Origin: an uncultured Muriicola sp.
GTDB lineage: Bacteria > Bacteroidota > Bacteroidia > Flavobacteriales > Flavobacteriaceae
DNA: 64,000 bases
Assembly (NCBI GenBank): GCA_947259855.1
Contig: CAMYNV010000008.1
Coordinates: 63,688 to 127,687, forward strand
Reading direction: 5' to 3'
Shown here one piece after another: positions 1 to 64,000 of this stretch. A program made the translations under genes and the position numbers. Within the stretch, counting starts at the first letter, position 1. Each line of letters begins with the position of its first letter. The notes beneath the pieces are model-generated. The model ran no database searches. It was not told the DNA's origin and saw only the letters and a program-made list of their open reading frames with translations.

Positions 1-287
1 ATATCCTTCGGATGAAAAAAAACAACGCATCAATAGGGAGTGATGTCATTGAAATTATCCTGCGGATCTATCCACAACTCAATGTCGTTTGGCTGCTAAC
101 AGGGGAAGGAAGCATGCTTAAAACAGCGGAAAAACAAGAGCCTTTGGATTTCGATCAATTACCTGCACACAGACAGGAAGAAATTGAACAGATCATTGAA
201 CAAAAAATCAAGGAGCGCCAGGAACACGAACTAAAAAGACTTTTAAAAGAAGTGACGGAAGAGATAGAAAAAACTAAAAGAAAATAA
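1..287 (+). CDS. XRE-like helix-turn-helix protein, 5' end cut by the window edge (frame open from base 3)
   Basis: The frame of ORF 12..287 stays open back to base 3. SIGSDVIEIILRIYPQLNVVWLLTGEG aligns with PSLEFVMRVVKTFPEVNLYWLLNGKG of the 10293..10658 HTH protein. Charged tail QEEIEQIIEQKIKERQEHELKRLLKE. Confidence 0.5.
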   Translation, partial: ILRMKKNNASIGSDVIEIILRIYPQLNVVWLLTGEGSMLKTAEKQEPLDFDQLPAHRQEEIEQIIEQKIKERQEHELKRLLKEVTEEIEKTKRK

Positions 288-1523
288 TTAAAAATTGTTT
301 TTAAGATTTAATTGTTCGTCAATTTCATTTTCAAAATTCATTAAAATTTTAAGATATTGCTTGTTACTATTATTAGCGTACAGGATGTTTCCCTTAATTT
401 TTTCGTATTTTTTATAGAATTCCTTCATGGACACTTCATCATTGATTAGACTACCTATTACCTCCTCAATTTCTTCAATTAATTCATCATGATAATCAAA
501 CATGTGCGCACGAAATTTCATCATTTTCGATAGGCTCATTAAAATGAAAATTACCAGTACAATAATTGGGAATACATTTATATTTCCTTGGGAATCAATA
601 TAACTAATATCTTGAGCTGCTTCCCAAAATTGATATCCATATAAAATTATTGGCGATAAAATTGCAAATTTCCACCAATGGGGACTTGTTAAATACCATA
701 CAGTTAAAAATATAAGAACAATTAGTTTCCTAGAAATAAACCAGATATACAGAGAAACATCATTAAATCCATAACTTTTAATTGTATACCCTCCAATATT
801 AAGATATTGTAATCCATTTGGTACATAATAAGGAATAAACCAAATTATAATAGCCATTATCAAAATAATGGCTATTATGAATTCATTAAATTTACTTTGC
901 GATTTGATTGCCTTAACGTTGCCATATTTCTTTATCTCGTAAAATAATCTCAACTTAATGTTATAAATATTTTTAAGATATTGTTGAGTTGTGTAATTAT
1001 TTCTCTCTTTTCTAATTATAGATAATTTCTCGCTAATTACATCAAAGTGATTTTTGATTCCTGGATCAAAAAAAGATTTTATCGGTAAGCTAAAAAATCT
1101 TCTTCTATAAGTTTTAAAGAGTGTTTTATCTGCGAAAACTAAAAGAAAAACCGCGAGAAATAAAATTAATATTCCCATTTTAGAATTAATACCATTTTGA
1201 ATTGAAGTAAAATAATTAAGGGTAGTTAAAAACCCTATTATGTATAGGCAGATTAAGGGTATTAAAAAATACTTCCATCTATTTATGACAGTTAAATACA
1301 TTATTGTCAATAACCCCAAAGGGATCAAGAAATTAAGTAAGGACCAAATAAAAATTTCATTGTTAATAAATCCATGATAATATGTAAAATTAAAAAATTG
1401 AATAAAATTTTTTTCACGACTAAATAACAGATGTATATAAATAATAAATGGCAGCAAAATAACGGGAATCATTAAGCATATATCCCATTTATATTTGGTT
1501 TCCCATTTAGAATTTAAGCTCAT
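288..1523 (-). CDS. Polytopic membrane protein made of two copies of a ~200-aa module; function unknown
   Basis: 411-aa ATG-initiated ORF with many hydrophobic helices. Internal repeat (residues 48-94 vs 249-295), also shared with the ORF at 2494..3144. Very AT-rich. Confidence 0.6.
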   Translation of the reverse strand: MSLNSKWETKYKWDICLMIPVILLPFIIYIHLLFSREKNFIQFFNFTYYHGFINNEIFIWSLLNFLIPLGLLTIMYLTVINRWKYFLIPLICLYIIGFLTTLNYFTSIQNGINSKMGILILFLAVFLLVFADKTLFKTYRRRFFSLPIKSFFDPGIKNHFDVISEKLSIIRKERNNYTTQQYLKNIYNIKLRLFYEIKKYGNVKAIKSQSKFNEFIIAIILIMAIIIWFIPYYVPNGLQYLNIGGYTIKSYGFNDVSLYIWFISRKLIVLIFLTVWYLTSPHWWKFAILSPIILYGYQFWEAAQDISYIDSQGNINVFPIIVLVIFILMSLSKMMKFRAHMFDYHDELIEEIEEVIGSLINDEVSMKEFYKKYEKIKGNILYANNSNKQYLKILMNFENEIDEQLNLKNNF

Positions 1524-1652
1524 ATTTTTAATAATTTATAATTCATAAATATAACTACTAGTTATTTTTCGCAATAAAATTTAAAATAAGCTTAGCTTTT
1601 TATATATACTTTAGCGCTTCACTTTTAAACAATTTACAAAAATATTTTTGTT

Positions 1653-2069
1653 GTGCCGAAAATAATCTACACTAAGAGTGAAATTTCGCAAATCTCTAAA
1701 CAAATCCTGGAAAAAATACCTAGGACTATAATTGCCTTCTATGGTGAAATGGGTGCAGGAAAAACCACGTTAATAAAATCGTTGGTTAAAGAATTGGGTG
1801 GCACTGATGAGGTAAGCAGCCCTTCGTTTGGACTGGTCAATGAATATTTGTATCCCAATGGAGAATTGCTGGGCTACCATTTTGATTTTTATAGATTAAA
1901 CAACGAAACAGAGGCATTTGATATAGGTCTTGAAGAATATTTTAACCAGGATGTATGGATCTTTATAGAGTGGCCGGAAAAGATCGGAAATTTGTTGCCG
2001 GAGAATTGTACCAAGTTTCATATCAGAGTTGTGGACGAGCAGACGAGGGAACTAAAACTTCAAAATTAG
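1653..2069 (+). CDS. tsaE: tRNA threonylcarbamoyladenosine (t6A) biosynthesis ATPase TsaE
   Basis: 138 aa with P-loop GEMGAGKTT, and size and layout typical of TsaE/YjeE. GTG start. Confidence 0.85.
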   Translation: MPKIIYTKSEISQISKQILEKIPRTIIAFYGEMGAGKTTLIKSLVKELGGTDEVSSPSFGLVNEYLYPNGELLGYHFDFYRLNNETEAFDIGLEEYFNQDVWIFIEWPEKIGNLLPENCTKFHIRVVDEQTRELKLQN

Positions 2070-2245
2070 GACTGTAAGTGCTTTCTTACATTTATTTAAC
2101 CTCTTGAAAAGTCTCAAATTACCGATGAAGTACCTGTTTCTTCGTTAAAATGCATATTTTTTCCGTTTAAATGCATTATGTTTCCATCTTTTTTGTTATA
2201 TTTGAAATGAAAATGAATCCAACTCTTAATTAAAACCTTATTGCG

Positions 2246-2389
2246 ATGAACACTAAAAGAATCTTATTTGGCTTGGCAACAGTTCTTGTTTTAATGGCAG
2301 CGGCCTGTACTCCCAATACAGCGGAGGACGATCAGGTCTACGAACAAGGCGTAGATAAATCTAAAGTTATTATTCATAAATCGGATTAG
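2246..2389 (+). CDS. Small putative lipoprotein (47 aa), absent from the ORF track
   Basis: ATG ORF MNTKRILFGLATVLVLMAAACTPNTAEDDQVYEQGVDKSKVIIHKSD. Signal peptide plus lipobox-like LMAAAC. Followed by a strong hairpin terminator at 2431..2460. Confidence 0.4.
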   Translation: MNTKRILFGLATVLVLMAAACTPNTAEDDQVYEQGVDKSKVIIHKSD

Positions 2390-2430
2390 TCAAAAATATC
2401 TGATTAATTAATAGAATTTTCACTTATTAA

Positions 2431-2460
2431 AAAGGGCAACCAATAAATTGCCCTTTTTTA
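2431..2460 (+). terminator. Rho-independent terminator
   Basis: AAAGGGCAA-ccaataaa-TTGCCCTTT followed by TTTTA. Confidence 0.6.
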
Positions 2461-2493
2461 CGTTACAATCGTATATAAAAATGTACTGTTGTA

Positions 2494-3144
2494 ATGGCAA
2501 TAAACATTCTGAAGAAAAAACAAGCGAGGACAAGATTTTTTATTGAGTCTATTGCATTAATACTTATAGTATTATCTCCTTTTATCTTTAAGATACATCA
2601 ATACTTGCCTCATACGCCCGAAGCGACTTTTAGTCTTTTTGGCTACGAGATTGATCGCAATGGTTTTGCAGATGTGAGCACTTATGCATGGTTTTTATTA
2701 AATAAATTAATTCCTCTATACTTATTGACCATTTGGTTTTTTACCTGTAAGCACTGGTGGTATCATATTATTCTGATTCCGTTATGTATGTATGCCTTCC
2801 AAATTTTTGAAGTTATCTATTCGGAAGATCTATATGTGGATACGGAAAATGTTTTTTGGTTGTTACCCATATGTATGGTAATAATTCCCTTTGTATATTT
2901 AATTAGGGTAAAGCTTTATGACAAATATGTTCATGGGATTGACCTGGAAGCCATGGATGCGGAACTACAGTCGTACCGGGAAAAAGAACAGCTGAAACAA
3001 GAAAAGATTCAATCTTACAACACAGATACAGATAGCGAAGAAGAAAATGCAGATCTCTCCAAAGAGGCATCGAAAAGAACTTTATCAAAACTCTTTCATC
3101 AATTTCAGCATTCCTTAAAAAACCTCTTTAATTTTATGCTGTAA
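2494..3144 (+). CDS. Membrane protein, single-module paralog of the 288..1523 protein
   Basis: 216 aa. Residues 54-100 (DRNGFADVSTYAWFLLNKLIPLYLLTIWFFTCKHWWYHIILIPLCMY) align without gaps to both halves of the 411-aa protein. Charged C-terminal tail. Confidence 0.65.
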   Translation: MAINILKKKQARTRFFIESIALILIVLSPFIFKIHQYLPHTPEATFSLFGYEIDRNGFADVSTYAWFLLNKLIPLYLLTIWFFTCKHWWYHIILIPLCMYAFQIFEVIYSEDLYVDTENVFWLLPICMVIIPFVYLIRVKLYDKYVHGIDLEAMDAELQSYREKEQLKQEKIQSYNTDTDSEEENADLSKEASKRTLSKLFHQFQHSLKNLFNFML

Positions 3145-3329
3145 AATAGCAACGGAAGATCTGGCTGGCTATTCTATTTATTAAAATCATCGTACTTCTT
3201 ATTGCAGTACTGTTATACAAGCCTCTAAATTCTTTATAATTTAGTACCGGCTGTGATACGCCCGGACTATTCCCTAAAAAGTTGTAATTTTGAAGGAAGC
3301 CATGTTATATGACTTTAGCCTAACCCACT

Positions 3330-4529
3330 ATGAACCAACCATCTTCGCCCTTTAGCAAACAAGAGCTGCTGCCCCAGGAAGAAACCCTGGAGGTATTAAA
3401 GCAAAAAGGAGAACTTTTTATAGGGATTCCCAAGGAAAATCAATTCCAGGAAAAACGAATCTGTTTAACCCCAGATGCCGTTAACGCCCTAACGGCCAAC
3501 GGACACCGGGTAATGATAGAATCAGGGGCCGGAGAAGGGGCCAGTTTTACAGATGTTGATTATACCGATGCAGGAGCCACTATTACCCGTGATACTAAAA
3601 AAGTTTTTTCCTGTCCCATCCTGTTAAAAGTAGAACCTCCTACCCTTTCGGAGATACAAGATATAAATCCGCAGACCACGATCATCTCGGCGCTGCAAAT
3701 AAAGACCCAGGCCAAAGCCTATTTTGAGGAACTCGCTAAAAAGAGGATCACGGCCATCGCTTTTGAATTTATTCGCGATGAGTCAGGTGCCTATCCTGCC
3801 GTGCGTTCGTTGAGCGAAATAGCGGGAATTTCAGCTGTGCTTATTGCCGCCGAAATCATGGCAGCCCCCAACCAGGGAAATGGCCTGATGTTCGGGAACA
3901 TTACCGGGGTTCCGCCTGTAGAGGTTGTGATCCTTGGGGCCGGGACAGTGGGCGAATTTGCCGCGCGTTCTTCCCTTGGACTTGGAGCCAATGTGAAAAT
4001 ATTTGACAACTCCATTACCAAATTACGCACCGTACAGAATAACCTGAATGAAATTGTTTATACGTCTACCCTACAACCAAAAAATTTAATCAAATCCCTT
4101 AAACGCTGTGATGTTGCCATTGGGGCCATGCGCGGCAGGGACAGATCTCCGGTGGTGGTTACCCAAACCATGGTAGAGAATATGAAGAAAGGATCTGTCA
4201 TTATTGATGTAAGTATTGATATGGGCGGATGTTTCGAAACCAGTGAAATAACCACCCATGACAAACCCGTGATCAACAAATTTGGCGTTTTCCATTATGG
4301 GGTACCTAATATCCCGGCCCGATATCCCAAAACCTCTTCGGTTTCTATCAGCAACATATTTACCCCCTACCTTCTTAAAATTGGAGAAGATGGCGGCCTT
4401 GAAAATTCCTTGCGTTTCGACAAAGGCCTGCGGAACGGCCTGTACCTGTATCATGGGATCCTCACAAACAAAACAGTGGGTGATTGGTTCGATTTAAAGT
4501 ACAGCGATATCAACTTCCTTATTTTTTAA
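3330..4529 (+). CDS. ald: Alanine dehydrogenase family (NAD-dependent)
   Basis: 399 aa. N-terminal KENQFQEKRICLTPDAV...GHRVMIESGAGEGASFTD and Rossmann VVILGAGTVGEFAA typical of the AlaDH/PNT family. Confidence 0.8.
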   Translation: MNQPSSPFSKQELLPQEETLEVLKQKGELFIGIPKENQFQEKRICLTPDAVNALTANGHRVMIESGAGEGASFTDVDYTDAGATITRDTKKVFSCPILLKVEPPTLSEIQDINPQTTIISALQIKTQAKAYFEELAKKRITAIAFEFIRDESGAYPAVRSLSEIAGISAVLIAAEIMAAPNQGNGLMFGNITGVPPVEVVILGAGTVGEFAARSSLGLGANVKIFDNSITKLRTVQNNLNEIVYTSTLQPKNLIKSLKRCDVAIGAMRGRDRSPVVVTQTMVENMKKGSVIIDVSIDMGGCFETSEITTHDKPVINKFGVFHYGVPNIPARYPKTSSVSISNIFTPYLLKIGEDGGLENSLRFDKGLRNGLYLYHGILTNKTVGDWFDLKYSDINFLIF

Positions 4530-4530
4530 G

Positions 4531-4920
4531 ATGCCATTTCTAAAGCGCTTAGGATTTTATCTGATAGGACTGGCCCTGGGCCTGGTTTTCCTGACTTTTG
4601 TGTTGAAAAAAAAGACCGCGCAAACCGGTACGGAATTCTGTTATTTCCCTAATTGCAGGGTATTGAAGGATCTCCGATCCAAACCCATTGTGTTTTCAGA
4701 CAGTCTTGATGCCCTGATTGCGGAACGGGAACTAGATTCGGCAGAGATCCACTATTTCTTACGAGAGGGATCGATCGATTTCAGCAAGAGCGACACACGA
4801 TCCAAACCCTGTACCTCCTATCTTATTGAGAGCGAACTCAAAGGACGCGAAGCCAACATGCACATTGATAATTGTGATTCAATTGTTCGTGTAATGGCGC
4901 TTACCTATGTTTTAGATTAA
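4531..4920 (+). CDS. Membrane-anchored hypothetical protein (possibly DUF4258-like)
   Basis: 129 aa with an N-terminal TM helix (LGFYLIGLALGLVFLTFVL). Starts 1 nt after the ald stop, so probably co-transcribed. Confidence 0.55.
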   Translation: MPFLKRLGFYLIGLALGLVFLTFVLKKKTAQTGTEFCYFPNCRVLKDLRSKPIVFSDSLDALIAERELDSAEIHYFLREGSIDFSKSDTRSKPCTSYLIESELKGREANMHIDNCDSIVRVMALTYVLD

Positions 4921-4993
4921 CTATTCGATTCCAATGCGCTGAAAGTGCCTTATAACAGAAGGTCCAGCTGTTTGCAACTTGAAATTACGCAGA

Positions 4994-6175
4994 CTATAAT
5001 TTCCTTCTTTTGCGCTCTTTTTTAATCAATTCAAGCTCCCTGTTCGTTTGTCCTGCAACCGAAGTGTTTTCTTCTGCCCGGCGTATCAAGTAGGGCATTA
5101 CATCCCTGACCGGACCAAAAGGAAGGTACTTGGCAACATTATAACCGGCGGCGGCCATGTTAAAAGAAATATGGTCGCTCATCCCATATAATTGACCAAA
5201 CCAAATTCTTGGATCGTTATGGGGAATCTTCTTTTCATCCATCAACTGCATTAGCTGGTACGAACTTTCTTCATTATGGGTACCTGCAAAAATCGAGATC
5301 GAATCCAAATGTTCCAGCATATAGGAAACTGCCCTGTCAAAGTTTTGGTCGGTTTCTTTCTTTGAAGAACAAATAGGCGATTTATACCCTAATTCTTCGG
5401 CGCGTTCATTCTCTTTTTCCAAGTATGCCCCGCGTACGGCCTTAATTCCAATTTTAAAACCTTCCTTAGCTGCCTTTTTCTGAAGCTTTTTTAAATAATC
5501 CATTCGGTCCCATCGGTATAACTGAATGGTATTAAATACAATTGCCTTTTTCTTGTTGTACTTTATCATCATCTGCTCTACCAAGTCATCTGCAGCATCT
5601 TGCATCCAACTTTCTTCGGCATCTATTAATAAAGGAACATCCAGATCATGGGCCTTCCTGCAGGTCTCCTCAAACCGGTTTACCACCCGTTGCCATTCCT
5701 CTTGCTCCAGGGTAGTTAATGGTTCCCCTGCACCTATTTTCACAAAGAGATTAAATCTGCCATACCCCGTAGGTTTAAATACGGCAAAAGGGATCGCATC
5801 CTTTTCTTTTACAAAATCTAAAATTTTCAAAGTTACAGCCAGGGCATGGTCCAACGGATCTTCCGTATCCTTTCCTTCAACAGAGTAATCCAGTATGCCG
5901 CTCACCCCTTTTTTCCATAGTTTATCAACCACCGGCATACAATCAACTTCATTTACTCCGCCACAAAAGTGATCGAAAACCGTGGCCCTTATAAGGCCTT
6001 CGACCGGTAAATTGGTTTTAATGGCAAAGTTGGTGACCGCTGTTCCAATGCGCACCAGGGGTTGATTTGCTATTAACTTGAATAAAAAATAAGCCCGCTC
6101 CAACTCAGCATCCGTTTTTATGGCAAATGCCGTTGCAGTATTCTCAAAAATTCGTTTCATTTTTGGTAAATTCAT
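4994..6175 (-). CDS. Proline dehydrogenase family protein
   Basis: 393 aa with length and sequence pattern of stand-alone bacterial PutA-type proline dehydrogenase domains (TIM-barrel, C-terminal RRAEENTS motif). Alternative start at 6160. Confidence 0.75.
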   Translation of the reverse strand: MNLPKMKRIFENTATAFAIKTDAELERAYFLFKLIANQPLVRIGTAVTNFAIKTNLPVEGLIRATVFDHFCGGVNEVDCMPVVDKLWKKGVSGILDYSVEGKDTEDPLDHALAVTLKILDFVKEKDAIPFAVFKPTGYGRFNLFVKIGAGEPLTTLEQEEWQRVVNRFEETCRKAHDLDVPLLIDAEESWMQDAADDLVEQMMIKYNKKKAIVFNTIQLYRWDRMDYLKKLQKKAAKEGFKIGIKAVRGAYLEKENERAEELGYKSPICSSKKETDQNFDRAVSYMLEHLDSISIFAGTHNEESSYQLMQLMDEKKIPHNDPRIWFGQLYGMSDHISFNMAAAGYNVAKYLPFGPVRDVMPYLIRRAEENTSVAGQTNRELELIKKERKRRKL

Positions 6176-6267
6176 AAAGCATCAAATATAATGACAGAAT
6201 TTCTAATCGATTGCTAAAAATTAACCTTTAATTTGTGCCACAGAATTTCTAATTATTACTCGTTTTC

Positions 6268-7329
6268 ATGGAATCTATTATTACTCCTGACTATACAATA
6301 CATTTTAATGATACTGCATATGGCCAGATAAATCAGCATCTGAAGCAGCGTAATTATTCTAAAATATTTATTCTAGTAGACGAGAATACACACCAACATT
6401 GTTTGCCTAAATTCATGGCTGAAATAAATAAGACCTATGACATCGAAATTATTGAGATTGAAGCCGGTGAAGTCAATAAGAACATAGATACCTGTGTTCA
6501 GGTATGGAAGGTATTGTCCGAATTGGATGCAGACCGGAAAAGCCTGTTGATTAACCTGGGAGGTGGGGTGATCAGTGATCTCGGCGGATTTGTTGCTTCC
6601 ACCTTTAAACGAGGGATGGCCTTCATTAATGTACCTACTACCCTATTGGCTATGGTAGACGCATCTATTGGAGGTAAAACGGGTGTAGATCTGGGAATAT
6701 TAAAGAACCAGGTCGGCGTTATTAATCAGCCTTTAATGGTCCTTGTGGTGGTCGAGTTTTTAGATACCCTGGATAAACGTCAGGTACGCAGCGGGTTTGC
6801 TGAAATGTTAAAACATGGCCTGATCATAGACCAGTCTTATTGGAATACTTTAAAACAACTCACATCGCTCGAAAAATTAGATACCTATATACCAGGATCG
6901 ATACAAATTAAAAACAACATCGTGTTGCAAGATCCTTACGAGCACGATCTAAGAAAAATACTCAATTTTGGACATACCTTAGGGCATGCCATTGAATCTT
7001 ACTTTTTGGAAACCTATCCTGAAAAATCCCTATTACATGGGGAGGCCATTGCTGTGGGGATGGTATTGGAAGCTTATCTTTCCAGCAAGATAGCTGGTTT
7101 GGGAGTGCACCAGTTAACCGATATCAAAAACACCTTCCTGGAGCGATTTAAAAAAGTAAACTTTACCGAAGATGATATACAGGGTATTTTAGAACTGTTG
7201 AAATATGATAAAAAGAATTCCCATGGGTTCATCAATTTTGCCTTGCTAAAAAGGATTGGAGAGACCCTTATTGATCAGCGCGCACCCCATTCCATGTTCG
7301 TGGACGCTTTCGCATACTACAAGGAATAA
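6268..7329 (+). CDS. aroB: 3-dehydroquinate synthase
   Basis: 353 aa. GGGVISDLGGFVASTFKRGMAFINVPTTLLAMVDASIGGKTGVD is the family nucleotide/metal-binding signature. Confidence 0.9.
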   Translation: MESIITPDYTIHFNDTAYGQINQHLKQRNYSKIFILVDENTHQHCLPKFMAEINKTYDIEIIEIEAGEVNKNIDTCVQVWKVLSELDADRKSLLINLGGGVISDLGGFVASTFKRGMAFINVPTTLLAMVDASIGGKTGVDLGILKNQVGVINQPLMVLVVVEFLDTLDKRQVRSGFAEMLKHGLIIDQSYWNTLKQLTSLEKLDTYIPGSIQIKNNIVLQDPYEHDLRKILNFGHTLGHAIESYFLETYPEKSLLHGEAIAVGMVLEAYLSSKIAGLGVHQLTDIKNTFLERFKKVNFTEDDIQGILELLKYDKKNSHGFINFALLKRIGETLIDQRAPHSMFVDAFAYYKE

Positions 7330-7446
7330 GGCCTACATGTACTAAAAATAGCATTTGACAACTCTTTCCTATTTTCATTTAAAAAAAATTCTAGATTAGG
7401 TTTCATATTAACACATTCCTTACGAAAAGGAAAAAATGACCAGCCT

Positions 7447-7767
7447 ATGAAACGAATTCTAATTGATTACAAAAAGTTAGATCATGAGCTAACGGCACTG
7501 CTTATCGATGCATATCCAAATGGATATGGCGATGAAGATATTGTGGCCTTTAAAAACCATAAAGGCGAATTTATTGAAGCTGTGGAACTAAGGACTGAAG
7601 ACTCCTTATACCTTGTTAAGATCAGCCAAAGTTTATCGCATTTCATTGCCAATTTTGACGATACCATTGAGAATGAACTTAAAGCTGTTGAAGGTGATGT
7701 CCATGAAGAAACTGAACTGGAATTAAATCTGGAAACTGAGTTGGAGGGCGAAGAGGATCTTGATTAA
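7447..7767 (+). CDS. Small acidic hypothetical protein
   Basis: 106-aa ATG ORF with a strongly acidic C-terminus (EETELELNLETELEGEEDLD). No recognisable motif. Confidence 0.5.
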   Translation: MKRILIDYKKLDHELTALLIDAYPNGYGDEDIVAFKNHKGEFIEAVELRTEDSLYLVKISQSLSHFIANFDDTIENELKAVEGDVHEETELELNLETELEGEEDLD

Positions 7768-8285
7768 ACTTTTAAATAGCGTTCTCTAATAATATTTCGG
7801 TGATGTTTTTGGTGCCCGCACATTATAAATCCCAAGGCAGCCACGCTCATGGGTGAATTACTGGCAATTCCTTTTCGTTTCAGAATGGTCTCATCAAAAG
7901 TTTCATAGAGTGCAATGGTCGATTTACGTACCGCCTTATATTCCTTTATTATTTCATCAATACTTCTAGAATTCGCTCCTGAAAATGGGACGTAAACATT
8001 TTGATCAAAGCCAGGCAATGGGGTTTTATCATTTCTTGCAAATCGGAGTGCCCGGTATTGAAAAACGCGTTCGGAATCTAAAACATGAACAAGAATTTCG
8101 GCAATGGTCCATTTCCCCTTGGCATAAGTGTACGTTAGTTTGTCCTCCGGAATACTGGCCAAAAACTGTGGGTAATTATGAACCTGGCTTTTCAAGGAAT
8201 TTAAAAGGTCTACTTCTCCCAAAGCCTCAATATAAGGCTTATAGTACGGATTAAATTCGTGATCTTTAAGATCGGAAGTTTTCAT
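7764..8285 (-). CDS. DinB-family metal-dependent hydrolase-like protein
   Basis: 173 aa. His triad context (EILVHVLDSERV ... GHQKHHRNII) typical of the DinB/YfiT four-helix-bundle superfamily. Confidence 0.7.
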   Translation of the reverse strand: MKTSDLKDHEFNPYYKPYIEALGEVDLLNSLKSQVHNYPQFLASIPEDKLTYTYAKGKWTIAEILVHVLDSERVFQYRALRFARNDKTPLPGFDQNVYVPFSGANSRSIDEIIKEYKAVRKSTIALYETFDETILKRKGIASNSPMSVAALGFIMCGHQKHHRNIIRERYLKV

Positions 8286-8336
8286 GGTCTAGTGGCCACC
8301 CTTAAGAATATTAAGGAGTGTTTTATATGAAATAGA

Positions 8337-8807
8337 TTACAATTCATTGAAAATCATATGCATTAAGCGTTTTTTATCATTGATGCTCTCTTCCAATGAG
8401 ATCATGGTTTCTGTTCTGCTGATGCCTTCAATATCATCGATCTTAAAAATTATATTCTTGGCGTGATTGGTGTCTTTCGCACGTATCTTACAAAAAATAT
8501 TGAATTTCCCTGTTGTAATATGGGCAACCGTTACATTTGGTATTTCATTTAGCCGCTCTAGAACAAATTTAGTTTGATGCGTTTTTTTACCGACGTAGGC
8601 AATAAATGAATATCCCAGTTTTACATAGTCTAAGGTAAGCGAGGATCCTCTTATTATGCCGGCCTCTTCCATTTTCTTAACCCTAACATGTACCGTACCT
8701 GCAGATATTAGTAATTTTTTGGCGATATCGGTAAAAGGTGTCCTGGTATTGTCTATTAACATATCCAGAATCTGATGGTCTATTTCGTCTAATTTAACTT
8801 TGCCCAT
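8337..8807 (-). CDS. Lrp/AsnC-family transcriptional regulator
   Basis: MGKVKLDEIDHQILDMLIDNTRTPFTDIAKKLLISAGTVHVRVKKMEEAGII is the classic AsnC HTH, followed by a RAM ligand domain. ATG at 8807 preferred over the track start at 8837. Confidence 0.85.
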   Translation of the reverse strand: MGKVKLDEIDHQILDMLIDNTRTPFTDIAKKLLISAGTVHVRVKKMEEAGIIRGSSLTLDYVKLGYSFIAYVGKKTHQTKFVLERLNEIPNVTVAHITTGKFNIFCKIRAKDTNHAKNIIFKIDDIEGISRTETMISLEESINDKKRLMHMIFNEL

Positions 8808-8913
8808 TGTTATAGAAATTTTGACAAAAATAAACATTTAAGAAAATAAATGTAAAAAATATGTGGTTTTTTTGAAATATGTGTAAAAGTTATCCGCTTT
8901 TACCCCATTAATA

Positions 8914-10020
8914 TCAATTTAGCAGTGCGATTAATTCCTGTTGCTTTTTAAGAAGGCCCAGATCTTTGGGTTGCTCACAATCAAAGATTCTATGGCCAAA
9001 GTATGTATTCAATACACCCGATTTTTCAATATGCGGAATAAACTCAACCCTATCACCTACCAATACCTCCTTAAATAGAATTCCTATACTTGCCCCCTGC
9101 TCGTAACTAGCACTAATTTTGTGCGCATTCTTAATTATTACATCGAAATAGCATTTTTGATTTTCAGGAATAGAAAAATAATCTTCTTCCGTTTTGGCAT
9201 CTAAATTGTTAAATGCTATAACCTTAATCGCCTCCAATAAGGCAAGGAAAACAAACTTTCGTGTTTGCTCTCTATCATAGTCCTCCTGAAAATGCCCGGC
9301 TTCAAAAAGTACAGTCGGCGTGTTTAGCATTTGAAAAGTATCCCCAACGCAATTTCCATTAAATACATCGTCATAACGCCCAACCTGATTGGGTATAAGA
9401 GTCTGTATGAAATGATTTACAGCCGCAATGAGTTTCATACTAATTGCCCTGCTTTTCGAAATGTTCCGGTCTTTATCGGCCGCAGGTGCTAAAAATGAAA
9501 GCGTGGCGGGGAATGGGCGATGGCCTGCACTGAAAATACTCCGCTGATCATGAAGATTAAAACAAAAATCAGGCTTAAAATCCAAATATGTTTCGCGCAG
9601 GATTTGACTCTCCGGTTGAGAAAGATCCTGTGCATCTCTATTCAGATCTATTTCATTGGCATTTACCCGGGTGTATGCCTGCGCACCATCTGGGTTGAGC
9701 ATTGGAATAATTTTAAGGGTGCATTTATTTAATACAGCCTCCGAAGTACCACCACTTTGCACCAAAGCTTGTACGAGGTCGAAAACAGCTTTGGTGGTCG
9801 TAGATTCGTTGCCATGCATCTGTGACCACATCAGTATTTTTGTTTCACCCTTGCCAAGGGTAATTCCATGGATCGGCATTTCCAAAACCGAGTGTCCCAA
9901 GGTTTCAACTTTATGAGAAACCCCTATTTTATCTATCACAGGTTTTATCTTCTGATAGTTTACGTACCGACCAAGTAGAGATGTTTCTTTTATGCTTGCG
10001 TAAGGCTTGTCTTTGGTCAT
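8914..10020 (-). CDS. M14-family zinc carboxypeptidase / succinylglutamate desuccinylase-like protein
   Basis: WSQMHGNESTTTKA and NPDG...NRD motifs of the M14 zinc-binding core. The track start at 10041 is GTG; ATG at 10020 preferred. Confidence 0.7.
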   Translation of the reverse strand: MTKDKPYASIKETSLLGRYVNYQKIKPVIDKIGVSHKVETLGHSVLEMPIHGITLGKGETKILMWSQMHGNESTTTKAVFDLVQALVQSGGTSEAVLNKCTLKIIPMLNPDGAQAYTRVNANEIDLNRDAQDLSQPESQILRETYLDFKPDFCFNLHDQRSIFSAGHRPFPATLSFLAPAADKDRNISKSRAISMKLIAAVNHFIQTLIPNQVGRYDDVFNGNCVGDTFQMLNTPTVLFEAGHFQEDYDREQTRKFVFLALLEAIKVIAFNNLDAKTEEDYFSIPENQKCYFDVIIKNAHKISASYEQGASIGILFKEVLVGDRVEFIPHIEKSGVLNTYFGHRIFDCEQPKDLGLLKKQQELIALLN

Positions 10021-10042
10021 GGAGCACAGGGTGTTAATCACC

Positions 10043-10097
10043 TACAAAAGTAATTGCATTTTTAATTACAAATGTTATATATATTGTTACTTTTGTA
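10043..10097. repeat. Perfect 11-bp inverted repeat (TACAAAAGTAA / TTACTTTTGTA) with a 33-nt spacer
   Basis: 10043..10053 is the exact reverse complement of 10087..10097. A nested GTAATT/AATTAC palindrome lies at 10050..10069. Confidence 0.7.
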
Positions 10098-10098
10098 T

Positions 10099-10121
10099 AC
10101 ACCTATTTGGGGTGTTTTTTT
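10099..10121 (+). terminator. Orphan terminator-like hairpin plus T7 run on the plus strand
   Basis: ACACC-tatttgg-GGTGT followed by TTTTTT. No plus-strand gene lies upstream. Confidence 0.35.
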
Positions 10122-10292
10122 CTGAAAAATAAACAAATGTAAACAACATTTGAAAAAAATATAAATATTGTTGTAATAAGTTTATTATCAGTAATATATA
10201 ATATTACATTTAAAGTTTATATTGTAATATATTATAATTTTAAAGCAGCTTTTTTTATATTTTAGGCCCTCAAGATATAAATATATGTTACA

Positions 10293-10658
10293 ATGGTAAA
10301 CACAGAAGATTTTATACGCCGGTTTGAAAAAATTCTCAGCTATTACGGTCTTACCGCTTCCGCCTTTGCGGACAAAATCGGCGTGCAAAGATCCAGCATT
10401 TCCCACCTCCTCACCGGAAGAAATAAACCCAGTCTTGAATTTGTTATGCGGGTAGTTAAAACTTTTCCGGAGGTGAACCTATATTGGCTGCTGAATGGCA
10501 AGGGTGTTTTTCCTTCTAGAAAACAGGTCTCACCTACTCCTGAAAATGAGAAAACTCCTGCTAAAACAGACAACACAATTTCGAAATCCATTCAAAAAAT
10601 TATAGTACTCTATACTGATGGAAGTTTTGAATCCTATGATAAAATGGATTCTGAATAA
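10293..10658 (+). CDS. XRE-like helix-turn-helix protein
   Basis: 121 aa. LTASAFADKIGVQRSSISHLLTGRNKPSLEFVMRVVKTFPEVNLYWLLNGKG is an HTH_3-like motif. Paralog of the partial gene at 1..287. Confidence 0.7.
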   Translation: MVNTEDFIRRFEKILSYYGLTASAFADKIGVQRSSISHLLTGRNKPSLEFVMRVVKTFPEVNLYWLLNGKGVFPSRKQVSPTPENEKTPAKTDNTISKSIQKIIVLYTDGSFESYDKMDSE

Positions 10659-10720
10659 AATAGCACGTTCTGCCTTGTAATAATTTATTAAAAATGACCA
10701 TAATTTGTTACTTTGCAGTT

Positions 10721-11098
10721 ATGAAGGTTACCGGTATACTCGTTTTCCTGTTATTTTTCAGTATTGCTTCGTGTTACACGCCTCAAAGAGCCTGTAAAGA
10801 CTTTAAAGATGGGCAATTTAGCTTCACTGCACTAATTGACGGCAAAGAAAAAACCACCAGGTTTATCAGGTTTGGCGATACGGAGATCGACTTTTTTGAA
10901 GGCAAAAGTGATACCTCAACCATACGCTGGATCAATGATTGTGAATATATCGTAAAAAAGACCAATCCGAGTACACGGTCGGAAGAGAAATCGATCCATA
11001 TGAAAATACTTACTACAACAGATAGTAGCTATACTTTTGAATATGGCATAGTTGGCAGTAGTAAGAAATCGCATGGAACCGCAATTAAAGTTAACTGA
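10721..11098 (+). CDS. Small lipoprotein, unknown function
   Basis: MKVTGILVFLLFFSIASCYTP signal/lipobox starting at the ATG at 10721 (track start 10694 is upstream). Confidence 0.6.
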   Translation: MKVTGILVFLLFFSIASCYTPQRACKDFKDGQFSFTALIDGKEKTTRFIRFGDTEIDFFEGKSDTSTIRWINDCEYIVKKTNPSTRSEEKSIHMKILTTTDSSYTFEYGIVGSSKKSHGTAIKVN

Positions 11099-11100
11099 TT

Positions 11101-11934
11101 ATGTTTGAAATCCTTTCGAGTCCGGATGCATGGGTTGCTTTATTGACCCTGACTTTTTTAGAAATTGTATTGGGTATAGATAATATTGTATTTATTACCA
11201 TTGCGGCCAATAAATTACCGGAGAAAGATCAGAAGAAAGCTACAAATTGGGGGCTACTCCTGGCCATGGTACAGCGAATAATCCTATTATTTGCCGTTTC
11301 CCTTTTAATTGGACTGAAGAACCCGTTTTACTATGTTGAAACTTCCTGGTTAACAGCAGGCATAAGCGGACAAGCTATTATTCTCCTTCTTGGCGGCTTA
11401 TTTTTACTATACAAGAGCACCTCTGAAATACACGAAAAAGTAGAATTACCTGAACATGATGAAGACGCCATCAAAGCAAAGAACATAACCACCCTCTCCA
11501 AGGCAATAGTACAAATTGTAATTATAGATTTTATTTTTTCCATTGATTCCATTTTAACGGCCGTGGGTATGACCAGCGGGATAGGCGATCACCCTAATGA
11601 CGCCCTTGTGCTTATGGTCATTGCGGTAGTCATTTCTATTATAATTATGATGGTTTTTGCGAATACTATCCGAATCTTTATAAGCAAGCACCCTTCCATG
11701 CAGTTGCTGGCCCTCTCCTTCCTGATTTTGATTGGATTTATGCTGATTGCGGAAGCAGCGCACTTGAGTCATGCTAAAATCTTCGGATCGGAAATTGGTG
11801 CCATTCCCAAAGGGTATTTATATTTTGCCATTACCTTTTCACTGTTGGTAGAATTTCTGAATATGAAGTACCGAAAAAAGGAAGAAATTATTGAAGAAAT
11901 TATGGAAGAGGAAAATGAAAAAAATGAGCCTTAA
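11101..11934 (+). CDS. TerC-family integral membrane protein
   Basis: 277 aa. LEIVLGIDNIVFI and SIDSILTAVGM repeats characteristic of TerC/Alx. Acidic tail. Confidence 0.8.
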   Translation: MFEILSSPDAWVALLTLTFLEIVLGIDNIVFITIAANKLPEKDQKKATNWGLLLAMVQRIILLFAVSLLIGLKNPFYYVETSWLTAGISGQAIILLLGGLFLLYKSTSEIHEKVELPEHDEDAIKAKNITTLSKAIVQIVIIDFIFSIDSILTAVGMTSGIGDHPNDALVLMVIAVVISIIIMMVFANTIRIFISKHPSMQLLALSFLILIGFMLIAEAAHLSHAKIFGSEIGAIPKGYLYFAITFSLLVEFLNMKYRKKEEIIEEIMEEENEKNEP

Positions 11935-11959
11935 ATTCTGCTTTTTGTTCTAATGTTAC

Positions 11960-12916
11960 TTAGTTAGGCCTGGTATATTCCACATCGGGATTAATCAGCT
12001 TTTCTTCACGGAATTTACGCTGTTGCTGCTTTACCGTCAGCGTACTTCCATCGGGACTCCAGCCAGGGGGTCCAAAAACATACTTAAAGGCGTGTAAGAT
12101 ATTTTTTGAGCTTCTAACATCGGACCAAATGTCCTTAAATTCATGGGTTAGGATCACAATCGGATTATAGGAATGGGGAGCATGGATTACCCCGTACTTC
12201 ACGTCCAAATCATCATCCAATTCTTTCCATGTACCGAATATCTTATCAAATATATTTAGAAAACCCCCATGGTTCTTGTCCAGATATTCCACGTTTTGAG
12301 CATGATGAACCTGATGCATGGTATGCGTATTAAAAATCTTTTCCAGGAACCCTAGCTTTGGAATATAAACGGAATGGAGTTGAAACTGCCATAGTGCCTC
12401 TATTCCAAGGCAAACTACGACCATCTCGGGTGGAAATCCCAGTGCAGGCATCCACATGTAAAAAAAGGGCTTATACAAAATGGTGAACCAACCATTCCTT
12501 ACGGCAGTACCCAAATTGAAATTATCGGAAGAGTGATGAACGATATGAGCCGCCCACAAAATGCGAACCTCATGATTGGCCCTATGGAACCAATAATAGG
12601 TAAAATCATCTGCTAACTGACAAAGAAGCCATACGTACCATACGTAACCAAAGGACTGGTATCCCATGATATTCTGCCGTACCCCATCCACCATTGGATT
12701 AAAAAATTCAAAGGTGAATTCAAAAAGAACGATAGCAAATACAACCTTGAATAAAGGTCCTATTAGTGCGGAACCCACCCCCATAAAACCACTGGCAAAC
12801 AAATCCTTCCATTCGTATAAATGGTCATCGCCATGTGTTTTACTATAGGTAAGTTCCAGTAAAATAAATGCAATAAAACAGGGGACGCCGTACACCAGCG
12901 GGTTTGTGAAATCCAT
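11960..12916 (-). CDS. Sterol desaturase / fatty acid hydroxylase family membrane protein
   Basis: His boxes HRANHEVRILWAAHIVHHSS and HQVHHAQ of the di-iron membrane hydroxylase superfamily. Confidence 0.8.
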   Translation of the reverse strand: MDFTNPLVYGVPCFIAFILLELTYSKTHGDDHLYEWKDLFASGFMGVGSALIGPLFKVVFAIVLFEFTFEFFNPMVDGVRQNIMGYQSFGYVWYVWLLCQLADDFTYYWFHRANHEVRILWAAHIVHHSSDNFNLGTAVRNGWFTILYKPFFYMWMPALGFPPEMVVVCLGIEALWQFQLHSVYIPKLGFLEKIFNTHTMHQVHHAQNVEYLDKNHGGFLNIFDKIFGTWKELDDDLDVKYGVIHAPHSYNPIVILTHEFKDIWSDVRSSKNILHAFKYVFGPPGWSPDGSTLTVKQQQRKFREEKLINPDVEYTRPN

Positions 12917-13045
12917 AAAAAGGTACTAAACTAAAAAAATATTAAGGCAGTATTTAAAAGTTAATATCGAAGCCGTTTCATACAAAGCTACCGCTATTAT
13001 AATAAGCAAACGATTAATTATAAAATTTTTGTGAAATGAATTTGA

Positions 13046-15700
13046 TCAGAATAACGCTGTTTGTCCTTCTTTATCATCATCATCCCCTTTGGATTTGGAA
13101 TTAGGTTTTGGTTTTTTATTTTCTTTAGTGGGTTCAACATTTTCTTCATCCACTACTTCTATATCTATTGCCTCGTGCTTCTCGGGTTCATCATAGGGCA
13201 ATGGCTCCAACGCATTAATTTCCAATACCTTTTCCTTGGTCAATTGGTTCCCCATTGCGGTGATTCCCTTAATACCAATGAATTCTTCTAAATTGATGGA
13301 AAGGTTATCCTTGCGTTCCTGGCCTCGTTTTTTGGAGAAAGCAATTTGAGCCATGGGTCGGAAGTCGGTAAAAATCTTTTCCAGGTACGATTTAGGGTGA
13401 GCTGTTATTATGGTCTCTTCCTTATCAGGATTCTCAATTAAAAAGCGCTTTACATAGAATAATTCTTTGTCTCCTTCCCAATAAATGGCCGTAATCGGTT
13501 TTTTGGGATTCCACTTTTCTAAAACAATCATATCACTATCGAAACGCATAATCAGATCAGGGATAACTGTCTTTACAACCCCTTTCTGATTAATGATCAA
13601 TAAGCGATCGTCACTGGTAAAATCGCCCAGCAACTCGCCTCTTCCATCTACATTCAACCGCTGAATCGTATCATCAAACCAAATTTTTCTGGGTTTCAGG
13701 GTAGACAACCCCTTCTCCTTCAATTCAACACGCTTCACTGAATATTTGGTCACAATATTACCCTTAGAACCTCTCCCCTTTATCATTACATCCGCAAAAT
13801 CGAGGTCCCACTTCAATTTTTTAATACTGCCTGCCTGCCTTAAATTGATGGTTACCACTTCTGCTTCTCCATTCGGGTTTGCAGAAAAGTAGAGTACGTC
13901 GGAACTGGCTTTCCCGGCAGTAAGATCGTACATCTTATCCCGGGTTATTCCTGTTACGTTAAATCGTTTTACATAACTAGCGCCTCCTCTGCCATCCTTA
14001 TAGATCATATTATAGGTGGTTCGCTTGTCCTTTTTCTTAAAAACAGCCACATGAATGATGTTCTTTTCTACAAAAGTCTTTGAGTCGACTCTGGTGATCA
14101 TCATTCGGCCACTCTTCGTAAACACTATAATATCGTCGATATCACTGCAGTCTGTTACATATTCATCTCGTTTCAATGAGGTTCCAACGAAGCCTTCTTC
14201 ACGATTTACAAAAAGTTTTGTATTTCGGATAACTACTTTTGTAGCTTCTATATCATCAAAGATCCTGATCTCTGATTTCCGCTCCCTGCCCTTGCCATAT
14301 TTCTTTTTTAAACCTTTAAAATATTCGATGGCAAAATCGATAAGATGCGCTAAATGATTTTTGGTCTCCGCAATTTTATCTTCCAGGCTATCTATTAACT
14401 GCTGTGCTTTGCCAATATCGAACTTGGAAATCCTTTTGATACGGATCTCGGTTAATCGTACGATATCCTCCTCAGTAATGGCCCTTTTCAAATGTTTTAT
14501 ATGGGGTTGCAAACCCTTGTCAATAGCCCTGATAACCCCTTCCCAGGTATCCTCCTCTTCAATATCACGGTAAATCCTATTTTCAATAAAAATGCGCTCC
14601 AGCGAAGCAAAATGCCATTGTTCCTCCAACTCACCCAACTGCAATTCTAATTCAGCCTTAAGCAGTTCCACTGTATAATCAGTAGAACGTATCAACATTT
14701 CCTGAACCCCAATAAACAAGGGCTTATTGTCTTCTATAATGCAACTCAATGGGGATATTGAAGATTCACAAGCCGTAAAGGCATACAGCGCATCAATAGT
14801 TTTATCAGGAGAAATGCCGCCTGGAAGATGTATTAAAATCTCAACATCTGCCGCTGTATTGTCTTCAATTTTTTTGATTTTGATCTTTCCTTTATCATTG
14901 GCCTTGAGAATCGAATCTATTAAAGAGGAAGTATTGGTCCCGTGGGGGATCTCATTGATAACAAGGGTGTTTTTGTCTAGTTGTGAGATCTTGGCCCGCA
15001 CTCGGATCTTACCCCCCCGTAAACCTTCATTGTAATTGGTAACGTCAATGATTCCTGCTGTTGGAAAGTCAGGATAAAGTTTAAATCGTTGGCCTTTTAA
15101 ATGCTTAATGGACGCATCTATGAGTTCATTGAAATTATGAGGAAGGATCTTGGTTGAAAGTCCAACTGCAATTCCTTCTGCACCCTGCGCCAACAAAAGT
15201 GGGAACTTAACCGGAAGGTTTACCGGTTCTTTTTTTCTGCCATCGTAAGAAAGCTGCCATTCTGTTATCTTGGGGCTAAAAACAACCTCCAGTGCAAATT
15301 TGGATAGTCGGGCCTCGATATATCTGGATGCCGCAGCTCTGTCACCTGTTAAAATATTCCCCCAGTTTCCCTGGGTATCTATAAGCAGGTCTTTTTGGCC
15401 AATCTGGACCATGGCGTCTGCAATACTGGCATCGCCATGTGGATGGTATTGCATGGTATGTCCTACCACATTGGCCACTTTATTGTAGCGCCCATCATCC
15501 AATTCTTTTAGGGCGTGCATTATTCTCCGCTGTACCGGTTTAAAGCCGTCTTCAATAGCCGGCACCGCCCGTTCCAAAATTACGTAAGAAGCATAGTCCA
15601 GGAACCAATCCTTATACATTCCCGTAACTTTGGTAAGTGCATCCTGTTGTCCTTCCTGGCCCTCTTCGTGTGCTAAATTCTCTGCTTCATGTTCTTCCAT
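13046..15700 (-). CDS. parC: DNA topoisomerase IV subunit A (GyrA/ParC family)
   Basis: 884 aa. AVPAIEDGFKPVQRRIMH, active-site region AASRYIEARL. Directly downstream of the subunit B gene. Confidence 0.9.
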   Translation of the reverse strand: MEEHEAENLAHEEGQEGQQDALTKVTGMYKDWFLDYASYVILERAVPAIEDGFKPVQRRIMHALKELDDGRYNKVANVVGHTMQYHPHGDASIADAMVQIGQKDLLIDTQGNWGNILTGDRAAASRYIEARLSKFALEVVFSPKITEWQLSYDGRKKEPVNLPVKFPLLLAQGAEGIAVGLSTKILPHNFNELIDASIKHLKGQRFKLYPDFPTAGIIDVTNYNEGLRGGKIRVRAKISQLDKNTLVINEIPHGTNTSSLIDSILKANDKGKIKIKKIEDNTAADVEILIHLPGGISPDKTIDALYAFTACESSISPLSCIIEDNKPLFIGVQEMLIRSTDYTVELLKAELELQLGELEEQWHFASLERIFIENRIYRDIEEEDTWEGVIRAIDKGLQPHIKHLKRAITEEDIVRLTEIRIKRISKFDIGKAQQLIDSLEDKIAETKNHLAHLIDFAIEYFKGLKKKYGKGRERKSEIRIFDDIEATKVVIRNTKLFVNREEGFVGTSLKRDEYVTDCSDIDDIIVFTKSGRMMITRVDSKTFVEKNIIHVAVFKKKDKRTTYNMIYKDGRGGASYVKRFNVTGITRDKMYDLTAGKASSDVLYFSANPNGEAEVVTINLRQAGSIKKLKWDLDFADVMIKGRGSKGNIVTKYSVKRVELKEKGLSTLKPRKIWFDDTIQRLNVDGRGELLGDFTSDDRLLIINQKGVVKTVIPDLIMRFDSDMIVLEKWNPKKPITAIYWEGDKELFYVKRFLIENPDKEETIITAHPKSYLEKIFTDFRPMAQIAFSKKRGQERKDNLSINLEEFIGIKGITAMGNQLTKEKVLEINALEPLPYDEPEKHEAIDIEVVDEENVEPTKENKKPKPNSKSKGDDDDKEGQTALF

Positions 15701-15731
15701 ATAGAAAGACTCGTATATTATTGGTTTTTAG

Positions 15732-17585
15732 TTATTCTTGCTCTACTAGATCAACTTCTACTTTAAGATTATTTATAATGAATTCCTGACGATCCGGCGT
15801 GTTCTTGCCCATATAGAATTTAAGCAGTTCTTCAATCGACAATGCCTTATCGAGCATTATGGGTTCGAGCCGAATATCATCGCCAATAAAATGTTTGAAT
15901 TCATCCGGGGAAATTTCGCCCAATCCTTTAAACCTCGTGATCTCCGGTTTCCCTGTCAGCTTTTGTATGGCCACTTTCTTTTCATCCTCACTGTAGCAAT
16001 AAATAGTTTCCTTTTTATTCCGGACTCTAAACAAAGGTGTTTGCAATATGTACAGATGGTTCTCCTTGATCAATTCAGGAAAGAATTGCAGGAAAAACGT
16101 AATTAACAATAACCTGATGTGCATCCCGTCTACGTCGGCATCTGTGGCAATAACGATATTGTTATATCGCAGGTCTTCCATAGACTCCTCAATATTCAAG
16201 GCAGCCTGAAGCAAGTTGAACTCTTCATTTTCGTATACGATCTTCTTAGACATCCCATACGAATTCAGAGGCTTGCCCCGGAGGCTAAAAACAGCCTGAG
16301 TATTCACATCCCTCGATTTTGTGATCGACCCTGAAGCTGAATCACCCTCTGTTATAAAGAGCGTGCTCTCCAGTCTTCTTTCGTTCTTCATGTCGGCTAA
16401 ATGAACCCTGCAATCCCGTAATTTTTTATTGTGAAGACTGGCTTTCTTGGCCCTCTCCTTCGCTAATTTGCGAATGCCCGACAGTTCTTTACGTTCCCGT
16501 TCGGCCATCATGATCTTCCGCTGAATCTTTTCTGCCGTTTCCGGGTTCTTGTGAAGGTAATTATCTAACTGCTTGCCTACAAAATCGTTGATATAGGTTC
16601 GTACCGTTGGTAATTCGCCCCCCATATCCGTAGACCCCAGTTTGGTTTTGGTCTGACTTTCAAAAACCGGTTCCATGACTTTGATGGAAATAGCCGAAAT
16701 TATGGATTTTCTCACGTCTGAAGGGTCGTAGTTCTTACCGTAAAAATCCCGTATGGTCCTAACGAGAGCCTCTCTAAAGGCCGATTGATGTGTACCTCCC
16801 TGGGTGGTATGCTGTCCATTCACAAATGAGTGGTATTCCTCACTATATTGGGTCTTACTATGGGTAATGGCAACCTCAATATCTTCTCCTCTGAGATGAA
16901 TAATGGGATACAGCAGATCATCCACACTGTTATTATCTTCCAAAAGATCCTTCAATCCATTTTCAGAATAGAATTTTTCGCCATTAAAAAGTATGGTAAG
17001 GCCCGGGTTAAGGTATACGTAGTTCCTGAGCATACGCTCTACATACTCGTTACGGTACTTATATTTTTTAAAAATGGATTCGTCTGGCGTAAACGTTACT
17101 TTGGTACCACGCCTTCTTGAGGTTTCCTCGAGTAGTTCCTCATTGATAAGATTCCCGGTTTCAAATTCAGCAGATTTGGATTTTCCGTCACGTGTAGATT
17201 CAACCCTGAAGTAAGAAGAAAGGGCATTAACAGCCTTGGTACCTACCCCGTTAAGCCCTACCGATTTCTTAAAAGCACGGGTATCGTATTTGCCTCCGGT
17301 ATTCATCTTCGACACTACATCTACAAGCTTTCCAAGAGGGATTCCCCTTCCGAAGTCGCGCACAATTACCTTATCGCCAGGAATTGAAATCTCAATGGTT
17401 TTACCGGCACCCATAACGAATTCATCGATACAATTATCGATCGTTTCCTTTAACAAGATATAGATACCATCATCCGCAGAAGAACCATCTCCCAGTTTGC
17501 CAATATACATTCCGGGACGCATGCGAATATGCTCCTTCCAATCAAGAGACCGTATGTTGTCTTCCGTATATTGTGTTTGCGCCAT
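15732..17585 (-). CDS. parE: DNA topoisomerase IV subunit B (GyrB/ParE family)
   Basis: GHKL ATPase N-terminus (RMRPGMYIG) and Toprim EGDSA motif ([12 protein letters not shown]). ATG at 17585 preferred over the track start at 17633. Confidence 0.9.
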
Positions 17586-17730
17586 ATATTTGGGGTATAC
17601 CCTGCTAATATAAAATTTCAAGGCAGAAATCAAAGGGCACCTAAAAGAAAGTAATTAACAATAACCCGCGGTAATTGTTAATAGTCCCACGCTGGGTACG
17701 ATGTGACGTCTATATGCAAGAATGAACTCT

Positions 17731-18825
17731 TTATACGTTAAATCTGAAGTGCATTACATCGCCATCCTTCACCACATATTCTTTTCCTTCCACTCTCATT
17801 TTTCCAGCTTCCTTCACCTTCACCTCACTACCAAAGGTAACATAATCATCGTAAGAAATAACTTCGACACGTATAAAACCTTTTTCAAAATCGGTATGAA
17901 TTACCCCTGCTGCTTGCGGCGCCGTTGCCCCAACGGGAATGGTCCACGCCCTTACTTCCTTAACTCCTGCAGTAAAATAGGTGTGTAAATTCAGTAAATG
18001 ATAGGCAGCGCGGATTAATTTCGATGAACCAGGCTCCTTTAAGCCGAGATCTTCAAGGAACATTTGCCGTTCTTCATAGGTCTCCAATTCATTGATATCT
18101 GCCTCGGTGCCCACTGCCAATACAAGAACTTCGGCCTTTTCGTTGGCAACAGCCTCCTTTACCTTATCCACATAGGCGTTTCCTTCCACCGCAGATGCTT
18201 CATCCACATTGCAAACATAAAGTACAGGCTTATCTGTAATTAGTTGCAACGGGGATACAAATTCCTTTCGGTCGGCTCCATCAATTTCTATAGCCCGCAC
18301 AGAGATACCTGCTTCCAGTTCTTCCTTTAGCTTAACCAAAACTGCCTCTTCTTTTTGCGCCTCTTTATTTCCGGTTTTTGCAGCACGCTTTACCTTGTCC
18401 AATTTTTTTTCGACACTTTCCAGATCTTTTAACTGCAACTCCATATCAATGGTCTCCTTATCCCGGATGGGATCTATCGATCCGTCTACATGCACTACAT
18501 TGTCATCATCAAAACAGCGCAATACGTGAAGGATAGCATCGGTTTCCCTGATATTGCCCAAAAACTGGTTCCCCAATCCTTCCCCTTTACTGGCGCCTTT
18601 TACAAGACCGGCAATATCCACGATTTCCACTGTAGCTGGCAATACCCGTTCAGGGTGTACCAGGGATTCTAATTTTTCGAGCCTGGGGTCCGGGACATTA
18701 ACTACCCCAATATTAGGCTCAATGGTACAAAATGGGAAGTTTGCACTTTGTGCTTTGGCGTTGGATAAACAATTAAATAAGGTCGATTTGCCTACGTTGG
18801 GCAACCCAACTATTCCTGCTTTCAT
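17731..18825 (-). CDS. ychF: Ribosome-binding / redox-regulated ATPase YchF
   Basis: 364 aa. GIVGLPNVGKSTLFN P-loop and C-terminal TGS-like domain ending DGDVMHFRFNV. Confidence 0.95.
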   Translation of the reverse strand: MKAGIVGLPNVGKSTLFNCLSNAKAQSANFPFCTIEPNIGVVNVPDPRLEKLESLVHPERVLPATVEIVDIAGLVKGASKGEGLGNQFLGNIRETDAILHVLRCFDDDNVVHVDGSIDPIRDKETIDMELQLKDLESVEKKLDKVKRAAKTGNKEAQKEEAVLVKLKEELEAGISVRAIEIDGADRKEFVSPLQLITDKPVLYVCNVDEASAVEGNAYVDKVKEAVANEKAEVLVLAVGTEADINELETYEERQMFLEDLGLKEPGSSKLIRAAYHLLNLHTYFTAGVKEVRAWTIPVGATAPQAAGVIHTDFEKGFIRVEVISYDDYVTFGSEVKVKEAGKMRVEGKEYVVKDGDVMHFRFNV

Positions 18826-18908
18826 TCGTATGACTCTTTAATGAGGCTGCAAATATACTTTTTACCTGTATATTTATTGTACTAAATTAAATATAGAGAT
18901 CCTTTTAA

Positions 18909-19700
18909 GTGGAAGGCAAAATAACATTACAAGGAATACTGTTTGACGAGAAATCATCTTTCCTCAGGGGTCCGGCTATGGCGCCTCCGGAAATCCGGGC
19001 CGCATATCACAGTTCGTCTGCGAATTATTTTGCAGAAAATGGGATTGAAATAAGCCCTGATGTATTTGAAGATAAAGGAGATTTTAAAATTGATCAATAT
19101 CTTGATATTGAATCTATTACATCTACTAATTTAAACAAATATATACCTATATTAACCTTGGGTGGTGATCATTCTATTAGCTACCCTGTTTTTAAGGCGT
19201 TTCACAATGTTCATGGCCCTGTTGAAGTATTACATATAGATGCCCACGGAGATCTTTATGACAATTTTGATGGCGACAAATATTCACATGCATGTCCGTT
19301 TGCCAGGATCATGGAAGAAAAGTTGGCGAAAAGATTGGTTCAGATCGGGATACGCACCTTAAATACACATCAGCGGGAACAGGCAAAAAAGTTTGGTGTA
19401 GAAATAACGGAAATGAAAGATTTTGATCCTCACCACCTTACTGAATTTACAGGACCCATCTATCTTTCGGTAGATATGGATGCCTTAGACCCTGCTTATG
19501 CGCCGGGTGTTTCTCACCAGGAGCCTGGTGGGCTTAATACCCGTGATCTACTACATATAATACAATCCATTAAAGTGCCTATTCTGGGCGCTGATATCGT
19601 TGAATATAACCCAAAAAGGGATTTGAATAAAATGACCGCTATGGTAGCTGCTAAAATTTTAAGAGAAATTGCCGGGGTAATGCTCCGCAATCAAAACTGA
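18909..19700 (+). CDS. Ureohydrolase (arginase/agmatinase/formimidoylglutamase family)
   Basis: GGDHSIS, DAHGD and SVDMDALDP manganese-binding motifs. GTG start. Confidence 0.8.
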   Translation: MEGKITLQGILFDEKSSFLRGPAMAPPEIRAAYHSSSANYFAENGIEISPDVFEDKGDFKIDQYLDIESITSTNLNKYIPILTLGGDHSISYPVFKAFHNVHGPVEVLHIDAHGDLYDNFDGDKYSHACPFARIMEEKLAKRLVQIGIRTLNTHQREQAKKFGVEITEMKDFDPHHLTEFTGPIYLSVDMDALDPAYAPGVSHQEPGGLNTRDLLHIIQSIKVPILGADIVEYNPKRDLNKMTAMVAAKILREIAGVMLRNQN

Positions 19701-19709
19701 TAGCGTTGC

Positions 19710-20060
19710 CTATTCAGGATGCATAAAACGCTGCTTCCCAAGCAATACTTCTTCAGATTCTACATGATCCTCATCAGGCACACAACAATCTACCGGACAG
19801 ACCGCAGCACATTGTGGTTCTTCATGAAACCCCACACATTCTGTGCATTTATCGGGTGAAATATAGTATATCTCATCACTTATTGGTTCCTGTACTATGT
19901 CTGCATTTACTTTATTACCAGTAGGCAGAACAACTTCTCCTTTAAGGGAAGTTCCATCGCTGTACCTCCATTCATCCGCCCCTTCGTAAATCGCAGTATT
20001 GGGGCATTCTGGCTCACAGGCTCCGCAGTTTATGCATTCGTCAGTTATAATAATTGCCAT
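19710..20060 (-). CDS. 4Fe-4S dicluster ferredoxin
   Basis: 116 aa. [12 protein letters not shown] and CTECVGF...CAAVCP cysteine motifs. Confidence 0.85.
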
Positions 20061-20186
20061 AATCTTCTTTTTCTTATTGAGAAATATCCCTCAAACCAGA
20101 ATCAAAAATAGTTTTCGGGTATATTTTTCTGCAGTTTCATACTTTTGCCGCAAAGGTAAATCCAAAACCTATCCTGAACAAGAATA

Positions 20187-21245
20187 ATGGCCGACTTTAC
20201 AAAAAGAATACAGGCATTTGCTAAACTTGGTGATTTCTTCCAGTTGTATTTGCAATATAGATTGGGCTCTGCTTCTCCTGCCGGGCAAACTAAAAGGTTT
20301 AAGGACTTTGATGAGATCATTGATAAGGCAGGTCATAAAAATGGATGGTTTACCCCGGATAATATTCACTATGCCTTAGATTCATGGGCGCAATTACTAA
20401 CAAAAGAATCCCTTTCTGAATGGTTGTCTGCCTATACCATCGAGAAGATACCTACAAAAAATGTAGCCATTATTATGGCAGGGAATATACCTTTGGTAGG
20501 GTTTCATGACCTTTTAGCAGTTCTTTTAACGGGTCATAAGGCAGTAATTAAACCGTCTTCCAATGATGTCGTTTTATTACCTTTCATTTTGGAAGTATTG
20601 CAAGATTTTGAACCAACCTTTAAAGAACGTATTGAAATGATCTCAGGACCTTTGAAAGGTTTTGATGCCGTTATCGCAACCGGTAGCAATAACACTTCGC
20701 GCTATTTTGAATATTATTTTGGTAAGAAACCCCATATTATTCGTAAAAATCGCAACAGCATTGCTGTTTTAAAAGGCACTGAAACCAATACTCAATTAAA
20801 GGCTTTGGGAGAAGATATATTTCGCTATTTCGGTTTAGGATGCAGGAGTGTAAGTAAACTCTTTGTGCCTGCAGGGTATGATTTTACCCCCTTCTTTAAG
20901 GCGATAGAATCTTTTGAGGGCCTTAAGGACCACCACAAATATGCCAACAACTATGATTACAACAAGGCGGTGTATCTCATGAGCGAGTTTCCATTTTTGG
21001 ATAATGGATTTTTTGTCCTTAAGGAAGACACGAATTATGCCTCTCCTATTGGAGCGGTCTTTTACGAACATTATGGATCTTTAAAGGAAGTATCGAATAC
21101 CCTGAACAAGGATAAAGATCAATTGCAATGCATTGTATCTGAAAATTTTATACCTGATGAGATTCGTTTTGGTGAAACACAAACGCCTAAATTATCAGAT
21201 TATGCAGATGGGGTTGATACTGTTGAATTCCTGTTAAAAACATAG
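20187..21245 (+). CDS. LuxC-like acyl-CoA reductase family protein
   Basis: 352 aa. Overall similarity pattern to the acyl-CoA reductase (LuxC) family commonly found beside serC in Flavobacteriia. Recognition is by recall, not by a sharp motif. Confidence 0.55.
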   Translation: MADFTKRIQAFAKLGDFFQLYLQYRLGSASPAGQTKRFKDFDEIIDKAGHKNGWFTPDNIHYALDSWAQLLTKESLSEWLSAYTIEKIPTKNVAIIMAGNIPLVGFHDLLAVLLTGHKAVIKPSSNDVVLLPFILEVLQDFEPTFKERIEMISGPLKGFDAVIATGSNNTSRYFEYYFGKKPHIIRKNRNSIAVLKGTETNTQLKALGEDIFRYFGLGCRSVSKLFVPAGYDFTPFFKAIESFEGLKDHHKYANNYDYNKAVYLMSEFPFLDNGFFVLKEDTNYASPIGAVFYEHYGSLKEVSNTLNKDKDQLQCIVSENFIPDEIRFGETQTPKLSDYADGVDTVEFLLKT

Positions 21246-21323
21246 TGCAATTATTCCCGATTTAACCCTGCTATCTCATCTTTATTTAGGACCTTTACGA
21301 CTGCAAAATTTGAAGCTAAGTAA

Positions 21324-22388
21324 ATGAAAAAACATAATTTTAGTGCAGGCCCCTGCATCCTGCCATCCGAGGTGATGCAAAAAGCGGCCGAAGCGGTAAT
21401 TGAGTTAGACGGTATAGGACTATCTTTAATTGAAATATCGCACCGTAGCAAGGAGTTCGTAGCAATCATGGAAAACGCCAGGTCTCTGGCTCTTGAATTG
21501 CTAGGCTTAGAAGGAAAAGGGTATCAGGCACTCTATCTCCAGGGAGGAGCGAGCCTTCAATTCCTGATGGTTGCTTATAATTTATTGGAAAATAAAGCGG
21601 GCTATATCACAACAGGAACATGGAGTTCCAATGCCTTAAAAGAGGCCAAATTAGTGGGCAATGCCCTTGAATTAGCTACTTCAAAAGATAAAAATTTCAA
21701 TTATATCCCCAGGGATTTCGAAATTCCTAAAGACCTGGACTATCTTCATATAACTTCCAACAATACCATTTTTGGAACGCAGATCAAAGATTTTCCATCT
21801 GGCAGCAGTCCTATGGTTTGCGATATGAGTTCAGATATCTTTTCGCGCCAATTAGATTTTTCCAAATTCGATCTTATTTATGCAGGGGCCCAAAAGAATA
21901 TGGGTCCGGCAGGCACTACGCTGGTAGTAGTTAAAGAGGATTTGCTAGGGAAAGTATCGCGTAAAATACCGTCCATGCTAGATTACAAGGTACATATAAC
22001 AAAAGACAGCATGTTCAATACACCGGCAGTATTCCCGGTCTATGTTTCTATGTTGACACTTCAGTGGTTAAAAAACCTGGGGGGTATTGAAACAATTGAA
22101 GAAATAAATGAGAAAAAGGCAAAACTGATCTATTCTGAAATAGATCTGAATCCACTTTTTCAAGGGTTTGCAAAAAAGGAAGATCGCTCTAATATGAATG
22201 CAACCTTTACCTTAACCGATGAGAAATTAAAAGATACGTTCGATACGATGTGGAAAGATGCAGGTATTAATGGACTTAGCGGACATCGTTCCGTGGGTGG
22301 ATATCGCGCTTCCATGTACAACGCGCTTTCACTTGAAAGTGTCGGGGTGTTGGTCGATATAATGAGCGACCTAGAACGAAAAGCTTAG
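21324..22388 (+). CDS. serC: 3-phosphoserine aminotransferase
   Basis: 354 aa. N-terminal HNFSAGPCILP, and GAQKNMGPAGTTLVVV containing the PLP lysine context. Confidence 0.9.
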   Translation: MKKHNFSAGPCILPSEVMQKAAEAVIELDGIGLSLIEISHRSKEFVAIMENARSLALELLGLEGKGYQALYLQGGASLQFLMVAYNLLENKAGYITTGTWSSNALKEAKLVGNALELATSKDKNFNYIPRDFEIPKDLDYLHITSNNTIFGTQIKDFPSGSSPMVCDMSSDIFSRQLDFSKFDLIYAGAQKNMGPAGTTLVVVKEDLLGKVSRKIPSMLDYKVHITKDSMFNTPAVFPVYVSMLTLQWLKNLGGIETIEEINEKKAKLIYSEIDLNPLFQGFAKKEDRSNMNATFTLTDEKLKDTFDTMWKDAGINGLSGHRSVGGYRASMYNALSLESVGVLVDIMSDLERKA

Positions 22389-22440
22389 GGAATGCTAGCA
22401 TAGCGTAATCAATAATGAACATAGTATATAACGATTAAAA

Positions 22441-23397
22441 ATGAGTAAGAAAATACTAGCCAATGATGGTATTTCTCAAAACGGAATTGCAGCTCTTGAA
22501 GCTGCGGGTTTTGAGGTTATCACAACAACAGTGGCTCAGGAACAATTGGCAAATTTTATCAATGAGAACAACATTGTTGGCCTCCTGGTGCGAAGTGCCA
22601 CTCAGGTTCGAAAAGAGACGATAGATGCCTGTCCCGGGCTTAAACTTATAGGTCGCGGTGGAGTGGGAATGGATAATATTGATGTAGACTATGCCAAAGG
22701 AAAGGGCATCCATGTGATCAATACCCCTGCTTCATCTTCAGAGTCAGTTGCAGAGTTGGTTTTTGCACATTTATTTGGTGGGGTCCGTTTTTTATATGAT
22801 GCCAACAGGAATATGCCCTTAGAGGGGGATAAAAATTTCCAGATCCTTAAAAAGAACTATGCCAAAGGCACAGAATTGCGTGGTAAAACTTTAGGGGTAC
22901 TGGGATTCGGACGAATTGGTCAGGCTACCGCTAAAATAGCTTTGGGTATTGGCATGAAAGTAGTCTATCATGACCCGTTTATAGAAAAAGCAACGGTGAA
23001 GGTACCCTTTTATGATGGTCGTTCCATAGATTTCTCCTTTGAGAGTATATCCAAAGAAGAAGTATTAAAGACTTCCAATTTTATTACCCTGCATGTGCCT
23101 GCCCAAAAAGAATATGTAATTGGAAAACAAGAATTAGATATGTTGCAGAACGGTGTCGGATTGGTGAATGCAGCAAGGGGAGGTGTTATTGATGAAGTGG
23201 CTCTTGTTGATGCTATAGACAGGGGTAAAGTTTCTTTTGCCGGACTGGATGTGTTTGAATCCGAGCCTTCTCCTGAGATCAGGATCCTTATGCATCCGAA
23301 GATCTCATTGTCTCCCCATATAGGGGCCGCAACAGGCGAAGCACAGGACAGAATTGGCACAGAATTGGCAGAGCAAATAAAACAGCTATTAAATTAA
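22441..23397 (+). CDS. serA: D-3-phosphoglycerate dehydrogenase (short D-2-hydroxyacid dehydrogenase type)
   Basis: 318 aa. GVLGFGRIGQATA NAD-binding motif, catalytic-region motif PHIGAAT, position next to serC. Confidence 0.8.
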   Translation: MSKKILANDGISQNGIAALEAAGFEVITTTVAQEQLANFINENNIVGLLVRSATQVRKETIDACPGLKLIGRGGVGMDNIDVDYAKGKGIHVINTPASSSESVAELVFAHLFGGVRFLYDANRNMPLEGDKNFQILKKNYAKGTELRGKTLGVLGFGRIGQATAKIALGIGMKVVYHDPFIEKATVKVPFYDGRSIDFSFESISKEEVLKTSNFITLHVPAQKEYVIGKQELDMLQNGVGLVNAARGGVIDEVALVDAIDRGKVSFAGLDVFESEPSPEIRILMHPKISLSPHIGAATGEAQDRIGTELAEQIKQLLN

Positions 23398-23465
23398 TTA
23401 ATAAGCTGATTAGAAAATATTAGAAATTCATTTATTCATACTTTAATTATAACAACGAACTAATT

Positions 23466-24098
23466 ATGTCAGGATTATTAGATTTACTAAGTAGCCCCAT
23501 GGGCAAGCAATTGATCAGCGGAGTGGCCGGTCAGACCAAACAACCAGAGGATAAAACCGCCGATGTGTTAAGCATGGCAATGCCGCTTTTATTAGGAGCG
23601 ATGAAAAAAAACACTGCTAACCCAAAAGATGCGGAAGGACTTATGAACGCACTTTCCTCAAAACACGACGGAAGTATATTAGACAATTTAGGAGGCTTAT
23701 TCCAGGGAGGTGTCGATAATAACGTAATGAAAGATGGCGCAGGAATACTAGGGCATGTATTTGGAAAAAAACAGGCAAATGTTGAAAATGTCCTAAGTCA
23801 GAAATCAGGGGTAGATGCAGGAAGTGTGGCCGATATTTTGAAGATAGCTGCACCTATTGTCATGGGTTTCCTTGGCAGACAGAAAGCCCAATCTAATGTA
23901 AGTGATGCTAATGGTCTTAATTCCCTTTTAGGATCCATGCTTGGGGGACAACCTCAGCAAAATCAAAGTTTGATCATGAGTCTTTTAGATGCAGATGGTG
24001 ATGGAAGCGTTTTAGACGATGTGGCCGGCATGGTTTTAGGATCTAAGAAGAAGAAAGGTGGTCTTGGCGGATTGCTGGGAGGCCTTTTTGGAAAATAA
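23466..24098 (+). CDS. DUF937-like Gly-rich protein
   Basis: 210 aa. MSGLLDLLSSPMGKQLISGVA..., repeated LGG/GG motifs and DADGDGSVLDD, resembling DUF937. Confidence 0.5.
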   Translation: MSGLLDLLSSPMGKQLISGVAGQTKQPEDKTADVLSMAMPLLLGAMKKNTANPKDAEGLMNALSSKHDGSILDNLGGLFQGGVDNNVMKDGAGILGHVFGKKQANVENVLSQKSGVDAGSVADILKIAAPIVMGFLGRQKAQSNVSDANGLNSLLGSMLGGQPQQNQSLIMSLLDADGDGSVLDDVAGMVLGSKKKKGGLGGLLGGLFGK

Positions 24099-24126
24099 CA
24101 GGTATTATTTAACCTTATTTAACAAG

Positions 24127-24155
24127 ACCATTTGCCAACGCAAATGGTTTTTTTG
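24127..24155 (+). terminator. Rho-independent terminator
   Basis: ACCATTTGC-caac-GCAAATGGT followed by TTTTTTT. Confidence 0.75.
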
Positions 24156-24184
24156 TATCTTCTAAATAGATAAAATCATGGTTT

Positions 24185-24643
24185 ATGAAAAAATTTAAGT
24201 TGACCTACTTTTTAGGCATAATAGCAATAGCATTGTTTATTGGTAGTTGTTCTTCAACGAAAAAAAGGGTCGAAATCAGCGATGAAGAAAAGACGGTCTT
24301 TAATCAGTCAAAAACAGATACCGTAGAAATCGCAGATCCTGAATCGAACTATGAGATCATAATTATTGAACCGGGCTTTAACACGTGGTTACTATCCGTA
24401 GCGAGGCCTGAAGGCTATTATTCACAGTCATTTTTGGAAAACAGAAACCAACTCTATGTCATAGAATGGAACAATAGGGTAATGAATCCAATTAGATATA
24501 ATCCCCGGTTGTATGAACTTCAAATTAATTATGAATCCAATATAGATTATGGGTACGAAGTGAATTATAAACTCTATAATTATTTTATTTATTTTCAACG
24601 AAAGTATAATCAGCGCCTGGGTCCCTTTATTCCCAGAATTTAA
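24185..24643 (+). CDS. Lipoprotein, unknown function
   Basis: MKKFKLTYFLGIIAIALFIGSCSS signal/lipobox. 152 aa. Confidence 0.6.
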   Translation: MKKFKLTYFLGIIAIALFIGSCSSTKKRVEISDEEKTVFNQSKTDTVEIADPESNYEIIIIEPGFNTWLLSVARPEGYYSQSFLENRNQLYVIEWNNRVMNPIRYNPRLYELQINYESNIDYGYEVNYKLYNYFIYFQRKYNQRLGPFIPRI

Positions 24644-24677
24644 TTGAATATCTTTGCCTGCGTTTGTTGTTACTAGA

Positions 24678-24995
24678 ATGGAAAAAATAAAAAAATACTG
24701 GGGGATCTCCTCTACTTTTCAACTGATCGTTATCTTCATTGTCTTTGCAATCACAGGCTCTGCGGCTGTATATGTGGCCAAGCCATTTTTAAATTGGGTA
24801 GGACTTCAAAGAGAAGGATTTCCTGATGTTTGGTGGAGTGGATGGGTGTATTGGTCGCTGCGGATCTTACTAATATTCCCCTTTTATCAGGTATTACTGG
24901 TCCTTTTTGGCTGGATATTTGGACAATTCACTTTCTTCTGGAATTTTGAAAAAAAGATGCTAAAACGCATGGGGCTTGGGTTCCTATTTAATTAA
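24678..24995 (+). CDS. Small two-to-three-TM membrane protein
   Basis: ATG at 24678 (MEKIKKYWG...) preferred over the TTG at 24654. Hydrophobic helices. Confidence 0.5.
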   Translation: MEKIKKYWGISSTFQLIVIFIVFAITGSAAVYVAKPFLNWVGLQREGFPDVWWSGWVYWSLRILLIFPFYQVLLVLFGWIFGQFTFFWNFEKKMLKRMGLGFLFN

Positions 24996-25045
24996 TTGTA
25001 GTTTCTTTAACATTTTTCAAACGCATTATTCAATTAATTTGCATT

Positions 25046-25378
25046 GTGCTTAATACTTTGAAGAATATTGGTTTAAATCTGATCGCGGTCCTCCTGATCT
25101 TTTCTATGGGTCTTCCTTCGTACCTCAAAATAGACCATGCTTTAAATGACCATAAAACTCTGGAATGCGATCAAAGTATTCCTATTCACATTCATGAAGC
25201 CGAATTCAATTGTGAATTTCACAATCTGTCCCTTACCAAACAATTCTATCCTACTTTTGAATCACTACCAATATATGGCCTAAATTACGTTGATGTAAGA
25301 ACCTTATCTTACCATAAAGTTATTAAGCCGCAATACTCCCACTACTTTTCACTTAGAGCGCCTCCCGCAAGCGTTTAG
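25046..25378 (+). CDS. Small N-terminally anchored His-rich protein upstream of the TonB-dependent receptor
   Basis: 110 aa with GTG start (uncertain). One TM helix, then DHALNDHKTLECDQSIPIHIHEAEFNCEFH. Ends 49 nt before the receptor gene. Confidence 0.4.
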   Translation: MLNTLKNIGLNLIAVLLIFSMGLPSYLKIDHALNDHKTLECDQSIPIHIHEAEFNCEFHNLSLTKQFYPTFESLPIYGLNYVDVRTLSYHKVIKPQYSHYFSLRAPPASV

Positions 25379-25427
25379 TTTCATTTGTTTTTGACTACAT
25401 TCTTTTACTGTTTAAAATTATTAAAAT

Positions 25428-27653
25428 ATGAAAGCACAGCTTGCATTTCTATTTACCCTTTTATCTGCCACAATCTATTCCCAAAATTCGATCCAGGGCA
25501 ACGTTCTTAACTCCGATACCGGCGAACCTCTATATCAGGTATCGGTATACTTTCCGCAATTGGAAATAGGGGCTGTAACTAATGAAAATGGCTTATACGA
25601 GCTAGGTAATCTCCCTTCCGGGGAATTTAAGATCCTTGCCTCCTATCTTGGCTATCAAACCTTTTCATCTTCGATTAATATTAAGAACGGTATTAATACT
25701 TTTGATATTGAGCTTATACCAAGCGCCATTGAAATGGAGGAAGTTATAGTATCTACGCCCTTCCATAAGCTACAGCGGGAAAATGTGATGAAGGTTGAAC
25801 AGGAAAAGATCACAAATTTAAAAACCAATGGGGCCATCACTTTATCGGACGGTATTAGCAGCATTGCAGGCGTAGAAACAGTATCTACTGGAGTCGGGAT
25901 CGGTAAGCCGGTTATTCGCGGATTAAGTTCTAACCGGGTCCTGGTATATACGCAGGGGATTCGATTGGAAAACCAGCAGTTTGGGGATGAACATGGCCTG
26001 GGTATAAGCGATGCCGGGATAGAAAGTGTAGAAGTCATTAAAGGCCCGGCCTCGTTGCTTTACGGATCCGATGCCCTTGGAGGGGTCTTGTATCTCAATC
26101 CTGAAAAATTTGCAAATGCCGCCAAAAATGAAGGGGATGTTAACCTTAATTATTTTTCAAATACGGAAGGTGTTTCCTCAAATCTGGGTTTTAAGACATC
26201 AAGCGAAAAATTTAAATACTTAGTTCGTGCGGGCATTGCATCTCATATAGATTATAAAAATGGAGATAATGAGCGGGTTACGAATTCCAGATTTAGGGAA
26301 TATGACTTAAAAACCGGGATAGGATATCAATCCGGGTATTTTAAGACCGAGATTCGGTACAATTACAATAAATCTGATCTTGGCATACCTGAAGAAATTG
26401 GGTTACAAACCAAAGAACGAACCCCAGACAACCCCTATCAGGAACTACAAAGTCATATCCTAAGCAGTACCACGGATCTTTTCATGAATGAGTCCAGTTT
26501 AAAAGTGACCTTAGGATACATTTTCAATGATCGTAAAGAATATGAGGAGCTTGCTGCGGGGAATGGGATACCGGCACTGGACATGAATTTGTCGACTGTT
26601 AATTATAATGTACAATATCACTTACCAAAAATAAAGCGCCTTGAGACCATTGTAGGCATTCAGGGAATGCATCAAACCAACAAAAACTTTGGGGAAGAAG
26701 TTTTGATCCCGGATGCCACTACAAATGATTTTGGAATACTAGCCACTTCGCACCTGCATTATACCGGGAGTGATGTTCAGGCCGGTATCCGGTACGATTA
26801 CCGTACCATTTCAGGAGAAGAAAACGGTGTTTTTGGCCAGGAAGGCTATATTGGACCGTTGGACCGTAATTTTAGCAGCCTTAACGCTGCCTTGGGGTAT
26901 CGCGCCGATATTTCAAAAAAGTTAGTTGGCCGTGTTAACCTGGCATCCGGATTCAGAGCACCCAATCTGGCCGAACTTACCTCCAATGGAATACATGAAG
27001 GCACCAATCGTTTCGAGATTGGAAACCCAGATCTAAAGAATGAAAAAAATGTCCAAATTGACCTGTCCATTGAGTTTACGGATGAACATTTTGAATTTTT
27101 TATAAACGGCTTTCACAATGCGGTAAAAGATTATGTCTACCTGGAACCCAATGGCGAATTTGCAGAAGGCAACCCCGTTTTTTTATACAGACAACAAGAT
27201 GCCGCGCTTTATGGCGGGGAAATCGGAATTCATTTGCATCCACATCCGCTGGATTGGCTCCATATAGAAAGTACTTTTGAAACCGTTACGGGAAAGCTTT
27301 CATCCGATGAAAATTTACCGCTGATTCCGGCCAACACTTTTACAAATACACTCAGAATTGAGGATGCCAGGCCAAATAACAGCTGGCTTAGTAAAAAGTA
27401 TGCCTATCTAACATTGCGAACGGTTTTTGATCAGAATAAGGTAAGTTCATTTGAAACACCCACCCCAGGATACAACCTCATAAATATGGGCTTAGGCGCT
27501 TCAGTTTCACTCTTTGGTAAAAATATGGACGTTCGAATAAGCGTAAACAACCTGTTCGATAAAAATTATATTTCGCACTTATCGCGTCTGAAAGTAGACG
27601 GTATCTCCAATATTGGCAGGAACATAAGTTTAGGTATACATTTACCTATTTAG
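25428..27653 (+). CDS. TonB-dependent outer-membrane receptor with N-terminal CarboxypepD_reg-like domain
   Basis: 741 aa. Signal peptide, IQGNVLNSDTGEPLYQVSVYF (carboxypeptidase-regulatory fold), plug (VIRGLSSNRVLVYTQGIRLENQQFGDEHG), C-terminal beta-barrel. Confidence 0.9.
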   Translation: MKAQLAFLFTLLSATIYSQNSIQGNVLNSDTGEPLYQVSVYFPQLEIGAVTNENGLYELGNLPSGEFKILASYLGYQTFSSSINIKNGINTFDIELIPSAIEMEEVIVSTPFHKLQRENVMKVEQEKITNLKTNGAITLSDGISSIAGVETVSTGVGIGKPVIRGLSSNRVLVYTQGIRLENQQFGDEHGLGISDAGIESVEVIKGPASLLYGSDALGGVLYLNPEKFANAAKNEGDVNLNYFSNTEGVSSNLGFKTSSEKFKYLVRAGIASHIDYKNGDNERVTNSRFREYDLKTGIGYQSGYFKTEIRYNYNKSDLGIPEEIGLQTKERTPDNPYQELQSHILSSTTDLFMNESSLKVTLGYIFNDRKEYEELAAGNGIPALDMNLSTVNYNVQYHLPKIKRLETIVGIQGMHQTNKNFGEEVLIPDATTNDFGILATSHLHYTGSDVQAGIRYDYRTISGEENGVFGQEGYIGPLDRNFSSLNAALGYRADISKKLVGRVNLASGFRAPNLAELTSNGIHEGTNRFEIGNPDLKNEKNVQIDLSIEFTDEHFEFFINGFHNAVKDYVYLEPNGEFAEGNPVFLYRQQDAALYGGEIGIHLHPHPLDWLHIESTFETVTGKLSSDENLPLIPANTFTNTLRIEDARPNNSWLSKKYAYLTLRTVFDQNKVSSFETPTPGYNLINMGLGASVSLFGKNMDVRISVNNLFDKNYISHLSRLKVDGISNIGRNISLGIHLPI

Positions 27654-27679
27654 CATGTAATTTATGCTGGTGGAGTTAT

Positions 27680-27982
27680 TTATTTATGGTCCGCTTTTAT
27701 CATTTTATCGGCCCGTGACCAGGAAAATATATAGGTATATATCCACATGATGGTAAAAGTTGGGAGTACATCCATTCCCGGAAGTAGTTCCTCGATAAAT
27801 GTTACGACCCCGGCGGCCTGTCCTATTCTACCCTTGTACATACGGGTCATGAGCCAACCTGCGAGAGGAGCCCATATAATATCTGAAAACTCACCGATGC
27901 CAGGGATAATGAATGATGCCATCCCAATGGCATCGAATAACAGTCCAACAAATAGGTAGCGTATTTTGTTTTGAGGTTCCAT
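27680..27982 (-). CDS. Small membrane protein (DUF4112-like)
   Basis: ATG at 27982 (MEPQNKIRY...) preferred; the track start at 28018 is TTG. Motif FSDIIWAPLAGWLM. Confidence 0.55.
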   Translation of the reverse strand: MEPQNKIRYLFVGLLFDAIGMASFIIPGIGEFSDIIWAPLAGWLMTRMYKGRIGQAAGVVTFIEELLPGMDVLPTFTIMWIYTYIFSWSRADKMIKADHK

Positions 27983-28051
27983 TGAAGCTAATTTAGGTAA
28001 ACCCCAATGAACGCACAAAAGTATTTAAGACCCAGAATTCGAAATTGAGAG

Positions 28052-28651
28052 TTAAGAAAGTTTGGAACTGATCAGTTTTAAAAACTCATTCCTGGTTTCA
28101 ATTTTTTCGAACTGACCCCTGAAACCGGAAGTTGTGGTTACGGAATTTTGTTTTTGAACTCCACGCATCATCATGCACATATGCGCAGCTTCGATAACTA
28201 CAGCTGCTCCTTTTGGCTTAAGAGTGTTATTAATACACTCCAAAATATCATGCGTTAGGCGCTCCTGTACCTGCAGTCTTCTGGCAAATATATCTACAAC
28301 CCGTGGAATTTTACTTAAACCCACGATCTGTCCGTCCGGGATGTAGGCAATATGAGCTTTCCCAAAAAACGGAAGGATATGATGCTCACACAGGGAATAT
28401 ACCTCAATGTCCTTAATGATAACCATCTCATCATAATCTTCTGCGAACATGGCACTTTCTAGGATCTCAACAGGGTCTTGTTTATACCCTTGTGTTAAAA
28501 AAAGCATGGCTTTGGCAGCCCGTTCGGGAGTTTTTTTCAATCCTTCACGGTCCAGGTCCTCCCCTATACCGTCGAGGATTTTTGAATACCGTTCTTTTAC
28601 TTCGTTAGTAACTTCAATATTGTATTCTTCCAAATTCTGATATGGTGCCAT
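28052..28651 (-). CDS. folE: GTP cyclohydrolase I
   Basis: 199 aa. [18 protein letters not shown] and HMCMMMRGV signatures. Confidence 0.95.
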
Positions 28652-28935
28652 AAATTCAATTGTATTGTAGAAACTATTGGGTTTCCTTTAACTGTTTACT
28701 TTTTTTAATATATTCTTAAACAAATTTACATAAATATATACTGTATATACCAATTTAACGTATAATTAGCTTTGGTACAAGGGAAGTCGCATTCCTATTT
28801 CAAAGTCCTCTTGAATTAGTACACTTCCCGCATTTTTACACGCAAGGTTCATTACTTTTTCAAGGATGGCAAACCAGCCCCAATATTTTGTAATATTAGG
28901 GGTATTGTTTACTTTCATCCCCTAATAAAAAATGA

Positions 28936-29601
28936 ATGATTACTGCTACCAATATTCAAAAAAGGTTTGGGCAATTACAAGTTCTTAAAGGAGTTGATCT
29001 TACCATTAAAAAAGGCGAGATCGTATCCATTGTCGGAGCCTCCGGAGCAGGTAAAACAACCTTGTTACAAATACTTGGAACGCTGGACATTCAATCGAAC
29101 CAAAAGGAAAGTGTTCTTAAGATAAATGAAGTAGATGTTACCGGCTTAAGGGACAAAGAGCTGGCCAGGTTTCGCAACGAGCATATTGGCTTTATTTTTC
29201 AATTCCATCAATTACTACCCGAATTCTCCGCGGTAGAAAATGTATGCATACCGGCATTTATTAAGAGAACAGCTCCTGATATAGCGGAAGAAAAAGCCAA
29301 AGAACTTTTAGATCTTTTGGGGCTAACCGACAGGTATTATCACAAGCCCAGTGAACTTTCGGGAGGTGAACAGCAACGAGTGGCTGTAGCACGTGCCCTA
29401 ATTAATAATCCTTCTGTTATCCTCGCAGATGAACCAAGTGGAAACCTCGATTCTGAAAGTGCCGATGTTCTTCATAAGCTTTTTTTTGAGTTACGCGACC
29501 AATTGGGCCAAACCTTTGTCATCGTTACCCATAATGAGGAATTGGCAGACATGGCCGACAGAAAACTTACTATGGTAGATGGGCAAATCGTTCGGCATTA
29601 A
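28936..29601 (+). CDS. lolD: ABC transporter ATP-binding protein, LolD/MacB-ATPase type
   Basis: Walker [10 protein letters not shown], signature [15 protein letters not shown], Walker [12 protein letters not shown]. No permease gene adjacent. Confidence 0.8.
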
Positions 29602-30158
29602 TGTTAAGGCATGTATGGAAATTTTTGTGTAAACCTACCTACCGGTCCTATTCAAATGCCCCTGTTTGGTACAAACGCAAAATATTTTTCAATTTATTAG
29701 GTTGGAACCTGCTAATCGGCATAACGATTGCCCTTTTAAATGTTCAGTTAGCAAGTTCTTTTGGCATAGATACCGGAGAACATGCCACCGAAAAATTATT
29801 CAAGGAATTTTCCCTTTTTACAATTTTTTGTATCGTGGTTCTTTTTGCACCAATTGTTGAAGAATTAATGTTTCGGGGACCTTTGGTGTTTTTTAAATCA
29901 TCGGCATATTTCAACATTGCCTATTACCTCTCCATTATAGGTTTTGCAGCAATTCATGTGAGTAATTTTGAAAACATGGAAGAGGGGCTATGGTTGCTTC
30001 CACTTTTGGTAGCTCCCCAGTTCATCATGGGGATTTTTCTGGGATATATTCGAGTAACACTAGGGCTTTCGTGGTCTGTTTTGCTTCATGCTTGCCACAA
30101 TGGGATCTTAATGACTCCCATGATCCTCTCGGAATTATTAAAAATTCCTATCGAATGA
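29601..30158 (+). CDS. CPBP (CAAX) family intramembrane glutamic endopeptidase
   Basis: EELMFRG and HACHN motifs. Its start overlaps the lolD stop (TAATG). Confidence 0.8.
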   Translation: MLRHVWKFLCKPTYRSYSNAPVWYKRKIFFNLLGWNLLIGITIALLNVQLASSFGIDTGEHATEKLFKEFSLFTIFCIVVLFAPIVEELMFRGPLVFFKSSAYFNIAYYLSIIGFAAIHVSNFENMEEGLWLLPLLVAPQFIMGIFLGYIRVTLGLSWSVLLHACHNGILMTPMILSELLKIPIE

Positions 30159-30919
30159 GAAAGGCCGAATTAAAGGAGTTTTTGGACGCCAAGGTAAAGG
30201 AGTATAATCGCCCTTCCTTTTTAAGCACTGACCCAATCCAGGTTCCACATCATTTTACATTGAAAGAAGACATAGAAATTAGTGGCTTCCTTACTGCAAC
30301 CATTGCCTGGGGAAATAGAAAGAGCATCATCCACAATGCGCTTTATCTTATGGATCTGTTGGATAGATCGCCCTTCCAGTTCGTCATGGAACATAGCACC
30401 AACGACCTGAAAAATCTCGATTCATTTGTACATAGAACATTCAATGGGATAGACCTTGCTTACTTTATAAAAGGATTGCAACATATATACAGGACGCATG
30501 GCGGGTTGGAAGAAGTTTATACAACCTATGCTCACAAAAAAACCCTACAGCCAGCTATTTCAGTTTTTAAAGAACTTTTTTTTGAGCTACCACACCCTAA
30601 ACGCACTCAAAAACATATTTCTGACCCCGGTAAAGGTTCTGCTGCCAAACGCATCAATATGTTCTTACGCTGGATGGTGCGAGATGAAAGGACTGGGGTT
30701 GACTTCGGTTTGTGGAAAGACATAAGCCCTTCACAATTATCCTGTCCGTTGGATGTACATTCAGGCAAAGTAGCTCGAAAATTAGGGTTGTTGCTTCGCA
30801 AACAGAACGATGCCAGGGCCGTTGAAGAATTGGATCGAAATCTTCGGCTCCTGGACCCAGCCGATCCTGTTAAATACGACTTTGCACTGTTTGGATTAGG
30901 AGTTTTCGAAAAATTCTGA
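30155..30919 (+). CDS. TIGR02757 (DUF2400) family protein
   Basis: ATG at 30155 overlaps the CPBP stop (ATGA). MRKAELKEFLDAKVKEYNRPSFLSTDPIQVPHHF... matches my recollection of this Bacteroidota/Campylobacterota family. The track's longer ORF from 29990 overlaps the CPBP gene. Confidence 0.6.
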   Translation: MRKAELKEFLDAKVKEYNRPSFLSTDPIQVPHHFTLKEDIEISGFLTATIAWGNRKSIIHNALYLMDLLDRSPFQFVMEHSTNDLKNLDSFVHRTFNGIDLAYFIKGLQHIYRTHGGLEEVYTTYAHKKTLQPAISVFKELFFELPHPKRTQKHISDPGKGSAAKRINMFLRWMVRDERTGVDFGLWKDISPSQLSCPLDVHSGKVARKLGLLLRKQNDARAVEELDRNLRLLDPADPVKYDFALFGLGVFEKF

Positions 30920-31092
30920 TTGACTTTTTTGCGTATTATGCAATGTTTTATACGAAAAATCACATATATGGCAACATTTGTTATAATTCAATATATTTTT
31001 CTTAACTATATTGCAATTTCTATATATAATTCTTAAATTTAAAGTACAATCTAACTAATTACTATTCAAACGAAGCCGATAAAAGAGGATGA

Positions 31093-31455
31093 ATGGTAAG
31101 TAGTTACTCTATTACTTCAAAAAAGGATTACCTGGCATTGACCATAACCGGGCAATACGATTATTGGGAATTTATTAGATATCCGGACGAAATTTTACAG
31201 GACTGTAAGGAATGGAAGATCTACAAGGTCCTGGTTGATCTCCGTCCCTTGAAAGCGAACGATGTATCGATGATCGAACTCTTTTTCCTTGGGGAAAAAA
31301 TAGGACATGTTTTTAGGAATACTGTTAAACTTGCACTGGTCTGGAAAAAAGAATCCTTATCAGAATTCATGGTAGACGTCGCAACTAACAGGTCTGCATC
31401 CTTAAAAGTCTTTGATTCTGAAAAAAGAGCTTCATTTTGGTTGCTAAATGATTAA
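31093..31455 (+). CDS. Orphan 120-aa protein, possibly a STAS/SpoIIAA-like fold
   Basis: ATG ORF after a 170-nt AT-rich spacer. Pattern (DYLALTITGQYDYWEF...VLVDLRPLK...) is reminiscent of stand-alone STAS-like domains. Weak assignment. Confidence 0.4.
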   Translation: MVSSYSITSKKDYLALTITGQYDYWEFIRYPDEILQDCKEWKIYKVLVDLRPLKANDVSMIELFFLGEKIGHVFRNTVKLALVWKKESLSEFMVDVATNRSASLKVFDSEKRASFWLLND

Positions 31456-31496
31456 TAGCATCTTATTTAAACTCGTTTAGTTAGAGGTGAAAGGAA

Positions 31497-32630
31497 CTAC
31501 ACCAACCCCATCGCACCCAAGTTTAGCTTTACCTTCTTATTTCCTGAAGCAATGGATTCATAGATGGCCTCAACGACGATCATATCGCGTTTCCCCATTT
31601 CCCCGGGTGCTCTGTTTGGAGTGCCTTGTAATATATGACTTGCGAAATCGTCCATTTGAAGTTTCTGTTGACTTTCATGAGGAAACGACAAAGGCCCACG
31701 AGCGGTTTGTCCGCTCAATGGTCCATAATTATTTGCCGGTTCTAATTGAAACCAACCCCGTTCGCAGGAGGCAAACAGGCGATTGGCATTGGCATTATGC
31801 GATGTCATTATATTCCCAGCCGCACCTCCCGGGAATTGAAATTGCGCTGTAACCGTCTCGTCGGTGTCCTTAAAATAATCGGGCCTGGTACTATACTCCT
31901 GGGCAGTTACGCTTATCGGATTTTCTCCGGTACCATAAATAGCGCTCTGAATACTGTAAACTCCCATATTCATTAAAGCGCCGCCTCCTGATAGGGCCTT
32001 ATTTAACCGCCATTGATTTGGATTGCCTCTTGATGTGTAGGCCGCATCTGCCGATATATAGGTTACGTTACCAAAAGTCTTTTCACTCACAAAACGCTTC
32101 ACTTCCTGGGTATATGGCTCCGAATGCAAACGATACCCAACTCCTAATTTTACCTTGGCATCCTTGCATGCATTGATGATAGCATTGCACTCCTGCACAG
32201 AGACCGCCATTGGCTTTTCACAAATCACATGTTTCCCGGCTTGCGCCGCCCGTATTGAAAATTCCATGTGCATGCTATTTGGTAATACGACATAGACAAT
32301 ATCGATATCCTCATTCTCAGCAATCCGATCAAAATTCTCGTAATTGTAAATATTTTGTTTGGGTATCTCATATTTATCAGACCATATCCTTTCCTTTTCC
32401 GGAGTACCAGTGACGATACCTGCCAAATGACAGTAGTGCGTATCCTGCAATGCAGGGGCTAACTGATAGGTGCTATAGTTACCCAATCCTACTAATGCGA
32501 CCCCCAGGGACTTTTTAGTATTTTTTTCGGCTCCAAAGGCACAGGCAAAAGGCATTCCGCTTATTATCCCGGCACCAGCAATTCCTTTGGTAAGTGTTAT
32601 ATTGAATGCTCTTCGTGAAAATTTATTCAT
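31497..32630 (-). CDS. Gfo/Idh/MocA-family oxidoreductase with twin-arginine signal
   Basis: MNKFSRRAFNITLTKGIAGAGII (Tat-like SRRAF), then LGVALVGLGNYS Rossmann motif. Confidence 0.85.
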   Translation of the reverse strand: MNKFSRRAFNITLTKGIAGAGIISGMPFACAFGAEKNTKKSLGVALVGLGNYSTYQLAPALQDTHYCHLAGIVTGTPEKERIWSDKYEIPKQNIYNYENFDRIAENEDIDIVYVVLPNSMHMEFSIRAAQAGKHVICEKPMAVSVQECNAIINACKDAKVKLGVGYRLHSEPYTQEVKRFVSEKTFGNVTYISADAAYTSRGNPNQWRLNKALSGGGALMNMGVYSIQSAIYGTGENPISVTAQEYSTRPDYFKDTDETVTAQFQFPGGAAGNIMTSHNANANRLFASCERGWFQLEPANNYGPLSGQTARGPLSFPHESQQKLQMDDFASHILQGTPNRAPGEMGKRDMIVVEAIYESIASGNKKVKLNLGAMGLV

Positions 32631-32774
32631 AATAATTCGATTAATTGAATACTATTAAGTCCTTCTAAGATACTAACTATTCTGCTTGGAAAAGAAGCCT
32701 GAACGACATGCACGGACATGCCACAGTTTTTCAACTTAATTTGCTATTTTTAAAGTCAACTAAATGAACCTCCT

Positions 32775-34280
32775 ATGAAAATCAAGGTCTTGCTTACGAT
32801 ACCCGTACTTTTTTATCTCCAACTACTTTTAGGCCAAAACCGGACCCTTCCTGTAGACACCACGGTTACTACACAACACAGTGTCACGATAAATGGTACC
32901 ACTTTTTCATATACGGCAAAAACAGGGACACAACCTGTCTGGGATGAGTTAGGAAAACCCATCGCGTCCCTTCACTACACTTATTACACCCGGAATGGTG
33001 TTAAAGACAGGTCTTCAAGACCACTTCTTATATCCTTCAATGGGGGTCCCGGATCTGGTTCGGTTTGGATGCATCTGGCGTATACTGGTCCGCGGATTTT
33101 GAAGATCGATGATGAAGGATATCCTGTGCAGCCCTATGGGGTGAAGCAAAATCCATTTTCTGTACTGGATGTAACCGATATTGTTTATGTAAATCCGGCG
33201 AACACAGGGTATAGCCGTACGATACCTGAAACGGGCAAAGATCCTGAAAGTGGAAAAGAAGTAGACCGAAGTAAATTTTTCGGTATTAACGCGGATATCA
33301 AATACCTCGCAGAATGGTTAAATACCTTTGTTACACGCAACAGCCGCTGGCGTTCTCCAAAATATATCATTGGTGAAAGTTATGGCGGAACCCGGGTCAT
33401 GGGGCTGTCACTAGCTCTCCAAAATCAGCAGTGGATGTATTTAAATGGGGTCATCATGGTGAGTCCGGCAGATTATAAGGTAATTCGCGTGGGCGGCCCC
33501 GTAAGTGATGCTATTAAACTCCCCTATTTTACAGCTGCAGCCTGGCATCACAAGGCCCTTCCGGCAACACTTCAAGATAAAGATCTACTGGAGATTCTTC
33601 CGGAGTCAGAAGAATATACCATAAATAGTTTGATTCCCGCTATAGCCAAAGGAGGCTTTATAAGTGACACGGAAAAAAATGCCGTCGCAGAAAAAATGGC
33701 CTATTATTCCGGTTTAACCAAGCAAGAGATCCTGGATCAAAACCTGATAGTGCCTACCTCCTATTTTTGGAAATCACTCCTGAGAGATCGGGGATATACC
33801 GTTGGCAGATTAGATAGTCGCTATCTTGGACTTGATAAACAAAAGGCGGGTATGCGACCCGATTATAATTCGGAGATCACTTCATGGCTGCATAGTTTTA
33901 CGCCAGCCATCAATTACTATTTACAGGAAGAACTTAATTTTAAGACCGATATTAAATATAATATGTTTGGTCCTGTTAGGCCCTGGGATAATGAAAATGA
34001 CAATACCCGGGATGACCTGCGCCAGGCCATGGCTCAAAACCCATATCTGAATGTCCTTGTACAAAGTGGCTATTATGATGGGGCTACCACCTATTTCAAT
34101 GCCAAATATACCATGTGGCAGGTAGATCCAAGCGGGAGGATGAAAGACCGTTTTGAATTTAAGGGATACCGTAGCGGGCACATGATGTACCTGAGAAGAG
34201 AAGACTTAAAACAAGCCAATGACGATATCAGGGCCTTTATAAAAAGGACACAATCTGATGGTAAATCTGCTAAATATTAA
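32775..34280 (+). CDS. Secreted serine carboxypeptidase (peptidase S10 family)
   Basis: Signal peptide, FNGGPGSGS and catalytic GESYGG motifs, C-terminal GHMMY. Confidence 0.8.
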   Translation: MKIKVLLTIPVLFYLQLLLGQNRTLPVDTTVTTQHSVTINGTTFSYTAKTGTQPVWDELGKPIASLHYTYYTRNGVKDRSSRPLLISFNGGPGSGSVWMHLAYTGPRILKIDDEGYPVQPYGVKQNPFSVLDVTDIVYVNPANTGYSRTIPETGKDPESGKEVDRSKFFGINADIKYLAEWLNTFVTRNSRWRSPKYIIGESYGGTRVMGLSLALQNQQWMYLNGVIMVSPADYKVIRVGGPVSDAIKLPYFTAAAWHHKALPATLQDKDLLEILPESEEYTINSLIPAIAKGGFISDTEKNAVAEKMAYYSGLTKQEILDQNLIVPTSYFWKSLLRDRGYTVGRLDSRYLGLDKQKAGMRPDYNSEITSWLHSFTPAINYYLQEELNFKTDIKYNMFGPVRPWDNENDNTRDDLRQAMAQNPYLNVLVQSGYYDGATTYFNAKYTMWQVDPSGRMKDRFEFKGYRSGHMMYLRREDLKQANDDIRAFIKRTQSDGKSAKY

Positions 34281-34497
34281 AAATATAGATTTTCGATAGT
34301 TAACGGCATTTTCAATAAAATGTCACATAATTAATGCCATTGGGTGCACTAAAACGGCCATCCTTTTAATATAGCTGCATTCATATTTTAATAATTTTCC
34401 ATTTTTTCGATGAAATGGCTTGTCTTGCTACACTTTTATGATGACTTCGTCGTTAGTAATTCATACTTAGAGTCATTAATAAACAAAACTTTAAATA

Positions 34498-35358
34498 ATG
34501 AAAAATTGGAGAGCTTATAGCTTATTACTTGTTTTTACTATTGTTCTTTTGGCTTCCTGTGAGAAGTCTGAAGAAAGTCCGGAAAATGAAAATAGTCTAA
34601 CACTGCCACCCTATGAGTCAATGGTTATAGATTTTGGGGAATTCGCAGAAGATTCTAATTCAGGAAAAAGTGCTGCCCTGGTTTATGATAACAAAGCTCC
34701 TAACGGAAATTGGGTTTTTTCACGAATTGTGGTAGGTGTTTGGAATTCTGCCCTTTTCACTACCCTTGCGGTACCTGTGGCTGCATTTCAAACAGCTTTC
34801 GCTCACAGTCCGGAAAATTTAGGAGATAATACCTGGCAATGGACCTATAGTGTAGATGGATTTACCAGTGAATATACAGCGCGCCTAACAGGTGAGGTGA
34901 CTGGTGAAGAAGTTCTTTGGGAAATGTATATCACCAAAACTGGAATCGGTGCTTTTGAGGAATTCCTTTGGTTTTCAGGTAGTTCTGCAATGAATGGTAA
35001 CAGCGGCCAATGGATATTAAACCAAAGTCCCGAATGGCCCTACGCAATGTTGCAAATAGACTGGGAACGTGCAAATGAAGAAGTTGCTGCTATCAGATAT
35101 ACCTGGGTAAGGGAAATGGATGAACAGGAAAACGTCGATTTGTTTAGAAACAGTTATTTGGTATATGGACTTCAGGAAGGTGATTTTGATGCTTATTTCA
35201 CTGCACATGCCTACGACAGTAATATACAGGATTTCGCAGATGTTCGAATTGAATGGAGCCGCGATACCTTTGCAGGTAGAGTAATGGCTGCTAATTATTT
35301 TGAAGATGAAGCATGGCATTGCTGGGATAGTACCGGTGAAGATGTTCTATGTGAATAG
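34498..35358 (+). CDS. Acidic lipoprotein, unknown function
   Basis: MKNWRAYSLLLVFTIVLLASCEKSEE lipobox. 286 aa, Trp/acidic-rich. Followed by a strong terminator. Confidence 0.6.
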   Translation: MKNWRAYSLLLVFTIVLLASCEKSEESPENENSLTLPPYESMVIDFGEFAEDSNSGKSAALVYDNKAPNGNWVFSRIVVGVWNSALFTTLAVPVAAFQTAFAHSPENLGDNTWQWTYSVDGFTSEYTARLTGEVTGEEVLWEMYITKTGIGAFEEFLWFSGSSAMNGNSGQWILNQSPEWPYAMLQIDWERANEEVAAIRYTWVREMDEQENVDLFRNSYLVYGLQEGDFDAYFTAHAYDSNIQDFADVRIEWSRDTFAGRVMAANYFEDEAWHCWDSTGEDVLCE

Positions 35359-35376
35359 TCGACATTTTAAAATTTT

Positions 35377-35410
35377 AAAACCCTGTATTCGCTAATACAG
35401 GGTTTTTTTG
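35377..35410 (+). terminator. Rho-independent terminator
   Basis: AAACCCTGTATT-cgct-AATACAGGGTTT followed by TTTTTG. Confidence 0.8.
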
Positions 35411-35504
35411 TTTCTACCTGGTTCTTAGTGATTCCCTTCAAAGGTTATGTGTTTTATTTATGTTTTTTCATTTCGTATCTTTTCGAGAAATAATCAAAGC
35501 CATA

Positions 35505-36197
35505 ATGCACTTTAAATCTCCAAAAATCTTTGCAGTGATTTGCTGTCTTTTCATGTGTTCAATAATAAGTGCACAGGATTGGGCACAGCTTGATGTATAT
35601 AAAGGAGCAAATAAAAGTTTGAACGAGCCGTCTGATATTGAAGAACGTGTTGTTTTCTATGGAAACTCAATTACCATAGGATGGTCAGATGCTATGCCAG
35701 GCTTTTTTGAAGGAAAAGCATATATAAACAGGGGTATTAGCGGCCAAACCACCCCTCAAATGCTGGTACGCTTCAGACAAGACGTACTATCCTTAAAGCC
35801 GAAGGCTGTAGTAATCCTTGCGGGGACCAATGACATTGCAGGAAACACAGGTCCAATGACGCTAAAACAGATTCTTGGCAATTTGATCTCTATGAGCCAA
35901 TTGGCTAGGGCGAATGACATAGAAGTGGTATTGTGCTCCGTACTACCCGCCTCAGATTACCCATGGAAGCCTGGTATGCAGCCCAATCTAAAAATCCCTG
36001 AACTGAATGCCATGATCAAGGAATATGCAGAAAAAAACAAGCTGATATATCTCGATTACTTTTCTGCCCTTGTTAACGATTCCAATGGCATGGATGAAGA
36101 ACTGGCACATGATGGAGTTCACCCTACAAAAAAGGGATATGCCATTATGGCCCCCTTAGCGGAGAACGCCATTAAAAAGGCATTGAAGCGTAAGTAA
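35505..36197 (+). CDS. SGNH/GDSL-family hydrolase (lipase/acylhydrolase)
   Basis: Signal peptide from the ATG at 35505 (MHFKSPKIFAVICCLFMCSIISAQ). Blocks GNSIT, GISGQT, GTND, DGVHP. Confidence 0.8.
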   Translation: MHFKSPKIFAVICCLFMCSIISAQDWAQLDVYKGANKSLNEPSDIEERVVFYGNSITIGWSDAMPGFFEGKAYINRGISGQTTPQMLVRFRQDVLSLKPKAVVILAGTNDIAGNTGPMTLKQILGNLISMSQLARANDIEVVLCSVLPASDYPWKPGMQPNLKIPELNAMIKEYAEKNKLIYLDYFSALVNDSNGMDEELAHDGVHPTKKGYAIMAPLAENAIKKALKRK

Positions 36198-36242
36198 TTT
36201 AATTGAACCTAACATTGTTTTCTAATCGTGTGAAATTTTATA

Positions 36243-37250
36243 ATGGACCGAGCGCTGGTAAGCATTTTAATTCCGTTTAAAAATACTGCTGAATTTTTAC
36301 CTGAGTGCTTGCAATCTATTCTGGATCAGCATTATAAGGATTGGGAAGTACTTGCGGTAGACGACCATTCCACAGATAATAGCAGGGAGATCGTCAATGC
36401 CTATGCGCTAAAAAATCCTGGAATTAAAGTATTCGACAATGAAGGAAGTGGCATTATTCCAGCCCTCAGAACAGCCTATAAACGATCTGAAGGTAGCTAT
36501 ATAACCCGTATGGATTCGGATGATATCATGAAGCCCCATAAACTGAGCACCCTGGTTGCTTTATTGAATAAAAATGGAAAAGGCTCCCTGGCCGTGGGCA
36601 AGGTTCAATATTTTTCAGAAAGAGGCATTAGCAATGGCTATAAACGTTATGAAGACTGGCTTAATAAATTAACCCTGCATGGTACTAATTTTAGTGAACG
36701 CTATAAAGAATGTGTGATCCCATCACCTTGTTGGATGCTACATCGGGAAGATCTGGATAGTTGTGGGGCATTCGATCACGGGCGCTATCCGGAAGACTAC
36801 GATCTGGCATTTCGGATGTATCAGGGAGGCTTGCAATGCCTGGCCTGTGATGAAGTATTGCATTTATGGCGAGATTACGAAACACGGACCTCCCGAACCA
36901 GTATTCATTACGCTCAAAATTATTTTTTGGACATAAAATTATTTTACTTTTTAAAATTAGACTGGGATTCTGAACGCCCAATTGTAGTATGGGGAGCCGG
37001 TAACAAAGGTAAAACAATAGCGAAGGCCTTGTTAGAAAAAAAGATCCCATTTCATTGGGTTTGCGACAATCCCAACAAGATAGGTAGAAAGATCTACGGC
37101 AAAACGATGATGTCCTATACCGCTGTAAATTCCTTACAGGATCCGCAAAGCATAATTACCGTAGCAAATGAAGATGCTCAACGATTAATAACAAGTTTTT
37201 TCCACAGCTTGGAAAAAAAATCCATGGACGATTATTTTTTCTTTTGTTGA
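36243..37250 (+). CDS. Family 2 glycosyltransferase with a C-terminal Rossmann-like extension
   Basis: VSILIPFKN...DDHSTDNS...RMDSDD (GT-A DxD). The C-terminal ~90 aa contain IVVWGAGNKGKTIAKALL. Confidence 0.75.
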   Translation: MDRALVSILIPFKNTAEFLPECLQSILDQHYKDWEVLAVDDHSTDNSREIVNAYALKNPGIKVFDNEGSGIIPALRTAYKRSEGSYITRMDSDDIMKPHKLSTLVALLNKNGKGSLAVGKVQYFSERGISNGYKRYEDWLNKLTLHGTNFSERYKECVIPSPCWMLHREDLDSCGAFDHGRYPEDYDLAFRMYQGGLQCLACDEVLHLWRDYETRTSRTSIHYAQNYFLDIKLFYFLKLDWDSERPIVVWGAGNKGKTIAKALLEKKIPFHWVCDNPNKIGRKIYGKTMMSYTAVNSLQDPQSIITVANEDAQRLITSFFHSLEKKSMDDYFFFC

Positions 37251-37358
37251 ACCCCGGTTATCTTTTCCTTGGTTTGAGAAACCAATCAGATCTCACAAAG
37301 GCAATGATGAACTTTCTACTGTCAAAATTTAGTTATATTTGCCAAATGTTTGTAGGGA

Positions 37359-39275
37359 ATGCTGTTTAAAAATCCGCAACTACTTTGGTCTTTATGGCTT
37401 CTCTTGATTCCCATACTTGTTCATCTTTTACAGCTTCGTAAGTTTAAGAAAACCCCCTTCACCAATGTAAAGCTTTTGCAGAAGGTTGCAGCCAAGTCGC
37501 AACGAAGTCAGACGTTGAAAAGATGGCTATTGTTAATCACGCGTATGGCACTTTTAAGCTGTTTAATTTTAGCTTTCGCACAGCCATATTTTGCTAAAGA
37601 GACAGCCATGATGCAAAAGGAAACTACCATTTATTTGGATAATTCCTTTAGCCTACAGAGCCGGAATGGGACCACTACCCTCTTGGAACAGGCCGTGCAG
37701 GATCTGATAAAGTCTTTGCCCGAAGAGGACGCCTTTAATCTTTTTACCAATGATAAAGAGTACAGGGATGTTAAAATTGGAGATATACAAAACGATCTCT
37801 TACAATTGGAATTTACACCTTCCCAGTTAACATTGGATGATATTCATTTAAAAGCCATGTCGTTTTTTGGTGAAGATCCCAATTCCATAAAAAGACTCGT
37901 TATAATTTCCGATTTACAACAAAGAATGAACAGCGAGACAAGAGATACGATTCAAGGAATTGAACTTCACTACCTTCCAATCCGATCCGAAAATTCAGTG
38001 AATACATCCATAGATTCCGTATTCATCGATACTAGCAATCCTTTAAATAAGGAGTTAATGGTACTTCTTACCCAGACATCCGCGGAAGAAAATACCTCGG
38101 TTTCTTTGTATAACGGTGAAACGCTTATTGCCAAATCGGCTGCTGAATTCAATAATGACGGTACCTCCCAATTAGTCTTTACATTGCCCCAGGACGAATT
38201 GATTGAAGGGAAAGTAGAGATTTCAGATCTTGGTCTTACCTATGACAACCGATTCTATTTTAATTTGAATACTAAGGATAAGATCAAGGTACTTACCATA
38301 GGATCCTCCGATGATACATATCTGAAAAAAATATATTCCGGGGACGAATGTGAATATCTTTCCCTGCGGGAAACTGAAATAAATGTTAATTCAATAGAGT
38401 CTCAGGATCTTATAGTGCTTAATGAATTGCCAAAATTATCGGCATCTTTACAAGCCATGCTGCGCGACTATCTGGGTAAAGGAGGCAGTTTGGTACTGAT
38501 ACCGGGCAATGACATTGATGTACAATCCTATAATGCCTTGATCGGTACAAATGGTTTACGAGTGAGTCCTAAAACAGAGGCCGAACGTGACATCACAACC
38601 ATACACTTCTCCCATCCGCTTTTTAAAAATGTGTTCGAAAAAAACAGTACTAATTTTCAATATCCAAAGGTGAACAGCTTCTATGGAATAAATAAAACAG
38701 CCCAAAAAATTCTATCCTATGAAAACAATGACCCTTTTTTGGTGGGGTCTCGGGGCCTGTATTTATTTTCTGCTCAACTGGATATAAGTAACTCCAACTT
38801 TCAAAGTTCGCCTTTGGTTGTGACCACATTTTATGCAATGGCCTTGAGCAGCCTTAAATTACCAGCACCATATTATATATTGGGAAGAACCGCTGCCATC
38901 GACATCCCCGAAGTATCATCACAGGACCGGGTGATTAAAATAAAAAAGGGAAGCTATGAATTTATCCCACTACAGCAATCCATTGGCAATAAAACAAGGC
39001 TGACCTTTCAGGAGGATCCAAAAATAGACGGTACCTTCGGTATGCTAAATACCAATACAGAGAGAAAACTTAGTTTTAATTATCCACGAGATGAAAGCAA
39101 ACTGGTGTATCTTGATCTGAACACATTGTCGGGTACCTTGAATGAAACTAACATCCCCGATCTTTTCGAAGCTTTTGAAAAAGACAATACAGTAACCATG
39201 CTTTGGAAATGGTTTGTTATTTTAGCATTGCTTTTTATACTGACCGAAATAATCATACAAAAAGTATTTAAATGA
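37359..39275 (+). CDS. BatA-domain (N-terminal double-transmembrane) protein
   Basis: LWSLWLLLIPILVHLLQLRKFKKTPFTNVKLL matches the aerotolerance BatA N-terminal signature. 638 aa with a C-terminal TM helix. Confidence 0.65.
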   Translation: MLFKNPQLLWSLWLLLIPILVHLLQLRKFKKTPFTNVKLLQKVAAKSQRSQTLKRWLLLITRMALLSCLILAFAQPYFAKETAMMQKETTIYLDNSFSLQSRNGTTTLLEQAVQDLIKSLPEEDAFNLFTNDKEYRDVKIGDIQNDLLQLEFTPSQLTLDDIHLKAMSFFGEDPNSIKRLVIISDLQQRMNSETRDTIQGIELHYLPIRSENSVNTSIDSVFIDTSNPLNKELMVLLTQTSAEENTSVSLYNGETLIAKSAAEFNNDGTSQLVFTLPQDELIEGKVEISDLGLTYDNRFYFNLNTKDKIKVLTIGSSDDTYLKKIYSGDECEYLSLRETEINVNSIESQDLIVLNELPKLSASLQAMLRDYLGKGGSLVLIPGNDIDVQSYNALIGTNGLRVSPKTEAERDITTIHFSHPLFKNVFEKNSTNFQYPKVNSFYGINKTAQKILSYENNDPFLVGSRGLYLFSAQLDISNSNFQSSPLVVTTFYAMALSSLKLPAPYYILGRTAAIDIPEVSSQDRVIKIKKGSYEFIPLQQSIGNKTRLTFQEDPKIDGTFGMLNTNTERKLSFNYPRDESKLVYLDLNTLSGTLNETNIPDLFEAFEKDNTVTMLWKWFVILALLFILTEIIIQKVFK

Positions 39276-40528
39276 ACGTACTTTTAAAATCCGCAACAAT
39301 CGTAGACAAGCAAAATCCCGGCCTTCATATGAAGGTGCGGGATATTTATATTAAGAATGGGATTATCGAAAATATTGCGTCAAAAATTGAACCGGATACA
39401 AAGTCTAAAGTGATCTCCCTTCCGAACCTTCATGTTTCGAGAGGATGGATAGACAGCAGTGTATGTTTTGGTGAACCGGGCTTTGAGGAGCGTGAAACCA
39501 TTGAGAATGGCCTTAGAGTTGCGGCTATAAGCGGTTTTACGGATATCATATTGAATCCGAATACTAACCCACTCCCCGATAGCAGTGGAGGCATTGTATT
39601 TCTTAAAAATGCCGCTAAAGGAAATGCAACCAGCCTGCATCCGTTAGGAGCCCTCACAATTAATAGCGAAGGAACCGATTTGGCAGAATTATACGATATG
39701 CAAAATGCAGGTGCAGTAGCATTTTACGATTTTAAACACCCTGTAATGAATGCTAATTTGTTGAAAATAGCCTTACAGTATGTTCACAATTTTGATGGTT
39801 TGGTGTTTTCATTTCCCATGGATTCTCAAATTGCTGGAAACGGATCTGTCAATGAGGGAACCATCTCTACCAAACTTGGACTTAAAGGTATCCCTGCGCT
39901 GGCAGAAGAATTACAGATTGCACGTGATCTCTTCATTCTGGAATATACGGGAGGTAAATTACATATCCCTACGATCTCTACTGAGAATTCCGTGAAACTT
40001 ATCGCAGAAGCTAAAAAGAAGGGGCTGGACGTTAGTTGCAGTGTTGCAATACATAACCTTTGGTATACGGACGAAGTGCTCGAAGAATTTGACAGCAATT
40101 ACAAAGTGCTACCTCCATTAAGAACAAAAAAAGATACAGATGCCTTAAAAAAGGCTTTAAAAAGCGGCGTAATAGATATGGTAACGGCCGATCATATTCC
40201 CATGGATGTTGAAGAGAAAAGGGTTGAATTCGACAATGCCGGATTTGGTTCACTGGGTCTTGAAAATGCTTTTGGGATCTTACATAAAATATTCGATACA
40301 CAAACTACAATCCAATTTCTCACAAGGGGTCGGGAACGGTTTGGTATGGCATCCAAGCCTATAAAACAAGGTGAAAAGGTTAACCTAACACTTTTTAATC
40401 CGGAAGGCAGCCAAACATTGACCCGTGAAATGATATCTTCAACTTCAAAAAATAGCATGTACCTGGGTGAGAAACTTAAAGGAAAGGTCTACGGTATTTT
40501 TGCCAACAACCAATTAATCCTATCGTAA
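39272..40528 (+). CDS. Dihydroorotase-like cyclic amidohydrolase
   Basis: 418 aa, amidohydrolase fold pattern (DMVTADHIP, allantoinase/DHOase-like). Start overlaps the upstream stop (ATGA). Confidence 0.7.
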   Translation: MNVLLKSATIVDKQNPGLHMKVRDIYIKNGIIENIASKIEPDTKSKVISLPNLHVSRGWIDSSVCFGEPGFEERETIENGLRVAAISGFTDIILNPNTNPLPDSSGGIVFLKNAAKGNATSLHPLGALTINSEGTDLAELYDMQNAGAVAFYDFKHPVMNANLLKIALQYVHNFDGLVFSFPMDSQIAGNGSVNEGTISTKLGLKGIPALAEELQIARDLFILEYTGGKLHIPTISTENSVKLIAEAKKKGLDVSCSVAIHNLWYTDEVLEEFDSNYKVLPPLRTKKDTDALKKALKSGVIDMVTADHIPMDVEEKRVEFDNAGFGSLGLENAFGILHKIFDTQTTIQFLTRGRERFGMASKPIKQGEKVNLTLFNPEGSQTLTREMISSTSKNSMYLGEKLKGKVYGIFANNQLILS

Positions 40529-40557
40529 TTTAGTTTACAACCTATTTCGAAGAATCT

Positions 40558-40887
40558 ATGGACAACCTGGAGATAAAAGAAGGTAAAACCGCAGCCATTG
40601 TGGCATATATGACCATTGTGGGATCATTGATCGCTATTACAATGAATTTGGAACCCAAGAATGCATTCGCTCGTTTCCATATTCGGCAGGCTTTTGGTTT
40701 ACACCTGGTGTTTATTGGCTGTGCCCTGTTTTTAAGCGTTTGGTTTTATGAATACGTTTGGGTTGCCCTCTATATTTTTTACTTTGTTCTGTGGTTTTTT
40801 GGATTTTTAGGAGCCTTAAATAACAAAGTCCAACCCGTGCCTCTGCTGGGAACTTTTTTTCAAAAATGGTTTACTTTTATTCAATAA
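40558..40887 (+). CDS. Small membrane protein (DUF4870-like)
   Basis: 109 aa with three hydrophobic helices and a FHIRQAFGLHL motif. Confidence 0.5.
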   Translation: MDNLEIKEGKTAAIVAYMTIVGSLIAITMNLEPKNAFARFHIRQAFGLHLVFIGCALFLSVWFYEYVWVALYIFYFVLWFFGFLGALNNKVQPVPLLGTFFQKWFTFIQ

Positions 40888-40888
40888 A

Positions 40889-41548
40889 ATGACAACTGCT
40901 CCTTTATCCCTTCATTATTTAATTCGTCCTTCTTCTCTGCAGAATGCCAAGCCTCCTGCTATTTTCTTATTCCATGGGTATGGAAGTAATGAAGAGGACC
41001 TTTTTTCTTTTGCTCCGGAACTTCCGGAAGAACTTTGCGTCATCTCGGTAAGAGCCCCCTACCCTGCACCTCCTTTTGGGTTTGCATGGTATGCCATTAA
41101 TTTTAATGCCGATTTTGGGAAATGGAGCGATGTAACTCAGGCAAAATCCTCGATAAAAAAAATAGTTACATTTATTAAAGAAGCTATTGAAGTGTATGAT
41201 CTCGATGCCTCTTCACTTACCTTGCTTGGCTTTAGCCAGGGAACGGTTTTGAGCTTGGCTGTGGCCTTGTCTTATCCCAATCTGATACGCAATGTGGTAG
41301 CTTTAAGCGGGTATATCGATGAGAATACCTTGACCCCCGATTACAAAGAAAATGATCATTCACATCTTAAAATATATGTCTCACATGGGCAGGTAGATCC
41401 CGTTATTCCACTGTCCTGGGCACAAAGAACACCACCTTTATTGGATAAGCTGGGTATTGATTATGCGTTTGAGGAATATCCTACAGGTCATGGGGTATCG
41501 CAACAAAATTTCTATTCATTGAGAACCTGGTTGAAAGATAAGATCTAA
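40889..41548 (+). CDS. Alpha/beta hydrolase, phospholipase/carboxylesterase family
   Basis: 219 aa. LFHGYGSNEEDL, nucleophile elbow GFSQG, C-terminal GHG. Confidence 0.8.
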   Translation: MTTAPLSLHYLIRPSSLQNAKPPAIFLFHGYGSNEEDLFSFAPELPEELCVISVRAPYPAPPFGFAWYAINFNADFGKWSDVTQAKSSIKKIVTFIKEAIEVYDLDASSLTLLGFSQGTVLSLAVALSYPNLIRNVVALSGYIDENTLTPDYKENDHSHLKIYVSHGQVDPVIPLSWAQRTPPLLDKLGIDYAFEEYPTGHGVSQQNFYSLRTWLKDKI

Positions 41549-42039
41549 TTGCTCCGGGTGTACAAAAGGTGATCTACCAAGGAGAAATTTACACCAAGAT
41601 TGTCCATTAATTCATACTTAATGAGGAGTTCCCCCCAATACTTGCCATCTGAAAAATCGGCTATGATCCATTTATGGTTCAAGATCTTAATTTTATTTAT
41701 TTTAAAATCGCTTTCCATGCCCTCATAAGGGATTAATGGATTATCGCCCTTTTGTTCATTGGTTTCTAACAATTTATCAGCAATATAGCCAGGCGCATTA
41801 TCCAAATTCAAATGATCGTAATAGGCATGAGCATCATCATTATTCTCCAGAGAAAAATATTGCATGTCCAAAACCTTTAACTCCGTATTCCTCACGGAAT
41901 CCTCCAGGGTTGAAATAGTTGCCTTTAACTCTTCAATTTTTAGTGTGCCCGCTTCAACCCTATTGGTGCCACTGACATACAGATAGAGGGCTATAAGTGC
42001 TGCAAATACAAATAAGTATAAAAATATTCTATTTTTCAT
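41545..42039 (-). CDS. N-terminally anchored hypothetical protein
   Basis: 164 aa with an N-terminal TM/signal. Start overlaps the upstream MBL gene stop (ATGA). Confidence 0.55.
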   Translation of the reverse strand: MKNRIFLYLFVFAALIALYLYVSGTNRVEAGTLKIEELKATISTLEDSVRNTELKVLDMQYFSLENNDDAHAYYDHLNLDNAPGYIADKLLETNEQKGDNPLIPYEGMESDFKINKIKILNHKWIIADFSDGKYWGELLIKYELMDNLGVNFSLVDHLLYTRSN

Positions 42040-42827
42040 CCGTTTACGTTAACAATTAGATTATCATAGGCCAAATGTACATTCTCCGGTAGTGTCTTCT
42101 CTACCTCTTCATGAAAGCCCATGTTATGACTTATGTGTGTAAAATATGCCTTTTCCGGTTGTACTTTATTCACGAACTCCAGGGCTTCTTCCAGATTAAA
42201 ATGCGAATGATGATGTTCTATTCGCAATGCATTAATACATAGCACTTTAATCCCCTTTAACTTATCTATTTCTTTATCTTTAATCGTTTTTACATCCGTA
42301 AGATATGCCAGATCTTTTATGCGATATCCAAAAACTTGAAGCCTATTGTGAAAGGCTTCAATAGGTATGGCTTTGAGATCGCCAATGCCAAATGGGTGAT
42401 CATTTTCTACAACATTAATATTAACAGCTGGCGCACCCGGATATCGGTTGTTTTCTGAAAAGATATAGTCGAATCGGCGCTTTAATGAATCTACCACACG
42501 TTGGTGGGCATAAACAGGAATGTCTCCCTGTCTGAAGAAATAGGGGCGAATATCATCGATCCCTGCGGTATGATCCGAATGTTCATGGGTAAATAGGATT
42601 CCGTCTAATTTGGTGACCTTATGGGTTAGCATTTGTTGTCTGAAATCGGGGCCGCAGTCTATGACGTAATTGTAATTATTCCAGGATATTAGTACTGAAA
42701 CACGCAGTCTTTTGTCTTTTGGGTTTTTACTTAAGCATACCGGATGTTTGCTTCCAATTACAGGAATACCTTGTGAAGTTCCCGTACCCAAAAATGTTAA
42801 TTTCAACCGCTTGTCTATTTTATTCAA
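42036..42827 (-). CDS. MBL-fold metallo-hydrolase (PhnP/YycJ-like)
   Basis: LTFLGTGTSQGIP and HEHSDH motifs. The start codon at 42827 is TTG. Confidence 0.8.
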   Translation of the reverse strand: MNKIDKRLKLTFLGTGTSQGIPVIGSKHPVCLSKNPKDKRLRVSVLISWNNYNYVIDCGPDFRQQMLTHKVTKLDGILFTHEHSDHTAGIDDIRPYFFRQGDIPVYAHQRVVDSLKRRFDYIFSENNRYPGAPAVNINVVENDHPFGIGDLKAIPIEAFHNRLQVFGYRIKDLAYLTDVKTIKDKEIDKLKGIKVLCINALRIEHHHSHFNLEEALEFVNKVQPEKAYFTHISHNMGFHEEVEKTLPENVHLAYDNLIVNVNG

Positions 42828-42894
42828 ATTTATGACTTATTTATTTAAAAGATAGCCCATTCTTGTTAACTTTGTTTACCGTAACATCCGAAGA

Positions 42895-44352
42895 ATGTCG
42901 TCAGTTTTAAATCAAGATCCCGCTTTTGAAAACATTCCCTCCATAAAGGCGAAAACGCTTAGAATAAATCTAAATCCAGTGATTTACGGCACCTTTGCAG
43001 AAATTGGTGCGGGTCAGGAAACAGCACGTCATTTTTTTAGATCTGGCGGGGCTTCCGGGACTATTGCCAAGGCCATGAGTGCCTATGACAAAAAGTTCAG
43101 TGATGCTATCTACGGCACTGAACAGGACGGAAGATACGTAACCCAAAGCCGTTTAAAGAAGATGCTGAACCATGAAATAAATTTGATGGAAGAGCGCATC
43201 AGCAGGGAAGATCATCCGGATCGTTTGTTCTTTACCTATGCAAACACGGTGGCAACCATCGATTTCTCCAAGCGCTATAAAGGCCATGGCTGGGTAGGGA
43301 TCATGTTTCAACTCGACCCGAATCAAAAAGAATATGATGAGATCATTCTGCATATCAGATTTAAACAAAATGAGGCACGATTACAACAGGAAACACTGGG
43401 TATCGTAGGTGTTAATCTGATTTATGGTGCATTTTACAAATACAACAAACCAAGAAAACTCTTAAAATACCTATACGATCACTTAGACAGAGACACTGTT
43501 GAGATCGATATGGTAAACTTTGACGGGCCCAGCTTCAAGAATGTGGATAACCGTTTAATGAGCCTTCAATTGATTAAGAACGATATGACCGATGCGGTGA
43601 TGTTTGGTCCTGATGGGAACAATTTATTACCAGCTGCGGTTTTATATAAGAAAAATATCCTTGCCTTGAGGGGAAGTTTCAGGCCTGTAACAAAGGTCAA
43701 CATGGATATGTTTCAAAAATCCTATGATATTTTTATACGGGAGCAGACGGTTGAAGAAGAAAACACGATCGTGATGTTTGAAATAACGCTCTCTAATTTA
43801 AAGGCCTCGGGAGAAATCGATGAGCAGGATTTTATGGACAGGGCAGAACTTCTATGCTCTTTGGGACATACGGTTCTCATATCTAAATTCCAGGAATATT
43901 TTAGGCTGGTAGAATACCTTGGGAATTTTACCAAGGCCAGGATGGGCCTTACCATGGGTGTCAATAATTTGATCGAAATATTTGATGAAAAGTATTACCG
44001 CCATTTAAGTGGTGGTATTCTGGAGGCGTTCGGAAAGTTGTTTTTCAAAGACCTTAAGGTTTACCTCTACCCCATGAAAAATCCGGAGACAGGTCAGATC
44101 ATGACCAGCAATAATATAAAAGTGCATCCTCGAATGAAGGAATTGTACAAATTCTTCAAGTACAACGGAAAGGTGATGGATATCATTGACTACGATCCTG
44201 AGATCATGCATATATTCTCCAGAGATGTTCTTAAAAAGATCACGAATGACGAAACAGGCTGGGAAGAAATGCTGCCGGAAGGTATTGCCGAAATAATTAA
44301 AAAGAAAAAGCTTTTTACAAAACATACCCTCTCCGAGAAAGAAAAGGTTTAA
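42895..44352 (+). CDS. Conserved 485-aa cytoplasmic protein of unknown function
   Basis: Long ATG ORF with no signal peptide or TM helix. N-terminal FAEIGAGQETARHFFRSGGASGTIAKAMSAYD. I cannot assign a family. Confidence 0.65.
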   Translation: MSSVLNQDPAFENIPSIKAKTLRINLNPVIYGTFAEIGAGQETARHFFRSGGASGTIAKAMSAYDKKFSDAIYGTEQDGRYVTQSRLKKMLNHEINLMEERISREDHPDRLFFTYANTVATIDFSKRYKGHGWVGIMFQLDPNQKEYDEIILHIRFKQNEARLQQETLGIVGVNLIYGAFYKYNKPRKLLKYLYDHLDRDTVEIDMVNFDGPSFKNVDNRLMSLQLIKNDMTDAVMFGPDGNNLLPAAVLYKKNILALRGSFRPVTKVNMDMFQKSYDIFIREQTVEEENTIVMFEITLSNLKASGEIDEQDFMDRAELLCSLGHTVLISKFQEYFRLVEYLGNFTKARMGLTMGVNNLIEIFDEKYYRHLSGGILEAFGKLFFKDLKVYLYPMKNPETGQIMTSNNIKVHPRMKELYKFFKYNGKVMDIIDYDPEIMHIFSRDVLKKITNDETGWEEMLPEGIAEIIKKKKLFTKHTLSEKEKV

Positions 44353-44385
44353 AAAAAACCCTGATCATGAGATCAGGGTTTTTTA
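44351..44385. terminator. Bidirectional rho-independent terminator
   Basis: A8-CCCTGATC-atga-GATCAGGG-T6, lying between convergent genes. Confidence 0.85.
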
Positions 44386-44403
44386 GTCTTTCAACCTTAT
44401 ATT

Positions 44404-44856
44404 TTAGTCCAATATCTGAGAAGCATGGTCTTTGGTGTTCACCTTATCGATTACCTTGCTAACCCTTCCCTCTTCATCGACAATAAAAGTAGTTCTGTGA
44501 ATGCCATTGTATTCCTTGCCCATAAACTTTTTTGGACCCCATACGCCAAAAGCGTTGATTGCGCTATGGTCTTCATCTGCCAATAGTGGAAATGGAAACT
44601 TGTATTTATCACGGAAGCTGGATTGTTTTTTCTGAGAATCCTCACTAACACCTAGCAAATGATACCCCTGTTCTTGGAGATCTTTATAATGGTCCCTCAG
44701 ATCACATGCCTCGGCAGTACAGCCAGGTGTATTGGCCCTTGGATAAAAGAAAACTACTAACTTCTTTCCTTTATAATCTGCCAGTCTAATATCATTCCCG
44801 TCTTGATCTTTTCCGGAAAATTCGGGTACTTTGTCTCCTTCTTTAAGTATTTTCAT
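44404..44856 (-). CDS. bcp: Thioredoxin-dependent peroxiredoxin Bcp
   Basis: 150 aa. FFYPRANTPGCTAEAC active site. Confidence 0.9.
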   Translation of the reverse strand: MKILKEGDKVPEFSGKDQDGNDIRLADYKGKKLVVFFYPRANTPGCTAEACDLRDHYKDLQEQGYHLLGVSEDSQKKQSSFRDKYKFPFPLLADEDHSAINAFGVWGPKKFMGKEYNGIHRTTFIVDEEGRVSKVIDKVNTKDHASQILD

Positions 44857-44913
44857 TCGCGTATTTTTATTTAATTAATTTAAGTAATAAGTAAGCCGTA
44901 AAATTAAGGATAT

Positions 44914-45576
44914 ATGACCAAATCTGAAAAAATTGATTTTACCATCCGTACACTCAATCAGCTATATCCTGAAATTCCTGTTCCCCTGGAACATAAGGAC
45001 CCTTATACACTGCTGATCGCAGTACTTCTATCTGCCCAAAGTACGGATGTCCGTGTCAATAAAATTACGCCCCTCTTATTCAAAAAAGCAGATAATCCAT
45101 ATGATATGGTCAAATTATCGGTTGAGGAAATTCGGGAAATTATAAAGCCGGTAGGACTTTCTCCTATGAAATCAAAAGGGATTTACGGACTTTCAAAAAT
45201 TTTAATTGATAAACATAAGGGTAAAGTCCCACAGGACATACAACTTTTGGAAGAATTGCCAAGCGTAGGACATAAAACAGCCAGTGTGGTAATTTCGCAA
45301 GCCTTCGGGATTCCCGCTTTTCCGGTAGATACCCATATCCATAGATTGATGTATCGATGGGGATTTTCGAGTGGAAAAAATGTAGTTCAAACAGAAAAGG
45401 ATGCAAAACGACTTTTCCCAAAGGAATTATGGAACGATCTGCATCTTCAGATTATCTGGTACGGAAGAGAATACTCACCTGCAAGAGGTTGGGATCTGGA
45501 AAAAGATCTTATAACAAAGACGATTGGAAGGAAAAAAGTGCTGCAAGAATATTACAAATTAAAAAAGGCCCGCTAA
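44914..45576 (+). CDS. nth: Endonuclease III-like HhH-GPD DNA glycosylase lacking all cysteines
   Basis: LPSVGHKTASVVISQAFGIPAFPVDTHIHRL (HhH, catalytic Lys and Asp context). No Cys anywhere in the 220 aa. Confidence 0.8.
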   Translation: MTKSEKIDFTIRTLNQLYPEIPVPLEHKDPYTLLIAVLLSAQSTDVRVNKITPLLFKKADNPYDMVKLSVEEIREIIKPVGLSPMKSKGIYGLSKILIDKHKGKVPQDIQLLEELPSVGHKTASVVISQAFGIPAFPVDTHIHRLMYRWGFSSGKNVVQTEKDAKRLFPKELWNDLHLQIIWYGREYSPARGWDLEKDLITKTIGRKKVLQEYYKLKKAR

Positions 45577-45592
45577 TGCGAGCCTTTGTTTG
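45561..45592. terminator. Bidirectional terminator overlapping the nth stop codon
   Basis: AAAGGCCCGC-taat-GCGAGCCTTT (one mismatch), flanked by an A6 run and TTTGTTTGTT. Confidence 0.6.
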
Positions 45593-45736
45593 TTAATTCA
45601 AAATCGTTTCGAATCTGAATTGCCTGTGTTTTGTTATCCTCAGTGCCTTCGAATATTCTAACAAAAAGTGAATGGTTTCTGGGCTTACCTGGGCAAGTTT
45701 ACAAGCATTTTTTTTCTTTGAGTAAATTTTTTCCAT
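45593..45736 (-). CDS. Unannotated 47-aa protein downstream of sigma factor copy 1
   Basis: ATG...TAA, MEKIYSKKKNACKLAQVSPETIHFLLEYSKALRITKHRQFRFETILN. Starts 68 nt after the sigma stop. Paralog at 46731..46874 has identical length and spacing. Confidence 0.55.
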   Translation of the reverse strand: MEKIYSKKKNACKLAQVSPETIHFLLEYSKALRITKHRQFRFETILN

Positions 45737-45804
45737 ATGATTGCTGTATCGTTACGATAAGATAACGCAGGCAATATGGAATTATTGTACTTCTAAATGT
45801 AAAC

Positions 45805-46389
45805 CTATGAATTTGTCAATACGATATTATGGCGTTCAATTATTTTTCGAAGATTAATCAATGCATACCGCATTCTTCCCAGTGCAGTGTTAATACTTAC
45901 ACCTGTATTCTCAGAAATTTCCTTGAAGCTCATATCCTTATAAATTCGCATCAATAAGACTTCTTTCTGGTCATCTGGAAGTTCTTCGATCAATAATCCC
46001 AGATCACTGTCTATCTGATCTTTAATAAGTTGTTTTTCTGCATTTAATTTGTCGTCTCCGATCACAGAAAAGATATTAAAGTCTTCATTGCCCTCAAATT
46101 TTGGCATGCGCTTATTTTTTCTAAAATGATCGATGATCAAGTTGTGTGCAATACGCATTACCCAGGGAAGAAATTTCCCTTCTTCACTATAATTCCCCTT
46201 TTTAAGAGTCTTGATAACTTTAATAAAAGTGTCTTGAAAGATATCCTCTGTGATATCCCTGTCCAGAACTTTGGAATAAATAAAACTACTTATTCGTTGG
46301 TTGTGCCTGTTAATGAGGATTTCCAATGCTTTTTCATCCCCGCTGATGTAGTCCGTTACTAGTAGTGAGTCGTCCTTTTGAAGTTTCAT
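45805..46389 (-). CDS. ECF-type sigma-70 family RNA polymerase sigma factor, copy 1
   Basis: 194 aa. Region 2 (EDIFQDTFIKVI...PWVMRIAHNLIIDHFRK) and region 4 HTH (MSFKEISENTGVSINTALGRMRYALINLRK). Confidence 0.85.
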   Translation of the reverse strand: MKLQKDDSLLVTDYISGDEKALEILINRHNQRISSFIYSKVLDRDITEDIFQDTFIKVIKTLKKGNYSEEGKFLPWVMRIAHNLIIDHFRKNKRMPKFEGNEDFNIFSVIGDDKLNAEKQLIKDQIDSDLGLLIEELPDDQKEVLLMRIYKDMSFKEISENTGVSINTALGRMRYALINLRKIIERHNIVLTNS

Positions 46390-46644
46390 AGATAGTCTTT
46401 TGGTTTGCGAATGAACTTTTTAAGTATTGCTTAAAAACTCCGGTTATTAGATTTATTTGAGATACTTGTTTTTTGAATTACATTTTAAAAGTACCTAAAG
46501 ACCATGCTGCAGGAAAAAGTATGTTGTAAAACGTCCAAATATTGATGTGAACATGCACTTTCGTAAATCTGACGCAAAAAGGAAGGCTGAAAATAGGAAG
46601 GAAAAGGAAGTGATCTACAGTTTATAAATGGGTATTAAAAAATT

Positions 46645-46680
46645 AGGCATTACTTCATGGAAAGGTCCATAGTAATGCCT
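46645..46680 (-). terminator. Rho-independent terminator of sigma unit 2
   Basis: AGGCATTACT / AGTAATGCCT perfect 10-bp stem (inner ATGGA/TCCAT), followed on the minus strand by AATTTTTT. Confidence 0.65.
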
Positions 46681-46730
46681 GATTAATTTTATAAAGATTA
46701 TTTAGATCTGCTCTATCGCTTTAGGGATCC

Positions 46731-46874
46731 CTAGTTTAAGTTACTTTCAATGGTCATCCCCTTTATTTTTTGTATGTGGAGTGCTTTGGAGTAATTCAGT
46801 ATAAATTGAACCGTCTGTGGTTTAGCCTTTATAAGCTTACATTGCTTTTGATACTTCGGGTAAATCTGTTCCAT
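46731..46874 (-). CDS. Unannotated 47-aa protein downstream of sigma factor copy 2
   Basis: ATG...TAG, MEQIYPKYQKQCKLIKAKPQTVQFILNYSKALHIQKIKGMTIESNLN. Starts 68 nt after the sigma stop. 22/47 identical to the 45593..45736 peptide. Confidence 0.55.
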   Translation of the reverse strand: MEQIYPKYQKQCKLIKAKPQTVQFILNYSKALHIQKIKGMTIESNLN

Positions 46875-46942
46875 AATATTCTAGTTATTTCTAAATAACG
46901 CCAGAATTAAAGGAACCACAGTATTACTCGACCTAAAACCGA

Positions 46943-47524
46943 TTAATTCGTTAAAACAATATTATTCTTTTCAATTATCTTTCTGAGGTTAATAAGCGCA
47001 TAGCGCATTCTTCCCAGTGCCGTATTAATGCTTACTTCAGTGTTTTCAGCAATTTCATTAAAGCTCATATCCTGATAGATCCTCATTTTTAATACTTCTT
47101 TTTGGTCTTTAGGAAGCTTTTCTATCAATATTTCCAGGTCATTATCTATTTGTTCTTTTATTAATTGCTTTTCAACATTGAGTTTGTCATCTGTCAGAAC
47201 AGAAAAAATATTGAATTCCTTATTGCCTTCGTACTTGGGCATTCGTTTATTTTTGCGGAAGTGATCTATTATAAGGTTATGTGCAATACGCATTACCCAG
47301 GGTAAGAACTTCCCTTCTTCATTATAGGAGCCTCTTTTTAAAGTCCTGATAACCTTAATAAAGGTATCCTGGAAAATATCTTCCGTTATTGCGCTGTCTA
47401 ATACCTTGGAATAGATATAACTGCTAAGACGTTGATTGTGTTTGTTGATAAGGATTTCAATGGCTCGTTCATCGCCATTTATATAATTACTTACGAGGAT
47501 AGCGTCGTCAATCTGTGTTTGCAT
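46943..47524 (-). CDS. ECF-type sigma-70 family RNA polymerase sigma factor, copy 2
   Basis: ATG at 47524 (MQTQIDDAILV...) aligns with the copy 1 start (MKLQKDDSLLV...). The track start at 47545 is TTG. About 80% identical to copy 1. Confidence 0.85.
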   Translation of the reverse strand: MQTQIDDAILVSNYINGDERAIEILINKHNQRLSSYIYSKVLDSAITEDIFQDTFIKVIRTLKRGSYNEEGKFLPWVMRIAHNLIIDHFRKNKRMPKYEGNKEFNIFSVLTDDKLNVEKQLIKEQIDNDLEILIEKLPKDQKEVLKMRIYQDMSFNEIAENTEVSINTALGRMRYALINLRKIIEKNNIVLTN

Positions 47525-47768
47525 ACAATTACTTTTTTGGTTCAATTTAGGGGTCGCTCTGTACCGAGAGACATCAACTAATATGGTTCGTATTCAAAAA
47601 AGTAATTTTCGCTTTATAGGCTGTTTTGTTTAAGATTAACAATTCAAAGATAGAAAAAATATCAACTTTTAATAGACTCATCCCCTATTTAACATAGTTG
47701 AGTGTAGAAATACTTTGAGCTGGTTATTGATTTATACATATTGTATCTTTGCAAACTTACGTAGACCC

Positions 47769-50552
47769 ATGACTGTAATAACGGAGGTAGATCCAAAGCA
47801 TAACATTATTATTAAGGGGGCCAAACTGCACAATTTGAAAAATATTGATGTAGTGATCCCCCGTAACAAATTGGTGGTAATAACAGGACTTTCGGGTTCC
47901 GGTAAATCGAGCCTGGCATTCGATACGTTATATGCCGAAGGTCAGCGGCGTTATGTAGAGAGCCTATCTTCCTATGCAAGACAGTTCTTGGGTAAGCTGG
48001 ACAAACCCAAGGTAGACTCCATTAAGGGTATTGCCCCAGCCATTGCTATTGAACAAAAGGTAAATTCAACAAATCCAAGGTCTACGGTTGGTACAAGCAC
48101 AGAAATTTATGATTACCTAAAATTACTATATGCACGAATCGGTGCAACCTATTCTCCTATTTCTGGCAAAAAGGTAAGAAAGCATACCGTTACAGATGTA
48201 GTAAATTTTATAAGGACTTTTGATGAAAACACCAAGTTACTCCTTTTGGCTCCAATTAGTATTCCAGAAGATAGAGATATAAAAAAGACGCTACAGCTCC
48301 TTGCCAAGCAGGGATATGCCAGAATAAAGCATGAAGGAGAAGTAGCTCGCATCGATGAAGACCTTCACGAGAAGATCAGCAGAACGTTTTACCTGGTCAT
48401 AGATCGTATTATAATAAAAGAGGATGAAGATTTTTATAATCGCCTGGCGAATGCGGTAGATACCGCGTTTTTTGAAGGAAAGGGAGAATGCATCATAGAA
48501 GAATTAAATAAACAGAAAGAGATAAGGTTCAGCAATAAGTTTGAGTTGGATGGCATCTCTTTTTTAGAACCCAATGTCCATTTATTTAGTTTTAATAATC
48601 CTTATGGGGCCTGTCCTAAATGTGAGGGATATGGCGATGTAATTGGTATAGACGAGGATCTGGTGATCCCAAATACAACCCTCTCCATTTTTGAAAATGC
48701 TGTATTTCCATGGCGCGGAGAGAGCATGAGCTGGTACCGGGATCAGCTAGTAAATTCTGCATATAAATATAATTTTCCCATCCATAAGCCGTGGTTTCAA
48801 CTTACAGAGGAACAAAAAAGCCTGGTGTGGCAAGGAAACAAACATTTCACTGGGATCGATGCATTCTTTAAACAACTAGAAGATAAAAGCTATAAAATTC
48901 AAAACCGGGTAATGCTTTCCCGATACCGTGGAAAAACCCGATGTAATCTGTGTAAAGGGAAGCGTTTACGAAAGGAGGTTGATTATATAAAAATCAATGG
49001 AAAATCTATTTCCGATCTTGTAGAGTTACCCATTGAGCATTTAGTTGCTTTTTTTGAAGATCTTGGACTCAATGCGCACGACCTTAAGATTGCGAAACGG
49101 CTTTTAAAGGAGATCAATATGCGACTGGGTTTCCTGGATAAGGTTGGTTTGAGTTATTTAACCCTCAACCGAAAATCGAACACACTTTCGGGGGGTGAAA
49201 GTCAGCGTATTAATCTGGCAACCTCTCTTGGAAGTAGTTTGGTGGGCTCCATGTACATTCTCGATGAGCCCAGCATAGGATTGCACCCGAAAGACACCGA
49301 AAATCTGATCGATGTTCTTAGATCATTACGAGACCTGGGGAACACTGTTATTGTGGTTGAACATGATGAAGATATCATGAGGGCTGCGGATGTGATCATA
49401 GACATAGGCCCTGAAGCCGGCACCTTTGGGGGTGAAGTGGTTGCCTATGGTTCCTTTAACGAAATACTTCTGGCAAACTCCTTAACGTCCGAATACCTTA
49501 GTGGTAAAAAGGAAATAAGCATTCCTGCACAACGTAGAAGTTCCTCGAATTACATAAAAATCAGTGGCGCACGGGAACATAACTTAAAAAACATCGATGT
49601 AACCATTCCCCTCAATATGTTAACCATTATTACAGGAGTATCGGGAAGTGGGAAAAGCACCCTTATAAAAAGAATAGTGTATCCGGCATTGCTGAAAGAA
49701 CTAGGAGGTTACGGAGCAAAAGCAGGACAATTTTCAAAAATAGAAGGGAAATACCAGGTATTAAAAAATATTGAATTTGTAGACCAGAACCCCATTGGCA
49801 GGTCTTCCAGATCCAATCCCGTAACGTACATTAAAGCGTACGATGATATCCGCGCCTTATTCGCCTCACAAAAATTAAGCAAGTTACGTGGCTACCAGGC
49901 CAAACACTTTTCATTCAATGTCGATGGTGGTCGTTGCGAAAAATGCAAAGGAGAAGGCGAAATTACGGTAGAAATGCAGTTCATGGCCGACGTTCACCTT
50001 GAATGTGATGTTTGCGATGGCAAGCGATTTAAGAAGGAAGTACTCGAGGTAACCTTTGAAGGGGCCAACATTGATGCTATCCTAAATATGACTATAGATA
50101 ATGCCCTGGATTTCTTTATGGCTCATAAACAGGCCAAAATTGTGAATAAATTAAAACCCCTGCAAGATGTAGGCCTGGGTTATGTTACATTGGGACAATC
50201 TTCCTCCACACTTTCCGGCGGAGAAGCACAACGCATAAAGCTTGCCACTTTTCTTGTAAAGGGGCACTCAAAAGAAAAATCCCTTTTTATTTTTGATGAG
50301 CCCACTACAGGACTTCATTTTCATGATATCAAAAAGTTACTTAAATCCTTCGATGCCCTTATTTCCAATGGTCATTCTGTTCTTGTAATTGAACATAACA
50401 TCGAGATGATTAAATGTGCCGATTACATTATCGATTTAGGCCCTGAAGGAGGGGAAAAAGGTGGTAATCTTCTCACCGAAGGTACCCCGGAAGAAGTTGT
50501 TGCCTCAGGAATAGGATTTACTGTTAAATACCTCAAAGAAAAATTAAAATAA
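47769..50552 (+). CDS. uvrA: Excinuclease ABC subunit A
   Basis: Two ABC modules (GLSGSGKSS, GVSGSGKST, two LSGGE signatures) and zinc fingers CPKCEGYG and CEKCKGEG. ATG at 47769 preferred over the TTG at 47715. Confidence 0.95.
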   Translation: MTVITEVDPKHNIIIKGAKLHNLKNIDVVIPRNKLVVITGLSGSGKSSLAFDTLYAEGQRRYVESLSSYARQFLGKLDKPKVDSIKGIAPAIAIEQKVNSTNPRSTVGTSTEIYDYLKLLYARIGATYSPISGKKVRKHTVTDVVNFIRTFDENTKLLLLAPISIPEDRDIKKTLQLLAKQGYARIKHEGEVARIDEDLHEKISRTFYLVIDRIIIKEDEDFYNRLANAVDTAFFEGKGECIIEELNKQKEIRFSNKFELDGISFLEPNVHLFSFNNPYGACPKCEGYGDVIGIDEDLVIPNTTLSIFENAVFPWRGESMSWYRDQLVNSAYKYNFPIHKPWFQLTEEQKSLVWQGNKHFTGIDAFFKQLEDKSYKIQNRVMLSRYRGKTRCNLCKGKRLRKEVDYIKINGKSISDLVELPIEHLVAFFEDLGLNAHDLKIAKRLLKEINMRLGFLDKVGLSYLTLNRKSNTLSGGESQRINLATSLGSSLVGSMYILDEPSIGLHPKDTENLIDVLRSLRDLGNTVIVVEHDEDIMRAADVIIDIGPEAGTFGGEVVAYGSFNEILLANSLTSEYLSGKKEISIPAQRRSSSNYIKISGAREHNLKNIDVTIPLNMLTIITGVSGSGKSTLIKRIVYPALLKELGGYGAKAGQFSKIEGKYQVLKNIEFVDQNPIGRSSRSNPVTYIKAYDDIRALFASQKLSKLRGYQAKHFSFNVDGGRCEKCKGEGEITVEMQFMADVHLECDVCDGKRFKKEVLEVTFEGANIDAILNMTIDNALDFFMAHKQAKIVNKLKPLQDVGLGYVTLGQSSSTLSGGEAQRIKLATFLVKGHSKEKSLFIFDEPTTGLHFHDIKKLLKSFDALISNGHSVLVIEHNIEMIKCADYIIDLGPEGGEKGGNLLTEGTPEEVVASGIGFTVKYLKEKLK

Positions 50553-50723
50553 CTTCCAGTACTCGGTTTGCAAATTCGCAGGCAAACAAGTTGCCTGCAA
50601 CAAATATTTAATTTAATTAACTGCTTATCAATATATTACGTTGATAAAATAATTTATGGCACGCTGTTTGGTATATACCTGTCGAGTGTAAATAGTTGCA
50701 TTCGGAAATTTAAACCTTATGTC

Positions 50724-51947
50724 ATGAAAAAGTTAGTATTCATTTTAGGAGCCTTCGTACTGGGTACTTCAGTACAAGCTGCCATATTAGATGATAAGGT
50801 TGCAATACGCAATGCTTATAACTACAACAACTCAACCATTTTTGTTGAAAATGGAATTACATTTTCGGTATACCCGGATGGAGAATTCGATTTCTATATT
50901 GATAATCGTATCAACGTAGGAGCGAATGTGAATATTGGTCGTGCAAATCTGACCTTCAATTCAGGATTCGATTATAGTGCCTATGTACAATACGACGATT
51001 ACGGAGCAGTGATCCAGGTAGAAAATGTACCTATCTATTATGACTATTACGGTCGTGTTACTCAGATCGGTAGTATAGATATCCGTTATAATAATGGAAG
51101 GGTACGACGTGTAGGCGGATTGTATGTCTATTACAACAACCGTGGTTATTTTAGCCACTATACAGGTTATGTTAACTACTATAACAGGAATTATGTGTAC
51201 AGACCGTTCTATAACTATTTCGCCAGACCGGCTTTAGGATTCTGTCTTGTATATAACAGGCCTTACAGAAGGTATTATTCACCGGTTAGGTACTCCTATT
51301 ATGGGCCTTATAGAAATAATTATAGAAGGACCTATGCAAAAGTTGGTCGTCCCTATAAATATAACAAAAGGAATAACAGAACATCGGTTTACAGAAATGA
51401 TAGACGTGTGGTAGCCCGTGAAAATGGAAGCAGGAGAAATGCAGGAATAGTGAGGAACGGCGATACCTATAGAAATAGTAAAACGGTACGTAGTAGTAGT
51501 CGTGATAATGTAGGAAGAACAGTTACCCGCAACGCTGGATTGCGATCTAATACAAGTTCTATGAAATCCAGGAAGAATTCTGATATGAATCGTGGTTCGC
51601 AAACGACAAGAAGTACCACAAGGAAATCGAATACAGCTATTTCACGAAATGGTAATACCAAAACGGTTAATAGGCGAACTGCGGTAACTACACCCAGAAG
51701 TAAGAGTGTAAGCAGAAGTAGCGCCACGACCTATAAGCGTCCGGATACTAGAAAAAAAACGAGCGATATGCAACGCAGCGTGCGCAGTACAAGAAGTAGT
51801 GCTACAGCGTATAAGCGACCGGACAATAGAAAGCAAATCAGTACATCACGTGCTAATGTGAGTTCTAAAAGAAGTGCCAGTAAAGCGCCGGCGCGAACCA
51901 AGAGCAGAACAAGTACTACCCGCAGTAGATCTGCCAGAGTACATTAA
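50724..51947 (+). CDS. Secreted protein: Tyr/Asn-rich repeat domain plus long Arg/Ser/Thr-rich polycationic tail
   Basis: Signal peptide MKKLVFILGAFVLGTSVQA from the ATG at 50724. The track ORF starts upstream at 50568 with non-protein-like sequence. 407 aa. Confidence 0.65.
   Translation: MKKLVFILGAFVLGTSVQAAILDDKVAIRNAYNYNNSTIFVENGITFSVYPDGEFDFYIDNRINVGANVNIGRANLTFNSGFDYSAYVQYDDYGAVIQVENVPIYYDYYGRVTQIGSIDIRYNNGRVRRVGGLYVYYNNRGYFSHYTGYVNYYNRNYVYRPFYNYFARPALGFCLVYNRPYRRYYSPVRYSYYGPYRNNYRRTYAKVGRPYKYNKRNNRTSVYRNDRRVVARENGSRRNAGIVRNGDTYRNSKTVRSSSRDNVGRTVTRNAGLRSNTSSMKSRKNSDMNRGSQTTRSTTRKSNTAISRNGNTKTVNRRTAVTTPRSKSVSRSSATTYKRPDTRKKTSDMQRSVRSTRSSATAYKRPDNRKQISTSRANVSSKRSASKAPARTKSRTSTTRSRSARVH
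51714..51869 (+). repeat. Two tandem 78-nt (26-codon) repeats inside the polycationic tail
   Basis: RSSATTYKRPDTRKK... at 51714 and RSSATAYKRPDNRKQ... at 51792; period 78 nt. Confidence 0.6.
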
Positions 51948-51978
51948 AATATAGTTTTTAGGTTGGTTAGTTGGTTAG

Positions 51979-52010
51979 CCCCGTAGTGGATTCGTCCCTT
52001 CGGGGTTTTT
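51979..52010. terminator. Probable terminator between convergent genes
   Basis: CCCCG...(CCC-ttc-GGG)...CGGGG followed by TTTTT. Stem is short. Confidence 0.4.
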
Positions 52011-52075
52011 CCATTTTACCTGGTATTCAGGAACAATAGGGCCAAGTGATTCCTTCAAGCGGTATAGGGAAATCC

Positions 52076-53533
52076 CTATTTAGGGCCCAAAAATTTAGAT
52101 AATATTCCAAACACATCCTCTGAAATTTTAAAGCGATACAATATCCCAATATAGATTATACAGATCAAAATACTTTTTAAAACAATATTTAGAATAGGAT
52201 GAAATGGAAACTGAATAAAATAAAATAAAGCGCTAATCAAAATAAGTAATCCCAGCACTTTTAGAGAATCAGCACTGAAGGGCTGCAGATCGAATTTTTG
52301 TTTTACATAGATCAATTTTAAGATGTTGTAAATAAAAATCGCCAAAAAAGTAGCCAAAGCGGCTCCTAAGATCCCAATCCTTGGAATCAGAGCCCAGTTA
52401 AACAAAATGGTACACGCTGCCAGAAATACGCCCAGGATCAGAATGGCCTTATAATGATCGGAATTGTACAATATGGCATTGTTATTCCCCAACAGGGCAT
52501 CGAATAGTTTCGTCAACCCAATTAAGAATACAATGCTAAAGCCCCCGCGATACGTTTCCGGTAATAATAAATATAAATCATTCAGGTTCAATACAATTAA
52601 TACAAATAGCAGCCCTGAAACAATAAACAGGGTTAATGAGCTTTTTTGATATAGAACGGCCAAACCTTTTGTATCTCCCTTGTTTAATAGGGCAGCCGTC
52701 ATCGGATAGGTTATTTGATGCATGGCCCTGGAAGGAACGGAAATAACGGTAGCTATGAATACTGCGACCGTATAATAGGCCACTTTCTCAATTTCGATGA
52801 ATTGATTGATCATAAAACGGTCTATTTCCAATAGGATAACCGCCGAAGAACCACCTAAAATTATGAGGAAACTATAGGTTAGAATACTTCGCGTGTTTTT
52901 TGGAATCGTAAAGTTTAGGGAAGGCCATTTTAATGCATAGGCATATAGTTTCATTATTACGGTCCTAAGTAAGTAGAGGCCAACCAGGGATTGCAAAAAG
53001 GTATCTACAGAAATCACTTGAAAATAAACCAGGAATAATAAAATACTCACTCCTACCCTCACAAAGATCTCTTTCATGAAATTTCCAAAAACAGACTTCA
53101 AATGAATCCGCGACCAGGAATAAAAAACCTCAAAATAGGCCATGGCCAAACCAATTAAGAAAATATGCCATACATAGTCTTTGACAATAATATTTCGTTG
53201 TCCCAGGAAATTTCCAATGAATTCGTTCGCAACAAAGCTTATCCCTGCAATGGGAATTATAAATACCAGGGGCAGTACCAGCATAATGAACAGAAACCCA
53301 TTTTGAGATCTGTTGTCCGAAAATCCACTATAAAACTTAATGAGCGTATTAGGGACCCCAAACGCCAGCAAGGGCATTAGGATGGCCGAAGTGGCCAGGA
53401 TAACACTGACAAGGCCGTAATAGGTATCTGTGAGGAAACGGGCGTATAAGAACAGGGTGTTCATGGCGCCAATGGCAAATCCTATATAGGTTATAACCAG
53501 ATTATTGAAAGATTGCTTAAATACAATACCCAT
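52076..53533 (-). CDS. MOP-superfamily polysaccharide/oligosaccharide flippase (Wzx-like)
   Basis: 485 aa, about 12-14 hydrophobic helices, typical polysaccharide-biosynthesis-protein layout. Start overlaps the GT stop (TAATG). Confidence 0.75.
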   Translation of the reverse strand: MGIVFKQSFNNLVITYIGFAIGAMNTLFLYARFLTDTYYGLVSVILATSAILMPLLAFGVPNTLIKFYSGFSDNRSQNGFLFIMLVLPLVFIIPIAGISFVANEFIGNFLGQRNIIVKDYVWHIFLIGLAMAYFEVFYSWSRIHLKSVFGNFMKEIFVRVGVSILLFLVYFQVISVDTFLQSLVGLYLLRTVIMKLYAYALKWPSLNFTIPKNTRSILTYSFLIILGGSSAVILLEIDRFMINQFIEIEKVAYYTVAVFIATVISVPSRAMHQITYPMTAALLNKGDTKGLAVLYQKSSLTLFIVSGLLFVLIVLNLNDLYLLLPETYRGGFSIVFLIGLTKLFDALLGNNNAILYNSDHYKAILILGVFLAACTILFNWALIPRIGILGAALATFLAIFIYNILKLIYVKQKFDLQPFSADSLKVLGLLILISALFYFIQFPFHPILNIVLKSILICIIYIGILYRFKISEDVFGILSKFLGPK

Positions 53534-54804
53534 TATAATTGTTCCGCTAGTTGCTTTGTAAGTTCCCTCCTACTGTATTTGGATATATCTGTTGAGGCCT
53601 GGTACAACTGCTTGTTTTTATATTTTTCAAAATAGGACAAAAGCGTTTTCTTCAGATGTTCACTTTGTTCATAGTCAAATACAACGCCTGTGCGGGTTTC
53701 CGTTATGATACGCTTTACTTCCCAATTCTCAGGACCAAGAGCAAGAATGGGTCGTTTGGCAGCCATATATTCGAACAATTTGCCCGGGATGATCCCTTTT
53801 GTTTCTTCAGAATTGACTTCTACCAGCAACAATATTTGCGATTTTTGCTGATATTTAAGGGCTTCGGAATGCGAAAGATACCCCAGTACATGAACATGGT
53901 CCTCAAGACCATGATTTTGGATGCTTTTCATAACTTCCTGGCTAACCACTCCAACCAATTGTAATCTCAGCCGTTCCCTAAAGTTAGGATTTTCTTTTAC
54001 GATCCCCGACAAGACCTTCCAAAGAATTTCCGGATTTCGTTCAGAGAGCAGAGAGCCGATATGAGATATAGTAAAATCATGGTCTGTAACTGTATCTCCC
54101 TGATATTTGGTATCATATCCGTTGGTAATTACCAAAATGGGTTTTTGTGTTATTTGGGCAAATTCATTTTTGGTGGTGTTACTTGTCACCACGATCTTAT
54201 CGGCCGAAGTTAGTACCAGCTGTTCCAAGGTCTTGTGTTTTTCCTGAGAACGTTTAGTGAGGCGCAATTCTTTGTGATAGCCAATTGAGGTCCAGGGATC
54301 CCGAAAGTCGGCTATCCATGAAATATTAAGATGCTGTTTTAGAATAAGACCAATTAAGTGCATGCTGTGAGGGGGGCCAGTAGTAATAACCGTATCTATT
54401 TTCTCTTGCCGAATTATCTCGGTTAAAAAGTCGACCGAGGGTTTTACCCAATATTTACGGGCATCCGGAATAAACAGATTCCCTCTGATCCATAACAATA
54501 TTTTTTCTAATACCGATTGTTTCTTGGTTCGAATGATCCCTGAGCTTATCCGTTTCGTTTTGGATCCAGATAAAACAGCTGCGAATTTATAGGGCTCAGC
54601 TATGGGCTTCCTGTAGATCTTGATACCCTTGGGAACTTCTTTTAAAAGAGACTCATCAGTAATTGGGTAGTGCGGATTTTCGGGAATATAAAGTATTGGT
54701 TCTACATTAAAATCAGGTAAATACGTTGCAAATTTTAACCATCGCTGAACTCCGGGCCCTCCTGCCGGAGGCCAGTAATAGGTAACGATGAGCACCTTTT
54801 TCAT
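53533..54804 (-). CDS. GT-B fold glycosyltransferase (family 4-like)
   Basis: MKKVLIVTYYWPPAGGPGVQR N-terminus and C-terminal E-x7-E-like GKLFEYMAAKRPILA. ATG at 54804 overlaps the YfhO stop (ATGA). Confidence 0.8.
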   Translation of the reverse strand: MKKVLIVTYYWPPAGGPGVQRWLKFATYLPDFNVEPILYIPENPHYPITDESLLKEVPKGIKIYRKPIAEPYKFAAVLSGSKTKRISSGIIRTKKQSVLEKILLWIRGNLFIPDARKYWVKPSVDFLTEIIRQEKIDTVITTGPPHSMHLIGLILKQHLNISWIADFRDPWTSIGYHKELRLTKRSQEKHKTLEQLVLTSADKIVVTSNTTKNEFAQITQKPILVITNGYDTKYQGDTVTDHDFTISHIGSLLSERNPEILWKVLSGIVKENPNFRERLRLQLVGVVSQEVMKSIQNHGLEDHVHVLGYLSHSEALKYQQKSQILLLVEVNSEETKGIIPGKLFEYMAAKRPILALGPENWEVKRIITETRTGVVFDYEQSEHLKKTLLSYFEKYKNKQLYQASTDISKYSRRELTKQLAEQL

Positions 54805-57239
54805 GCTTTCATTTTCTTTTCTTTGGATTTCCATATTGAAAAGATACTTCCCCCGACCAAAATTAATAGCAAAAGAATTGAACTGGCCAGGGATATGGTG
54901 CTTCCTTGCTGAATGACCTTTGGTTCAAATTTAAATTCTACCGTATGCTCTCCGGCAGGTATCCGTAACGCACGCAGTCCATAGTTCACCCTGAAATACG
55001 GAACAGATTGACCATCTACAAACGCCTGCCATCCTTTGGGGTAATACAGCTCCGAAAATACCACTACGCCTTCGTGTGCATTGGTTGTCTTATACGTTAG
55101 CATGTTAGGCTGATAGTTCGTGAGCGATACTATCGATGTTGAATCTTTTTGGAACCTAAATTGAGTGATCAACGGAAAATCATTGGTATTTACCACCGCT
55201 TGATTTTTCAGATCCAGGCTATCCAGGGACGTAATTTCCTCATTGGCAGATCGTACTGGCAGCATTAATTCTACAAACCATGCATTTCCGTAAGCCTCCG
55301 GATTGATCGATGCAATACGTCTCCCCTCTTCATCTTGCTGTAATACATACTTCACATTTAACATATTCAGCACCTCCCTGTTATTTTCATAAATGTGAAA
55401 ATCGAACAGGTCCTGGATCATTGCCGGTTTCGCTGCGTGATAACCTCCGATAGATTTATGAAAATAAGACGTTCGGGCCCCGTTAAGACCTTCTGAAGTA
55501 TCATATACCCTGTAGATCCCGGTATCTTCCTTAATCTGTTTATCTACAGCAGTTTCCTGAAATGGTTCATTCATCGACCTTCTGCTGACAAAATCGTCCT
55601 TGTTCACATACCGCAAATTAATCCCTATAAGATCAAAGCAAATGAATACTCCTACAAGCACAATGAGTATGTTCTGCTTGAGTTTTCCTTTGAGAAATAA
55701 CCATAATGCTACCGCCGTTAAACTAACATACACAATTGACCTAAGGGTGTCATTGATGTATACTGCTTCCCGGTCTCTTTGGATCATTGCCATGAGCTCA
55801 TCCCCAAAATAACGCTGATAAGTGGCATCATTCAACGCTGTGAAATCAAATAATCCTTTTATTAAAAAAATTGAAATGCCTAAACCTAATACTATTAAAA
55901 ATGAAGCTTTTAGAGCATTTAATTTCAATGATTTATTTACCTTGATTTTCAACAAGTCTCTCAACGCTAAAATAGCCAGGATCGGCATGCATAGTTCCAG
56001 AATGATTTGTATGGAAGAAACTGCCCTGAATCTGTTGTAAAGCGGAAAGTAATCGATCATGAGATCCGTTAATATTCCAAAATTCTTACCCCATGATAAA
56101 ATCAGCGCCAGCAAGGTTCCGCCAAGAAGCCACCATTTGGCACTACCTTTTACCAGGAATATTCCAAGGATAAAAAGGAAAAATATAACTGCCCCAACGT
56201 AGGCCGGTGCGGCCACAATAGGTTGTTTACCCCAATATAATGGAAGTCCACTGGAAAATTCTAACGCTTTAGCCCTTGAAAGCCCCTGATCTGTTAGAAA
56301 TTCGTATGTTTTGGAGTCTTGTCCCAGGTCTTCATTATTAGAACCCCCGAAAAGGCGTGGCACAAAAAGATTAAGAGATTCTGCCAGCCCGTAGCTGTAT
56401 TGGGTTATATAGTCCTTATCCAGGCCCTCAAGCTGTTGCTTTGGTGTTCCGTCCGGATTTATGGTGAGTTCCGATTTCCCGCGTGTACTCCAGTCTGCAT
56501 ACTCTTTGGTAGCCATTATGGCGGTTGCATTCACCGAAACACCCAGGATCACAGCAAGTAAAAGCAATCCAACTGAGCTAAAATAATGCTTCAGTTTTCC
56601 CTTTTTAATGGCGTCAATTAGAAACACCACACCCAATACGAGCACCAACAGCATAAAGTAATAGGTCATTTGGTAGTGGTTCGCATTTACTTCGAGAGCC
56701 ATCGCCAAAGCTGTTAGGATAAAGCCCCAAAAATATTGCTTCCTGAACGTTAGGAGTATTCCGCCTAAAATCATTGGTAAATAGGCTATGGCATGCGCTT
56801 TTGCATTGTGTCCTACCCCTAAAATGATCACTAAATAGGTAGAAAATCCAAAGGCCAAAGCCCCTAAAACAGCTAGTTTGTAGTCTACTTTCATACAGCA
56901 AAGCAGCATATAAAAGCCAAGAAAATACAAGAACAAATAATCAGCAGGTCTCGGGAGAAACCTCAGGACCTTATCGAGTTTTTTTATATAATTATGGGGG
57001 TAGTTAGCTCCTAATTGGTAGGTTGGCATTCCGCCAAAGGCGCTATTGGTCCAGTAGGGTTCCTTTTCGTTTACGGCCCTGTAGTCGTTTTGCTCCTTGG
57101 CCATCCCCGTATATTGAATAATATCTGATTGACGTATTACTTTCCCCTGAAGTACGGGATGGAAATAGGCAAGTGCGGCTGCCACAAAGAATGCGAGTGC
57201 AAAAAAATGGATAAATGATGCTTTGATACTACCTTTCAT
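54801..57239 (-). CDS. YfhO-family polytopic membrane protein (GT-C-like glycosyltransferase)
   Basis: 812 aa. N-terminal FHPVLQGKVIRQSDIIQYTGMAKE, many TM helices, a large C-terminal extracytoplasmic domain and a final TM helix. Confidence 0.75.
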   Translation of the reverse strand: MKGSIKASFIHFFALAFFVAAALAYFHPVLQGKVIRQSDIIQYTGMAKEQNDYRAVNEKEPYWTNSAFGGMPTYQLGANYPHNYIKKLDKVLRFLPRPADYLFLYFLGFYMLLCCMKVDYKLAVLGALAFGFSTYLVIILGVGHNAKAHAIAYLPMILGGILLTFRKQYFWGFILTALAMALEVNANHYQMTYYFMLLVLVLGVVFLIDAIKKGKLKHYFSSVGLLLLAVILGVSVNATAIMATKEYADWSTRGKSELTINPDGTPKQQLEGLDKDYITQYSYGLAESLNLFVPRLFGGSNNEDLGQDSKTYEFLTDQGLSRAKALEFSSGLPLYWGKQPIVAAPAYVGAVIFFLFILGIFLVKGSAKWWLLGGTLLALILSWGKNFGILTDLMIDYFPLYNRFRAVSSIQIILELCMPILAILALRDLLKIKVNKSLKLNALKASFLIVLGLGISIFLIKGLFDFTALNDATYQRYFGDELMAMIQRDREAVYINDTLRSIVYVSLTAVALWLFLKGKLKQNILIVLVGVFICFDLIGINLRYVNKDDFVSRRSMNEPFQETAVDKQIKEDTGIYRVYDTSEGLNGARTSYFHKSIGGYHAAKPAMIQDLFDFHIYENNREVLNMLNVKYVLQQDEEGRRIASINPEAYGNAWFVELMLPVRSANEEITSLDSLDLKNQAVVNTNDFPLITQFRFQKDSTSIVSLTNYQPNMLTYKTTNAHEGVVVFSELYYPKGWQAFVDGQSVPYFRVNYGLRALRIPAGEHTVEFKFEPKVIQQGSTISLASSILLLLILVGGSIFSIWKSKEKKMKA

Positions 57240-57258
57240 ATGGAATTAGGGACTTTAA

Positions 57259-57522
57259 TTACTCGATTTCTTCAAAATCTATATACTCTCCCACATTATT
57301 TGAAGCATCCTTTTTTCTGGTTGTATTTTTATCTATCGTAATATCCCCTATCTCCTCATTCTGTTCCTGGGCATTCATATTCATATGGCCGAAAGCCTCT
57401 TTAAAATGTCTTTCTGTTCTCCTGGCTGCATAATTAAAGAGTTTAGGGGCGAACCATCTGGCTAATAGTTTTAGCAGGTAGTACACCAGAACTATAATTA
57501 AGAGTGTCTTTAAAAAACCCAT
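57259..57522 (-). CDS. Small membrane protein (DUF4834-like)
   Basis: 87 aa. MGFLKTLLIIVLVYYLLKLLARWFAPKLF, then an acidic tail ending YIDFEEIE. Confidence 0.5.
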   Translation of the reverse strand: MGFLKTLLIIVLVYYLLKLLARWFAPKLFNYAARRTERHFKEAFGHMNMNAQEQNEEIGDITIDKNTTRKKDASNNVGEYIDFEEIE

Positions 57523-57609
57523 ATTTTCTTTACTAATTATATCAAAAGTACAATTCCAACGTTGTATAAACAGTACAAATGTCTTAAAATATTAATAAAA
57601 TAGACCTTG

Positions 57610-58650
57610 ATGGAGGCATACTTTCAAATCAGAAATACAAAAATACATATTGCTTTTTTTCTTTTAATGCTCCCTTTAATAGGGTTTTCTCAGTATACGG
57701 AGGTTATCAATTCTAACAGGCCCGGTTTGTCTGTCAGTGCGTATGCCCTGGGAAAAGGGGTTATACAAATGGAAATGGGGATGTCGTATGAACAAAGAGA
57801 GCATCTTGATCTTTCCCGGGAATCTACCCTTATGGGTGGTGATTTATCCCTGCGTTATGGCCTGCTATTAGAAACCTTAGAGCTAAATTATGAAGGAAGC
57901 TATGTGAGCCAGGATATAACCTATACGGGGCTCGGAATTAATGAAACCCGGACCGATTTTTCAAGAAATAGGCTGGGGCTTAAATATCTTATTTATGACC
58001 CCTTTAAAAATCCAGAGAGAACTAAACCTAATTTATACAGCTGGAGGGCAAACAATAAATTTCAACTAAAAGATCTTGTTCCTGCCATTTCGGTTTATGC
58101 CGGGGCCAGTTTTGTATTAGGAGACAATCCTTTTTATCCGGAAGATCCAATAGTTTCTCCAAGGGCAATGATCGCAACTCAAAGCAGCGTTACCTCCAGG
58201 TTGGTTCTAATTACCAATATTATATACGACAAAATAGGAACCGACTTTCCCGAAATGGAATATCTGGTATCTTTATCACATGCTTTAAAAAATCCTAAGT
58301 GGAGTGTATTTGTTGAGAATCAAGGCATTAAAAGCGACCGCTATGCGGACATCCTTTTAAGAGGAGGTATTGCCCACCTATTTAGCAAAAACTTTCAAGC
58401 CGATATAAATTTTGGTGCCAGTTTTAAAAGCACGCCAAGCAGAATTTTTGGAACTCTTGGTTTTTCGTACCGCGTAGACCTTCACCAGGATACCATTAAA
58501 GCCATTGATGATCAAAAGGCCGGTCAGAATGGCGGCGGTCCTATTCGGAAAAATGCCATGAAGAAAAAAGATGATGAAACCTTGCCTGGGATCTCCAAGA
58601 AAAAAATGCGCAAACTACAAAAAAAGGCCAAGCGTAATAAACAGTTTTAA
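57610..58650 (+). CDS. Putative outer-membrane beta-barrel protein with Lys-rich C-terminal tail
   Basis: Signal-like IAFFLLMLPLIGFSQ, alternating beta-strand pattern. Tail KKKDDETLPGISKKKMRKLQKKAKRNKQF. ATG at 57610. Confidence 0.45.
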   Translation: MEAYFQIRNTKIHIAFFLLMLPLIGFSQYTEVINSNRPGLSVSAYALGKGVIQMEMGMSYEQREHLDLSRESTLMGGDLSLRYGLLLETLELNYEGSYVSQDITYTGLGINETRTDFSRNRLGLKYLIYDPFKNPERTKPNLYSWRANNKFQLKDLVPAISVYAGASFVLGDNPFYPEDPIVSPRAMIATQSSVTSRLVLITNIIYDKIGTDFPEMEYLVSLSHALKNPKWSVFVENQGIKSDRYADILLRGGIAHLFSKNFQADINFGASFKSTPSRIFGTLGFSYRVDLHQDTIKAIDDQKAGQNGGGPIRKNAMKKKDDETLPGISKKKMRKLQKKAKRNKQF

Positions 58651-58764
58651 GACACACCAGCAATTACTTATCACATACGGCTTCTCAATCCTTGATATAA
58701 ATTGATAAACAAGTTTTATACTGTTATCAATAATCCCTAATATTGACCATACAAATTACAACGT

Positions 58765-59889
58765 ATGGTATCCCTGAAACAAGCCACCAAGAAGGCCGAT
58801 CTTAAAAAATTTGTAAAATTCCCTTTTACCCTGTATAAGAATTCACCTTATTGGGTACCTCCATTGATAAACGATGAACTGGATACTTTTGATAAAACCA
58901 AAAATCCGGTATTTGAAAATTCAGATGCATGGTTCTACCTTGCCTATAAAGATGGGAAGTTAGTGGGCCGGGTGGTAGCCATCATCAACTGGATAGAGGT
59001 AAACCAACAAAAACTGAAAAAAATGCGGTTTGGCTGGTTCGATTTTATTGATGACCCGGAGGTATCCAGGGTTCTTTTGGACAAAGTAGCGGAAATTGGC
59101 AAAGAACATCAAATGGAATTTATTGAAGGTCCTGTCGGGTTTTCAAACCTCGACAAGGTTGGTGTTCTCGTGGAAGGGTTCGATCATATTGGAACTATGA
59201 TCACCTGGTACAATCATCCCTATTACAAAGTACATTACGAGCAACTGGGTTTTAAAAAGGAAAAGGAATACATGGAAAATAAGTTTCCAAACAGCAATGT
59301 AGATCCAAAATTGTTTATTAGAGTCCAAGCGTTGATAAAACAACGGTACAATCTTCGGGAAATCAACTTTAAAAAGACATCTGAAATTATGCCTTGGGCA
59401 GATAAAATGTTCGATCTTTTCAATGAGAGTTATGCCAGGTTATCATCTTTTGTCCCGATTACAGAAGTTCAAAAAGACTATTTCAAAAAGAAATATATTA
59501 GTTTTATCAATCCCGAGTATATAAAATTCATTGTGGATGGCTCGGATAAATTGATCGCTTTTGCGATAGTTATGCCTTCATTCTCTGAAGCAATGCAGAA
59601 GACAAAAGGAAAACTTTTCCCTTTTGGGATTTTTCATCTTCTTCGTGCCAAAAAACATAGTAAAGACGTTATTTTCTATTTAATAGGAATACATCCCGAA
59701 TATCAAAACAAGGGCGTTACATCCATCATTTTTAATGAGTACTACGAAACATTTAAGGAGAAGGGTATACTTAACTGCTACAGAACTCCTGAATTGGAGG
59801 AGAATGTTGCCATTCGGCAAATGTGGAAGCACTTTAATCCTGTAATCTATAAAAGGCGAAGGACGTACAAAAAGTTGATGCAATCCTAG
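58765..59889 (+). CDS. GNAT-like N-acyltransferase family protein
   Basis: 374 aa. C-terminal IGIHPEYQNKGVTSIIFNE resembles the acetyl-CoA-binding Q/R-x-x-G-x-G/A motif. Confidence 0.5.
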   Translation: MVSLKQATKKADLKKFVKFPFTLYKNSPYWVPPLINDELDTFDKTKNPVFENSDAWFYLAYKDGKLVGRVVAIINWIEVNQQKLKKMRFGWFDFIDDPEVSRVLLDKVAEIGKEHQMEFIEGPVGFSNLDKVGVLVEGFDHIGTMITWYNHPYYKVHYEQLGFKKEKEYMENKFPNSNVDPKLFIRVQALIKQRYNLREINFKKTSEIMPWADKMFDLFNESYARLSSFVPITEVQKDYFKKKYISFINPEYIKFIVDGSDKLIAFAIVMPSFSEAMQKTKGKLFPFGIFHLLRAKKHSKDVIFYLIGIHPEYQNKGVTSIIFNEYYETFKEKGILNCYRTPELEENVAIRQMWKHFNPVIYKRRRTYKKLMQS

Positions 59890-59915
59890 ACTAATAGAAA
59901 ATATTGTAATAAGTA

Positions 59916-61175
59916 TTATTCTCCCATGGCCGCAGCTACGGCAGCTGACAGTCTTTTGTAGGTGCCATTTTGAAGACGTTCGCGTATAGCTGAAAATGCT
60001 TCCAGAGTCTCGGAAATATCTTCCATTGTGTGCGTGGAGGTTGGAATCATTCTCAAGAGGATAAGTCCCTTTGGTATCACCGGATAGACCACAATAGAAC
60101 AAAAGATATGGTAGTTTTCCCGTAAATCCTTAACCAGGGCCATAGCCTCCGGAATACTACCGTTTAAGTAAACGGGAGTAACACAACTGGTCGTAGTCCC
60201 TATATCAAAGCCACGTTCTTTTAGGCCATCTTGCAATGCATTAACATTTTCCCAGAGTTTTGCCTTTAATTCTGGCATGGTCCTAAGCATATCCAAACGT
60301 TTCAACGCACCCTTGACGTAAATCATTGGCAACGATTTCGCAAACATTTGTGAGCGTAGATTATATTTTAAGTAGTCTATAATTTCTTTGTCTGCAGCTA
60401 AAAATGCGCCAATACCAGCCATAGATTTTGCAAAAGTGGCAAAATACACATCGATATCTTCCTGAACGCCTTGTTCTTCTCCAGCGCCCGCACCAGTTTT
60501 TCCGAGGGTTCCAAAACCATGCGCATCATCGACCAAAAATCTAAACTGAAATTTCTTCTTTAGTTCAACGATTTCCTTTAGTTTTCCTTGCTCACCACGC
60601 ATGCCAAATACCCCTTCAGAAATAACCAGAATGCCGCCTCCGGTCTGCTCGGCCATTTTGGTGGCACGTTCCAGATTCTTTTCAAGGCTTTCAATGTCGT
60701 TATGCTTAAAGGTAAAACGCTTACCCATATGCAAACGTACCCCATCTATAATACAGGCATGGGAATCCACATCATAAACGATAATATCGTCTTTTGAGAC
60801 CAAAGCATCAATTGCCGACATAATTCCCTGGTATCCAAAATTTAAAAGGTAGGAAGCTTCCTTGTTTACAAAGGTCGCCAGTTCTTTTTCCAATTGTTCG
60901 TGGTATTCAGTATGACCACTCATCATCCTGGCTCCCATGGGATATGCAGCCCCATGTTCCAGGGCGGCTTCACCATCTACCCTTTTTATTTCCGGTAGGT
61001 TGGCCAATCCCAGATAATCATTTATACTCCAGGTAATTACTTCCTTTCCCTGAAACTTCATCCTGTTAGAAATAGGACCTTCGAGTTTAGGAAATACAAA
61101 ATACCCTTCTGCTTGTGATGCCCACTTGCCTAAAGGGCCTTTATTCTCCGTAATTCTGTCAAATAAATCTCTCAT
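59916..61175 (-). CDS. Alpha-oxoamine synthase family PLP enzyme (Kbl/BioF/serine-palmitoyltransferase-like)
   Basis: 419 aa. DDAHGFGTLG and FATFAKSMAG (expected PLP-lysine context). N-terminal FPKLEG segment as in SPT-like members. Confidence 0.85.
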   Translation of the reverse strand: MRDLFDRITENKGPLGKWASQAEGYFVFPKLEGPISNRMKFQGKEVITWSINDYLGLANLPEIKRVDGEAALEHGAAYPMGARMMSGHTEYHEQLEKELATFVNKEASYLLNFGYQGIMSAIDALVSKDDIIVYDVDSHACIIDGVRLHMGKRFTFKHNDIESLEKNLERATKMAEQTGGGILVISEGVFGMRGEQGKLKEIVELKKKFQFRFLVDDAHGFGTLGKTGAGAGEEQGVQEDIDVYFATFAKSMAGIGAFLAADKEIIDYLKYNLRSQMFAKSLPMIYVKGALKRLDMLRTMPELKAKLWENVNALQDGLKERGFDIGTTTSCVTPVYLNGSIPEAMALVKDLRENYHIFCSIVVYPVIPKGLILLRMIPTSTHTMEDISETLEAFSAIRERLQNGTYKRLSAAVAAAMGE

Positions 61176-61243
61176 TTAACCGTGTTTGGTTTGATGCAAA
61201 ACTATGGATTTTTGCGCACGAATCATAAATTAATTTTAGGGAA

Positions 61244-61278
61244 CAAAAAAGGCAACGAAATTAAACCCCCGTTGCCTT
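61244..61278 (-). terminator. Rho-independent terminator after the CysK/CBS-like gene
   Basis: AAGGCAACG / CGTTGCCTT 9-bp stem, followed on the minus strand by TTTTTTG. Confidence 0.7.
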
Positions 61279-61298
61279 TAGATTATATTAAATATTGT

Positions 61299-62339
61299 TT
61301 ATCTAATGACTTCTATTTTTTGTTCTTCTACCACCTTTTGGGTATCCAGAAAACCTTGTGCTTCCATCCATTGATCACTATAGACTTTACTCATGTACCT
61401 GGAACCATGATCCGGAAAAATAACAACTACATTGCTATTTTCATTGAATTCTCCCGAGGCATCTAATTGTTTTACGGCCTGTATGGCTGCTCCACTGGTA
61501 TAGCCAACAAAAATACCTTCCGATCGGGATATTTCACGGGCCATATGAGCACTTTCTTCATCTGTGACCTTAATAAACTCATCTATTATGGCAAAATCAG
61601 TTGCATTTGGTATCAGGTTCTTACCCAGTCCTTCAATTCGGTATGGATACATTTCATTAGCATCTATTTTACCTGTTTCGTGATATTTTTTAATCACAGA
61701 CCCATATGCGTCAACGCCAATTACGCGTACATTAGGATTTTGTTCCTTTAGATAACGTGCCGCACCCGATATGGTACCTCCAGTTCCACTACAAGCGATC
61801 AAATGCGTGATCTGACCATTGGTCTGATTCCATATTTCAGGTCCGGTAGTTTTGTAATGGGCATCAATATTTAATTCGTTAAAATACTGATTGATATAAA
61901 TAGAGTCTTCCGTTTCTTCGTGCAGGCGTTTAGCCACTTCATAGTACGATCTAGGATCATCTGCACTTACATGTGCCGGACAAACGTATACTTTGGCGCC
62001 CATAGAGCGAAGCATATCTATTTTGTCCTTGGAAGATTTAGAACTTACTGCAAGAATACAATCATACCCTTTAACGATACTAACCATGGCTATGCTAAAG
62101 CCGGTATTACCGGAAGTTGTCTCAATGATCGTACTTCCTTTGGTTAAAATCCCTTTGCGCTCTGCTTCCTCAATAATATAAGCTGCTATTCTGTCCTTGG
62201 ACGAATGTCCCGGGTTAAATGCTTCGATCTTCGCATAAAAGTTTCCCTTTAAGTCTTCAGTAACCTTGTTCAACTTAACTAAAGGAGTATTACCAATAAG
62301 ATCGAGGATATTGTTGTATGCGTTTATTGTCTTGTTCAT
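61299..62339 (-). CDS. Fold-type II PLP enzyme of the cysteine synthase / cystathionine beta-synthase family
   Basis: 346 aa. NPGHSSKDR (PLP Lys), TSGNTG and SGTGGTISG loops. No CBS-pair domains. Confidence 0.85.
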
Positions 62340-62408
62340 ACGGTTTGGTTATTGATCCATGTACTGGGGTAAACATGATTCGAGGGCAAAAATAATACTT
62401 TTTTTTTA

Positions 62409-64000
62409 TTATCGGATTTTTCCTTCCAAATCCAACAAAAATGCATACTCTTTGGCCGTTTCCCGAAGGGCTTCAAAACGCCCAGATGCACCACCATGAC
62501 CCGCATCCATATTGGTATCTAAAAATAACAAGTTATCATCTGTTTTATATTCCCTCAGCTTAGCAACCCATTTAGCCGGCTCCCAATATTGTACCTGAGA
62601 GTCATGCAGCCCCGTGGTAACATACATATTTGGATACCCCTGGGCCTTCACATTGTCGTATGGTGAATAGGAAAGCATATAATCGTAATATTCCTTATCA
62701 TTCGGATTGCCCCATTCATCATATTCTCCGGTTGTTAGCGGAATAGTATCATCTAACATGGTCGTTATAACATCTACGAAAGGAACGGCCGCAATAACAC
62801 CATTATACAGTTCAGGAGCCATATTGACCACAGCACCCATAAGCAAACCGCCTGCAGACCCGCCCCATGCATAAAGATGCTCTGAGGACGTATAATTTTT
62901 TTCGATCAAAAATTTGGAACAATCAATAAAATCAGTAAAAGTATTTTTCTTGTTTAGTAGTTTTCCATCTTCGTACCAGGGCCTTCCCAGGTACTCACCT
63001 CCCCTGATGTGGGCAATGGCATAAACAAATCCCCGGTCCAAAAGGCTCAACCTCGTGGTAGAAAAGTAAGGGTCTATAGTAGCTCCATACGATCCGTAGG
63101 AATACTGGAGAAGTGGAGTTGCATTAGTGAGCTTTGTGTCTTTGTGGTACACTAATGAAATAGGTACCATAGCACCATCTCTGGCTGTTGCCCAAACACG
63201 TTCCGAGCGATAATTTTCTTTATTAAAAGTACCCCCCAGCACCTCCTGTTCTTTCATAATAACTTTTTCACGCGTCCTCATATTCAAATCGATTATAGAA
63301 TAGGGGGCCGTCATCGCATTATAGATAAACCTGAAGGTTTCCGTGTCATAATCCAAATTTACATAGGGATACGCTACGTAGGTCTCATTATCAAAGGGCA
63401 AATAATAGGAATCTGTCCCATCCCAGCGTGTGATCTTAATTTTGTTCAATCCATTATCCCGCTCGGCGATCACCAGATAATCTTTAAAAATCTCAATATC
63501 CTCCAAGAGAACATGATCCCTGTGGGCTATATTATCAACCCAATGATCAGAAGTGGTGGCATCTTCAGAGGTTTTCATTAATTTAAAATTAGTTGCACCA
63601 TCTTTATTCGTCAGGATATAAAAATCATTCCCAAAATGATGGATAGAATATTCCAAACCGCGTTCCCGGGAAGAGAAGATCTTAAAAGAACCATTTGGGT
63701 CATCTGCATTCAGGATACGGTATTCAGAGGTCAGGGTACTTACAGAGCCAATAATGATATATTTCTTCGATTTGGATTTAAATACATAAGAATTATAGGT
63801 TTCATCAGTTTCATGAAACACCAACTGGTCCTCATCCGATGAAGTGCCTAAAATATGTTTGTATATTTTATCTGAACGAAGTGTTACAGGATCTTTCTTA
63901 GTATAGAAGAGCGTTTTGTTGTCATTGGCCCAAACAGAGCCTCCAGTGGTATTATCGATCTTATCGGCATATAATTCCCCTGATTTGAGATTTTTGATCT
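62409..64000 (-). CDS. ptrB: S9-family serine peptidase, oligopeptidase B / prolyl oligopeptidase type, N-terminus beyond the window
   Basis: Catalytic GGSAGG and DAGHGG. The track start at 63824 is only a TTG. I translated the frame by hand and it stays open to base 64000 (...VWANDNKTLFYTKKDPVTLRSDKIYKHILGTSSDEDQLVFHETD...). Confidence 0.85.
   Translation of the reverse strand, partial: IKNLKSGELYADKIDNTTGGSVWANDNKTLFYTKKDPVTLRSDKIYKHILGTSSDEDQLVFHETDETYNSYVFKSKSKKYIIIGSVSTLTSEYRILNADDPNGSFKIFSSRERGLEYSIHHFGNDFYILTNKDGATNFKLMKTSEDATTSDHWVDNIAHRDHVLLEDIEIFKDYLVIAERDNGLNKIKITRWDGTDSYYLPFDNETYVAYPYVNLDYDTETFRFIYNAMTAPYSIIDLNMRTREKVIMKEQEVLGGTFNKENYRSERVWATARDGAMVPISLVYHKDTKLTNATPLLQYSYGSYGATIDPYFSTTRLSLLDRGFVYAIAHIRGGEYLGRPWYEDGKLLNKKNTFTDFIDCSKFLIEKNYTSSEHLYAWGGSAGGLLMGAVVNMAPELYNGVIAAVPFVDVITTMLDDTIPLTTGEYDEWGNPNDKEYYDYMLSYSPYDNVKAQGYPNMYVTTGLHDSQVQYWEPAKWVAKLREYKTDDNLLFLDTNMDAGHGGASGRFEALRETAKEYAFLLDLEGKIR

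Follow-up and report, generated by a model that had tools for sequence, protein, structure and literature searches.

Two closely related genes for ECF-type sigma factors lie in tandem on the minus strand of the window (the whole 64,000-nt stretch of DNA analysed, from an uncultured Muriicola sp.), and each is followed by an open reading frame of 47 codons. The original prediction took each pair for an independent transcript of a sigma factor and a cognate small partner, and the locus thus raises the question of whether the small frames are genes and, if so, what their products do to the sigma factors beside them. Stress signalling in Bacteroidota relies mainly on ECF sigma factors, and we know of almost no ECF sigma that has been studied in marine flavobacteria; the sigma of the first unit (class A) is exceptionally conserved between genera (about 91% identity) and lacks any recognisable anti-sigma. 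The features of both units are listed in Table 1.

Table 1. Positions in the window of the two sigma-peptide units and of a further locus with this promoter motif.
Feature	Position	Strand	Remark
sigma1 (class A, ancestral copy)	45805..46389	(-)	RpoE/AlgU-like ECF sigma factor, 194 aa
sigma2 (class B, paralogous ECF sigma)	46943..47524	(-)	193 aa
pep1 (class A, undescribed small-protein family)	45593..45736	(-)	47-aa protein gene
pep2 (class B, same small-protein family as pep1)	46731..46874	(-)	47-aa protein gene
-7 box TACTTTTA, Bacteroidetes housekeeping-type, upstream of sigma1	46486..46493	(-)	conserved among 82 aligned class A upstream regions
-7 box TATCTTTG, housekeeping-type, upstream of sigma2	47645..47652	(-)	near-invariant TATaTTTG in 66 class B upstream regions
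sigma2 5'UTR with long-range helix	47528..47606	(-)	sole helix of RNAalifold consensus
-35-like box CAATA in sigma1-pep1 spacer	45783..45787	(-)	motif CAATA-N15-CGTT
-10-like box CGTT (ECF 'CGT' type), 31 nt before pep1 ATG	45764..45767	(-)	CGTT conservation
Inverted repeat CGTTA-N8-TAACG over -10 box	45750..45767	(-)	possible RNA hairpin or operator
Class B spacer element: CGTT box (46897-46900) and inverted repeat GTTAT-N6-ATAAC	46884..46900	(-)	without CAATA -35 box
Intrinsic terminator, end of unit A	45564..45587	(-)	terminator scan
Intrinsic terminator, end of unit B: 36-nt hairpin, then T-run	46645..46680	(-)	RNAfold -18.5 kcal/mol
CAATA-N15-CGTT (2441-2464), then 216-aa multi-pass membrane protein gene (2494..3144)	2441..3144	(+)	candidate regulon member

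Both sigma proteins exceeded the Pfam cut-offs for Sigma70_r2 and r4_2 and scored 88 and 86 bits against TIGR02937 (cut-off 42.9); with regions 2 and 4 only, a length of about 190 aa and matches to the TIGR02937/ECF models, they belong to the ECF group (group 4) of the sigma-70 family. Their nearest solved structures were AlgU, RpoE and SigW. None of the named ECF equivalogs of NCBIfam matched, as the top model, PRK12513, gave 156 bits against a cut-off of 206 and the remaining equivalogs (SigW, SigZ and others) scored far under their respective cut-offs. The gene coordinates and the paralog identity of about 80% originally given for the pair agreed with our recount (155 of 193 residues, 80%), and the three sequence motifs quoted from it were found in both proteins. 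The class A sigma, represented by 80 orthologous loci, retained 90-96% identity between genera, whereas the class B sigma is faster-evolving, with a mean identity inside the class of 77%; a search for residues that distinguish the two classes yielded essentially none, class B being merely more relaxed. The TTG start at 47545 proposed for sigma2 by the ORF lister was rejected, the ATG at 47524 being favoured by the conserved upstream alignment.

The coordinates, sequences and 47-aa lengths of the two small ORFs all agreed on rechecking, as did the 22 of 47 residues that their products share (BLASTP E = 8e-15). Two checks proposed with the original prediction, for an intact frame at orthologous loci and for dN/dS, both came out in favour of coding. 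An intact small ORF stood behind 149 sigma genes from 81 genomes (82 class A and 67 class B units), and chance could not plausibly account for its preservation behind this many sigma genes in 81 loci. The product was exactly 47 aa long in 146 of the 149 copies, with an intact peptide in all 82 class A units and a 47-aa peptide in 65 of the 67 class B units, and dN/dS was approximately 0.27 in class A and 0.26 in class B. Codon-position entropy followed the order 3>1>2, with third positions varying most; residue conservation reached the extreme C-terminus (..LN-stop), and the frame was kept in the family down to about 40% peptide identity. Judged from sequence, the small ORF encodes a genuine protein and evolves under purifying selection.

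A profile search with the peptide retrieved 865 proteins of 32-67 aa, every one unnamed, which collapsed to 235 representatives at 50% identity. As the original prediction had supposed, the peptide could be assigned to no named family: none of the 77 members tested matched Pfam or NCBIfam. Sequences in the PDB likewise gave no match, a search of the locus against Rfam returned only noise below threshold, and no paper was found in a full-text literature search with the peptide motif strings. Viral contigs contained no homolog, which argues against a phage link. The family thus appears to be undescribed and to be found across Flavobacteriaceae, and annotation pipelines systematically overlook, or leave unnamed, a gene conserved over a bacterial family.

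The linkage of the peptide to this sigma subfamily held from both directions. Starting from the sigma, the peptide was found in 149 of 149 cases, including behind every class A sigma (82/82); starting from the peptide in metagenomes, 70 of 77 copies lay 51-120 nt downstream of this sigma. The gap of 68 nt from sigma stop codon to small-ORF ATG was correct for both window units, but its identity in the two, which had been regarded as special, is a coincidence, as the gaps are mostly 67-76 nt and range family-wide from 51 to 120 nt. The order uvrA, sigma, peptide, nth-bcp was identical in seven distant lineages, and uvrA, nth and bcp were the only neighbours of the sigma-peptide units. The tandem duplication proved real, though not recent: both units (A and B) occurred in Muriicola, Eudoraea, Maribacter, Zobellia, Arenibacter, Euzebyella and others, and from this distribution across many genera the duplication of the unit appears to be ancient. 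In partial support of the original prediction, the divergence of the peptide tracked that of the sigma better than that of the neighbouring nth gene (partial Mantel r of peptide and sigma given Nth = 0.43, p ~0.0005; peptide versus Nth 0.15). Residue covariation between peptide and sigma (MI/APC) was not above the peptide-versus-Nth control at an Neff of only ~17. Stand-alone copies of the peptide that are not beside a sigma gene occurred as well (P0195, P0222), and three metagenomic variants retained the peptide after loss of the adjacent sigma, which shows that the peptide can work without a sigma encoded in cis.

Each unit has the structure of an operon. The -7 boxes upstream of both sigma genes follow TAnnTTTG, the Bacteroidetes housekeeping promoter consensus (PMC9723704); a scan with the sigma-70 consensus is uninformative for this phylum. 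At sigma1, about 95 nt of 5'UTR separate the box TACTTTTA from the gene. The two hairpin terminators reported previously, one per unit, were recovered, and a hairpin with a T-run followed the peptide in 139 of 149 units overall (78/82 in class A, 61/67 in class B), while no terminator was present inside the sigma-peptide spacer of any of the 149. With a promoter before the sigma gene, a spacer free of terminators and a terminator after the peptide gene, the two units are independent transcription units, as had been proposed. A single transcript of sigma and peptide, as also claimed, would arise by read-through; the peptide gene has, in addition, an ECF-type promoter of its own that had not been foreseen.

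This promoter, CAATA-N15-CGTT, lies in the spacer. In the 568 kb of loci fetched, the exact motif occurred 93 times, 92 of them directly before a peptide gene and 23-42 nt from its ATG, and the 15 nucleotides between the boxes were unconserved between distant lineages. A CGTT box was present 19-46 nt upstream of the peptide gene in all 98 of 98 metagenomic copies (background, 7.5%). The box occurred in units of both classes as well as in stand-alone copies, and the full motif also preceded the stand-alone copies L084 and L086. None of the 67 class B units had the exact motif, and 65 of the 67 retained CGTT. The -35 variant (CAATA versus TACTA) gave no covariation signal with the sigma region 4.2 helix, because that helix is invariant. 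A 'CGT' -10 box is a hallmark of ECF promoters (PMC9723704), and with boxes at fixed spacing, a suitable distance to the ATG and occurrence at more than one locus, the spacer motif has, by its sequence features, the character of an ECF-type promoter of the peptide gene. That class B peptides lack the -35 box although the region 4.2 helix of the sigma is invariant is a point against an anti-sigma role.

The motif was found at no fewer than two kinds of locus. In the 64-kb window it had exactly two matches, each just upstream of a start codon, and the second stood 33 nt before a gene for a membrane protein that is unlinked to the sigma-peptide units. The same motif preceded the orthologs of this gene in Robiginitalea and Muriicola jejuensis, with the form TCATA-N15-CGTT in Eudoraea, so that it fronts the membrane-protein gene in 3-4 genera. 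Because one motif fronts both stand-alone peptide copies and this unlinked gene, the peptide gene is probably the target of an ECF sigma and a member of its regulon; most simply, that sigma would be the one encoded just upstream. Membership of the regulon fits a feedback regulator and fits an effector equally.

The peptide is predicted to be a soluble basic mini-protein (net charge +6 in both window copies, counted from sequence) in which a flexible N-terminus is followed by one helix and a beta hairpin. An AlphaFold model of pep1 (pLDDT 81.6) placed the helix at residues 19-31, before the hairpin; a second model, built on a shallow alignment of 12 sequences, reproduced this helix at a low pLDDT of 64, and Foldseek found no match in the PDB for the pLDDT 81.6 model. 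Anti-sigmas of class I (RseA/RsiW/ChrR type) need an N-terminal helical domain of about 80-90 aa and in most cases have a transmembrane segment after it, whereas the peptide has 47 aa in total, with one predicted helix and a hairpin. The HxxxCxxC motif of zinc anti-sigmas (ZAS) was absent from both window peptides, as originally noted, but the cysteine described as conserved is not: at position 12, the site of the sole Cys, relatives may carry F, G, N, T, S, I or Y instead, its substitution in many of them arguing against a zinc-binding anti-sigma, and a single non-conserved Cys is not the zinc-binding pair of the CsfB/Gin type. The NepR type is likewise not matched, with no Pfam match and one predicted helix instead of a two-helix fold. 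No canonical anti-sigma gene was present near the sigma genes. That the peptide lacks the defining features of the known classes (no Pfam match, no zinc motif, one predicted helix) also speaks against an anti-sigma.

Known systems offer partial parallels. In rpoE-rseA, algU-mucA and sigW-rsiW, as here, the gene for the partner comes directly after that of an RpoE/AlgU-like sigma and shares its strand and transcript; here, in contrast, the partner has 47 aa and no transmembrane segment or anti-sigma domain, the sigma is under a housekeeping-type promoter and not under its own control, and the partner alone has an ECF-type promoter. CsfB/Gin, the 48-aa anti-sigma-G/E of Bacillus, demonstrates that about 48 aa suffice for a specific anti-sigma, and FlgM (anti-sigma-28) is transcribed by the very sigma that it inhibits. 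CsfB, however, binds zinc through paired cysteines where the peptide has one non-conserved Cys, both of these proteins target non-ECF sigmas, and neither has sequence similarity to the peptide. Small sigma-controlled regulators of sigma factors have precedents in NepR (PMC4551977) and CfrX (PMC7641640, PMC8999054). NepR, the very small soluble anti-sigma of EcfG in Alphaproteobacteria, is encoded beside its sigma and acts by partner switching with PhyR (PMC4551977, PMC8999054); the likeness lies in a tiny soluble protein encoded next to an ECF sigma, which NepR regulates, but no PhyR-like gene was present near our units, and sequence or Pfam similarity is lacking and topology and phylum differ. 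CfrX of Pseudomonas aeruginosa (84 aa) is encoded at the SigX locus under a sigma-dependent promoter and is suspected of regulating the sigma (PMC7641640, PMC8999054). It too is a small hypothetical soluble protein beside an ECF sigma, but is encoded upstream, as part of a cfrX-cmpX unit that includes a mechanosensitive channel and oprF, and differs in size and family; as no cmpX or oprF homolog was found near the sigma-peptide locus, SigX/CfrX serves as a functional analogy only. EcfO/Reo of Bacteroides was rejected as an analog, since Reo is large, spans both membranes and is unrelated to the peptide.

We propose that each unit would act as a small operon, in which expression of an orphan, RpoE-like ECF sigma starts at a housekeeping (sigma-A type) promoter and is led by a long 5'UTR that is conserved. 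Transcription would pass the 68-nt spacer into the 47-codon gene and end at the terminator, and the ECF-type promoter in the spacer would also drive the peptide gene; sigma activity would raise peptide synthesis, and the peptide would in turn damp the sigma. That the peptide binds the sigma and feeds back on it, acting as a soluble anti-sigma of minimal size or as a modulator of the sigma, is the reading we prefer, tentatively and with slightly more doubt than confidence, because the peptide occupies the anti-sigma slot, no canonical anti-sigma is nearby, both paralogs keep it and its divergence tracks that of the sigma. Here the sigma would read the motif and the peptide would bind and inhibit the sigma. 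The bolder form is possible but rather doubtful: the peptide would found a new structural class of minimal soluble anti-sigmas, made of one helix and a beta hairpin, exerting direct negative feedback on a conserved, otherwise partner-less Flavobacteriaceae ECF sigma, with the duplication having given two insulated pairs. If the peptide binds the sigma, a new and very small anti-sigma class would be added, and naturally duplicated, possibly orthogonal sigma/anti-sigma pairs would become usable as genetic parts. An ORF spotted by hand has in any case become a defined, testable module, with a family of hundreds that carries no annotation, a promoter motif, a second target gene and a feedback hypothesis.

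The main rival to this anti-sigma reading is that the peptide is an ordinary effector of the regulon, with its own stress-related role and no contact with the sigma, adjacent to it because local ECF targets often are. The promoter before the membrane-protein gene indicates that the sigma has ordinary targets, of which the peptide, with a promoter of the same form, could be one more; stand-alone copies keep that promoter, copies outlast the loss of an adjacent sigma, no feature of any anti-sigma class is present, and the predicted fold is a self-contained mini-domain and not a disordered binding peptide. We nonetheless consider an effector somewhat unlikely, since linkage in cis is near-universal (~91-100%) while the other target is unlinked, the peptide has been kept behind both sigma paralogs since the ancient duplication, its co-divergence with the sigma exceeds that with the neighbouring gene, and it sits exactly where an anti-sigma gene would be expected beside this RpoE-like sigma, which has no other partner. 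Even were it merely an effector, the promoter motif would be a handle on an unknown flavobacterial regulon.

Two further alternatives keep the peptide as a regulator. It could assist the sigma, as a co-factor, as a stabiliser or by binding RNA polymerase, and so act in positive feedback, for which the linkage, the co-divergence and the sigma-dependent promoter speak as they do for an anti-sigma, the sign of the effect being distinguished by none of these data; a peptide of net charge +6 would also suit contact with nucleic acid or an acidic surface. Small positive partners are, however, far rarer than inhibitors beside ECF sigmas, and we give this version little credence. Less probable still, the peptide could be a tiny dimeric DNA-binding autoregulator that acts on the inverted repeat GTTAT-N6-ATAAC over its own -10 box. 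The repeat is conserved (81% of units have a spacer stem of at least 5 bp, compared with 35% of shuffles), some changes in it are compensatory (including GTTTT/AAAAC and GTTTC/GAAAC), it overlaps the promoter, the peptide is small and basic, and one family member gave a very weak ribbon-helix-helix Pfam match (E = 0.06). Yet both stand-alone copies kept the promoter boxes without a comparable repeat, L084 having 3 bp only and L086 an unrelated 5-bp stem (TTGTA/TGCAA); the predicted helix-then-hairpin fold matches no known DNA-binding mini-fold, and the repeat is equally explicable as an RNA hairpin of the read-through transcript. That the small ORFs are not genes, being chance frames, or frames whose translation counts solely in cis, with conservation due to an RNA element, would agree with their being missed or called 'hypothetical' in most genome annotations, but is already refuted, as far as sequence evidence can go, by the fixed 47 codons, the low dN/dS with variable third positions, the conserved C-terminus, the frame kept at distant identity and the lack of an Rfam match.

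The leader of sigma2 may itself be structured. In the helix predicted for its 5'UTR, ATTACTTTTTT (47596-47606) pairs with AAAAAAGTAAT (47528-47538), masking the region just before the start codon, and a compensatory A-to-T / T-to-A change was found in three loci (L055, L057 and L063).

The window carries an ancient, duplicated operon that joins an orphan ECF sigma factor to a 47-aa protein. An ECF-type promoter lies inside the operon, and at least one further gene is a likely member of its regulon. The observation holds up, and proved richer than the original prediction described. That prediction had placed a 47-codon ORF (pep1, pep2) 68 nt behind each of two ECF sigma genes (sigma1, sigma2) and a separate hairpin terminator at the end of each unit, and these coordinates, lengths and terminators proved accurate. 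Both sigma1 and sigma2 contained Sigma70_r2 and r4_2 domains, passed the TIGR02937 ECF model, and were identical at 155/193 residues (80%), and pep1 and pep2 were identical at 22/47 residues (E = 8e-15). Flanking the units are bcp and nth at one end and uvrA at the other.

Features of the sigma-peptide units and of the second motif locus in the window
Feature	Position	Strand	Description
sigma1	45805..46389	minus	ECF sigma gene, 194 aa
pep1	45593..45736	minus	47-codon ATG ORF, 68 nt past sigma1 stop
Terminator after pep1	45564..45587	minus	hairpin
sigma2	46943..47524	minus	ECF sigma gene, 193 aa
pep2	46731..46874	minus	47-codon ATG ORF, 68 nt past sigma2 stop
Terminator after pep2	46645..46680	minus	hairpin (-18.5 kcal/mol), then T-run
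CAATA box, sigma1-pep1 spacer	45783-45787	minus	two-box element
CGTT box, sigma1-pep1 spacer	45764-45767	minus	two-box element
-7 box (TAnnTTTG) before sigma1	46486-46493	minus	housekeeping-type; alignment of upstream regions
-7 box (TAnnTTTG) before sigma2	47645-47652	minus	housekeeping-type; alignment of upstream regions
Second motif copy	2441-2464	plus	33 nt upstream of membrane-protein gene
Membrane-protein gene	2494..3144	plus	216 aa, multi-pass, conserved; no Pfam family

We searched the sigma proteins against one genome per species and obtained 80 loci, from Muriicola (96% identity), Eudoraea, Maribacter, Zobellia, Arenibacter, Euzebyella, Croceitalea, Sediminicola and others. Together with the window, a small ORF lay behind 149/149 sigma genes, and when the conserved ATG was chosen as the start, 146 of these ORFs were exactly 47 codons long; the frames were maintained in orthologous loci. 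Most of the 149 units had a spacer of 63-80 nt between sigma stop and peptide ATG; in a few it was 104-115 nt. Pairwise Nei-Gojobori dN/dS on orthologs, a measure proposed with the original prediction, was 0.26-0.27 for each of the two paralog classes. Column entropy peaked at third codon positions and reached its minimum at second ones. Conservation extended to the final residue of the consensus (MEKIYs....c.L.k..PETi.FLLnYSKSL.i.....f.FE..LN-stop). The cysteine that had been described as conserved is replaced in many relatives. These patterns indicate that the 47-aa ORF is a real gene, and a non-coding or chance ORF was excluded.

That peptide homologs would be linked to this sigma subfamily, as had been supposed, was borne out when the search started from the peptide. 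Scanning metagenomes with the motif FLLNYSK[AS]L as seed yielded 80 loci with 98 peptide ORFs, 84 of them 47 aa long and the others 48-50 aa. Upstream sequence of 700 nt or more was available for 77, and 70 of these lay 51-120 nt behind a homologous sigma gene on the same strand. In three sequence variants (loci L112/113, L116/119 and L123/124) the peptide was intact behind only the last ~25 nt of a sigma gene, which in these loci has been lost or only partly copied with the peptide still conserved. The peptides of these six metagenomic loci are class-B-like (of the sigma2 type) and lie in regions of low coding density. The subfamily of peptides P0195 and P0222 is truly stand-alone. Stand-alone peptides of loci L084 (3001-3156), L085 and L086 end in ..DYLLN and adjoin no sigma gene; in L084 the peptide gene diverges from a gene for a thioesterase, and genes for an unknown protein of 488 aa and for a FadL-like protein of the outer membrane lie downstream of it.

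The peptide family is undescribed. Searching 5.8 billion proteins with a profile gave 865 members, all annotated as hypothetical and none with a Pfam domain. Among 1.84 billion cluster representatives, an exhaustive HMMER search identified 235, with a size of 32-67 aa for all 150 listed. Named members were all Flavobacteriaceae (Cellulophaga, Maribacter, Salegentibacter, Aquimarina, Mesonia, Psychroflexus and Patiriisocius). The Lys-rich peptide had no match in Pfam, NCBIfam, the PDB or by Foldseek, and a text search for its motif strings found none in the literature. With a 49-sequence alignment, AlphaFold predicted, at pLDDT 81.6, that the N-terminus is flexible and is followed by a helix at 19-31 and a beta hairpin at 33-44; a shallower alignment again gave the helix, at low confidence.

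Since a terminator was present in 0/149 sigma-peptide spacers and after 139/149 peptide genes, sigma and peptide appear to be co-transcribed. Alignments of the upstream regions revealed no ECF-like motif before the sigma genes, and instead placed before each a box of the form TAnnTTTG, the Bacteroidetes housekeeping-type -7 consensus (PMC9723704), followed in both cases by a long conserved 5'UTR.

The spacer itself contains a two-box element, CAATA-N15-CGTT, whose exact form occurred 93 times in 568 kb of fetched loci, 92 of them immediately upstream of a peptide gene. It was found in 80/82 class A units (the sigma1 type, adjoining nth) and in 9/9 distant lineages that were examined, among them L084 and L086 with their stand-alone copies. 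The N15 was not conserved among distant lineages, which marks the element as a promoter rather than a continuous conserved stretch. The classic ECF promoter has the form AAC-N16-CGT, and the motif, read as (C)AAT-N16-CGT, has this layout. A CGT -10 box is treated as diagnostic of ECF promoters (PMC9723704), and a CGTT box lay 19-46 nt before the ATG in 98/98 metagenomic peptide copies (background 7.5%). Class B units, pep2 included, have kept CGTT but lost CAATA (0/67). The sigma region 4.2 helix is invariant although the -35 box varies. One subgroup, mostly from lake metagenomes (L128, L136, L140, L142, L143, L160, L167, L169), has sigma factors 66-70% identical to sigma1, peptides ending in ..AN, and TACTA instead of CAATA, again N15 before CGTT, with the 4.2 helix unchanged.

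The 64-kb window held only two exact copies of the motif, the second being upstream of an unlinked gene for a multi-pass membrane protein with 991 orthologous proteins (Muriicola, Eudoraea, Robiginitalea, Spongiimicrobium). In ortholog loci from three other genomes (L175, L176, L177), the exact motif preceded the gene in Robiginitalea and Muriicola jejuensis, each with its own N15, and Eudoraea had TCATA-N15-CGTT; across the window and these relatives the distance to the gene was 27-41 nt. The membrane-protein gene is probably a second member of the sigma regulon, and because the motif is in use at at least two unlinked loci it would define a small regulon. Between tsaE and this gene there is a further ORF of 47 aa (2246-2389, plus strand) that has a lipoprotein-like signal sequence (MNTKRILFGLATVLVLMAAAC...); gene calling in Eudoraea gives a 44-aa gene in this position (L175 364-498).

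Because single-unit genera carry a sigma1-like sigma factor (89-92% identical to sigma1) and in distant lineages the unit occurs once, in the order uvrA / sigma / peptide / nth-bcp, class A is the ancestral unit, and the tandem duplication, which is common to many genera, is old. Mean identity within classes A and B was 91% and 77% for sigma and 54% and 56% for the peptide, with a mean of 47% for peptides between classes. In the class B units of Maribacter-like genomes the sigma2-peptide spacer is 104-115 nt rather than ~70 nt (L027, L029, L030, L037, L041, L042, L069, L074, L080).

The solved structures nearest to these sigma factors are AlgU, RpoE and SigW, and for sigma factors of this type the anti-sigma gene normally lies immediately downstream. 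Here that slot is occupied by the 47-aa gene, with no other candidate nearby. The peptide is retained behind both sigma paralogs, its gene is a predicted ECF sigma target, its divergence tracks that of sigma when the adjacent nth is controlled for (partial Mantel r 0.43, p about 0.0005, versus 0.15 for Nth with sigma controlled; 75 class A units), and the membrane-protein target is unlinked to the sigma gene, which suggests that the link is regulatory and not incidental. In the simplest mechanism the peptide would be a minimal soluble anti-sigma factor exerting negative feedback, with read-through past the sigma gene giving a basal supply and sigma activity raising it from the internal promoter.

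A putative sigma regulator is a plausible role, and we infer it with caution because the peptide matched none of the known anti-sigma classes in structural membership tests, the 4.2 helix is invariant against a varying -35 box, and some copies are stand-alone or lack the sigma. In the leading alternative the peptide would be an ordinary effector of the regulon; against this stand the retention and co-divergence that favor a regulatory link. That it is a positive co-factor is a minor alternative. Another minor alternative is an autoregulator that would bind DNA at the inverted repeat GTTAT-N6-ATAAC, which overlaps the CGTT box; this repeat was present in 81% of units versus 35% of shuffles, with some compensatory variants, but stand-alone L084 had no comparable repeat and L086 only an unrelated 5-bp stem.

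As a putative regulator, the peptide would have its closest functional analogues in NepR, CfrX, CsfB/Gin and FlgM, none of which is homologous to it. CsfB/Gin is a 48-aa zinc-binding protein, and FlgM is an anti-sigma factor transcribed by its own sigma. NepR is a small soluble anti-sigma factor that acts by partner switching (PMC4551977, PMC8999054), and CfrX (84 aa) is SigX-dependent and a suspected but unproven SigX regulator (PMC7641640). The EcfO/Reo pair of Bacteroides was rejected as unrelated, since Reo is a large protein spanning both membranes (PMC13114119).

The leaders of the two sigma genes differ in sequence. That of sigma1 (46390-46530, minus strand) has conserved blocks ..AATAAC.. 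and ..TTAACC-AAAAAA.. before the ATG. That of sigma2 (47528-47606, minus strand) contains a conserved long-range helix, ATTACTTTTTT (47596-47606) pairing with AAAAAAGTAAT (47528-47538), which was the sole helix in the RNAalifold consensus; three genomes carry a compensatory A/T swap in it. The helix would mask the A-rich stretch that immediately precedes the start codon of sigma2, and may be a translational control element.
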